Assembly: GCF_026210795.1 (NCBI RefSeq)
Contig: NC_089429.1
Coordinates: 7,316,001-7,380,000 of the forward strand
Length of the DNA: 64,000 nucleotides
Direction: 5' to 3'
Source: Rhizophagus irregularis
Lineage: Eukaryota
Numbering within the stretch: the first letter of the stretch is position 1; each line of letters begins with the position of its first letter. The notes under the pieces are model-generated. The model saw only the letters and a program-made list of their open reading frames with translations, did not search any database and was not told where the DNA came from. This document shows positions 1 to 64,000 of this stretch, one piece after another. A program made the position numbers and the translations under genes.

Positions 1-466
1 TACAAATTTACTTTATAAATTAACTTTATATGAAAAAATTATATATTTTTTTTTCTTTTTCTTTTCTTTTTTTTTCTTTTTTTTATGATACTATATTGTG
101 CCTACAATTGAATTGTCGTAACATTTTTGGATAAGGTACAGGAACTACTTTATCCATATGGCTTTCAGTTACAAAGGAAAGAATATGAACAGAAAAAAAT
201 TACAAAATATCAAAATATAGACATGAATACAAATGAATACAAATGAAAAAATGAATATGATAATATGAAATGAAAATTACAAACAATGAATGAAAAGTGC
301 AAAAAAATTACAAATGACACCAATCTATATAGGTTGATATTAAGATGCAAAGTATGTATATGCTATATATGCAAAAAATGAATGATTATACATGTTTCTA
401 AGTATATATAAATGAAATGAATTAAATGATTTATAATCCGCAAAATCTAAGAAATTCAACTCGACA

Positions 467-1144
467 TTATTGACCGCCACCTCCACGGTATGCTTCAGCT
501 TCACGTTTTTGGCCGCCACCTCCACGATACGGTTCAGCTTCACGTTTTTGACCGCCACCTCCACGGTATGGTTCAGCATCACGTTTGCCTGCTCCTCGGT
601 GTGGTTCTGCTTCAGCATCACGTTTTTGGCCGCCACCTCCACGGTATGGTTCAGCTTCACGTTTTTGGCCGCCACCTCCACGGTATGCTTCAGCTTCACG
701 TTTTTGGCCGCCTCCTCCACGGTATGCTTCAGCTTCACGTTTTTGACCGCCACCTCCACGGTATGCTTCAGCTTCACGTTTTTGGCCGCCTCCTCCACGG
801 TATGCTTCAGCTTCACGTTTTTGGCCGCCTCCTCCACGGTATGCTTCAGCTTCACGTTTTTGGCCGCCTCCTCCACGGTATGGATCAGCTTCACGTTTTT
901 GGCCGCCACCTCCACGGTATGCTTCAGCTTCACGTTTTTGGCCGCCACCTCCACGGTATGGGTCAGCTTCACGTTTTTGACCACCACCTCCACGGTATGG
1001 GTCAGCTTCACGTTTTTGACCGCCACCTCCACGGTATGGGTCAGCTTCTCGTTTCTGAAGGGCTACATTATCAAGTTGTAAGGGTGCGGATTGGACGGTG
1101 ATGATGATAGCGAGAAAAAGGAGAATTGCAAAAATGGGCTTCAT
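467..1144 (-). CDS. Secreted Kex2-processed repeat protein (KEP), an alpha-factor-like prepropeptide of 225 aa; predicted products 14x YRGGGGQ and 1x HRGAG
   Basis: ATG at 1144 begins a signal peptide (MKPIFAILLFLAIIITVQSA) and pro-region (PLQLDNVALQKR). Then come 15 cassettes separated by KR, with EA-DP, EA-EA, EA-EP, DA-EP or DA-EA-EP spacers. Stop TAA at 469-467. An in-frame ATG at 1195 is less likely as the start because it adds 17 polar residues ahead of the signal peptide. Confidence 0.93.
   Translation of the reverse strand: MKPIFAILLFLAIIITVQSAPLQLDNVALQKREADPYRGGGGQKREADPYRGGGGQKREADPYRGGGGQKREAEAYRGGGGQKREADPYRGGGGQKREAEAYRGGGGQKREAEAYRGGGGQKREAEAYRGGGGQKREAEAYRGGGGQKREAEAYRGGGGQKREAEPYRGGGGQKRDAEAEPHRGAGKRDAEPYRGGGGQKREAEPYRGGGGQKREAEAYRGGGGQ
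470..1048 (-). repeat. Coding tandem array of 39-bp units (15 units, the last one 33 bp)
   Basis: Period-39 repeat (cacgtttttg..ccgcc..ctccacggtatg..tcagctt) that coincides with the peptide cassettes; a GC-rich island in an AT-rich window. Confidence 0.97.
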
Positions 1145-1346
1145 GGTTTTGTAATTATATGATGAGGGTAAATTAAAGAGTGTACAAGTGGACATACTTG
1201 GCTGATTAATATCGTTTAGTATAATATAAAGGTGAACTCTTCCGGAGAGTATGTCACACTATGAATTATTTGTTTGGTAGATTGGTGTCGAAAAATTAAA
1301 GGAATGAGTTGGAGAAAAAATTTTTTTTAGCGATTTTCAGAGAGTA

Positions 1347-1354
1347 TTTATATA
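1347..1354 (-). promoter_or_regulatory. Putative TATA box of the peptide-precursor gene
   Basis: TATATAAA on the minus strand about 200 bp upstream of the ATG. Weak evidence in such AT-rich DNA. Confidence 0.4.
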
Positions 1355-1924
1355 AGTATCCCATCTATTCCCATTCTCGACTAAGAAGGCTGTGATTACT
1401 TTATTATTAGTGTGACATTCATTCTTTGTGACATCAACAAAGACAAAAAGTTTGGAACAAATAATTTAGTTTCACAGGTTGTTTTCCAAATTTAGCAGAC
1501 AGGCCTAACTAGTATAAATGATGAACATTGTACTTGAAAATGATTGGATATTATTTGCATATTTTGGCATATTAAGATGCGATTATTATAACAGATAACA
1601 ATTTCTTGTTACTTATATTTCTGAACTAGTCTTTCATAAAAGGAAATATGATTAAAACTAACTTTCGATGTTTGTTTATCTCCCAAATTACATCCATAGT
1701 ATTTTAATCTCCATTGTTGTAAACACTAAAGCGATTAAATATAAAAGAGAGAAATATAAAATAATTTACGGTTCTAAATATGAATCATTGGTGCGAATAC
1801 AATTAAGGGGTAAAGTCCTAGGTATCTTTGTCTTTTGAGCATTCATTTTTTTTAAAAACAGAAAAACATAACATATCAGTAAACCATTTTTGTAAAATAC
1901 CGAGTTAAAAAACAAACTCTTTTC

Positions 1925-2050
1925 TAATGAATCAATCGTATAATAAATAAATTTCCTGTTATAGAGGACAGTGTCATTACTTTTCGGATGATTAATCGTT
2001 TACAATAAATTTCCTGTTATAGAAGACAGTGTATTAACAATTTCTAATGA
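1925..2050. repeat. Imperfect ~58-bp tandem duplication upstream of the peptide gene
   Basis: aataaatttcctgttatagaRgacagtgt occurs at ~1946 and ~2004, each preceded by aatcgt. Confidence 0.7.
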
Positions 2051-5000
2051 TTTCGCGTCAATTTATTTATCGTTTTTTAATTGTACAAATGAAATAAGTT
2101 TTAATGATTAAATAAATTTCTATAAAAACAGAAATCTTATAAAAAATTAATGAAACAACATCGAAAATTCTATATAAATCAATATAAACAAAAAAAAAAA
2201 TGATACGTATAATTACTAACAAAGAATAAATTTAGAGCTATATGATTGGTTTCTGAATTAAATAAAGATTTAAATATAAGGAATACGTAAAAATAGGAGT
2301 TGGCTTGGCATATAATAAGCCTTATTTTCTGTTACACGTTTTACATTTTTTTGAATTTAAATTTTTAAAATTAAAAGTATATAACATAAAGTTACCTTAG
2401 AATACTATAAAAAATTAATACTAGTTTTGCGCGAAAAAATATATTTTTTTTATATTGTTCCACAAGATTGTATTTTTTTTTCACAATTGTGAAAAGGGAA
2501 AGCGTTTGCAAAACGAAAGGGGTTATAAATGTAAAAAAATCTTCCCCCGTTTCCCCCGTTTGAGAGAATATATAAAAACGACAACATATCATTGTATGGC
2601 GATCATTATTAAATTTGCACGTTTCGTATATAAAAGGCGCTTAATCTTATAGTATAGAACCTTACAAATAATAAAAAATATTTTATAACTCATTGTTCCA
2701 ATGTTTTTTTTTTTTAATTTCTGTAATTGATGATTTTATTAACGAATTTTTAATTTAATTTCATCGAATCGTATTCCATATTTTCTCACTAATTTATCTA
2801 CAAACTTCTCTAATTAGTGAATTGTTTGTCCTATTGTCAATTTGTCATATGTATAATTTTTCCTTTAGATTGACTTTGATTTATTATTATGAAAGAATGC
2901 CTGCCATACATGCGTTACATGCGACATTCGTGACATTTACAAGTCTCAAAATTGCATAATTCTGAATTAAAAGTTAGTATTCTTTTAATAAAAGAAATAA
3001 TTGAAATAAAAAATAGTTACTGTATTCTTTAACAAATTCACCTTTTGCTTGCATTAATTTTTTCTTTAAAATTTGTAATTTTTATAATTACAGTATATGT
3101 TATATTGTTTAATAATAATGGTATGATGTAACATTTTGTCGCTCCCTATTATGTATGGTTTGTACGTTGTAACATAAAATAATTTTTAATAAAAAGGCAT
3201 AACCTATGAAGTGGATCATCAAAACACTGGTAGGTATAACTCTTTTTGGTTAGATTTACTAGACGAATTTGGAAAAAAAATGATTGTAAAATTATATTAA
3301 TCAAATTAATCAAAAAATTAATCAATTTAATTCGATTTTAATCTTAGTACTAGTATTCGATTTGGTAAGAGTAGCGGCCAACTTGTCTTATTTATACAAT
3401 TATAAAATTATTTTCTATTCTTTGAACATATTTTGCGTATCATATTAGAAGATCTATTCAGATTTCTTACGATGAAAAATCTTTAGAGTTGATTTTTATT
3501 CGTATAACATAACGCAAATTATGTAATCTTTTCATAATTACTAAAATATTTTATTTTTTTTAAAAATAAAAAAAAAAAAATGCCCGCAAAACTTGTAATT
3601 CACAATTCTACCAAGCGTATAGCTAACAAGACTGTCCGTATTACTTCATAAACTTGAAATATTGATTTTATATCTAACATATCTGCAAGAATTCAAAACG
3701 ACCCTATCACCTTTGGTGGTATCTCGCTCAACTTCCCCACCACCAGTCAACCTTTCTTCCGTGCGGTCACTCCCTTCCCAAAATCTCAACATGCATAACA
3801 TGACATTCTACCAACTTTTAAAAGAGGTACGGATAAACAATATCTCAATCTCATCACAAATAAGAACAATAACATTCAGAGTTCACATTCCAAACCACAC
3901 CTTAGTACTACCACCTACTGTACATCATTGGATTTATGGAAACTGCCCAACAAATCAACACACTTATCTATAACTTCCCTCCCACGTGGGATAATGTTAG
4001 TATATCTCACCTCGATGGGCCAGTGTTTATAGTTGACCCTAACATTATCCAATAGTACTAGAGATTGCAACCACCAACCTACACATAATATTAATATTAT
4101 ATTTATGCAGGAATATGGCCTCTAGAAAATAATAAAATTGTATGTGTATTTACTATAATAAATTTTTTTTTTTTTATCGAATTTTATTATCTTGAATTCC
4201 TTTCGCTAACAGTTTATGAGAACACATGAGGAATAAAAAATAAAAAAAAAATACTAGCCCCTTGTACCACCAACCAAAACCCGGTGCCAGTTAATTAATT
4301 TTTGCTAAATATTGGTACAAACAATGTACATGATGCTCCTATAGGGCAAATAATAATTTAATAAATTACCGATAAAATTAAATGATTAACACAAAAAAGA
4401 TTTTACATCATATAAATATTAACCTAAAATAGAATGTTATAGGATAATTACGGATGTTTGAATATCCGACAAAGTAAAATTTGAAAACTTTTAGAAGGAA
4501 TATGAAAAATCAAAAGATGAAAGTAAGAAATAAACCACCTAAAAGAAAATAAACTATTTAGAGAAAGTTAAAAGTAAAGACGATAAAGGAGGAAGAATCA
4601 CTGCTTGCAAAGCACAGTAATCTAAACAAAAGGATCAAAAGAATGGAACCAAAGCATGATCCATCAGATGATAAAGCTGTATCTTAGATTCTTGATGGAC
4701 GGCGACGATCGTTTCATCCTTCCAATGATGAATTGATGAGTCAATGGATGTTGATAGCAAATTGAAGAAAATTTGCTTGCTGAAAAATTTCTTGTAAGGT
4801 ATGACTCAGTATTCGAACATAAAGGTTGACCTTCCATTACATTTATACTTTTCAAGTCATATCTTTCCTTCCCTCTCTTTCTTTTCCTTCCCTTTCTTCT
4901 CCACCTCAACGTTGATGATCAAGTGCCAACAAGTTTTTTTAAAACTTGGCTAAGGAAAAAAATAAATCTTTTAATTGAATTTATTGGAAGAGACCTTTAG

Positions 5001-5645
5001 AGAGAATCAAGAATTTACCTCAGTTACAGTCACAACATTATTATTAAGAGTCTAGGAACAAGTAGAGCGATTACATCAAGTTCAAATATAAAACTACAGT
5101 AATGGTAGCAGGAAAAAATGTCAATAACAAATAGTGTGAATTACAGCTTTCAAGCTTCTCAGGAAAATAAACCATCTGAGGAAGAAACGCTGGAGGCAAA
5201 CGAAACTTATGTCGCTAGAGAAATAGCACCTAGATATATGTATAGCGGGTCCAACGTTCGTAGGTGAAAATTTTCAGAAAAAAAATATTTAGAACTTCTA
5301 ATTGTTACGTTAGCCTGATCGTATATACATCCAATCAGATTATCGTGTTGCAAACTATGGCCGGCATTATGCGGAATTATGCACTGTCACGTTTATATTA
5401 CATATCAATCATGGGGACTGAGCCACAGATTTTGTGTAACTTTATCTTTGAAAATATGAAAATAAAGTAAGAACACATAAAATTAAAAAGAAAAAAACTT
5501 TCAAAAATTTTTAACATTTAACATGTATATTTCAGTTTATAATAATTTTATTTGTACTTTATTAAATTTTAATAAATAAACATAAGACTCATATATATAT
5601 AGTGAATTTTATTATAAAAAATATTAATTAACTTTATTAATACTA

Positions 5646-6202
5646 CAGTCAACTCTCGATATACCGAAGTCGCCATTCAAGACTAAAACTTTGGTATATA
5701 GTGATCTTCGGTATATCAAATTTTTTTATATACCGAAGTTTATATAATTTTTTTTAGAAAACTTCGTTATATTAAGATTAAAATCATGTGACTTTATTAT
5801 ATTATAAAAATCGTTACATATTTTATATTTAACAAATTTTACAAATTACTTGTTGCTAATCCAATTATCTAACGTTCATATCTTTTAAAGCAGCTACTAA
5901 ATATTTAACTTCAAAGTAACGTTAATACTGAAAAATAAAAATGAGAGAATAAAATTGCGAAAGTTACGCAAATTAAACATCATTTGATCATATGATTTTG
6001 ATCTTCAGTATAACGAACTTTTTTTTATTATATACTATTATAAACGGTAAAAATGAAAACTTCAGTATAATGTTATATAAAATTTTATAGTAAAATCGGT
6101 ATATCAAAAGATTTTAATTATTAATGAAAATGGTTATACAAAAATCTTCAGTATATGGTGATCTTTGGTATATTGTGGCTTTGGTATATTGAGAGTATAC
6201 TG
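5646..6202. mobile_element. pogo/Tigger-like MITE
   Basis: TIRs cagtcaactctcgatataccgaag and ctttggtatattgagagtatactg, with TA on both sides and internal ttcggtata-type subterminal repeats. Confidence 0.85.
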
Positions 6203-6534
6203 TAATTTTTTTTTTTAACCAAGGTAGTGCAATTTGTGAGTTTATTAATTATATGTAAGAATATAAAAAAACATCTGTTATATAACTAATTTATTAAAAC
6301 TCCAAATCAGTTCCCCATCCATAAGATTGCTCCTGTGCCCTACCATTACCTTATGAAATTCACCTATATCTTTCAATAGTAGCTATTAAATTATATAGGA
6401 TTACTATTTCATAAGGCTTAAGTAAATGCTTTCACTACCCTCTAGATAAAAAAAAAAAGAAAGGTTATATTATATTTGTATATTTTTGTATTATTATATA
6501 CCTTCCAAAGTATCCTGTTTCCTTCTCTAATAAA

Positions 6535-6990
6535 TTAGTTAATGTATTGTTTTGTTTTTTCTAATGCTATTGACCATTGTTCATTATGTTTCAATATTTT
6601 CTTTTTTTTCAAGTCAAATGTGCCCTCTTCTGTTTGTATAGTTAGAATCCATTTGTATGCAATGCGTTGATGTGCTAATGGCCTTTTCCTTAAATCTTGT
6701 TTTTTTATGCCTTTAGTATGTTCACATTTTGCTACTGCCTTACAACGTGATTGCCAGATGATATTGTAAAATTCACTAACAAATACTTTCAAGAAAAGAG
6801 CTACAATAGTTAATGCTATTCTCTTTGACTTAACAATGGTCTTGAGTTCCTTGTATTTTCCTTTTGGAAAAAAACTTTTTATCATTAAGTGAACATATGG
6901 AATAGGCATATTCAAATCAACAACAGTTGTATTAACAAAGAAGTTGTTATTCCATGAGAGCAGTTGTTGTGTGTCTTCTTGACTTAATTG
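6535..6990 (-). mobile_element. Relic of a non-LTR retrotransposon ORF2 C-terminus
   Basis: The 126-aa ORF contains FYNIIWQSRC, resembling the IW-x-x-RC/RN motif at the C-terminus of LINE reverse transcriptase proteins. No RT core is present. Confidence 0.5.
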
Positions 6991-7708
6991 AATATATTTT
7001 TCTTATAATAAAAAATTTTTGATTATTTGATTACATTTACATACAGTGTTGTCAGCTACAATTGTCCACTTTTATTAATACTAATTCAAGACAATGAAAA
7101 TTAACTTTTAAATATTTTCATATCCATTAAATAACTTTATTTATTATCAAAAGTTAGTTTTATTTGACTAAAATATTTAAATTATATGACAAAATGATAT
7201 TTGCATGAAATATAACAAAAATTAAAGATAACTTCTTCATGAATATTCAAAATAACTTGATGAAAATTAATATTTAAATAATTTTTTATACTTGTAAAAT
7301 AGCCTTTAAAAATGCATTCACTTTGATTAATAAGTTATTGTAACTATATAATAAAGTTAAAAAACAGGTGCAACACAGTTTTTAATTTCAAAAAACTTTA
7401 ACTATCAAATATATATTTAAATAGTTTAATAAAAATTAATAAAAATTACATATCTTTATATCTGCTTAAACAATTTTATTTAAAAGAGAAAAGGGCAAAG
7501 AGAAAAAGAAGAATAAGCAAAAATATATATTATCATTATAATAAATAATTATAGGTTAAAAGAATACTATTATCCAAATTTCAAAAAATTCAAATTTTAT
7601 ATTTTTCTAGAAAATGATGGGAAATTGTGAAAAATGCTATAAATTTTTGGAATAACATTCAAATTTTATGAAAATTTGGAAAAATGTTACATTATACTTC
7701 AAATTATA

Positions 7709-8310
7709 CATGAAGTCAAAATTAGAGCCCAAAAGTAGAAATATTTTGACTTGGGAAGGTCAAAAGTCGAAATTAAAGTCGAAATGGTTGAAATTAAATC
7801 ATAGTCATGTGATTTTTATAATTATAATTTAATATAAAATTTTAAATGTGAATAACTCCGTCAATATTGATGCTACAGATATGAAATATATATCATTAGA
7901 ATCCTCTTGATGAGCTGAATCCAACCGCGTAAAGATCATAAAAATCGAATTACTGGATGCGGAGATCGTTAACTTTGAATTTTAAAATTATTGTTTACTA
8001 TAAAAATTATAAGACTATTTAATACCAAATTTTAAACATGAATAACTCCGTCAATATTGATGCTACAAATATGAAATACATATCATTGGAATCCTTTCGA
8101 TGAGCTGAATCCAACCGCGTAAAGATCATAAAAATCGAATTGCTGGATGCGGAGTTCGTTAACTTTGAATTTTAATATTATTGTTTACTATAAAATCATA
8201 TAATTATGACGTAATTTCGACTATTTTGACTTTTGAAGGGGCTCAAGTCAAAATCATTTTGACTATTTCAACCATTTCGGAGGTCAAAATTAACTAATTT
8301 CAGTTTCATG
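7709..8310. mobile_element. Non-autonomous TIR element (TA TSD) with an internal 190-bp tandem duplication
   Basis: ta|catgaagtcaaaattag ... ctaatttcagtttcatg|ta. The block aataactccgtcaatattgatgctac...gatgagctgaatccaaccgcg recurs at 7851 and 8041. Confidence 0.75.
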
Positions 8311-9416
8311 TATATATATGGGTACCCAATATGTACCCAATAGCATTGATTTTGACCTGTGCTAGTTCTTTAAAATAGATAAATTTGACAATTTACTTTT
8401 TTTTGAATAAAAAATATTTTTCAATTTTTTCAATTTTATTATATTATTTTACACTACAGATCATTTTTGTATGTGCAATTCTTTCATTAAAATGAAAATA
8501 TAAAATAAAAGTGAATTTAAATAAATATTCTTTCCAATTACTAATATTGATTTTTCTATTGGCTGTTCTTTAAGTACACACCTTTCCTAACTGCATGTAT
8601 GTGTATAGCCAGGCCTCAGGTGCATGCATTTATAGAGGTGCAACTGTATTACTTATTATTATATTATTATACTACTTGTACTATTTAAATTACTGCATTA
8701 TATATCACTGTGTAACTTGTATTACTTATTATTATATAATTTATTATGTAATCTTCTATAATAAATATAATTAATATAATTAACTAAATATATATAAAAG
8801 TAGAAGATTATTTTTCTACTTGTATATAAATGAATTATATATTCTACCTATAAATAAAGATTAAATATAAATAAATATTTTAGTATTTTTACTTTTAGTT
8901 TTCTTTTGACAGAACTGAAAATACTGGAATATTAATCATTTGGATTGAAAGTTTAATATTACTTAACTTTTTTAGATTTATGTAAATCAATTTAATTAGA
9001 GGATGAAACTAATGGAATTGGTGGATTTTAGTTTTTAATTTTTACTAATTCAAGTTAATTAGCAAAGAGAAAAGCATACAGTAACCATCAAAAGAAATAT
9101 AACATCATAATTGTTAATCATAATTTACATATATATTTTTTTTCACTTAATTGATAAATATAAATTTAACTAAATTAGGATACATACCCAGTGATCATTT
9201 ATATATATCAAATTAGATTTAATTAAATTTGTAGATTATTCCAGAAATGTACCACTTTATCTCTTTTTAGTGTTGCGTTTCTTTTAACAGTTTATAATGG
9301 TTTATATTAAAATAAAATAATTACACATTTTTAAAAATTATACACAGTTTTTAAAATGTAAAGTATTTATTTATTTTCTTTCATTAATACTTTTCTTTAT
9401 TTTTTTTATTTTAAAT

Positions 9417-10672
9417 ATGCCAAACTGACTAACAATAGAACAATGAGTTCAAGCAATTCAATTATTAAAATTAGGTCTTAGTTTATTTAAAGGAAATGGC
9501 TGCAAGAATTGGTGAAAATATTTACTATTCAAGTATTTAATAATGTAAATGATAAGGAAAAAACTGAAAGATCACATAAGTTAACTGACTGTGATGAAAG
9601 AATTATGATTAAGCATATAATAATAACAAATAAGTATTTCACAGGAGTAAGTGTTTAAAAATCTCTAAAAATTAATGATAAAATTGAAGTAAGTAAAAGA
9701 ATAGTGCAGAGAGCATTAAATAAAAATGGGTTGTTTGCTAGTGCAAAATGTAAGAAACCTTTTTTATCAAAAACACATTGGAAAAAATGATTAAAATTTG
9801 CACAAAAATATCAGAAATGGATTGTAAGTAATTGGAGTAAAGTTGTATGATCAGAAAAGTCTAAATTCCAGATTTTTGAATCAGATAGCCATGCTTATTG
9901 TTAGAAAAAAAGAATGAGCTTCTTAATAATTAACATGTAAAGCCTACAGTTAAGTTTGGTGATGGAGTATTTTCGTATGAGAGTGTTTTACTTGTTTTAA
10001 AGTGGAATACTTATGCAAAATTGATGGAGCTTTGATACTGAATTGTATTGAAAGATCCTTAATAGGAATTTCTTAGATATGTTAAAATACTATAATTTAG
10101 ACTGTGAAAATATTATATTTTAACAGGACAATAATCCTAAGTATATGTTAGAAAAAAAGAACGAGCTTCTTAATAATTAACATGTAAAGCCTACAGTTAA
10201 GTTTAGTGATGGGAGTATTTTCGTATGAGAGTGTTTTACTTATTTTGAAGTGGAATACTTATGCAAAATCAATGGGACCTTGATACTGAATTGTATCGAA
10301 AAATCCTTAATAAGGATTTCTTAGATATGTTAGAATATTATAATTTAGACTGTGAAAATATTATATTTTAATAGGACAATGATCCTAAGTATACTGCAAA
10401 ACATACTTTAAAGTGGTTTGAGGATAATAATATTCAATTACTTAGCTGGCTACCTTAATCTCCAGATTTAAATCTAATTGAATACTTTTAGAATGATGTA
10501 GACTGCCATCTTAGACAATTAGATGTAGAAAATTAGAGGTAAAAATACGTTATAAAAATATGTTTCAAAGATATAGAATAAAACATTATTAGAAACATAT
10601 ACAAAGTTAATAAATACGATGCCAGAGAGAATTAATGATGTTTTAAAAGCTAAGAAAGGGTATACAAGATAG
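9417..10672 (+). pseudogene. Tc1 DDE transposase pseudogene
   Basis: Translated fragments KKPFLSKTHWKK*LKFAQKYQKW, WSKVV*SEKSKF, KPTVKFGDG and DNDPKYTAK...WLP*SPDLNLIE match the Tc1 motifs WSDESKF, QQDNDPKH and WPxxSPDLNPIE. Many stops, and a ~248-bp internal duplication (~9898 and ~10146). Confidence 0.9.
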
Positions 10673-10802
10673 TAGATTTATTTTTAAAAGTAATTATAAT
10701 AAATTTTATTACATATTTTTGCTAGATAAAAAAAAATATATAAAATTTATTTTCATTAAAAAAAACGCAACAGCATTTTTTTTACATATCATTATGTAAT
10801 TT

Positions 10803-11068
10803 TAGTGTTGTGATCTGTTAATCCGTCAATTCATCAATCCACAAATTTATCCAATTTGAAACTCATCTGGATCATCTATGAATCCGTTTTTTGCTCATCT
10901 GGATCAATCTGTTATCCATTACCTCTATGTTTAATGGATTGGATCTGAATCATCCAGATTGTGCATATAACTTTCTCATCTGAATTAGATCCAGATTTTC
11001 ATCCAGATCATCCATTTATTTTCAGACTGGATTGAACGGATGACAGATTCATCCAGATTGTAACACTA
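10803..11068. mobile_element. hAT-type MITE nested in the Tc1 right arm
   Basis: TIRs tagtgttgtgatctg and cagattgtaacacta; perfect 8-bp TSD tgtaattt (10795-10802 and 11069-11076); many atcc/ggat subterminal motifs. Confidence 0.9.
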
Positions 11069-12724
11069 TGTAATTTAAAAATTTATCCAATTAAAATTAT
11101 TTAAAATTAATATATTTATATATTACATCATATGGTAAATAAAATGTATATATTTGTTTTATTTCAATTGGATTTAATTTAATGGATTTGCACATAATTT
11201 ACAGTTTACAATTATAGTGTTGCGTTTTTTTTGACAGCCACTGTAAATGATAATAAAGGTAACAGATAATTTTCAAATATAGCAAAAAAGCAAAAAAATA
11301 ATTGCTATAATAAGAAAATATGACTGAAATTATTGATTTAAATGATTTAAATAAAAACCAGTATATTAAGTAATGTTATTAAAAAGTAAATATTTAAAAT
11401 ATAACTTGTTAATAAATATTCAAAAATAAAGAAATAATAGAAATTACATTAATTGAAAAGCAAAATTAACTGCTAGATTTGTGAAATTTATATATTATAT
11501 TTTTTATATTATTTTTTTGCCAATTAATAATAAAATATATCAATAATATTTTAATTTATTATTACTACAGTATTACTACAATAGAAAAAAAAGAAACATA
11601 ATAATCTGATAATCATATAACTAAATATATAAGAAAGATGAAAAGTTGAATTTATTTTTAGTAAATTTACTATTATTAGGGAGATCATAAAAATGAAATG
11701 ATTAAGTGGAAGAAATCTTTTAGTAATTTTTTTTATTACTTTTTTGCGCTTTTTTTTTAAAAAATTAAAAATTTTAGTGTAAAATTACAGTAATAAACTT
11801 AGATTTTGAAAATTTGATTTATATCTTATTATAATAAATAAATAACCAAATAATAAATAATAAATTGTAAATAAGTTTATTAAGAAATAAATATAATAAA
11901 TATATACAATTAATTTCATTTTTACTATAAATACAAGTACATAAAAAATGCGTGTGATTAATTATAAGAAACTAATATAAGTCATATAAAATTACAAATT
12001 ATGTGACTTAAATAACTGTACTGTACAGTAAATTTGAATAAAATTTTGTATAATACAGTATAATGTTTAATATAGTATTATATAATACTATACTGTATGA
12101 ACTTTTTGTTAAAACTTACCATAAAATGTTAACCATAATTAAAAAAGTGTTGTAACATAAAATTTTTATATGCTGTAATTAATTAAGATTATAAAAATCT
12201 TATAGCTGTAATTCAAAATTTTTTAAAAAATAATTAAAACTAATATTTTTAACTTATTATACAATACAATTTATGGCTAGATCTACCTAAAAATTCTGAA
12301 TATTACTAATTAGATTAATTAATCAAAATTCTGATTTTGATTAATTAAAAAAAAAATTCTTATATGGTTGATTAAATATAATTAATTCAAAACCTGGCTA
12401 TAAATCAATAAAAACTAAAATTTGTAAATCATTAATGAAATTTATTTAATTGGCATTTTGTGGATAAGGTATTATTTTATCCAGTACAACAAAATGAAAA
12501 TATTACCCAATATTTTATAGTATATCTTTATGATGTTAGTGAATTCTTATTATTTACAAATTTTTACTGATTGATATTTAGATTACAAATTAATTAATTT
12601 TTAATTGATTATGAACTACCAATTCAATTTGGGTTTAATTTACAAAATAAACTTTTAAATAATAACTGATTATTTTTTAATGTTATTATTAAAAACTAAA
12701 AGTTATTTTCAATATTAATTTGTA

Positions 12725-12958
12725 CTTTTACTCAAAATCCTCTTGAATTTCTTGTATTAAACATTATAAATAATAGCAAAGCAGTTTATACAATTTAAAC
12801 ATGAAATTCTTACTATTAAATTAAATAAAAACTGATAATGAAAATTCTCATACATAAAAATAAAAATAGATCAAGATTTTGAAATTAACAACTAATAGAA
12901 TTATTCCTATAAAGAAAAGTAGATAAAACCTGTTTAGTAAGTTTCAATTTATATTAAA
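12725..12958. repeat. Diverged homolog of 29655-29890 (inner part of the long TIR plus adjacent sequence), upstream of paralog 1
   Basis: Shared blocks in the same order: tttactcaaRatcctc..gaatt, ttataaataatagcaaa, atgaaattctt and gataaaac.tgtttagtaagtttcaatttatatta. Confidence 0.7.
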
Positions 12959-13854
12959 AAAATTCTTTTCCAAACTTACAAATATAGGATTTCCTCTAAA
13001 TATACAAAAAGAAGAAACTAAATCTATAATTCCAAATTCCAGAAGGCAACTACAAAAAAAGTTCCATCAGAATTCTCATTAATAAATTGTTGCATTTGGT
13101 GGTACTTTTTTTGATTTTATTACTTTTTTGAAAGGTAAAAAGGAGTTTTGCTGTGTAAATTTTGCTTTAAAATACTAACAAATCACAAATCTAATTACAT
13201 CACTAGAATAAATGAATAATATTTTTTATTTATCATGAGTAAAAATTATGGAAAAATAAAAAAAAAATTTAAAAAGTCCGTAACATACCAAGTTTACCAA
13301 GTATAGTTAGGCATCATACTATACTTATCGGTACGACAATATACTATATAATAATATAGTTAGTAGTTAAAAAGTGATCGCCTTCTTTTTAAAAATAGGT
13401 CTATAGCAAAAATCAGAAAAGCAAATTACTATTTAGTCTTTACTGCAAAGAAATTATCCTCATTTCATTAATGAAAAGCGCTTCAATATTATCAGTTATA
13501 ATGAGGTGTATATTCAACCGAGAGCAAATTAGAAATATTTATTCTAATACAATTATCAACAACATCAAATCATAATATAGATATTTGTAAACTCAGTTTA
13601 TATTAATAATATTGATTCATTTATTAATAAAGTGTTTCATAAATTTAGTGTAAATATTATTGTCGCTTAAACATTGTTTATTTCAAGAATATTTAAAATT
13701 TTTACCTTTATTGTTATTTTTTTATATATTGTTTACTTACTCCTTATTCCCGATACGACACAGATAAAGCAAAGCATACTAAGTGATACAATGGTGTTAC
13801 CACAAATTATATTTAAATTTGATTATTTTAGCTTTACTCCTAAAAATCTAAAAA

Positions 13855-16800
13855 ATGACTGTGTTGACAAATTTATTCTACTTTATCTTATTATTCATAA
13901 ATCCGTTGATTGTTTATTCTTATGATGTGATATTACATAATGAAACTGAACCTGGACTTAAAATCTATAAAGTACATACTTATAGAGATGGGATAGCGGT
14001 TGTCCATTTAGTTAAACCAATAAATGAATCTTGTATTGAACCACGAATTGATCTTCGCATTTTACATCCAAATGGTACTGTTGATAGTGCTAAAGTTGAT
14101 TATCCGATCCCGGAATATAATTTTTGTCGTGGTCCCAACGGATTTTATTGGTTCGACATGATCCGTTCCTTTCCAAGTTCTATAAATATACTTTATATAG
14201 ACATCGCTTCAGCAAGTTATTATGTATTATTTGCTACTCGAACGGGATATGTTATTAGGTTTGTTACACATCCATTATGTTTTAAGTATATACTACATAT
14301 GTATATTAACTTATTTATTGAAATTTTTATATTTGCAAGCAATACATACGTGGCACCTATCTCAATAATAAATGGAACTATATACGCCGACGGCTATCTC
14401 GTAACTCATACAAGCGAAGAGTGTGGTTTTATGTTTGTAAATTATGAAACTGAGACTATTGTAATGTGGAAGTATTTCAGTAAACCGTATGCACCATTAT
14501 TATTGATGTTTATTTTAATAGTATTAAAGTAAATATGAAAATTAATTCATTCTTTTTGATTTATTAGGGACGATAAAGGAAATTTTAGCCTAATAAATGA
14601 AGGAAAACATTATCTGCAAAATTCATTAGCTAATTATTTCGTATTTCCCTCAATTGATGGAAATTTTGGTATTGTAATTGTAAATTCAACAGATATCAAT
14701 ATAAACCCTAATGAATTCATCAATCCGTCTAAATTTACGTCTAAGGCTTATGTCACTTTTATTAAACCTGTTATGAAGAGTGTGGATGGCCCTTTCTTAA
14801 TTTACCAATCAGCGATACCTCATTTGGAAGTTCGAAGTTTTTGTGATACCGCTTTTGCGGGGATCGGTAATACTTGCCTTTTAATATTTAACAGAGTAGA
14901 AGATGAAAATACGTTAGAAGTTATAAAACTGTCATTTCAAGCTTCAGGGTTCGTTATATGTTATATGTTTATAATATTTCTTATAACTTTAATTACATGT
15001 CTAATGATTTGTTTTTTTTATTCTTAGTTCTGTATTTGATATGAGAAAACTTGGTGATAAATTTGTTGATGTAGATATAGTAACTTTTAATGGTTTATTT
15101 CACGGAGGATATTTAATAACTTTACGTGATAATCAACGTAAGACTATTGAAGGAATAATACTTGATAATGATGGAAAATATAATGGCACTTGGGGATTTC
15201 CACCAGGTTTGAAATCATCTGGTTCTTTTGGAGTGACAATCTTTCTAAATGGGACACTGCGTTTAGTTACTTTCGAGAATGAAATGACTTTGAAAATTTC
15301 TTTTACAACTTTACCTAAATTTTTCTCGGATGGTAAGCATAATATAAGTTGTTATATGCAAATAATATTTTTTAGTTAAATTAATTGTTTTTTATTTCCT
15401 TAGATTATGGATATGAGAATCCGCACATTAAATCAACTTATCCATCAATTAGCTCAAGTATACCCTTATCAATCACAAACATAAATATTACGTATCATTT
15501 GTCTGTAACGATATCAACCAACAACGTTTCAATTTATCAATATAATAATAATGACGGTCTTCCTATACTGCGTCAATCTGTCCCGGGAAATTCACCATAT
15601 TTTTCGTATAGTTCTGATAAAATGACAATAAGCATGAAAGTTTTGGGAAGCACATTTAATCAACCAAACTCAAATTATTATATTGTTGTTGATGGTAATG
15701 TGGTCAGGGATTGGACGTCAAATAATCCACTATTAGGTGTTGAAAGAAATCGTTGGAAATTTAATACAAGTAAGCATATTTTAATATCCGGATAAATTAT
15801 ACTAGTTCTTTAATAATATCAATTACAATTCCTTCAGTAAATATCCGAGATAATTTTGCAGGTAAAAAATGTTTTTTTAAAAAAAATTTATAATTAATTA
15901 AATTGATTTTATTCAATTTTAATAATTTTAATGTTTCATCATATTTAGAGGAATCAATTGGAAGATTTTCTTTAACGGAAGAAGGGACAAAATCTTTTGA
16001 GAAACTTTCATTGGATGGACAGAGAGAATTTTTATCACAATTAAGAATTGATTTATCAGAATCAATACCTGTCGACATTAATAGATTAGATTATGTAAAA
16101 TGTTGTGAATATGATAATAGCCAACAACCTCCAAGAATTCTTTTATCATTACCTATTAAATCGACAACAAATCCATATGAAAGAAATGTTGATCATATTA
16201 TAAAAGATTTAGATATTTTGATTAAACACAAAGAAGTAACTCCAATTTCATGGTTTGGTACAACAAATCATTTAGAAGCTAGCTTTGGATTTCAGAGATA
16301 TAGTAATTATAATTATTATTACAAGAATTTTCATTATTTAAATTTTAATTCTTTTTTTATTATTTAGAAAATTTATTGGATGATTTTAAGTTCCATTTAA
16401 TTGGTATTGTCCTTGGAATAGTAATTTTAGGATTCCTTTATATTTACGCCAAGAAGAAATATCCTATGGTAAAGTACTTCATATATCTTTTTATTATTAT
16501 TATCCGTAACTAATAATATATTACTTATATATAGGGTGAAAATATCGTAATATTTAAATTTCCCTTAATTATTTTGAATTTTATCATGGGTATTATGTTT
16601 ATTTTGAATAATGGAAAAAATGTTCCACAATTATTTATTCCAAGGTATGATCCATCTTCATTTTCAAAATTTTTTTTATATCAATTAAATTTTTAATTTT
16701 TGTAAAAAATTTTTAATTATAGCATAATTTTCTTCGTGATACCAATAATAATTAATTTTATTATGGCTGCAATTATAATGCTTCAAGAAATTAAAAAAAA

Positions 16801-17328
16801 CAGAGATTTCTATGGATGGTTTAAAAACAATGTTGATATGGCATCGTTATTTACCATATTATCTGGTACTAACCTTGAAATGTTAAATATACTTTCTTCT
16901 CAAGTTGCTGGTATAATGTTATTCAATGCTCCTATATCAGAAGAAACTCAATTTTATATTTTTTGGGGAAATTTTATTGGATTATTTATTGGTGATATCC
17001 CTCAATTTATTATTCAGGTTTGTAAAATTTTTAACATTATTATACATTATTATATTAAAACTAAATTCCATTGAATTTAAAATACATTTAGGTTTTCTAC
17101 ATAAAGTTGGTTGTTAATTATGATATAATTCCTTTTCTTACTCTATCAACAAGTTCGATTATTTTAGCGAATAATATAATTTCAAAAATATATCATGCTA
17201 TAGTACATTTATATTCAAAAAAAAGGAAATCTGTTATGATATTACAAACTGAAAAAATATTATGTAATGAAAATTCCAGTATTACAGTTCCACGAAAGAT
17301 AAGAAAAAATGTTAGATATTCAATGTAA
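13855..17328 (+). CDS. 11-exon receptor-like membrane protein (~900 aa) with signal peptide, large beta-rich ectodomain, Ig-like segment and about 5-6 C-terminal TM helices; paralog 1
   Basis: ORF fragments join through short GT-AG introns (e.g. 14259-14339 and 14487-14567, plus a 24-nt micro-exon at 15838-15861). Hydrophobic N-terminus, many N-x-S/T sequons and a YENPHIKSTYP...YYIVVDGNVVR...W.F.T Ig-like block. TM segments include LIGIVLGIVILGFLYIYA, IFFVIPIIINFIMAAIIML and FIGLFIGDIPQFIIQ. Exon structure is conserved with paralog 2. Confidence 0.88.
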
Positions 17329-17368
17329 ATAATATTTCAATAAAATAATTACAATAGTAAATAATATA

Positions 17369-18830
17369 CAGTTGGCTCGCGTTATAACGAATTTGGTGTC
17401 CATGCTGATCTGACCTTCGTTATGGAAAAATTCGGTAACACTATAACGGATTTTTTGACATCCATATAGCAAAATTCGGAATATTGTATAACGAATTTTT
17501 ATTAAAAATTCGTTAAATATTTTAAAGTAAATTTATGTAAATAAATGTAAATTATAATATATTTATATTATTTATTATTAAATGTAATACAATTATTATA
17601 TTATATATTGTAAACATTAATGAAATTAAGAGATATTAATAAAATCATTAAGATTCGTTTGTCTCACAGAAATAAAACGTTGTTTTAACGCTTCCTTCCT
17701 AAGTTTTTTAATGCATCTTATTTCTTCTTTTTTCATATCAAATTTATCCTCTTGTTGCTCTAAATACAAAATCACCTTATCATAATGTTCAATGGCCTCG
17801 CTATGAGTAATGGATGGTAAAGGATCAGAATTTAGTTCTTCTACCTCTTGTTCATGATTATTGGGAAGAACTACTTTCAAAATTTCTTCATTGGATATCA
17901 TTTCTGCTGTAAGTTCAGATTTATCACATTGAATAAATTCATCAGCAGTTAAAGGATTTTCAAGATTAAGTTTATCAATTAAATCTTGAACTTCTTTCAA
18001 CTCATTTGTATGTGTTAGAAGAACTTGTGTTTCAGCACAGAAATCCATATCAATTTCACTTTCATTATCTTTAGGTAAAATATCTGCTTTTAACCAGCAA
18101 TTTTCAATAGTAGATTGAGTAAGTGCATGTGACATATTTGATGCACTTTTTGATATTAATTTCAACAGGGTTAATGTCAAATTCATTATAATTATCAAAG
18201 GCTTTAACATGATTTCACAATAATAATTTTCGGTATTGTGCCTGAAATAAAATTAAATTTTTTATAGTTAATAAAAGGATTTGAAATTACTAAAATATAA
18301 GGTGTAGATTTAAAGTTAAAGTATGAATTCAACTACCTTGAAACTGTTAATGATCCCTTGATCACATGGCTGGAAGTGTAAAGTGGTATTTGGAGGAAAA
18401 AATACAATTTTAATATTAGTTAATTTTATATTTTCATTGAGAGAATGAGTTGGTGCATTATCAACAAGAAGAATGATATTTCAGTTCTGTGCTCTCATTT
18501 GAGCATCAAGCCTTTTAAGATATGCATTCCAGATCAATACTTGCATCCAACTTTTTGAATTCCAATAATAATTTATTGGAAGAGTAGTTTTGTTAATATT
18601 TTTTAGAGCCCAGGGATTTTCATATTTGTGTATGAATAAGGAGCGTAACTTTTTAGTTCCAGTTGCGTTACAAGTAAATAAGACCGTTATACGATCCTTA
18701 GATTGTTTCGTTCCAGTCACAGGACCATTAGATATGGTGTGATTGGGTCGCATTTCCAAAAAAAACCTGTCTCATCACAGTTAAAAATATCATTGGAATC
18801 ATAATTTTTTAGAATTTGGCAAAAATTTTC
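17369..18830 (-). mobile_element. pogo/Tigger (DDE_1) transposon relic inserted 40 bp after the paralog 1 stop codon
   Basis: TIR ta|cagttggctcgcgttataacgaa. Minus-strand motifs DIFNCDETG, KQSKDRITVLFTCNATG, ILLVDNAPTH and PPNTTLHFQPCDQGIINSFK, with an intron at ~18243-18336. Frameshift and stop present; the 5' half and second TIR were not found. Confidence 0.9.
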
Positions 18831-20450
18831 ACGCATTATGTCAAGTTCTGCAAGTGGTGCACTTGCCGCTTCTCCATGCATATTATACAAAATTTCAAAC
18901 TGTGTTACACAAGGGATGTAATTCCGGCCAGAATTATAACTTGGCAGGATTTATGCCGATCACATTTAATTCTGGCCAGAATTATCAAATATATACGAAT
19001 CGGTTATTCAGTTTCAATCAGATTTTGCAAAATTAGTTTGAAATGGATTGAACCGGTTGCGCCCATTTTAAATTTGGTTTTCGAAAATAGAACCGGTTCC
19101 AAACTCTATTCTGTATATAATTTTAATAAACTGAAATTCTGCACAAAAATCATAAATTTTTTTCTTCAAAGTTTGATAGTATATCTTAAGATTTGTGTAG
19201 AAAAATTAATTTGCAAATCTGAAGATTCTAAAAATTTTCTGATAGCTTAATATTAATTTTATACAGAAGTTTGTATATTTCATTAGTAAATCTATTAACA
19301 ATTCCAAACTGATAAATTAATAAAAATGCTAACTATATAACTTAGGTAGATTTAGATTAAATCATAAAAATCTTGACATAAGTTTTATTTATGTAATAAT
19401 TGATTTCTATTGAAAGTAAAATTAATTATTAAAACTACTGAAATTTCTATTTAAATTACTATTATTTATAAATTTACCTCAAATTCATTAATATTTGAGT
19501 CAGTAAGTATATCTTTATTAGTATCCAAAATTAATTTTGAACAGTCCAAAATTATCCAATTAAAAAAACTAATTGGACATAATACTGGCTAACTGGAATT
19601 TCAAAATATAAAAGTTTAGTGTAATTATTCAAAAAAAAGATATTTCTTAAATTTGTGATAGTATAAACTAAGATAAGTTCTTTTTAAACTACTGTATATT
19701 AAATCCTATATAATTAAAATAGTATTCAGTTTTCTAGTTAAGATTAATATCTAGATCTTCTTTAATTTCTAACTTCAAGTAAAAATACAAAAAAAAATAA
19801 AAAAAAATAAAAAATACTAATCACAAAAATTTTAACTTAAATAATAAATATATTAATAAATATTAATTATAATAAATTTTTAAAATCATATCCGCCAATT
19901 TGCAAAATTTGCCGATCATCAGTTATGTGACGCAGTATTGATTAAAATCGATCAAAACCCGTTTCTACATAAGAAAAAATGTCAAAAAATATATAAAAAA
20001 ACTTTTAAGACCTCTCCCAAAATATTTACCTCTTTAACCCGAAACTAATAGAAGGAATTTCTAGAAAAAAAGGAAAAAAATATTATAAAGTTAGTTTATT
20101 AAAAAAAATAAAGAAAAACTTTATAAAATCCAGAATATTTAATGATTTAACAAAAAAAAATTAACTGAAAAATAATTAATAATAAATATCAAATAGATTT
20201 TAATTAAATAATTAATCAATATATAATCTAAATTCGCTAAAACATCATTATTAATATTTAGAGTTATTTATTGATTGAAAGATTTTTTTGAATAATTTTG
20301 CTTTTTAAATAAATTTTTTCATAAAGGGTATAAAAAAATAAAAAACAGGCTTGAAGTTGTATCAATATTGTTATTAATCGACATTAAAAGCGGACTGAAA
20401 AACTTTAACGCTTTAATAGATTAACTGGAATTTAACTTAATAGAAGAGTC

Positions 20451-21044
20451 TTAATTGCCGATCCGCCTAAAAATGGCACTGCGTTACTAATAAAATTCGG
20501 GGATAATAGCGATAATAAAAAAAAGCATTTTTTGCATCTCGCGCGCGAAATAAGTTTCACCCATTTTACAAACAGAAATATCATAAAAACAATATTTTCT
20601 TTCATTTTATGACAAGTCATATTTGCCAAAAAATTTTATAATTATATTTCTGTAACTGGTTTTCTTCAACTTTCACTTGTTTTTAATAATAAAAATATTT
20701 TAAAAAAGCTTTTAAAACCAACTTTAGAAGCTAAAAATTATAGGTTTTTATTGTAAATAATGCAATATAGTAAAATGAAATATTGAAATTTCGTATATTT
20801 TAAGGTGTAAATCTGACGCGCGCGCATAGTAAACTCATTATTTTGCATACGAATATATAACTTTTTTTTGCAAATTCGTTTTATTCAAGTATTTTTTCAG
20901 TATATCATATGATTTTTTTTTATAGTCAATATGTCATCTATGAGATATCCTTTTTTGAAGTTTGTGTTCTAGCACAAAATCGGCAAATTTAACCCCGAAT
21001 TTTATTAGTAACGCAGTGCCGATTTTAGGCGGATCGGCAATTAA
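20451..21044. mobile_element. MITE with ~50-bp near-perfect TIRs bounded by TTAA
   Basis: ttaattgccgatccgcctaaaaatggcactgcgttactaataaaattcgggg pairs with ccccgaattttattagtaacgcagtgccgattttaggcggatcggcaattaa. Confidence 0.88.
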
Positions 21045-22852
21045 GTTGATTACAAATAATCATGTGAAATAATATTGGATGTTCAGTTAAAGAAAATAGG
21101 TTTTTATTAAAATAATGTAAGATTTTAGATGTGATGAAGAATATAGATAATTTCTTGGTTGCGAAATTAACTATCTTGAATTATACTACTGGGAATAATA
21201 CTCTTTTCGTATAACTCAAAAATTACAATATGATTCTCAACTATTCGTAAAAAACTAATTGTAAAACTGATGAACTCTTCTTCAATTTAGTAAAATCCTA
21301 TCACTATTTATAATATTACGCGTCTTATTTGTAACAACCCCCAATTTTATCCAATTAAAATTTAAGATCAGGCGTAATGTAAACAAAAACAAAAGATCAA
21401 TCGTGTAACTAAGACAAAAGAATTTTTTAAAAAATTTCAAGAAACTGCTTATAACTTAAAATTTTGTCTATGAAACTGTCTTAAGTACATTAAGTAAAAG
21501 TTTTCCAAATTAAATTTTGAATATAAAAATTTTATTTGTAAAATACATACTAAATTTATTATTAAAAAAAATAAAAAAAGGATGTTATAAATAAGATATG
21601 TAACAGGCTGTTACAAATACATTTATTCATAAAATAAAATAAATATATCAAATAAATAAAATATAACAAATAATAAAATTAATAAAATTAATAAAATAAA
21701 TAAATCAAATTTATCAAATTTATCAAATAAATCGAAAAAATCAAGAAAATTAAGAAAATTGAAAAAATTAAGGGATCTATGAAATGATCTACAAAATTGA
21801 TCTACATAAAATTACTGCACCATATTTCTATTTTAGCAATATAAAATAATTACTAATATATTTGCAAAAATTCTCAACTTACTCGATGTAAAAACTGGTT
21901 GAAAAGTTGATGGGGGAATTGATGGGGAGTTTAATAGGAAGTTTACGAAAGAAAAAAATTTTTTAACACTACTTTTTGTTGAAGTAATTTCTTAATATCT
22001 GTCATATGATCATGTAGCACAAGTGTGATCATTTTTGCAAAACTTAATTTACCTAATTTTTATTAAATTATTGTCAAATTCCTTAATTTAAATGAATTTT
22101 ATTAATTCTGCAGATCGGCAGATATGTTTTTGTTAAAAAATTAATATTAGCTTTAAATCTTAAATCTTCTTTATAATTATTATATTAGCAAAGTAATAAA
22201 ATTATTAGCTGAATCATTAGAATGTTTTGGTATATTTTTATTTTACCTTCTAGTTTGCTGGTTAAATCAAATTAAAAGTTTAATAATTTATCATCAAAAT
22301 ATAATTATTAAATAAAAAAAAATATATTTTTTTCATATTTGTTGCTTAAAGCTACTCAAAATTTAAATTATTCAAATTCATAGAAATGAAAATACAACTA
22401 ACTTTAAATCTGATCATTATGGATTTTTTATTACTTTCTCTATTTAATTATATTTTATTTAATTTTAGTTACATTTATTAAATACATTTTTTAAAACTTT
22501 CATAAACTATAATTAGATGAGAAACATATAATTCTGAATTACTATTTAAAATATTTCTTTTATCAATTTTATTAAATAAAGATATCATTAAGTATTTGAT
22601 TGAAGTTTTAATTTCTGACATTTTTATCAAATTTATCAAATTTGGATTTTTATTTTGAAAAAGGAACATTTTTTGGATATTTTTTTTCTTTTCTGAAATA
22701 AATTTAGACTTATATATAAGTTTTTTAGTATTTTTACAATAAACAGTTTGGTAAGAGTAGATTTTACATTCACGTATGGCTAGCCTAAAAAAGCACTGGT
22801 TATGTGACCATGTAAAATCATCACATCTGTGCATCCGTAATACCTCTCAGTG

Positions 22853-23409
22853 GCAAAAATTACTTTCTTGACCCTCCTCATATTACTTTCTTGACTTGAT
22901 CAAAATATGCATGATTATGTATGACAAAAATGTTCTTTTCTTGACCTGCAAAAAACATTAACGCGTTGTTATTTTTCTTATTTTCATAATTTTTCAAGAG
23001 ATATACACAAAGATTAAATTTTTTTATCATTAATGATTAATGACAAAATAATTTATTTTTTTTTTTATTTTAATATTTTAATATTTAGTTTTATGCTAGT
23101 ATTTATTACCTAATTAATGTATTTCTCTTAAATGTAATCTTTTTATCAGCTATCTTTTGTAAATAAAATAAAATTATTTTAATTTTATCAATATTGTAGA
23201 AATAAAAAAGTATTGACCATGCTCGCAACTCGCAAAAGACAGATTGCACGCTATTTTTGTTAAATATAAATAAAAAATAAAATATTTCTTTTTTGTTTAT
23301 CACAATCGCGTTTCAGGTCAAGAAAGGAACATTTTTGTCATACATAATCATGCATATTTTGACTGGGTCAAGAAAGTAATGCGAGAAGGGTCAAGAAGGT
23401 AATTTTTGC
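22853..23409. mobile_element. Mutator-like non-autonomous element
   Basis: ~95-bp TIRs (gcaaaaattactttcttgacc...ttgacctg and caggtcaag...ggtcaagaaggtaatttttgc) with 9-bp flanks ctctcagtg and ccctcagtg (8/9 match). Possibly nested in an older inverted-repeat pair at ~22781 and ~23526 (aaaaagcactggt / accagtgcttttt). Confidence 0.8.
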
Positions 23410-26156
23410 CCCTCAGTGTTTTCATTGTAAAAACTTATTAGTCACACATTATTTGTCACCGCACTGTTCACGTGACAGTGAATAATTCCGCATAATGCTG
23501 GGCGACCAGTGCTTTTTTTAACGCTAGGGTAGTTTATATGGCTTTGCTTTGAATGAGTATGATTGGTAGCAGCTAGATTCGCATTGTGTCATTTGAGTGA
23601 GAACTTATTTTTTTTTTCTCCCACACTCGTTGCGTTTTCGATAACTGAATCGGAAAATAGAGTACAGTACGTTTACATTTTTAAAATTATAAAAGTTAAG
23701 TCTAATGAATAAAATTATATATAACTATTTTTTTTTAATATATAGGTTTCATATCGTAACTTTGTAGCTGGCACTTAAAGTGAATGTATGCGAAAACATT
23801 ATTATGAGGCTTTTCATACTTCAATGTCTTTCATGATAAGAAAATAGGATCATATGAAAAATGTTTTCAGAACGTAAAATCATATCTTTTAATGTCCGAT
23901 GATTTAATAATATATACGTAAGTTTATAAACAAGTTTTTGAATATTTATTAATTATATATTACAATAAAGAATTCTTATTTATAATAATTAATTCTAATC
24001 CAGCCGGGATTCAGATGAAGGAAGGCCAATGAAGACCTGTGGATTTTTTGATTACAATACCTCCAAAGCTTCTACTTCACAAGACAAAATCTACTCTATA
24101 TCGCTCTCAATCATTACGGCTTAATCGAAAAAAAAACACCAAATTTGAAAATGAGCAATATTAACAACTAAGGAAAGAATACAAACAACAAGTTCTATTA
24201 CTCCTGGGCATTCGAGAAAAACTACAGAAGTAACATCAAAAGCAATAACCGAAAAGCTCTAAAACAAAGATTGATGATGATAGTTGAAATTGAGAAAAAG
24301 AATCAAAGTCACTTTGCCTCCAAGAAAATGAAACGGGAACAAAAATAGTATTACATAGCCTTCTAATAATCGTAATAATCGTGCTATTAAATCCTCCCGA
24401 TCAAAAAAATAAAGTATAGACGATGATGGTGATGAAAAAGGTATGGGAAAAGGACGAACGAATACTACTTCTAATATAATTCGGTGGTGATCAGTATAAA
24501 AGTCATATCTTAAAATGCAGGAATGTGCTTACTTGGCAAACCTTTGTTTTACTTCCTATCGTAAAATGCTAAAACAAACAAGAAAACAATTGGGATTAAA
24601 AACATCGGCATCTGCTAATTCAACAAACCTAGGACTATGATAAGAAATAAGAAATGTAATGGTGATTTGGTTGAGACAAAAACGAGAGACAGGGAATATT
24701 TTAAAAATTAATATACGCTTTTCACTTAGTGAGTCTGAAGCCAAAAATAATCAACTGATTAGGGCAACATCGAATAAATGCCACACTTAAGAAAGTTAAC
24801 TATAAATTATTTACGTAATCTCAAAGGGACTCAAAATATGAGAATAACAGAGAAAACAAATAAAAAAATAGAATCTCTAATAAAAAATGTAAATAAATCT
24901 ATAGAACTAATAATCAAAATCCCTTTAAAATAAATAAAAATAGAGATTCTTTCTTTAAAAAGTATGTGATGATACTCGATGGAGACGATTGTAGGTCCTA
25001 GAACTATATGAAATTTTCGTTTGGATACAATTGGAATTTCACAACAGAAGGGTTAAAATCGTTTTTTGAAAGTTAGAAATACCAAAAAAGATTTCCAATT
25101 AAATTTAAGGGTTATTACGGGCCGGATAGTGCATGGACAAATGAACATGATGAGTTGGTGGCTAACCGGAAAAAAAACCATGTTTATATTAATTTATTAT
25201 ATTTATAAATAAAATCATAATTCTATTAAATTATTGCTGTACATTATAAAATGAATCGAGCGGATCATAAATAATTTAAAGATTAAAAAACTTTTTTCTA
25301 CTTTACGCTATGGTGTTGTTTACCCTGAAGAAGTATGGGATAAAGAGGCTATGTATCTTTAAACGGATTAAATTTTAAGATCAATAAGAAAAAAAGAAAA
25401 TTAAAAATTTTGTTGATGAACGAATGATTATAGTTGACGGGACGATAAATGTCCCATAATTGCGGAGAAATACAATATTATAGAAAAATACAATAGTGTA
25501 TTAATTTTCACAACTCTTCTGTGGAGCAATTGGAACTTGGAGGATACTTTAATTGCGTTACAAATTGTTTTTGATGTGTTAAAGACAAAATTTGAGTAGT
25601 ATAGAAAGACTATACAATCGTATTTATTTTTTTGTAAAAGTTTTTTTTTTAAAAAAATAGAATATACATTTTATCGTTTGAAGAAGAAAAAAAAATATTT
25701 TTTTCTTAAAATGTATAAATTCTTTTATTTTAAAGTATTGAAAGGTGAAGCGTTAATTGAACCAGACTGTTTTTGATTATTAGCATTTTTGATTATAAAA
25801 TGCAAATTTTAAAAATTTTAATAGAAAAAAAAAACAGAAAAACTTTGAAATAATGATAATACTTAACGTTAAGAAGGTTGAAAAACCTTTAATTGTAATT
25901 AAAAACACGAATTAAAATATATTGTAATCAATAGATAATAGATAATGTTAGCAGCCGAAACTTGATCCAAGATGCTCCCAAATACTTTATAAACTCTACT
26001 ATCTCTTACAATTTAAATGTCAATAAATTCAAATCTAACAGAAACTAAAGAATTTCTTTAAATAAATACATATGTATAGGTTACTTCTAACTTGCCAGGA
26101 GTGTACATATCAACGTCATCTTGATCTATGATAATAACTGATAATGTTAAATGAAT

Positions 26157-26339
26157 TTTTTATTTTTATTTTTAGAAAACAGAAAAGCGAACCCGTAGAT
26201 TCAATTATACAGAGAACATAAAAGTCTATATATAATACTATCACTACATGGCAAGCCACCCCGAAGCGTGACGATTTCTGTTCTTTATGGAATAGGTGAA
26301 CACGAGTCAGAACCACGAACTTTCCCAAGAACACCCGCC
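26157..26339 (-). mobile_element. Short retroposed insertion (SINE or 5'-truncated LINE 3' end)
   Basis: Flanked by a perfect 19-bp direct repeat ctgataatgttaaatgaat (26138-26156 and 26340-26358), with an A-rich (TAAAAA)n tail on the minus strand. Confidence 0.85.
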
Positions 26340-26372
26340 CTGATAATGTTAAATGAATCTACCACTTACAAA

Positions 26373-26518
26373 TAGGGATGTTGGTTCAAGTAGAGCATGT
26401 GATGATAATCAATCTGATTGGCCTTAAATCGGTTCGGTTTTAAGCCCAAGAGATCCAAATTTAAGTTCGGTTCCAGAATCGACTCGAGTCGACTCATTTT
26501 GAACCGATTCCATCCCTA
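26373..26518. mobile_element. 146-bp hAT MITE
   Basis: TIRs tagggatg and catcccta (Ac/Ds-like ends); perfect 8-bp TSD cttacaaa; cggtt/aaccg subterminal motifs. Confidence 0.92.
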
Positions 26519-26663
26519 CTTACAAATGTAAAATATATTCCTTTAAGAACATGGGAGTGAAACGTGAAAATAATGATTCAAAGAATTTTTTATAATGACT
26601 TTCCAATCCAGGTAAAACTTAGAATCTATTTTATAAAACTAAATATAAGTCTTAGTATACACG

Positions 26664-27347
26664 GACGATCCTGAGATGCAGAAGGAGATTGTGGAGTTGG
26701 CAACAAAATACAAGAAGAAATATGAGGAAGTGCATTAAAAGAAATGAAGGAAAGGGAGGATGCGACGAAAGAAAAGGGAGAAAAAGAAGAAAAGGAAGGG
26801 AAGGCCAAAACTATGAAACAAGTTACTCCAGTAGAGATACACGAATATAATACCGTAAACGCTTCATGCTCGACGAGGTTATTGCCTAACCAAAAAAAAA
26901 ATCTGATAAAGATTGCATAAAAGAGGGTAAGAAGCGGATTATCGGTAAGTAAGGTGATAGAAGCAAAGTAGAGGATGAAGAGGATAGTGAAGGAGAATGG
27001 ACGACGTATCATGGAAGAGGTAAAGGTAGAGTTAGAGGTGTAAGAGGTAGAGGAACAAGAGGTAGAGGTAATCAAAAACAGTAGTGTGTAGATAGTTTGT
27101 GATTTTCTGAGTATCTTTATTTACGTGTTTTTCGTTGGTGGGATAGTATAGTTTTATTAGTATAGTGGACCGCATCACGTTATTGCACTGCCGCGTGAGG
27201 GCCTCGCGTTATTGCACTCCCGCGTCGAGGTGATGGTATGGAGAGATTGGTCAAACTTGATTTGGCCAATTTCAATGTATATGTTCTTGTAAAGTAATTA
27301 GTACTCTTACTTATTGCTAATAAAGTTATACGTTTACCACAAAAAAA
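26664..27347 (+). mobile_element. 5'-truncated non-LTR retrotransposon insertion
   Basis: 17-bp TSD aagtcttagtatacacg (26647-26663 and 27348-27364); aataaa then a poly(A) run at the 3' end; purine-rich decayed coding remnant at the 5' end. Confidence 0.85.
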
Positions 27348-29471
27348 AAGTCTTAGTATACACGTAATACGCATATAATACGCGTGTAATTGAGTTCTAC
27401 CATCCGCTATTCTAATCTTGCGATGATTTTATCATATTCAACATTTGACAGGAATTCAGTTGACTTCATTTTGGATCCAACACGTTTCCTTGTTTGTTGG
27501 TCAAATCAGTGCTTTCAGTATGTAACTATTAAATAAAATTGTAAGATAACAAAAATGATCTATATTAAATATAAAATTTGAATACACAAGCATCACTGTA
27601 TTCTCACAGATATAATTGTTATCGGATAAAGAGATAGCAGACATTGGTATTTTGTCTCGTTATTATTAAAGATAATTGTTATAGTGATAAAAGAGGTGTC
27701 ATTAACAAAGAATTAAATATATAACATTTCTGAATCTTTAAAATTCTTTAAAATCGAGTATTAATGATTCCTGCTTTATAAAGCTCTTTATATTCGAAAT
27801 GATCTATCTATCTTACTTTTCAAGCCCTTCTTCTAAAGCATTGCTTAAATTCTGTTCAGTTAATTGCCAGTTTAGTCGACGATAGCTGTCTTTATATCTC
27901 TATATTACTGTATATAAATTTATAAAAATATAACATACTTTTATCACTACTTTTATCCAATCAGTGTTCTTTATAATTTTGTAATCCGTATTTCAGTAAT
28001 CTTTATTATTTATTGGGAATATACTTTAATATAGATGGTTCAAAAATTTACGGCGGCACAGTATTAATAAAAAGGGTGCGCTTAACTATTAAGTCCCTAT
28101 AAAAAAAATTCTGGAAAAAACTCTGATAAATGATCATTTTCTTCATTGAATTATCTGATTAATGTATAAGAAAGTAAATTTAGGGTATCACTCGATTATG
28201 TTTTACAATTTACATATTAAATATTTAAATTGAAGTAATGGACCAAAAAAATTTAAGGTTATCCATTTATCCCCAATTTTATAGATTCAAGTTCTATTGG
28301 GCCGTTTACTTATAACACAGTAGAGAGTAGATGTGAAAATTAATATACAATATAGAGTATATATTAAATCACCCGTGACTTTACTTATAACGCGTCTTTT
28401 CCCTCATCGTGGGGATATTATTTTTAAATATGACACGGCACACTATATGTTGCGTGCTATGTCCCGATTATTCATGAATTTAAACAAGGTATTTCTTTTA
28501 AATGCAACTTTCATTGGATTATTTCTTTACAAATATCAATAAAATTTGTCATCTCATCGAGGATTTAACTTATACTAAAAATACAAAAACCTTCATATTT
28601 TCTCATAAAGAAATATGCAACTTACTGAAAAAAATTTAAACCAATGGAAGTTAAAATTCTTGCAATTTGAAAATAAACTGAATTATGTAAATTTATTACA
28701 ATACGACAATTCATATTTCACAACCTTAAATTGAATATATTGAATATTTTTCTAAAGGTGAATAATCTAAAATAAATTAATTTGTTGTCAAATTATTACA
28801 ATCATTTGTATTCTCCTTTTTATTTGTATATTGAAAAAATTTTTTCTTCTTTTTTTTATATCTTTATTTTTTAAAGAAATGGAAAAAGTAAATTCTACAT
28901 CAGTTGAAGTATTTTCAACTATTTTAATGCTAACAAAAAAAGATAAGAGAAGAAAAAGAAACACGTGAAACTTTAACTTCTTCTCATAGAAGAGCAAAAC
29001 AAGGCTTGTTTCCTCAAATAGAAACAAATATAGTCTTTGAGTAAGTTATTTTATATTAATTATAATATATATTTTTATGATTGTACGATTAAGCACCGAA
29101 CCCAAGGTGGAGTTGAGTATTCCGAATAAATCTAACGGCACCTAAATCTTACGGGAATTAGTCCCGGTTGGTGAAATATTAATGAAATAAATTGATTGAT
29201 TATTTCTTAGCAATATCATTAATTGTAATGCATTATATTTCTTGCTCTTCTACAATACTTTGCTTTCAATTCATTTAAAAATTATCCAAAAGTGATTCAA
29301 GTCTCTCTAATCTCTGATTCAAAAAGTTTTTAATTTATGTTCATGCTCATGATCAAATTATATGACATGAGGATAATTCAGTCTTGCCGCGTGCTTTTTT
29401 ATCATCTGTTTAACTTGTTCATTTGCCTCGTCCTCAAAAAGATTGTGAGAATACGATCCAAACGGATTTAA

Positions 29472-32400
29472 GATCCTAAATTACCTAACGGTTAAGTAGG
29501 TCATTACTTGACTTAAGTAACAATATTACACCAATTTACCTAATGATAAAATAACGATATATCAACATAGCATATTTTTTTATATTATTTTCACGCTATT
29601 TTATTTTATTTAGTTATAATATGATAGAAAGTATTATTTCGTATATATATATGTATTTTTACTCAAGATCCTCCCGAATTCCTCGTTATTATAAATAATA
29701 GCAAAAAGATATATTTATTTGTTCTAAATCAAAATTCAGTTGATTTAAACAGTATTTAAATATGAAATTCTTGTTATTTGAATTACAAAAAATAAAAATA
29801 AATCAAAACTTTGATTTAATAATTGATAAAATTGTTCCTATGAAAGAAAAGAAGATAAAACTTGTTTAGTAAGTTTCAATTTATATTATAAACAATAAAA
29901 TCTAAACAAATACAAATATGCCGAAATTTATTGTTAGTTTTTTATTAAAAAGAAGAATGTAAAAAGAGAAAAGGATGCAAAAAATATAAGAATATAAAAA
30001 AAAAACGAAATTACAGCAACTTGAAATTTTAATTTTAAAAATTACGCAGTTCTACTGCATCTAAAATGAAAATAGTATACAGTAGTATGAAAAAAATAAA
30101 AATAAAAATAGAAATAAAATCGCAGAAAACGCAAAAAGAAATCTCAACAACTTGATTTAACTAAAACATCATTTATATATTTATTTTATTATTTTATTTA
30201 ACATGGATTTATATTTTATACAGTAGCCGTTTATACAAAAAAGGAGAAAAAAATTAACTTGAATAGAAAAAAAAGTTCTAAAAAAAGGTAAAGATTTATT
30301 CAGAAGTTTATTATTACAATATGTAAATTATAACAATGCACAATGCATCACCTTGTTAATAATATACTGTAATTATGTTCGGAACTCGAAACTCGGAAGG
30401 ATAATGTCTAACCGTCCGTTCATATGATTGTTGCGTCATAGACTTATTTTTAAAAGATAAGAAAAGACGCGGATTAAAGTTAGGATAAGAATTAGCTTAG
30501 AAATAAGTTAAAAAAAAATCTCTTTCTTTGCAAATATTAATATCCTTGATAAAGTAATTTAGCAAGAAGGGTTTTGAATTACGTATTTGTTAAGCATTTT
30601 GCCGATCACTAATAATAAAAAAGCATTATAATATGTTAATTTTTAAACAATTTATTTTTATAAAGTTTTATAAAGAATATTTAAAATTTTACCCTTATTA
30701 TTATTTTTAAAATTTTTTTGACTATTGTTTACTAGAATACGATTTATAAGTTACACAGTAAGTATTACTATAAGTATACTAATAAGTAAGAATTACACTT
30801 GTGTTACCACAAATTATATTTAAATTTGATTATTTTAGCTTTACTTCCCTAAAAAATGAATTTGTTGGGGATAAATTTATTCTACTCTATCCTTTTATTC
30901 ATAAGTCCGTTGACTGTTTATTCTTATAATGTGATACCATATAATGAAACTGAACCTGGACTTGAAGTCTATAAAGTATTTTCTTATAGAGATGAAACAG
31001 CGGTTATCCTTTTAATTAAACCAATAAATGAATCTTGTGTTGAACCACGAATTGATCTTCGCATTTTACATCCAAATGGTACTATTGATAGTGCTAAAGT
31101 TGATTATCCGATCCCAGAATATAATTTTTGTCTTGGACCCAATGGATTTTATTGGTTTGATATTACCCGTTCCCTTCCAAAATTTCTACTTGTGCTTTAT
31201 GCAGATATCGTTTCAGCAAGTTATTATGTATTAGTTATTACTCGGACAGGATATGTTATTAGGTTTGTTACGCTATGATGTTTTATACTGCATATGAATT
31301 TTAACTTATCAAAATTTTTTATATTGGCAAGCAATACACCCGTGGCACCTATCTCTATAATAAATGGAAGTATATATGCCGATGGCTATCTCATGTCGCA
31401 TACAAGCGAAGAATATGGTTTTATTTTTGCAAATTATGAAACTGAAACTGCTGTAATGTGGAAGTACTACAATAAACCGTATGTACCATCATTATTATTG
31501 TTTATTTCAATAATATTAAAGTAAATATGAAAATTAATTCATTCTTTTTGGTTTATTAGGGACGATAAAGGAAATATTAGTCTAATAAATGAAGGAAAAC
31601 ATTATCTGCAAAATCCATTTAATTATTATTTCATATTTCCCGCACTTGATGGAAATTTTGGTATTATAATTGCAAATTCAACAGATATTAATATAAAACC
31701 AGAACCTAATAAATTCATCAATCCATCTAAATTTACGTCTAAGGTTTATGTGTCTTTTATTAAACCTGTTATGAATAGTGTAGATGGCCCTTACTTAATT
31801 TACCAATCAACAATACCTCATTTTGAAGTGGATTTCTTTTGTGATACGGCTTTTACAGGGATTGGTAATATGTGTATTTTGACATTCAACAGAGCAGAAG
31901 ATAAAAATACGACCGAATATATGACTGTGTTATTTCAAACTTCGGGGTTCGTTATATGTTTATAATATTTCTTAAAACCTTAATTATATGTCTAATGATT
32001 GTTTTTTTTTATTCTTAGTTCTGTATTTGATATGAGAAAGCTTTTTGTTGATAAAGAAATAATAGGTGTTAATAGTTTATTTCAAGGAGGATATTTAATA
32101 ACTACACATGATGATCAAAATAAAACTATTGAAGGAATAATACTTGATGATAATGGAAAATATAATGGCACTTGGAGTTATCCACCAGATTTAAATGTAT
32201 CTAATTCTTTTGGAACGGCAGCCTTTCGAAACGGGACACTGTTCTTAGTTACTTTCGAAAATGAAATGACTTGGAAAGTTATATCTACACCTTTACCTAA
32301 ATTCTTCTCGGATGGTAAGCATAAATAAGTTGTTATATATTAATTATTTTTAGTCAAATTAATCTTACTTTATTTCTTTAGATTATGGATACGAAAATCC

Positions 32401-35209
32401 GAATATTAAATCGACTTATCCATTAATTAGCTCAAGTATACCCTTATCAATCACAAACATAAATATTACGTATCATTTGTCTGTAACGATATCAACCAAC
32501 AACGTTTCAATTTATCAATATAATAATAATGACGATCTTCCTATACTGCGTCAATCTGTTTCAGGAGATTCACTATATTTCTCGTATAGTAGTTCTGATA
32601 AAAAGACAATAAACATAAAAGTTTTGCAAAGTACATTTAATCAACCAAACTCAAATTATTATATTGTTGTTAATGATAACGTGGTCAGGGATTGGACGTC
32701 AAATAATCCACTAATAGGTGTTGAAAGAAATCGTTGGAAATTTAATACAAGTAAGTAAGCATATTTTAATATCCGGATAAATTATACTAGTTCTTTATTA
32801 ATATCAATTACAATTCCTTTTATTTAGTAAATATCCAAGATAATTTTGCAGGTAAAAAAATGTTTTTTTATAAAAAATATTATAATTAATTAAATTGATT
32901 TTATTCAATTTTAATAATTTTAATGTTTCATCATATTTAGAGGAATCAATTGGAAGATTTTCTTTAACGGATGAAGGAACAAAATCTTTTGAGAAACTTT
33001 CATTGGATAGTCAGAGAGGATTTTTATCACAATTAAGAATTGATTTAGCAAAATCAATACCTGTCGACATTAATAGATTAGATTATATAAAATGTTGTGA
33101 ATATGATAATAGCAAACAACCTCCAAGAATTCTTTTATCATTACCTATTAAATCGACGACAAATCCATATGAAAGAAATGTTGATCATATTATAAAAGAT
33201 TTAGATATTTTGATTAAAAACAAAGAAGTAACTCCAATTTCATGGTTTGGTACAACAAATCATTTAGAAGCTAGCTTTGGATTTCAGAGATATAGTAATT
33301 ATAATTATTATTATAAAGAATTTTCATTATTTGAATTTTAATTCTTTTTTTATTATTTAGAAAATTTATTGGATGATTTTAAGTTCCATTTAATTGGTAT
33401 TGTTATTGGAATAGTAATTTTAGGATTCCTTTATATTTACGCCAAGAAGAAATATCCCATGGTAAAGTACTTTATATATCTTTTTTTATTATTATTATCC
33501 GTAACTAATAATATATTACTTATTTATAGGGTAAAAATATCGTAATATTTAAATTTCCCTTAATTATTTTGAATTTTATCATGGGTATTATGTTTATTTT
33601 GAATAATGGAAAAAATGTTCCACAATTATTTATTCCAAGGTATGATCCATCTTCATTTTCAAAATTTTTTTTTATGCCAATTAAATTTTTAATTTTTTGT
33701 AAAAAATTTTAATTATAGCGTAATTTTCTGCGTGATACCAATAATAATTAATTTTATTATGGGTGCAATTATAATGCTTCAAGAAATTAAAAAAAACAGA
33801 GATTTCTATGGATGGTTTAAAAACAATGTTGATATGGCATCATTATTTACCATATTATCTGGTACTAATATTGAAATGTTAAATATACTTTCTTCTCAAG
33901 TTGCTGGTATAATTTTATTCAATGCTCCTATATCAGAAGAAACTCAATTTGATATTTTTTGGGGAAGTTTTATCGGATTATTTATTGGTGATATCCCTCG
34001 ATTTATTATTCAGGTTTGTAAAAATTTTAACATTATTATATTAAAACCATTATTAAATTAAAACTAAAATCCCATTGAATTTTAGGTTTTCTACATAAAG
34101 TTAGTTGTTAATTATGATATAATTCCTTTTCTTACTCTATCAACAAGTTCGATTATTTTAGCGAATAATATAATTACAAAAATATATCATGCAATAGTAC
34201 ATTTATATTCAAAAAAAAGGAAATTTGTTATGATATTACAAACTGAAAAGATATTATGTAATTCAGCAAATGAAAATTCCAGTATTACAGTTCCACAAAA
34301 GATAAGAAAAACTGTTAGGCATTCAATGTAAATAATATTTCAATAAAATAAAATAATCATTATAATAAATAATATAAAAACATATAATTTAAATAAATTT
34401 TCAAAAATTAAATTTTTTTTTTTTATTTATAATGAGTTATCTTCATTAAAAATTTTTTAACAAATTTTTTATTATAAAGTTACATTATATTTACATTCCA
34501 AGTTTTAAGCTTTATTTTTTAATGGTGTATAGAAAAAAAAAAGAAAAAAAGAAATCTTAGATTGACAATTTCATGTTTTAAAAAAAAAAAGATTTCTTAA
34601 AATTTTGAATTTGTTTTTCAATTATTATTAACTTTGTTAAAATTTTATTAAAGATTAAATTTCAAGTTCAAAACCAACTAAAGTGTCAAATTACACTATA
34701 AAATTTCAGTTATTATATTGAAAAAAGTTTTGTAATGAATCATATTGTAATGAATCAATTTATATATAAAAGAATAATTACAAATTTGCTATTTTATTTT
34801 TTTTTGAATTATATCAAAATTTTTTTTTCTTTATAATTTTACTTTATTTATGAAAACAATTTATAAATAAAAAAAAAAATTTTTAAATTTTTATTTTTTG
34901 TAATTTAAATAACAAGAATTTCATATTTAAATACTGTTTAAATGTTTAAATCAACTGAATTTTGATTTAGAACAAATAAATATATCATTTTGCTATTATT
35001 TATAACAACGAGGAATTCAGGAGGATCTTGAGTAAAAATACTAAATAATACTTTCTATCATATATAACTAAATAAAATAAAATAGCGTAAAAATAATATA
35101 AAAAAATATGCTATGTTGATATATCGTTATTTTATTATTAGGTAAATTGGTGTAATATTGTTACTTAAGTCAAGTAATGACCTACTTAACCATTAGGTAA
35201 TTTAGGATC
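29472..35209. mobile_element. 5.7-kb unit with ~330-bp TIRs and TTAA flanks, enclosing a complete host gene
   Basis: 29472-~29799 (gatcctaaattacctaacggttaagtaggtcattacttgacttaagtaac...) is the reverse complement of ~34887-35209. TTAA at 29468-29471 and 35210-35213; GA...TC termini; no transposase inside. Confidence 0.8.
30856..34331 (+). CDS. 11-exon receptor-like membrane protein, paralog 2
   Basis: Colinear with 13855-17328, with the same intron positions and micro-exon. ATG at 30856 and TAA at 34329-34331; no disabling lesion noticed by eye. Confidence 0.88.
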
Positions 35210-35273
35210 TTAATTAATTTTACATTTTTGTCTAACATTTATGATTATATTTGCCATCCAAATAAATGAAATG

Positions 35274-35489
35274 GAAGTTCTCGCTTATTTATAATAAAGG
35301 TTATTATAGAAAATTGGCCTTTTACTAATAATTTTTACTATCTTACTTTTTTTTTAAATTCTATTGGTTAATTAGTTTAAAAAAAAATTATAACAATATT
35401 TCCTTTTATAATAAGATCTGCAAAGAATTTTATATATGATTTTTACCTTAAACCTAGGGTGACCTATCTTATAAGTAAATGAAGTTCTG
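35274..35489. mobile_element. Degenerate MITE of the same family as 62776-63000
   Basis: gcttatttataataaagg...aaaattggccttttactaata...ggtgacctatcttataagtaa is shared with the 62776-63000 copy; a further terminus is at ~35788. Confidence 0.7.
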
Positions 35490-35961
35490 ATAGAACCCTA
35501 AATATAACTAAAATAACTGAGATTCTGTATAACAAAAATTTTAAAATACTATATCTCAATCAATATTATACCTAAAATCATGAGTTATATATCAAATATT
35601 GTCTCATTAAAATAAATCTAACAAGCTTAAAGATCATTAAAATCCAATCACTGGATCCTAAGCAAAATTTGAAGCTAAAATCTACATATAATTTTTATAT
35701 ACATTTAAAATAGAAATTAATTATAAGGTTTATACAAATTCAGATTTGGGTTTTTTAATAATGTTCAGGTTCTATTCTGACCTATTTTAGGACTCTGCTT
35801 ACTTCTAATAGAGGTCACCGTAAAATTTTTAAGATTCCTTCAATTAAGTAATTTTACAACCTTTTCAGTTACATTTTTAAATCATATATATTTTTACCTT
35901 ATAATAAGTTTAGTAATATTTATAATTATAGATTATATAAAATATAATTTATTTTAGAAAT

Positions 35962-36104
35962 AATTTATTTATCGCACGTGCGATGCAAATTTTTATGTTT
36001 ATCATTGCCATTTTAAGGGGTGGCGATGTATAAGCAGGTTGATCAACATAAATAATTTACAAAAAAGGAAAGTGGCAATGCATCGCACGTGCGATGAATA
36101 AATT
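35962..36104. repeat. Small foldback element whose two arms each contain the 14-bp palindrome ATCGCACGTGCGAT
   Basis: aatttatttatcgcacgtgcgatgca pairs with tgcatcgcacgtgcgatgaataaatt. Confidence 0.8.
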
Positions 36105-36244
36105 TACTCTTTATTTTATACATTTAGTACTTTTTATTTCTTTTAAAATTGGCCTAATTTTTAAATATAATTATTTTAAAAAAAAGTAAAAAAGTTCCTA
36201 TTTAAAATAAGTTCAAAATTAATCAATAGTTACAAATAAATATA

Positions 36245-36415
36245 CAGTCAACCCTTGTTATAACGAACCCTAGGGTCCAGACCTCAACTGTGCTATAAAA
36301 CTATAGTAAAGATTTTAAGAGATTTGATTGGTTAATTCGTTATAGCAAGGGAAATTTATTATAATTGTCTGAAAAATCCACTATATCAAGGGTTTGCTAT
36401 ATCAAGGTTTGACTG
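36245..36415. mobile_element. 171-bp pogo/Tigger-like MITE
   Basis: ta|cagtcaacccttgttataacgaaccc ... gggtttgctatatcaaggtttgactg|ta. Confidence 0.85.
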
Positions 36416-36930
36416 TATATATTATTTTTGACAAAAAAAAAAAAATAACATTTTTGTAGAATAGTTTTGGAATCATTAGATGAGAATACTGAAGGAATAT
36501 GTTTGATCATCAGCAAAACAAATTTGATGAATGGGAATAATGGTTCTTATACTGGTGTCACCTCAATAGTATTAATAAAGGTCGCTGTGATAATTTTAAT
36601 ACTAATAACACTTTAATTAATTTTGTAAAAATGTCAAACAATTTATTACCTACAGTTGATAATCTCAGGAAGCGCAATAATATATACAAGTATAAGTTAT
36701 TTTAAAAATGTCTAGGGCTGATATTACTACCATTGCATTCTTTTCATTGAGATGAATCCAATGATATAAATTTTATCAAAATTTAATACAGTAGATTCTT
36801 AAAATTAGGAGTATATAGGATAGGAAATTTAAACCCCTGTAATACTAGAGCTGTAACTCTGGCCGGAATTATATGATCGGCGTAAAAATTAAATCTCCCA
36901 TTTCTGTGAAAAGAAAAAATTACTTTTTTT

Positions 36931-37050
36931 TATGGGATATGGGATATGGGATTGGAATGGGATTATGGGATTATGGGATGGGATAAATGGGATATGGGAT
37001 AAATGGGGATATGGGTGGGATGGGATATGGGATTCTCCCAATCCCATTTA
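36931..37050. repeat. (ATGGGAT)n-like degenerate short tandem repeat
   Basis: About a dozen tgggat units in a row, with tccca inverse units on both sides; likely subterminal repeats of a decayed TIR element starting near 36846. Confidence 0.7.
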
Positions 37051-37199
37051 TATGGCGGCAGGTATATTACTATATTTGTGATAATACACAAAAAAAAAAA
37101 AAAAAAAAAACTTTTCCCACTTTAAAATAATGGATAAAAACGCGAGAAAATCCTTCTCCAAACAGTTAATTTGGCTCCTAGAACTTCAAGCATTAGTAA

Positions 37200-39850
37200 T
37201 TTTCCATAGGGGAACTGGATTTACGTAAACATTTTGTGAACCGTTCGATTGTTAAAACTTTGAAATGGTCGAATGTAATATTTCTTTTAATTACCTTAAT
37301 GAGTATAACCTTTGTGAAGAATTCTTTTCTCTATTATATCAACAACATACTGGAGTCTCTCTTGATATTTTGAAAGGTATTTTTTATTCAAGGAAGAAAT
37401 GGATCTATAAGCCTTTAACATATTTACTTTCAGAATTGCGGCCATGGCAGTTGAGTTGAAAAACTCATTTATTTGTTTTTTTTGAAAAAGAGATGATTTT
37501 AATGAGTAATATTGAAATTGAAAACATGGACCTTTCAAATAACGACATTCCTATTACTTTCGATAAACGTTGATGATATTTGATATTGGAGAATTCAAAA
37601 TATAAATGGATAATAAACCTAAATATCTACCATATTATTGTGGTATGGTGCGTAAAGTTGTTGTAACTCCTACTACAAGTTATATTTTAACTCCAACCAT
37701 GGAAACTTAATAGGGTGATCCGTTATTTTCGTCATAAGAAAGATCATTTTTTACGTGTCCAATTTGTAGATGAGGCTTTGAGTAAAGTTGGTTCATCTAA
37801 TGATGATACTTCTAACCATGCTTTATGACAGAGTTTATTGTACTTTACGTGATGGTATCATTATTGGTGATAAGCACTACGAATTCTTGGCTTTCTCTGC
37901 TAGTCAATTAAGAGATCATAGTTGTTGGTTTTTTCACCAACTGGCGATTTAACTGCCGATAAGGTTAGAGATTGGATGGGAAATTTTTTAACAAATAAAA
38001 GTGTAGCAAAATGTGCTGCCCGAATGGATCAGTGTTTTTCAAGTACTCGTCAAAAGCTACCTGTTGATGACATTAAAGAAATGCCCGATATAGTTAGAAA
38101 TGGTTTCACTTTTTCTGATGGGGTAGGGAATATCTCTTTTTCATTAGCAAAGAAGATTGCTTATTAATTGGATTAAGGGTGTTTTATGTCAGCCAGCTTG
38201 TGTTGGAAGTTATCAGAGGTTCTACATTCATCTCAGCATATCTCAATCGTCAGGCGATTATATTATTGTCCGCATTAGGAACTCCTGATGAAGTATTTAT
38301 TGAATTAAAAGATTTACGAGTTAGGGAATTGGATAAAATGCTTGAAAGTGAACATACGGCATTGGATTTTCTACAAAGGTATGTTGATGAATATGGAATT
38401 TCAATCTCACTTGCTGATCTTGTTAAAGCAGGATTTTTAAGAAATAATCATCGTTATTTGATTTATTTGATGAATTTTATTTCATTATTTGATGTTAGGA
38501 GACATTAAGAAAAGGCAAAAATTCGCGTTGATAAAGTACGCGTCTTGGATGTTACCGAAATTTTACAGGAGAATCAAATTTATTGCTAGAAGTGGTGATT
38601 TAGATGGTGATGATTTCACGTATGTTATCTTTACTTTAAGTATTTAAGTTTTTTAAGTTATTAACAATTTTTTTTTTTTTGGAAAAAAAGATAATCACTT
38701 ATTGATCTTGTTAAAGCGGGATTTTTAAGAAATAATGATCGTTATTTATGAATTTTATTTCATTATTTCGTATCATGATGTTAGGAGGAGACATTTAAGA
38801 AAAAGGCAAAAATTCGCGTTGATAAAGAGGCATTCTTATTAGGCGCCTTGGATGTTGCCGAAATTTTACAAGAGAATCAAATTTATTGTTAGCGGTGGCG
38901 ATTAGATGGTGATGATTTCACGTGTGTATCTTTATTTCTCATTTTTTAAAATTTTAAGTATTTAAGTTGTTTAAGTTATTGACAATTTTTTTTTTAGAAA
39001 AAAAAAAGATAATCACTTGTTGATCTTGTTAAAGCGGAAATAATGATTCATTATTTGATGTTAGGAGACATTAAGAAAAGTCAAAAATTCGCGTTGATAA
39101 AGGGGCATTCTTATTAGGCGTCTTGGATGTTACCGAAATTTTACAGGAGAATCAAATTTATTGTTATTTAGATGATGATTTCACGAATGTATCTTTATTT
39201 ATATTGTTAAAACTTTTTAAAAAGTTTTAAGTTGTTTAAGTTATTGACAATTTTTAATTTAGTGTACTATGAATTATGAGGCTCAAAAATCAAGAATGGT
39301 TGAAAATGTAACGATGAAAGATATCAAAACATTTTTCGTAAATTATATCTTTTCCGACAACTTTGGTATGATCGAGAACGCTCATTAGCAAAAGCAGATT
39401 TTTTCAAAGTTGGTGCATTACATAGGCAATGTAAACGTCTTGTACAATTACATTCTGACGCCATAGATTTCCTAAAACGGGAACACCATCAGAATTTCCA
39501 CCTGTATTTCGTGCTAGTAAATTCACAGATTTTATGGAAAAATTGATAAACAATCTTATGAATCTCAAAAAAGTTCTTGGCATTTTATAGAGTATACCCG
39601 CAAATTATTTTAAATATAGAAACTTTTGATCAAAGAATATATGTTGATGGGATGATGCACGAAAGTTAAGACGAGAGTACAATGCAAACATAAGAGGATT
39701 AATGAAATTGAAGTAACTAATGGATACATTATGAATACTATTGTTACAAAAGTTGATAAAGAAACCTCGCAATGTAACAAAATCTGTGATGGAAGATGGA
39801 ATCTTTAATTCCAATTAATGACATTATAGAAAATCATTTGAACAAGAATT
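37200..39850 (+). pseudogene. Cellular RNA-dependent RNA polymerase (RNAi-type, QDE-1/SAD-1/RDR family) pseudogene
   Basis: Motifs RKVVVTPT, RVIRYF, FLRVQFVDE, HYEFLAFSASQLRDHS, WMGNF, KCAARMDQCFSST, FSDGVGNIS, AYLNRQAIILLS and catalytic SGDLDGDDF (38591-38617). Stops, frameshifts and internal deletions throughout. The 5' boundary is approximate. Confidence 0.93.
38405..39260 (+). repeat. Three ~290-bp tandem copies of the RdRP segment that ends in the DLDGD motif and the following intron
   Basis: gatcttgttaaagc...aaaattcgcgttgataaag...gagaatcaaatttattg...gatgatttcacg recurs at ~38416, ~38704 and ~39022. Confidence 0.9.
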
Positions 39851-42368
39851 TAAGGTACTCGAAGGGTTTCCACGCCACCAAAGTTTACTTTTTTACATAA
39901 ATAAGTTTTAAAATTAAAAAGATGGCACAACCAGAAAGATTAAAGAAAGATACCTATTGGAAAGTAAAAAAAGAGAAATTGATCAGTCGAAAGGAAATTA
40001 AAGAAATAAATGAAATCACGGCTGAAACTATTAGAACTCATCAAGGAATATTACGTAAAAAAAGAACAGGAATTACTGGATGTAATCGAACAAATCGTTT
40101 AATTTTAATCGTTCACAAAACATGTTAGCCGGTTTATTGTCGAAGGACTATATATACTGTATTTATGCTGATTGGTCCGCACAGAATGCGCGGCCTCCGC
40201 GTGAGCTTTACTAGCGAAGATGTGCTTTGCCTGCGCTTTGTTAGCAAACCGTTAAAAAAGAAAGTAAGGTTACAAGGGGATATTAAACCCCTAAAGTCAA
40301 TTCTAAAGTCGTCCAGTAAGTACAACCAGGAAAGTTACGTACGATTTATTTTTTTAAAAAAATCTGTTCCCAATAATTTGTGACCATTTATGGGGAAAAT
40401 TGGGATTTTCGATAACACAAAAGAAAATGTAAGCAAAAGAAATGTTTGGCAAGAATATAAAATTCAAATAGGGAATTTAAAAATTATAAGAAGGGGAAAT
40501 TTCTTCAGAGATAATGTATATGAATTCAAACGAAATTTTATTCGTTAGAATTATATAAAGATGGACCAATTTTGATCTTAAGCGTAATTCCCCTTGAATT
40601 GTAATCCGTTTATTCTTTTTTCTTGTTGATTTTTCTTAATGTATATGATACAATTATTATGATATGGAATACTAGGATAATAGGATATGTAATTATGTTT
40701 ATTATACGGTATCTTTTATCTTGTTAATAAAATTTTAATTGCCAATGCCTATGCTTTGCGCTACGATAAACTAATTCGCAATTTCTTTATTCCTAATTGA
40801 TAAACAATATTTGATGTGCTAAAAAAAATGACTTTTCTCTACTAGATGAATCGGTCACTATGATTGAAAAAAATTGCCAATATTAAAAAGAATACGCATC
40901 TTTCCTTATTGCAAGAGCATGAGAACTAATTTTATATATTCTGGTCCCCATCCTATAGATTGATATTTCCCCTCCTACATAAAATGAACGCATTTTGGTA
41001 GACAACCTAAGTCCTTATCAATTTTAGTAGGATGCAAAACTTTTGACGAATTCTCAATTTTTCCAGTACTTTCGCCATTCGGATTTTTTCACGCTAATTG
41101 TTCCATCTAACTTACAGTAACAGTAAAGAAGAGTTGATGATTTCGACGGAGAATACTCTCACGATTATCCTTAAATTAGCCTCAGCACTTTCTTTTTTTT
41201 TCAGTATCGAGTTCTTTTGGGCCAATTTGTCTTTATTTCTTTGCTGATTTTATTGAGAAATTTGGCAAGCTCCGTTTTTAATAAATTCGTGAATCTAAAG
41301 ATTAAGTTTTAAAATTAATGTATGTACTATTAAAGCATTTATTTAAGTTAAAGAAAAATTTAAACACCTACTTTGTTAGAGATACATCTAAATTTTTATT
41401 GAAATTCATTATTGTTATCAAATTTGTTTGGCTTTGAAATTATCCGGTTCGATCCAACCAGGTTAAAACACACCACAGATAATAATTCCATTACTTTGTG
41501 ACTAAACAGAAGACTTCTAAGTGGACACGTAGTTATAAAGAAGTCCTCTCGCTTCAAGGTCATAAATGCACACTCAGGGAACAGATTAAGTAATTCTTCT
41601 TTTTACTATTATGTACAGGGTTACAGCAGGGTTGTAATGAATAATTCGATAAATTCATTTTTTCTTTTTCTCATCACGACTAAAGATGGAAAGATTTGAA
41701 GTTAATATTGATTTTTTTTAAATTATCTAAACTTTATATTCAATAAACTTACTTTTTAAGAACTCTGTGAAATGATCGAAATAGTTTAATAGTTTGTCAA
41801 TATACTGTATCATCATTAGATAATCAATTCAGACAACTATAGTTATAATACACTACCCTTCAACTCATATACCTTATTTCCCTCGCCTACAAAGAAAATA
41901 AAATACATCAAATAATAATCCTTTCAACTGAAAAAATCGAAAATTTTTATATAAATATTGATTGTTATCCTTTTTTTTCATATTATTTAATGTTCATATC
42001 ATTTATCGTTTTAAATATACATCAATAACTCCTTTTATATCATCTTGTTGATTTTTTGCCGAATTACAAAATGATCCTGTTTTCTTATATCATGTATTTT
42101 AGTGACGTCGAATATAAGGATCACGTGAAAAACTAACCTAACCATTCGTACTATGAGGTGCATTATTGCGTCGCCAAAAATGCGTTTTTTTAACGGGTTT
42201 TTTTTAAAAAACAGATATATTTACATTTCATAAGATAAATAATTAAAAAAATATAATTAACTAGTATTTAGAATAAAAGAACTACATGTTGATCTAGCAA
42301 TTTGCACCTTGCTTCTAATATTGTCTATTATCTTGGGCCAACCAATATATTAATTGAAAATACTTATA

Positions 42369-42434
42369 CCCTATAAAAAAAATTCTGGAAAAACTCTGAT
42401 AAGTGATCATTTTTCTGAAAAATTTTTTATAGGG
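42369..42434. mobile_element. 66-bp minimal TIR element of the CCCTATAAAAAA family
   Basis: ata|ccctataaaaaaaatt...aattttttataggg|ata (3-bp TSD). The same left end appears at 28095 and 52111. Confidence 0.8.
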
Positions 42435-45412
42435 ATAAAGATTTATGGGTTCTCAAATTACCTGTGTTCTGAAATTATTAGGCATATTTTTAATGATTAT
42501 TACTTTGGTCGGAAAGAATTAATTGAAAAAAGTGATAATATTTATGTAAACATATTTATTGAATGTATTATTTGTAAAAGTTATTTTAATTTTACATCAG
42601 TTTGATCGATGGCAAATCACATGATGATCAATGTTTAGAAAATTTTCTGAAGGAGGCAATTTTGCGTACTAAACTTAGTATAGAAACCCCATGCAATCAT
42701 GCATACAGCTATTAATAAAAATTTGAAAGTCACTTTACTTCTTTATATATTTCGAGGTTCTCGTATGCTGCATCCCATATTATCGATTAATGATCAATTG
42801 TGCTTAAGACGAATCCGTTTATTCAGTCCGATAAATATTTTAGTGGAGGTAAAATTGAACAGTGTACAGTAAGTCCATGATGATTTACATTCCTATCGCT
42901 CATAATAGCGCAGAGAATTTCTCCATAAAATTGAAATCGTATGCTCATTAGAGATGAGAAGAGGGTAGTTTTTCAAGTATCGATATTCATAATGTTAGGA
43001 AAATAAAATCAAAATAAAGAACCAAGTATTTTTTTTTTACAGTAATTGAATGTTTTTGACAAAGCATTCGGATCTTTTACTTTTTTAAAATTTTCTTTTG
43101 TAAAAAAAGAATGCAAATTGTGGGACGTTAAATCAGCGAGTAGCATTTATGGAGAAAGTATTTATTGATTAAAGAATTTAACCAAAGTGTGTATATATAG
43201 ATATACTGTTTAATCAAAAAAAATTACGTTTCATCATAAAATATAAAGAAATAATTTTTTCGCGTTCGTTATAGCGCCAAATCCTGCCAAAAAAATAATG
43301 ATTAAAAAATATTTATGTTTTTAATTAGATTTGAAATTTGCTATTTTATTTATTTTTATTTTTTTTTTAAAAAAAAAACGGATTAATAATATTCTGAATA
43401 GACTGACAAATCATTTCGCGCAAAAATTTGCTCTCAAAAATGTACAGTTGGATCAGATATGAGACTTATCAGCGCAATTAATGCCAAAAATTGTAAGATT
43501 CATATTGAATTTCAAGATTATTAAAAAGAAAAAGAAAGAAATCTATAAAATATCAAAATCAAACAAATTTATTAAAAAAAAAGAAAGAAAGAAATCTATA
43601 AAATATCAAAAACAAATCTATTAAAAAAAAAAGAAAGAAAATCTATAAATAAACACAAAAAATGAGGAAAAAAGAAAAAAGAAAATAAAGCTTGAAGTCT
43701 TGATCCACCAGATGAGTAGTTTCGACTCAGGATCTTCTCTGGTATGATCTATAGACGTAAAAACCGGAAGAGCAACTCTTGTTTCCGATTCTTTATAGTT
43801 GTGGCCTCCTTAATAGGAAAAAAATAAGTTTTAGATTTTTGCTTGAAAAATATTTAGAACGGTCGAACAATATCACATTATAAGACACATACCTCCCCCC
43901 ATCCCATCAGATTCATTTATCTGACATTTTAAAATAAATTTTTAAATAAATTTTAATTAAAATATTGAAATTCAAAGAATTTTTTAACGTCTTTTCTTCA
44001 AAAGAATTTTTGGGGGACGCGTAACTTATATTTATAATTGCTGCTTCAACGCTCATGGAAGAATAGAACATATGTTTGATTGGTACTTCAGTCCATGAAA
44101 ATAAATGATTACCCTAATGGTCAGTCATGCAAAAGAGATACCAATTTTGTTAAATATTGATCATACGACATTTCACGTTATACATGATTAACGATTGCAG
44201 CCTTGCAGGTAATCTTCTTAAACCAAAACAATACAACCATAAACTAAAAAGATCGAATACATCCTATGATGTGAGACAAAAATATAACCGTTTAGTGTTT
44301 GATTCTTCCGCGCTATTGCATCGGCAATATCTTCTTGAGTTATTGAGGTTGGAATTTTTTTTTCTTTTTTTTTTGCGAAGAACTTTATTAAAAGCATCAC
44401 AATCAATTTTTCTAATAAAAGAAATTTATTCGGAATGCCATGTGTTTTTAGCTGTACTGTGTTTTTAGTTGTACTCAAATGTAAGTAATTTTGATTACGA
44501 TTAACAAACTAAAATTATGATAAACATGGCTTGTACCATTCCCGATGTATTCGACATCATGCATTTCTTTGTTACTTTGATAACGAGTCAATCGAGTCAT
44601 TATTTCTAATCATATATCTTTATCAATCAGTTCTTCTGATCAGATTAAATCATTAAGTTGAAAAGAAGTTAACATATTGCGGACAACCTTTTTTTATACG
44701 AAATTAATTGAGTAATAATTTTACATTATGATTTTGACATTCATGATTATTTATTCCAATTGTGTCAATTTAACTTATTTTAATACTCCATTCATTAATA
44801 ATGAACTTTGAATTTTTCTTACAGCAAAAAAATTCTTAAAAAATGTAAAGAAAAAGAATTAGCATGTCTAATACTAAGGTCAACTTGCATTAAAACATGA
44901 CGAACTCAAAGATGAACAACTTTCAAATAAAGCAGCTGTTCAAGAATTTTTTTTCTGATATGAAATTCAACCTGGACTTTCATTATACAAAAAACATACA
45001 AAGCCTATTTCTAAAAGTAAAAAGAGCTTGCAATGAGGACTATAATTGGTTTACAGGAGATCAAAAAAGTCGTCTCTTGAAACTTATACCGGATTGTGAC
45101 TTGTTGGATGATATTGTTGACACTCCAAGAATTGAACGAGAATATATGGCCGTGAGAATATAATACTGGATACACAATGGAATAATCTTGAAAAAATTTA
45201 AGGCCGAGTTTCTCAAGTGTTGAAAGGTGATTATTTATATTACGTACTTAATTTTTATTTTTTATATATTAATTTTAATATTATTATGATATCATTAAAT
45301 AGAGCGATAACTATGAACAATAGTAGGACTCTGAGAAAATTAGGAAAGAAATAAATTGCAGGGTAAATATTATATAATGTAAGTGTATAAATGCTTGCTT
45401 TATAATATATTA

Positions 45413-45556
45413 TTATCTGATGGAAAAAGAGTGAATAACATTATTTTTACTTATGGAAGGTAAATGATTGGCTGAAAATAAGCCACGAAGTGGCTTATTC
45501 AGCCAATCATTTTCCTGTAATAAGTAAAAATAATGTAATCATTTTCTATCGGATAA
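45413..45556. repeat. ~145-bp imperfect palindrome (foldback)
   Basis: Centre aatgattggctgaaaataagccac-gaa-gtggcttattcagccaatcatt; arms extend through acattatttttacttat / ataagtaaaaataatgt to ttatctga / tcggataa. Confidence 0.85.
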
Positions 45557-46676
45557 ATTTTATATCCGAGAGGCCTCAATGATCATGTATAAATAGTTTA
45601 TTAATAGTCTAGCAAAGTATAATCTTATCACCTGTTTTCTTTCTTTCATTAATTATTAGCTTATAGAATTGATAATGTATATAAATATAATTTTATTGCG
45701 TGTATAAATAATAATGAAATAAATTTCATATTTGATATTGCATATAAAATACTATCGGATAACTATAAAATTTTGCTTTACATGATCCTATGGAATATCG
45801 GATATTGATTAAATTTGATGATTTTAGTGATCCCGTCATATTCCCGAAATGACCAATGCACATAGATGATGCATTCATTAAACATAAACGATAATTTAAA
45901 AACGTTAGGATAACAGTTTAACGAAATTGAAGTAATCACATAATTTAGTAATTTTTATTCAGTGTTTCGAGTTATTTGGTGAACAAAGCAAAATCAAAGA
46001 TGACATACATAATCCAACTCGTCTGGAAATGACGTTTTAGATTTGACGGACGTGTTGCAAAAGGTTCTCGCCCTAATAGTAATGCCTCTAAAACTTTAGC
46101 ACTGTAAGGTCAGAAGATTATTCCCTGAGGCGAGAGAAGAATATTGGTCGAAAAAAGTCAATAATTTTTTGTTTTTTCCTTTTTTTCGTAATATTATATA
46201 CACTTCATTTTATCGATTAATGTAAAATATAATTTATAAACGATATTCTGACTTTAAATATGATGTACTTTAAATATGAGATGTTGATATAATAAAGAAT
46301 AATATGTTCATTAATTGACAATACAGTTAAGATTGGTACTACCGTAATATCATCTGGCTTTAAAATAAATTTCCAATGATTTTTCTCATAATTTTGAGTC
46401 CTTAGGCAGGCATTTAACAATAGTTTAAAGAATGGGTTCGATTATGTAATTTTAGGCAATCTTTTATCTTGTAAACACGGATATTAAGATTTGCGAAAAT
46501 ATTTTTTTCGTGATATGGATGATAGTATACAGTATCACATGACCGAACCCGACATAAATTTTGGTAAATTATCAGTACATGAAATTAATATTTAATTCAG
46601 TAGCAAAACATGAGAGTAGTATAACAGGATGAGTGTTATCATAACAAAATAAAAAGTTTATTCATATAATTATAAA

Positions 46677-46815
46677 GAAAAATATCATATGCTTAGATGT
46701 AAAGATGTGGGAGGGGGAAAGAAAATATCATATGCTTAGATGTGGAGATGTGGGAGGGGGAAAGAAAAATATCATATCTGATATGCTTAGATGTGGGAGG
46801 GGGAAAGAAAAATAT
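46677..46815. repeat. Three ~45-bp tandem units downstream of the HMG gene
   Basis: aaaatatcatat..gcttagatgt..gggagggggaaag is repeated three times. Confidence 0.85.
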
Positions 46816-46959
46816 ATATTTACGAATCGATTTTTAACGAAGAAATACGAATATATATATAACGATACGAATCGATTTTGCCACTCTTAATTACGAAACG
46901 AAAAAAATTAATTAAAATTATAAATAATCGATGAACGAGGAGTTACTAATTCGTAAAAA

Positions 46960-47265
46960 TTAAATGTACAAGATTATATATTGTAAATCTTTTAATAAAT
47001 GCGAAAAAATATCAATATTCAGATTTGCTTTTACCTCGAAAAAAAAAACCGATTGGCCCGGTTTTTGGCCATCGGTATTTCTTCCATAAGAGCATTTATA
47101 CTGCTCTTGCTCCTCTTCCGATAATAGCCGCCAAATTCTTGAGGCGGCCTTTGCGTTTATATGAAAATGTTCCGCCAGATCACGACGGAACAGTATGAAG
47201 CAATTAGGTTGCTTCCTATGTTTATATGGATCAAACTTTACAATTTTGATCCTTTTTTTTTTCAT
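46960..47265 (-). CDS. Short MATA/SOX-type HMG-box protein (about 101 aa; C-terminus may be truncated or frameshifted)
   Basis: HRKQPNCFILFRRD...AASRIWRLLSEEEQEQYK matches the sequence-specific HMG pattern RPxNxFIL(F/Y)R...S..W..L..EE+..Y. ATG at 47265 with a basic N-terminus (MKKKRIK) and a TATA-like tract at ~47301-47312. Confidence 0.75.
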   Translation of the reverse strand: MKKKRIKIVKFDPYKHRKQPNCFILFRRDLAEHFHINAKAASRIWRLLSEEEQEQYKCSYGRNTDGQKPGQSVFFFEVKANLNIDIFSHLLKDLQYIILYI

Positions 47266-50200
47266 TTTTAAATTGAAGAAACCCACTCACAACCCACTCA
47301 TATTTATATATATTTTCATCTATACAATAGTCAACCTTTTAAATACATATTTGTAGTAATATTTGAGACACGAAATTTATTGATTATATAAAGTTTATAG
47401 TAATAATAATATAAAGTTAAATTTAAATTTAATAAAAGTCATTGATAAAGGAGTGTTGTATAATTTTGGTAATATATATTTGAGTATATAAGAACAATAT
47501 ACCTTTCTTAATAAACTCGAATGTAAACAAATATGGATCTATATCAGTCAATTAATAAATTACCATATATAATATAAGATTTATATTATTATAAATACAG
47601 TAATTGTTTTCGTTTAAGTATTAAAATTGAATGGTACATGTAAAATATATTAAATATTTGAAAGTTTGTTGTAAAATATGTGCTTGGAATTACAAAATCT
47701 TAATAAAAACCTATATAAGAAATTCTATTAGAATTTTGTATATAATTCTATACTAGGAAAATTGAAACAATTTTTGGTATTACAAAATTTTGAATGACGT
47801 GATACTAATACAAATGCGGTGAGATATTGCGCTTTGAAGCGTCTTTGATTAGATGATAAAAATAACTTTCCCGGCTTATCCAAAAGATTCTTGAAAACAT
47901 TTTATTTTTTATCGATAAAATAAATACACGATATTATAAACGTAGTCTTTATCATAAAAACATTACGATGATGAAAACCATCTGTGAAGATCATCACGAT
48001 CACGGATCACCCAATGAAGTTTTGTAATACTCATCAATAACGATTATAAGTATATATTCAGTTTAATGAAAAGATCTGCATATACATTTTTGGGATTAAA
48101 TTTTCTTTAACCGCAACTTCTTTTATTAAGCCTGTCTGCTATGAATGTAAATAATATACTCCGATATTTATTTTATGTACCACGCGAGTGTTTCAAAAAA
48201 ATTTAAATATATTTTTATTATTCCTACTAAAAAAGTTATCGTATGAAAGTTCAAACCCGAGAATGTTTGGATTTTTATTCACATTCCTAATCTCGCTTAT
48301 AATTATCATTAGTTGTTATTGTTCTGACCTTTGTCTTTTTGTTAAATAAAAGTAATTCTAAAATTATTATTATATCACGTATTAAAAAAATCGAAAAGAG
48401 TTAAATCATGTCTCCCTATTACACTTTTTTAATACAAAAGCGGTGCATAATCTCCGAATAGAATTTAGTACAAGATATGGCATCCGAGTATTCAAATATT
48501 CAAATCGGAAAAGTCAGAAATTAATAAATGCCATAATTAGATAATAGATACACGTATCTTGATTAATTTATAGAAATTTATATTGGATTAGTATTATCCA
48601 CATGGAATTTCTCTTTCCTTTTTTTATATTAATACTAATAATTACATAATCATAAAATTTATAAAAAAATTTCAATTATTATTATAAAAAATTCTAATAT
48701 TAATCAAGCAGACAATTAATTTCTTTTTTAATTTTATCAGAATTTCATAAAAGGAAAAATCAATAAAATCAATTAATAATACTTTACCGAGCGAATATTT
48801 TAACAAATTTTGATAACGTGGCTCAATTTTGCCCCTTGATTTGTTTGACTCACATTTCTAAGGTAAGGTATAAAAGCGATTTATGTGCTTCTGTAATTTG
48901 AGTAGAGCTTGATTTACTAATATTTTTAAATCGATTACTGTATCATGATGATGTGAGATATTTTGACCTTATATTTTAATCGAAAAATAAACCCGCAGTC
49001 AACAATGTTTGTCACGTGAGCATGTATAATAATTTTAATACATAGTAACATAGATGACATGATAACAAATAATAATTTATTAATGGTACAAAAAATTCTT
49101 CATTGAATATGATTTGCATTCTAAAACTGGAAACAATGAAAAAACTATGAAATTGCTTATTTTGTCAGCTTAATACTTATTTTCCCCTTCAAACATACAA
49201 TATCTGAATAAAATCTGGACCTTACATATTTTGAAGGGATTTCATTTCTTTAAATGGATTAAAGAAAATTTTTAATTATTAAATACACTATGTTTCAGTT
49301 TTGTTTATCAATTACTAACAAAATTGGTTTGTTTGAACTGACAGAAAAAGTAATTTATTAAAGAAAATAATTAATATCGTACATTCAATGTTTGGGTACA
49401 TTCTGAAAGACTAGTTTTGGAGGTGCAACATCGTAATGTGTGTTAGTTGATAGTTTTAAAATTTAATATTTTAATTCCATGTATTTCTCGTCCAAATCCT
49501 AGCCGACTGTAGTGTTATATTTGTTGCTACAGGTGCAGTATCAATAAGTCCGCTAGTCCTCGTTGCGAAATTGTATTCTAAATTTCTTTAGATATTATGA
49601 TAGAAATTAACCAAATATAACCTCCATCCGACCATCCGTACATATATATTTTGGCATATCTGCATAGATTAGTCGAATATTTGCGTTACGTTACGTACGT
49701 CGTGTCACTGCATAATTGACTGTGTTTCAGTTAAATTAATTCCGTCAAAAAATTTGCACTCCTTTTTAAATTTTTAAATAAGTTAATTGTTAGAAAAGTA
49801 CGCCTTATCCCATATCGACATTTTCATGTACAATAATAAACCTGAGAATTTTCAGGTTTATTGCGCAAAAAAATTAATGTCGTACAACAAGGTCACGAAT
49901 TTCTTGATCTACGAGTTGTAACTGTGGCTTTATTTCTTGTTAAATGTGGCGAAATTCCCGATATCGGAACGATTATAAAAAACAATTATCGCATCTTTTG
50001 TAGAGATTTCATAACATAAGAATTTATATTAAAATTATACGATAGATACATACAGTATGTTTGTACTTTTGAAATTGTCAAATATTTTGATACCCAAAAA
50101 AAAAGGGAAGAGTTACTTTTTATCCCTATCTTTATTTCTACTGTTTATCGGCCGGATGTTACGTTTTAATATGTACCCATGAGTAAAAGGGTCAGTATCC

Positions 50201-52110
50201 TGATTTGTTAATCTATTTGCCATAAATATAGAACAAGATGAGAAAATCTAACAAATTGCAAGAATATTTACATTATAACTTTCGATAAATAGTGTATATT
50301 GCTCCTTCAAATAATTTTTACAAACAATTTGAGCGTTTCTTTTCAATAATTAAAAAATATTTGAACGTGTACTTTCGTATTATAAATATAAACAATAACA
50401 AATTTTTTTTTAATTACCAAGTCATTACTGTAATACTTGGATCGGCTGTACAAACGAGTATTACACCAATTATTTCCCTTATCCGTGAAAAAGGCTTATT
50501 TGTGTGAAAAATTTCAATAAATGATTACTGATTAAGTTTTCATTGATGTAACAAATATTATGAAAGTATAATCTTAAACTGGAAGAAATATTCCAGACCA
50601 TATATGTCAATCTATTATGACATATCGATAGACGATCACTTTTTTAAATAAGGAGCGTTCTTTATAATAAAATTTTCATTTGATTAAGGATAACCATCGA
50701 AAAAACCGACATTAGATCATCCTCAAACAGTAATATCTTGAAAATTTTCGATCATTTCGTGCGCTTCAAACATTGAACGTGTCCGTCCACATGGAAAAAC
50801 ATTTCCAAATTGAATATGCAAGCCGCCAAGCCGCCAAGCCCCATCAGCATCTTAACAGCCTTACCGTTGACTGATTTTTTACGTAAAGAAAACAATAAGC
50901 CGCCAAAGCCTCTAAAGTTATTGATTTGGCCACATATTATAAACTAGATCATATGCAAGTTGTTATAATCAGCCTTATCGTTAACTAAAAAAAAAAGATG
51001 ACAAATTTTTTTATATAAATATGCTATCCGTTAAACGATTTTACACCTTTATTACTCTTTATTACACCTTTATTAACCTTTATTATTCTTTTCTTCTTTT
51101 TCCTACTTTGGTATTATAACGACTGAATTCATATACATTCCTTTATATACATTATCCTATCATTTTCTTCGAAAATAAATCAAATACCCTTTAAATACAT
51201 ACATACATATACTGTATATATATAATTATTATTCTAACTGAATTTTGTATAGTTATAACATCATTTTTCAATTCCTTTTGAAGAAAGAATATAATAATCT
51301 CACTCAGGGCATGGCTTAATCTCAAATAGGAATTGCTTAGGACTACGACGAACTGTGCTCTTGATTATTACAAATTTTACTTCCGTAAAATGTAAATAGT
51401 TGTAAGTATGTAATATATTATTTATTTTTATAAATTAATTTGAATAAATTAATATATTACAATAATGATATGTAGTATTTTTCGGCCCAATATTCCTATT
51501 TTTAGATTTATTGAAAGACTGGTTTTGATTAGAAAGAGGAGGATGCGCTTCTCCTGTTGCTATTTTGCACGGGACCCTTCTAATATCAACTGGTACTTTG
51601 ATTGCTTTGCTCATCTTTCCATTAATTCGATGTCATTTATCTATCACGATCCATCCCCGACGCGATAATAATTAAACATTTTATATAATATAATAAATTA
51701 TTTTAAAATTTCATTTTTAGAATTACAATCTAAAATTAATAGATTAATAGTACATTATTTTAGATGATTTAGACGTTATAATTTTTTATAGATATTTAGA
51801 TTAAATAATTTAATTCAACTGATAGAATAAAGATAATTATTTTTACTGATTTTATATAATAAGGTTAATAAATTTGTTCGCGCCACATCATACCATTATT
51901 AAGCACGCCCATACAATAACATACAAATACAAATATTTTTATTCGTAAAGAAAGACCAATGTGAATACCAAATATTTATAATTAACCATTCGATCTGTCG
52001 TACAAATTAATGTACCCGCGCCACTATTTTTATTTTTTTGTCTTAACTATTACTGATTTACGTTTTATTTATTTTATTTCTGAAATTATATAAATATATA
52101 TCATCGTAAT

Positions 52111-54053
52111 CCCTATAAAAAATTTTTTATGAAAGTATTCCGAATTTTATCTGGTTTTTGCATTCCGAAAATGTCCCGAATTTTACTATTATGATTCCAC
52201 TCCGAAAAGTGATCATTTTTCGGAATAATACTTTATGTTATTACCCGGAAACACTCAAATTATACTCAGTAAATTTTATGAATTTAAACGGAATATTATC
52301 AGATGATTTACACAGATATTATCCGAAAATATTCAGTAAATTTTATTGAATGCGATCAAGATACACTTCAATTATATTTGCAGGATATTATCTGAAAGCG
52401 TCTATGAATGTGAACTATGTAGTTTTCAATAATACGTTAAATAATTGATACATTAATAGGACCCTCTATATTAATAAGCTTCTCCGTCATTATTTCTAAC
52501 TTTCTTACAAGTGTTATGTGTAACCTTTGTTGTTTTGGTTATTTTTTCTGAATTTGCACGTTATTCATTCTAGTTGACCTTCTTTTCCTTTCTTGCAAAG
52601 GCAATTGGGCATCATTGGCTTCTATTTAGTAAGAACGATGATTCAGAAATAGATTTAGATGAAATAGCAATATCAGTATGTGGAAATGATTCAGAAATTG
52701 ATGTACCATATTATCATAAGAAATTGGAGTAGGTAGTGATACCACTTTCTCGAGTTTTTTATTAGGTGGTGTGATATTTTTGTATTTAAGAGGTGGGTTA
52801 ATGCCTTGGATAAAAGCTTCTTAATTTTTTTTAAATAGTTTCAGCTTAGAAAACTTACTAGGTTTCGCTCATTGACATTCTTTTAAATTAGTTTTTGAAA
52901 GATTCCAAAAACTTACTATGATTCTAGCACTTTAAAATCAGAATTGGCTATCTATAAATAAGAAAAATGAACTTTCAGTAACAGTTCATTAAAAACCAAC
53001 CAAATCCTGCGTCCAAAGAGCTGAAAAGTTGTCTAAAAGTTAAAAAACATGTTAGCAATCATTTCATTAATAGAATTAATTCAAAGGAAAAATATCTACT
53101 CACCGAATTTTCTACATGTCCAGATACTCCAAAGAATACAAAAGAAAAAAATGAAATGTTCATTAGTAGCCATTTTGTTAAAATACTTTACTAATGCCCA
53201 AACTCCAGAGACCCGAAAGAGCCACTAAAAAAAAGAAAAAGAAGTGAACCATTAACATAAATGAATTATAAAAAGAATGGAAAAATAGTTCACCAGATTC
53301 TTACGTGCCCAAAGACCCTTCATGCCATTTAAAAGATTAATGATTCCACGCCAAATTTCCATGTATTCAAGGCCAGCCCATTAAAAAAGAAAGAAAAGAT
53401 GAAACATTAATAAAACATTTTGTTAAATGAATAATTAAAAAGAAAAAAGACAAACTGTTAGTAAAGTTTGTTGAAATAAAATAGAAAAAATTTTAAAAAT
53501 TTTGAAAAACTTATCAAAGTTTCGCGTTCAAGGAGACCGAAAAAATGGCCTAAAAAGTTTTGTCTAGATTTTTTTCAACAGAAAGTGTGAGGTGGGAAAG
53601 GGAAAAGAAAGATGAAGAAAAGGGAATGGTAAGAAAAGGACAAAGGAAGGGGAAAGGACAAAAGGACAAAGGGAAGGGAAAGAAAAATGAAAGAGTTTAA
53701 AAAAGTTAAAAAAAAAATTGATTAAGGACTGAGCCTAATTGCTGATCATTACCGTTACTAATTGAGGTCGAATATAGGATATTTTATCATTGATAAAGAA
53801 GGTTACATTTTATTGAAATATATTGTTAATAAAAATATTTTAAATAATCGGAATATAATTGGAACATTTTCAATTTGAATACAAAATCGGAATACCTTCA
53901 AAATTTTTTGGAGTATTTCCTAATACTTTTTATCATATTAAAACTTCTAAATTTTAACTTGAAATATAATCGGAATGTTATCAGTATAATCGGAGTATTT
54001 TCAATAAATTCGGGAAAAAATTGGAGTGTATCCGACAAAAATTTTTTATAGGG
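52111..54053. mobile_element. 1.9-kb non-autonomous CACTA/CMC-like element
   Basis: aat|ccctataaaaaatttt ... aaaattttttataggg|aat (3-bp TSD). Clustered ttccg/cggaa subterminal repeats at both ends; the interior has decayed exon-like segments on the minus strand. The superfamily is inferred only from the TSD and subterminal repeats. Confidence 0.75.
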
Positions 54054-57000
54054 AATAGGTTATCCGTTCTCTCTATATATATATTTGAACACATATCTTA
54101 CTTATCTAAAAATTCATAATGTGGGTATCTGATTATACGGAATTTGGAAAAGACGTTAAAGAATTTTTAAATTTTGAAATCATGACGCTGAAAGGTATCC
54201 GATATAACTCGTATACGCATATACAGTATATATAGCTTTTAAATAATTCTGGTTATTTAATTTGCTTTTTCTTTTGTATCGGCTTATTTATTTTACACCT
54301 TTTTTTTATAAAATTTGCGTAATCTTGAATATAATAAAATATCTTTACCATATTGTTGTTAAGTCTGATCTTAAATCCTGGATATCCTGGATGAGCCTTA
54401 AACGCGCGCTCGGAATTAGTGTTGCGATCCTCCAATCCGCCAATCCGCGGATTTATCCGATTTGAAACTGCATGATTTAAAGTAATAATAGTAATTAATT
54501 AAATTAATTATAAAATTAAATAAATAATATACTGTATGTGTATAATACATATACAGTATATAATATATACATACAATTTATTTAAAAAACAAAAAAATTA
54601 AGTGGCTAATTATTTATTGATGTATAACATCCTTTCGGTTTAATTAACGAATTGAACAAAGGTCATGAACCATATGCATATGTTGAAAGTTTTAAAAATA
54701 TGATAATATTAAAAAAAAATAAACTTTAACGACCTTGACAAAGAAGGCAATGTATTGTCATTTTTTACGCCAGCAGAGTATTGATTATTATGTAATTATC
54801 ACTGCACTATTTATAAATCTTTCTATATTAATTTCGTGTCAAATTGATTTTTTTTATTTGATTGTTAATATTTTGTTACGAAATGCATTTCATTTCATTG
54901 ATATTTCTATAAAATTGATTTTTGATTAAATTGATTAACTTAATTTTCAACTAAATTTTAAATTATTAAGGTTCATAATATAAAATTATAGTTTCGTTAT
55001 TTTATTTTGTTCTATAAATGCCACATATGCAATAGATGTTGATTTACCTGCTAAATTAAAAGTTTATTAAGTTGTAAATAATTTGTAAAATAAATAAATA
55101 TATTGTAATTTTTGAATATCATCATTTAGAGTTGCGGCACAGTAATTTTTATTTTATTTATTTTTTTTTTTTCGTTTAAGAAGTTGAAATTTCAAGTTTC
55201 AAAGAGCGGGATAGAATTTCCTTATATAAACATGTGATTTCAATAATAAAGATATCTGATATTCTAAATTATATATATTATGATTACAATAAAACCTTAT
55301 TTCATGCTGTAAATTCGGAGAATTTTTTGTAACATCTTGTACCACCGACAAGCATTTATAATTCCGCCCAAGATCGCCAAAGATCATCATAATGCAGGCC
55401 AAAAATCATAATTTCTGATGTCCTATTCGGTTTAAAACGAGGTTAAAGTAAAGACTTTCGTTTAGTTTGTTCTTGGCGTATATAAACAGTTACGCAATTA
55501 TGCAATGGAGAACAATACTATGAACGAAATGATATTATATGCAATCAATTATATAATTAAAGTTTCACAAAAAGAACAAAGAACATGGATCAAAAGACTA
55601 TTTTTGTGTTCGTTATTATAAAAGTTTATGATGTATTCTTAATTTTTTAAATCAAACACAGAATTAAATTAATTTCAATGGTGTAAACATATGTGAAACA
55701 TTACAAAAAATATATTGCATAATATTACAAATTATTTTCACCATGAGAACCCTTGAGAACTTTAATTTTATTTATTTTTTATTATTATTAATTATATTAA
55801 TTATAGTTAATTCCTAATGATAATTTATTACTAATGATTCTAAAAATATATTACATTAGAAAATTCCAATGAATGCATATTGGCGTTTATTTACCTGCCA
55901 TCCTTTGTTGTTTAAATGAATTTTTTTATTTTTTTAAAAATTTATTATATCAAGTAGAAGCCTCCTATCATAGTAAATGAATGAAATGAATGATCAATAC
56001 AAACAACCAAATTTAGGTAAATTATTAAATTTTTTCCCCAAAAAAAACGAGTTTGTTATAAGAAAAAAAGAATTTTAGAATCTGTATTGTGAAATTCAAA
56101 ATTTTCTTCTCGATATATTGAAAGTATCATTACGATCGTCAAATAAAAATTATTTATCCGCCCATCAGTTTACTACTTTCATAATTTTTTTATATACTTT
56201 ATTAAATAAAAATATTCTAGAAAAAAATTTATTATTATTTTTTTATGAATGCAACAGGTGAGTAAATTTCAAAATAGTATTGATTATTTGGGTACAAATT
56301 TGATGTCTAACTAAAATAGCACAAAACATTTCTTTTTTTCTGTGAATAAAGTTTGTTGAAATAAAACAAAAAAAGTGATTCATTCTAATTATTCTACTAA
56401 TTGCAGAAACTTAGTTGTCGTGGCACTGATTGTGATTGATTAGGACGTGTATGAATTTATGATTATAAAAAAACTAGTGATACAATTAAGATGTATAGTT
56501 ATAATAACTTCCCCATAAAGGAAAAATATTCCTTATCTCCTTAGAATCATTCACAATTATCATACGATTGAAAAAAATAAAAACAATCAATATACTTGTT
56601 TGGATACGTGTAGTTCATGTAAAAGAAAACAATATCGTGACAATTTTCTTTATTGTGCTAAATAAACTCCCCAACCATTTATTGTGCATATCAAATAGAT
56701 ATTGTATAAAAATCAATAAATAAATTTCAGTTATCAGTATATATCATTCCCTATTCGTATAAGTTATTTAATTAATAATAAGGACCACTCATATTTATTA
56801 TATTATGAATTACCAAATCGTTCGTGTAACGCAGAGATATTTTATATAATATTAAAACAAGATATTTCTTTTAAATGTAGTCTTTGATTAGTGTTTTACG
56901 CCCCGCTCGGATGAAATACGTCAATGAATCTGGGTTACTGCTAAAAATGTAGTATAGGCAGGCTAAAAATTTGTGGTGCAGACCCCAATGCAGAATAAAT

Positions 57001-60000
57001 TTTTTACATAAAAGTTTTGCTACGTCAATTTGGTAAATATTGGGCAGTACTATAAACTTGATTTTTAATAATCTATTTAAAATAATTAAGCTATTTAATA
57101 ATATTATTAGATATTCCTCCTTATTTATTAATCAAAGATATCATCAAAGGCGTCGTCAGAGATAGTGTAGACGCGCGTTGATCAATGCATCTACTGTACA
57201 GTACATTGAATTAGTTCGTCTGCTTCTAATAACCTACATGTTAATACTTTTTTAAACGGGTTCTTTTTATTAAATACATTTCCCCCTTATTATATTGTTA
57301 GAAATATTTCATAAAAAAAAATAATAATAAATAATATCTGATATGATATATAGGTTAGTATAAATTTTTTGAATTTTTCCACTCGGTCACATGATAAATC
57401 TACGTCTGATCGTTAACCTTATTCAATCAATCGTCAGTAGATCGTTAATACGTTTATCAAAAATCGACTTGATGTATTCCGATTTTTGCCATTGGTCAAA
57501 GTATGGCGATTCACATGACCAATTGGTAATGATCTGTGATATTATTTTTTTTTTTCAATTAGCTACCTGTATATATTTTTCTCGAGAAGTCAAGAACTAT
57601 GTAATGCAAACCCCATTTCCATTATTACCATATTGAATAAATTCGCTAATTATACTAATTAGACAAGTATGAACAATATATCTGAGGAGTGAGGGCTTAA
57701 GATTCCTATTGCTTTGATTTATCAAGAAAAATAATCTTTTTATTAGACTTCGGAGCATTTGACGCATGGGTACCAGAAATGGTAAGTTTTGTAACTAAAA
57801 AATTGAGGAAACTTTTGTCTTTATTTATTTATTTATTTATTTATTTTTTTAAAAAAAATGGAAACGTTTATTAATGTTCTTATTTTTATAGATTTTGGTT
57901 CGAGATACTGGAGTTCAGAACGCTGAAATAGTAAGTTTCGCAACAAAAAATTTTATGAATAATATCATGATATATCTAATACTGTTACATTTATTTAAGT
58001 AGAAGGAAATGAAGAAATTCTAGACGGATATAATCCTTTGAAATGAAAATTAGCTCTCAGTTTGTCAAAACTAAAGATAGTTTTATTTTTTCTTTAATAG
58101 TAACAATATTAAAGATACAGTAATAAGTAAATATAGATTATTCACTATATTATCATTCTCAACATGGTCCATACTTTGGTGATGATATTGTTATATAGAA
58201 TTCTAAAGATAAATTCACAGATTAAGGATATAATAAAAAAAAGATGAAATTCTAAAGATCATTTTTCTATGGAGATCTCTAAGTAGTAGACTCTTCTAGT
58301 TATTGTTATTTAAGATTTCTTTATTAAACTAGTAGAGATAGCCCTAATCAACTAAAAGACTGAAACTCTACAAAAATAATATATAAAAATGTTAATAAAC
58401 ATTTCTAACTAAATTATTAAAAATTGAGGTTTTAAAACATCTTTAGAAGTAAATCCATTTCAACTTCCTTTCAATAGTAGTTTAAAAAATTTTCTAATTT
58501 TTACTTTATCAATCTATCTTGAAATAAATGAAACAATATTTAAATTAAATATATTCAAATCAATTTTGTTTATTATAATATTTCTAGAAAGTAAAATATT
58601 ATTAGTTGATATACCATTAGAATTCATATAAGGATATATTAAGCCTTTATAAAGTTGTCAATCTAAGAGTTTTTGATATGGTTGAACTTTTTCTAAAAAA
58701 TTTAATTAAAGGTAAATAATATTGTAAAGTATTTTTATTGTTTTGAAATTATTATCAGATCAAGTTTTAGAATCTGGAATAAGAATTAAATTTTGTATAA
58801 GATTCCATTTCCTATACTTCAATTTCTTTTATTTGTAAATCATTCTTTTTGGTAAAATTAAGAACTTCTCAGGATTTTATATTATACTATATATAATTGA
58901 GAATTAAATTTAAATAAAATACATATTATATTTTCATTTTAAATTTAATTATGTTAATGTATCATTACTTATAATGATGATATTATATCTGTTGCTTATT
59001 ACCTGATCCATTTACAATATTTTGTTGTTAAAGTTTGCCAAATAGTTTTGTAATACTACAGACTGTGATCCAACTTCTTAAATTACTTGTTTAACTGGAA
59101 AATCATCAATAGTAAATTCTTACAATAGAGAATTATAAGTATTTCTTATTCTATTACTTCATTAAATTAATTAAAATTATATTATTGAATATTTGGATTA
59201 AGATTTTTGCAGGTAAAATTTAAATAATATTTGTTTCATATTAGTTTGTATTCTTTGGTATATTTGATAAGGGTAATAGCATTTGTTATGTTTGCATAAA
59301 CTCATTCTTGTTTATAAGTAAATTATTCAACATTTTATATTTACCTTTTGAAGCAGAAAATTTATTCTTTTGAAATATAAATTTTACTATCATATCAAAG
59401 CTCTAGAGTAAATTTTATGATACATTAGTTCTTAAATTAAAATTTAATCAATATTTGAAATTTTGAATTAATTAAACAAATTAATCAAAACCAAATAATT
59501 TTAGACTATTCTTATTGATCTTTTAGAAAAATTAATTAAAATAAAACTATTGATATAATACCAGATTCTAAACATCAATGGTTTCTTTTTTAGCAGTTCT
59601 TTAAAACATCGAGGTTGGTAGATCATATCTAAAATTAATTAGTTCTGGTTAATTTAGCTTTTTTTTTTTTAAAAAAAAGAGTTTGAAAATTGTAAATAAA
59701 GTATTATTATTATATTTTGCACTAATTAAATACTTTATCAAATAAATATCTATATACATAATAAGTAAAAGAGTATAGCGAATATACTTATATTACTTTA
59801 CTGATCATTTACCAATCACTTAATTTCAGATTTTAAAAACTTATTGAAAAATCACAAATATTTTTAAAATAATGTGGCAAAAAATAATGAAAAAGTATTA
59901 AATTATTATATATAGTAGTAAATTTAATTATATTATTATTAGTAAAATTTTTAATATTGTTATTACATTATTTGTATATAAATAATATAATGATTTATTT

Positions 60001-60245
60001 ATTTTTCTCAATTATCAGTCAAAAATTGATTTGCAAAGATGAATATATATCTGTGAAACTTGAAACTTTGTATAAATATTCTTTATATTATATATAATAT
60101 ATAGTAAAAATAATGTAATGATCTGATCCATAATGCAAGTTTTTTACTAATAAGATATTTAATATATAATTTCACAAAATGATGAATAAATAAATGTCAA
60201 ATAAATTAATACCACAAAATTAAGTAAATACCATAATATAATTAA

Positions 60246-60482
60246 GGTTGCCTGCCTAAACCTCTCCAAAATTCTACGATTAGTTTCTCCAAGATTTTAC
60301 TATAGTTTTATTATAGTTTCGGCAAAATTTTAGCAGTTTTGGCATTTATAATAAGTTTCATCAGGTTTTGCTTTTCTCCAGAGTTTCACTAACTTTAATA
60401 AGACTTTCATATAGTTTCGGCAAAGTTTTGCTATTTCAGCATTTTGCCAACTTGCCAAAACCCCTTAGTTTCTTCAGCAACC
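60246..60482. mobile_element. TTAA-flanked MITE with GG...CC termini
   Basis: ttaa|ggttgc ... gcaacc|ttaa, with internal tagtttc repeats. Confidence 0.65.
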
Positions 60483-60882
60483 TTAAATATAATTAAATAA
60501 ATTTTATTGTTTTATTAGTTTTTTAAAAGAATCTACAAAGTATAAATAATTAATTTTATGTAAAAGATTATATCAATTTATATAAATATTTATCTAGTTT
60601 AATAAAAATTCAGAATAATAATAAAAATTAAAAAGTTGCTATTAATAAAAGTTACTTAATAATAATTTAACTTTGATAAAATTTAATATACAATAAATTG
60701 AAACTAAATTTATATTATTTGTAAAATTTAAGTATATAATATTATGTAAAATTTTTTAACAATCACATTAATTACATTTATATTATGTGATGATATAACT
60801 GAATAAATAATCAGCAAATGATTGATAAATAGTCATCAAAATTGTGATAAAATAGAGATATCTGCTATGCTAAGTAGAAGTA

Positions 60883-61080
60883 CAGTCAGACCTCTATAAT
60901 TGTACTCTCCATAATTGCATCCACTATGTATACCCTCTCTAAATGCACCCTCTGGTTCGGTCCTAAGCTTATATGATCTCTAATTATTTTACCTCTATAA
61001 ATGCACATCCTCTTTAAATGCACTATTTTGAAAATTATGCATATGGTCCCAAGAGGTGTGCAATTATGGAGGTCTGACTG
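60883..61080. mobile_element. 198-bp pogo-like MITE
   Basis: ta|cagtcagacctctataattgtac ... gtgcaattatggaggtctgactg|ta, with internal ctctataaatgcac repeats. A related remnant lies at ~8575-8648. Confidence 0.88.
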
Positions 61081-61559
61081 TACATACAAAGTTTTCATAT
61101 ACAAAATTTGCACAAATTTCACACACTCAAATACAGATTATTAATAATATATATGACAATAGTAATTCTTACAAATAAAATTAATTTATCATCACTATCA
61201 GTATAAAATAAATAATTTTTTCCAACAATATTGGATATATAAAATTCTTATAATTAAAAAAACCTAAGAATTAAGTTTAAAAAAATATTGAAAAGTTTTG
61301 TTCAACTTTATTACTTCCTTTAAATAAGTGATTCATAAACTATCATAAGCTTTATTCTTTATGAAATTCTCTCATTTAATGAATATTTGACATTATTAAA
61401 AGTCTTTAATTCATGAATTATGTTAATATAATATTTCAATATAGATTTGTCTTTCAGTATAATATAAAGTTAAATAAAATGCATTATTGAAAATATAACT
61501 AAATCATAGGATAGAAGAGATCAATAAATTTGTAATGTAAAAATAAACTAGTTCATCAA

Positions 61560-63915
61560 ATATTACCAGTTATAGAAATAAAAACAGAATATGGAGAAAA
61601 AAATAATAATACAGATTTACTAGCTGATTTTTCTTCAGATCAAAAGAATTTTTATTATTTACTAAGAAATGGCATTCTTTTAAAAATATGCTGCAGCAAG
61701 TGTTAGAGAAAAAAGAAAAAATAAGTAAATTGTAAAGCTAAAGCTGAAAAAAAAGAACATTCATATGAAAAAGAAAATAAAAAGAGAAAATGTGAAAGAG
61801 TAAAAAAACTAATAAAAATCAAGATCAGCAATATGAACATTATTATCAACTAGTAAATTTTGTTCCTGTAAGAGAATCAAGATGCAAATCTTATATTTTA
61901 GATAATAAAGAAGAAGAACAATACAGATAAGCTAAAAGAAAACTGAAATAGAAATGACTTTTAAAGAAATATAAATTATTAAATTTTATTTTTGGATTAT
62001 ATATACTAATTTTAATACATATAAGCATATTTTTAGAATAGCCTTATTAATCTGATATAGATTAAATTGACATATATTTTAAAATTAATATATGATCTAA
62101 ATTATCAGTTTATTTTAATAATATTTTAAAATTATATAAATGATACTTTTCTTATATAATTAATCATACTAATTTGAAATATATATTGTTTTAGTTATAA
62201 TAAATTTAACTAATTGATTCAGGTAAAAGGTATATCAATAATATATTAAATTATTAATTCTAATCAAATGTTCTAAATAGAAGGATGTGTCAAATTTCAA
62301 AAATGCGCTTATATGAATAATTATTATCTTATATTAGAGAGAAAAAAGATAGTAACATAGAGAAAAAATAAGAGCAAGTAATAAATCATGAATGTGAAGT
62401 AAATGAGATTTAGATATTAAAGAAAAACAAATTTGAGATTGAGAAATAATGGTAAAAAAGTTAGTAAAATGGAGCAATAACATTGAAGCTGATAGTGATT
62501 AAAAAAAATATTACAAAAACAGATAGATATATATTATAATTACTTTAAGAATAAATTATGAATTTTAACTTTTTTTATAATTTATATAAATCTTATTAGT
62601 GGTTCTATTGAGAGTAGAGTTTGGAATTGATTAAGGTTAATCAATTAATTAATCAACTAAGATGGTTAATTGATTAAAGTATTTTAAAAATTGGTTAATC
62701 GATTAAAGTATCTCAAAAATCAGTTAATTGATTAAAATTATCAACTCATAATTCTGGTCAAATTATCTAATGCAGCAGGCCCTGCTTACTTATAATAAAG
62801 GTCACTATAAAAAATTGGCCTTTTACTAATAGTTTTTACCTTACTTTTTTTTTAAATTCTATTGGTTAATTAGCTAAAAAGGAAAAAAATCATAACAATG
62901 TAACCTAAAATTTCCTTTTATAATAGGATTTATAAAGAATTTTATATATGATTTTTATCTTAGACCTGGAGGTGACCTATCTTATAAGTAAGTGAGGTCC
63001 TAATGCAGCCCAGAGCTGTGAATTTTTGGTCATATATTCTCTGAACTTAGAAGAATTTGTATTAATTTTTTAATGATAATTATAATAAATAAGACTTTCT
63101 TATAACTAAATGTATGATCAATAACAATTTGATGCAATCTGCGGTCAAAAAAAAAAAATTTTTAATATTTTAATATTAATCGATTATTAATCGATTAGGA
63201 CCCTTAATTAATCAATTATTAATCGATTAAGGTTTTTTGGTTGGTTCCAACCTCTAGTTCAGAGCATATAAATTAGCTATAAATAAGGCAAATAGGTTGC
63301 AAGAAGTCAAGAACAGCAAGAAATTGAGCTTAAGTAACATCAATTATAGATACTTAAAAAAAAAGAAAGTAGTGTAAAAAAAGCTATGAAAGCAGAATTA
63401 AACAATGAAAAGAAATTTTAACGTTTGCCACAGTTGGTACTTTACAAAAAATAGTGTTAAATTAAAATTAACTCTTGATCTTATATTAAAATATTATATA
63501 GCATTAATAGTCCTAACTAAAAAATGATGAAGAAGATATTAAAGTCAAAATGTAAATATTGAATTTTAGTTTCTTTAAAATATAGTAATAATAAAAACAA
63601 TGAAAACAGAGTCAAAGAAAGGAAAAAGAAAATTAGTTAAAGAATTAGTAGCAATTATTATATCAATGAATAAAAAAAGACTTCAGTTTGAATTGGAATG
63701 TTAAATGAAAGGAATTAAATGAGATAAGTTTCATATGTAATTCATAATTTTCATTTTATAACAGAATATTCTTAACAAAAAGTTACAGCTATTTGTAAGT
63801 AAAAAAATTGTTGAATATCTTAATGTACAAGAAGATGAATTAGTTTCTTTTATTATTGATCATTTATGTAATAAAAAGTCAACTGAAAATTTAACCAAAA
63901 AAATGATAATAGTAT
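61560..63915 (+). pseudogene. Heavily mutated RBM25/Snu71-like (PWI-domain splicing factor) pseudogene
   Basis: 63766-63905 reads NILNKKLQLFVSKKIVEYLNVQEDELVSFIIDHLCNKKS, resembling the PWI consensus (RPWINKKIIEYIGEEE..LVDF). It is preceded by KKKLVKELVAII and a charged region including KLVKWSNNIEADSD*KKYYKNR. Introns are retained and stops are numerous. The 5' boundary is approximate. Confidence 0.7.
62615..63256. mobile_element. hAT-like MITE inside the PWI pseudogene, itself interrupted by a second MITE (62776-63000)
   Basis: Outer TIRs tagagtttggaa and ttccaacctcta, with flanks attgagag and gttcagag (6/8 match) and aatcgatt/aattgatt repeats. The inner element is bracketed by the direct repeat taatgcag. 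Confidence 0.7.
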
Positions 63916-64000
63916 GTTGTAAATAAAGATGTTAGCTATAACTGTAATATTAAGACACAGTGTCGTATGTAATAGGTTGCAACCTATCTACATTAAAAAG

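Follow-up and report, generated by a model that had tools for sequence, protein, structure and literature searches.

Kex2-processed repeat proteins (KEPs) of fungi are the closest described systems to the locus reported here. Le Marquer et al. (2019, PMC6339444) described 12 KEPs in Rhizophagus irregularis, mostly Tyr-rich and with yeast-like STE13 signatures, and already raised sexuality, peptide hormone, effector and RiPP cyclisation as ideas for KEPs. Table S1b of the same paper does not place R. irregularis among the 15 species lacking KEX1, KEX2 or STE13, where presence was judged by a loose BLAST test (E 0.001). KEPs of the YGY type were described in R. irregularis by Kamel et al. (2017, PMC5293756). 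According to Umemura (2020, PMC7329392), the majority of KEP cores do not extend beyond a single genus. Vogt et al. (2022, PMC9769878) found that the KEPs of mushrooms give linear, minimally modified peptides, with signs that STE13 trims them; knockouts of six KEPs showed no axenic phenotype, which these authors took to mean that KEPs act in biotic interactions. For AM fungi, a STE3-like receptor and no peptide pheromone genes were reported (Halary et al. 2013, PMC3834313), and no pheromone gene was induced upon co-inoculation (Mateus et al. 2020, PMC7490403).

The locus described here lies in a 64,000-nt stretch of R. irregularis DNA, referred to below as the window. We know of no established peptide pheromone or hormone of AM fungi themselves, though a pheromone-response pathway has been reported in them. 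While the KEP class in this species is already published, what is added here is a full-length gene, its specific peptide and an apparently undescribed core family that extends across two phyla.

Precursor and repeat array

The precursor N-terminus, MKPIFAILLFLAIIITVQS, is followed by the pro-region APLQLDNVALQ and then by 15 KR-led cassettes; cut at each KR, the sequence falls into a leader of 30 residues and the cassettes (Table 1). After removal of X-Ala/X-Pro dipeptides the core is YRGGGGQ in 14 of the 15 cassettes and HRGAG in cassette 12. The spacers consist entirely of such dipeptides in all 15 cases (EA-DP in four, EA-EA in seven, EA-EP in two, DA-EP in one and DA-EA-EP in one), and the final cassette carries Q directly before the stop codon, without KR. 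An earlier note on this DNA had read exactly this layout, from the signal-like start and short pro-region to the 14 copies of YRGGGGQ and the last Gln at the stop, and the alpha-factor-type precursor design that it proposed holds for every spacer. The array is the best of 52 tandem-repeat rows in the window (TRF: period 39, 15.0 copies, score 891). Its cassette pattern gives 13 matches in the window and none in 100 shuffles, and nowhere else in the 64,000 nt do at least two KR-[ED]-[AP] units share one frame. An opposite-strand ORF at 490-1101 was read as a shadow of the repeat and set aside.

Table 1. Features of the precursor gene and its transcript, in window coordinates
Feature	Position	Strand	Basis or remark
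Precursor CDS, predicted Kex2-processed repeat protein, 225 aa	467..1144	-	Translation and parsing
N-terminal extension, in frame, 17 codons from the first ATG of the transcript	1145..1195	-	Possible 242-aa form
Predicted signal peptide, residues 1-19	1088..1144	-	Hydrophobicity; cleavage after VQS predicted by the -3/-1 rule
Pro-region APLQLDNVALQ	1055..1087	-	Identical in paralogue PKC09209
15-cassette array, 39 bp each (KR, X-A/X-P spacer, core)	470..1054	-	Parsing, TRF
Variant cassette 12, KR-DA-EA-EP-HRGAG	587..625	-	Parsing
5' untranslated region	1196..1296	-	RNA read ends
3' untranslated region	301..466	-	Main end near 301-302; weaker longer form to at least 200
Putative TATA box TATATAAA	1347..1354	-	52 bases upstream of inferred start site

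A single hydrophobic stretch is present, at residues 3-18, with an 11-residue mean of up to 3.5, and the repeats beyond it are hydrophilic. The signal cleavage pattern in the precursor is V-Q-S/A-P. Judged from hydrophobicity and this pattern, the N-terminus is signal-like and is predicted to be a signal peptide. The precursor has the features of a KEP, namely a predicted signal, no further membrane segment, near-identical motifs separated by KR, and expression (see below); it also carries the STE13 signature, with X-Ala/X-Pro between KR and core in all 15 spacers. At E 0.1 it matches no Pfam family, including MF_alpha and MF_alpha_N, and its core has neither W nor C. The first ATG within the transcript lies in frame at 1195 and adds 17 residues to the N-terminus. 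Comparable extensions precede the signal in three relatives (P0005, P0049 and P0104), and these together make a longer form plausible; the precursor may thus be 242 aa rather than 225 aa long. Neither this ATG nor the cross-phylum core family was noticed in the earlier note.

Constraint on core and spacers

Core codons are variable at four sites, Tyr and three Gly, among the 14 standard copies (the synonymous-site count excludes cassette 12), and the changes are synonymous at all four. Under simple neutral models, with 27-30% synonymous changes expected and the four sites treated as independent, the probability of this is about 0.005-0.008. Amino-acid variation in the spacers is found at three positions (E/D, D/E and A/P) and always retains an acidic residue followed by Ala or Pro. 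The three cores of one metagenome relative (L049) likewise differ synonymously only. Because the core changes only synonymously and the spacers change only within the rule, both the peptide and the trimming grammar appear to be maintained, which argues that YRGGGGQ and its spacers are under constraint.

Gene models and paralogue in R. irregularis

A shorter-length protein search returned three R. irregularis proteins, U9U5S3, PKC09209 and CAB4389715. U9U5S3 (DAOM 197198, 74 aa, uncharacterised) has 47 residues identical to the precursor, followed by the last two cassettes of the window. Its tail, YTYFAS, is read from window positions 360-340, within the 3' untranslated region, after an AG; this requires an intron from 474 to 363, which is absent from the RNA reads. 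From the identical residues, the last two cassettes and the tail read from the untranslated region together, U9U5S3 is judged to be the same gene as that in the window, with 3 cassettes instead of 15. The glomeromycotan host that the earlier note had entertained as a condition is hence borne out, with the same gene annotated in R. irregularis DAOM 197198. We infer that the short array of U9U5S3 comes from a collapsed assembly, a strain difference being possible, and its tail is probably a false splice. As public models can shrink arrays in this way (3 versus 15 copies), the lists of KEPs drawn up for AM fungi probably fall short of the full set.

PKC09209 is a Rhizophagus paralogue with the same pro-region and the core GGYRGGAAQ, and CAB4389715 is a degenerate relative in R. 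irregularis. PKC09209 does not occur among the 30 of 92 R. irregularis rows of the PMC7329392 table that were available here. The window gene may itself be one of the 12 KEPs of PMC6339444.

Transcription

Three polyA RNA-seq runs, from two samples of one study and read to about a quarter each, place 3,565, 6,088 and 4,934 of 11.05 million reads on positions 200-1600. The transcript spans about 301-1295 and is abundant, at about 324-554 reads per kb per million, and no intron-type joint in the precursor gene is listed among the RNA reads; the expression on which the earlier note had made its reading depend is therefore seen. RNA molecules often start or stop at 1287-1296 and at 301-302, and depth is zero from 1328. 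Contigs of another run (X1, from another study and only guessed to be RNA) span the same interval and are likewise absent from 1328. The strand of the transcript was assigned from the ORF because the RNA library is unstranded. Over the array (482-1045) the reads lie about twice as deep as over the unique flanks, a difference that GC bias, a paralogue or a larger number of cassettes in the sequenced strain could account for.

Genomic surroundings

The window has 18-36% GC, and its surroundings fit a fungal chromosome. In 47 of its 67 ORFs of 70 aa or more, a Pfam scan matched part of a DDE_1 transposase, parts of an RdRP and, weakly, an HMG box; it matched neither DUF3328 nor tyrosinase. The gene lies at the window edge, so that only one flank falls within the window, and 466 bases of the downstream flank were covered. 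The weak HMG-box fragment lies 46 kb from the gene (46960-47286, reverse strand; E 0.007-0.01, under the Pfam cut-off) and is possibly MATA-HMG-like; beyond it, nothing of MAT type was recognised in the window. Genes of the MATA-HMG-like kind are many in R. irregularis.

A large multi-exon gene without a Pfam family is present in two similar copies (13852-17328 and 30853-34331, both on the forward strand); each begins in a signal-like manner, continues as a long probable ectodomain and has hydrophobic segments at the C-terminus. By eye these copies are receptor-like, but genes of this kind are common in AM fungi, and we do not connect them with the peptide. Pieces of a eukaryotic RNA-dependent RNA polymerase (PF05183) at 37922-39546 on the forward strand occupy several frames, either as exons or as a decayed copy, while DDE_1 transposase fragments (pogo/Tc5-like) at 17626-18950 on the reverse strand are broken across frames.

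Related cores in Geoglossomycetes and other relatives

A single-sequence search gave one match among 7,995 candidates, a Trichoglossum hirsutum protein. An exhaustive search gave 105 matches, which were sifted by a script filter with 15 proteins read by eye and were mostly Gly-rich or repeat-period artefacts; a six-sequence profile search gave 10. No SP7-named proteins are among the matches of the single-sequence, shorter-length and profile searches. The SP7-like effectors of R. irregularis have long imperfect hydrophilic repeats and a nuclear localisation signal.

T. hirsutum and Geoglossum umbratile are earth-tongues of two genera of Geoglossomycetes (Ascomycota). The predicted cores of T. 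hirsutum KAI9858257 are GGYRGGAIQ, EVYRGAGGQ, HRGGALQ and five copies of YRYSGSQ. GGYRGGAIQ agrees with GGYRGGAAQ of the R. irregularis paralogue PKC09209 at 8 of 9 positions. In Geoglossum umbratile M1839_008554 the predicted cores are YRGGGAQ, HRFSASQ, YRYSGSQ, FRFSASQ, GNRFSSIT and DNRYSGIT. Three further relatives (P0019, P0108 and P0109) carry YRFSGSQ, YRFSASQ, YRYSGSQ and YRNSASQ behind a signal that resembles that of the window precursor, and P0019 matches U9U5S3 at 47% over 72 residues. P0049 has a leader that matches the window family and the core GNRFSNVT. A second core type, [GDS]-[NR]-R/F-...-IT/VT, is found in P0049, P0077 and P0110 (GNRFSNVT, GNRFSSIT, DNRYSGIT and SRFGNIT) and is common to the relative with the window-like leader and to the Geoglossomycetes precursors. 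Five more proteins (P0058, P0066, P0075, P0100 and P0111) were taken as other KEPs and not counted as family. They are unannotated fungal-type KEPs with STE13 spacers, and cores in this group include NSTRAGQ (Lophiostoma macrostomum), VRGNQ, FGNNW and KKGYGS.

How often such resemblances arise by chance was estimated roughly and post hoc, with residue frequencies from 14 unrelated cores only. Per core, the 8/9 match has a probability of 1e-7, YRYSGSQ one of 1.4e-8 and the 6/7 match of YRGGGGQ to Geoglossomycetes cores one of 9e-6. Over the 6,278 repeat sub-types of PMC7329392, about 0.0007, 0.0001 and 0.06 chance matches would be expected, respectively. A Gly-rich heptapeptide is low in information, and the family claim therefore rests on the paralogue and on the co-occurring cores. 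These three matches lie within one T. hirsutum precursor and recur in a second genus, so that common descent, transfer or convergence towards a single target is more likely than chance as the source of the cross-phylum cores. The signal and pro-regions align weakly between Glomeromycotina and Geoglossomycetes, which counts against common descent and leaves room for convergence.

Metagenome loci

Metagenomes were searched with a DNA pattern that leaves the middle positions free; cores that carry Gly-Gly extensions or follow non-acidic spacers escape it. Of the loci matched, 8 of 50 in metagenomes held repeated cassettes, against none of 46 in prokaryotes and neither of 2 in viruses. The eight have 26-31% GC, fall into three locus types and have core middles that are all of the F/Y/I-S/P-G/A-S type; cores at these AT-rich loci include YRFSGSQ, YRYSGSQ and YRFPASQ. 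From GC content and signal sequence, we infer that the organism behind them is a glomeromycotan relative. One locus type is intact (L011, L021 and L049), and the YRFPASQ type is without a visible leader (L016 and L019). In L001 (1444-1790), L003 and L009 the array changes frame after the second cassette; the same change in three separate assemblies indicates a real frameshifted copy. Together with the degenerate CAB4389715, these frameshifted relatives indicate that the gene can be lost.

Intronless AT-rich ORFs flank two of the arrays (L001:2503-5375 and L016:2937-3479) and encode an orphan of 443 aa, a SWIRM-domain protein and a member of the phosphodiesterase family. A giant-virus origin of these loci, suggested by the intronless flanking ORFs, found no support: viral contigs gave only two non-repeat matches to the cassette pattern. 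P0019 and the L001 phosphodiesterase gave no viral relatives; the one weak match of another L001 ORF lay in a different frame and inside a ribonucleotide-reductase-like ORF recognised by eye, and PHROGs and the Atlas gave nothing usable on viral origin. A bacterial source was rejected, with all 46 prokaryote pattern matches single and non-repeated.

Proposed processing and function

By analogy with alpha-factor biochemistry, the precursor would enter the secretory pathway and Kex2 would cut after each KR. Ste13 would strip the EA, DA, EP and DP dipeptides and halt at Y-R, because the second residue there is neither Ala nor Pro, and Kex1 would trim KR from the released units. Each chain would yield 14 linear, unmodified YRGGGGQ peptides (693.32 Da) and one HRGAG. 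We consider this predicted route to 14 linear YRGGGGQ peptides highly probable. The peptide would then diffuse and bind to a conserved target in the host plant or in other microbes. Our preferred reading, held tentatively, is that YRGGGGQ is a diffusible signal acting on a conserved target in the living surroundings of the fungus and not a mate-specific pheromone. The [YH]-R...Q frame is fixed across phyla, which a conserved receptor fits better than mate discrimination, and, as most KEP cores belong to one genus (PMC7329392), a core family found in Glomeromycotina as well as Geoglossomycetes suggests that the target is conserved. The weakest step is the suggestion that YRGGGGQ may be a receptor ligand whose target holds the [YH]-R-x-x-x-x-Q frame in both groups. 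Rather unlikely, though worth stating, is the bolder proposal that YRGGGGQ belongs to an undescribed [YHF]-R-x-x-x-x-Q hormone family, kept or horizontally shared, with one receptor for AM fungi and earth-tongues; this shared receptor would belong either to the plant, at the symbiotic interface, or to fungi, as an ancient GPCR. Were this true, fungi of two phyla would share a peptide signal, and communication in AM fungi could be approached with a molecule that is cheap to synthesise. To our knowledge, AM fungi have no stable transformation. Since an abundant, constrained seven-residue product can be synthesised and applied, signalling is testable without genetics.

A pheromone by which the AM fungus tells self from non-self or finds a mate, recognised, as alpha-factor is, by a fungal GPCR, would explain why the precursor design equals that of MF-alpha and would supply a ligand for the putative pheromone-response pathway of R. 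irregularis, which has no known peptide ligand in the accounts at hand (PMC3834313, PMC7490403). An MF_alpha cluster at rank 5 in an Atlas feature search (score 0.79) is a lead only. Against these stand the lack of an MF_alpha Pfam match and of the Trp or Cys of alpha-type pheromones, the single receptor reported in AM fungi, which is STE3-like and of the a-factor type (PMC3834313), and the window, in which no MAT-type gene was recognised apart from the distant HMG-box fragment. With 12 KEPs in R. irregularis (PMC6339444), any single one is unlikely as the pheromone. The cores are moreover common to two phyla. Mating pheromones usually diverge between lineages. Core conservation thus weakens the mating reading of the earlier note, and we regard a pheromone as unlikely. 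The high transcript level and the Tyr, Gln and Gly composition would also suit a structural or surface peptide, either cross-linked through Tyr or Gln or coating the wall or symbiotic interface like the repeats of Ustilago Rep1 and Laccaria MiSSP8, and other KEPs of the species are Tyr-rich, for example the YGY repeats of RiSP357, RiSP618 and RiSP734 (PMC5293756). However, Rep1 is without STE13 spacers (PMC6339444), and a defined N-terminus produced by exact trimming together with an invariant core exceeds the needs of a bulk material. The peptide is also small and hydrophilic, and a structural role ranks slightly below a pheromone in our estimate.

The KR and X-A/X-P grammar is not specific to pheromones; precursors of insect antimicrobials, apidaecin among them, follow it too. 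One Rhizophagus KEP type has an Apidaecin profile match (PMC7329392), and Arg and Gln are nitrogen-rich, so a receptor-free antimicrobial, metal-binding or nitrogen-carrying small peptide was considered. Against this, YRGGGGQ has a net charge of only about +1 and no Pro-Arg run, amphipathic helix or His/Cys cluster, and its conservation by position across phyla suggests recognition; this role is slightly less probable again than a structural one. The earlier note had also named a RiPP precursor. Cyclisation has been raised for R. irregularis KEPs (PMC6339444), and Tyr, the first core residue, could close a ring of the dikaritin type (ustiloxin/phomopsin). This part of the note fared poorly: the one flank within the window has no DUF3328 or tyrosinase match in the ORFs scanned, DUF3328 proteins near KEPs went undetected outside two phyla, and the 30 of 92 R. 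irregularis rows available have no entry under DUF3328 (both PMC7329392). Cyclic-peptide precursors, like Rep1, are described as without STE13 spacers (PMC6339444), and a cyclised product is very improbable here. The diffusible signal on a conserved target remains our preferred reading.

Comparison with known systems

The earlier note did not recognise the peptide, and a full-text search, in which figures and most subscription journals are not covered, likewise found no paper with YRGGGGQ, RGGGGQ or six family cores; the string YRGGGG occurs in 7 unrelated papers. The available text and supplement of PMC5293756, including its RiSP table, contain no YRGG, RGGGG or MKPIF string, and one supplement to an R. 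clarus effector paper gives no match. Within this scope the peptide is absent from print and the family apparently undescribed. The novelty of the idea was overstated in the earlier note, as the KEP class and the pheromone, hormone, effector and RiPP ideas had been published (PMC6339444).

With Saccharomyces MF-alpha1/2 and the ascomycete alpha-type precursors, the window precursor shares a signal, a pro-region, KR, X-A/X-P spacers and a last copy at the stop codon. It differs from MF-alpha in having no sequence family match, no Trp or Cys and a very short pro-region, and no Ste2-type receptor is reported in AM fungi in the available part of PMC3834313. KR-separated repeats and a core-initial Tyr are shared with the dikaritin precursors UstA and PhomA, from which the window precursor differs in its STE13 spacers and in having no DUF3328 or tyrosinase neighbour among the 47 of 67 window ORFs. 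Closer to hand are the STE13-type KEPs of the same species (RiSP357, RiSP618, RiSP734, RiSP193 and RiSP260), which also have a signal peptide, KR-led repeats, EA/DA/EP spacers and short Tyr-led cores; their leaders begin MQLKH... and their cores are YGY and others, in contrast to the MKPIF... leader and YRGGGGQ core found here. The database models U9U5S3 and PKC09209 have no function annotated. The unannotated KEPs of Geoglossomycetes (KAI9858257, KAH0566257 and M1839_008554) belong to another phylum, mix several cores in one precursor and have longer, dissimilar signal and pro-regions, yet they share the [YHF]-R-x-x-x-x-Q frame with Rhizophagus, and their second core, GNRFSSIT, resembles GNRFSNVT of the window-like relative P0049.
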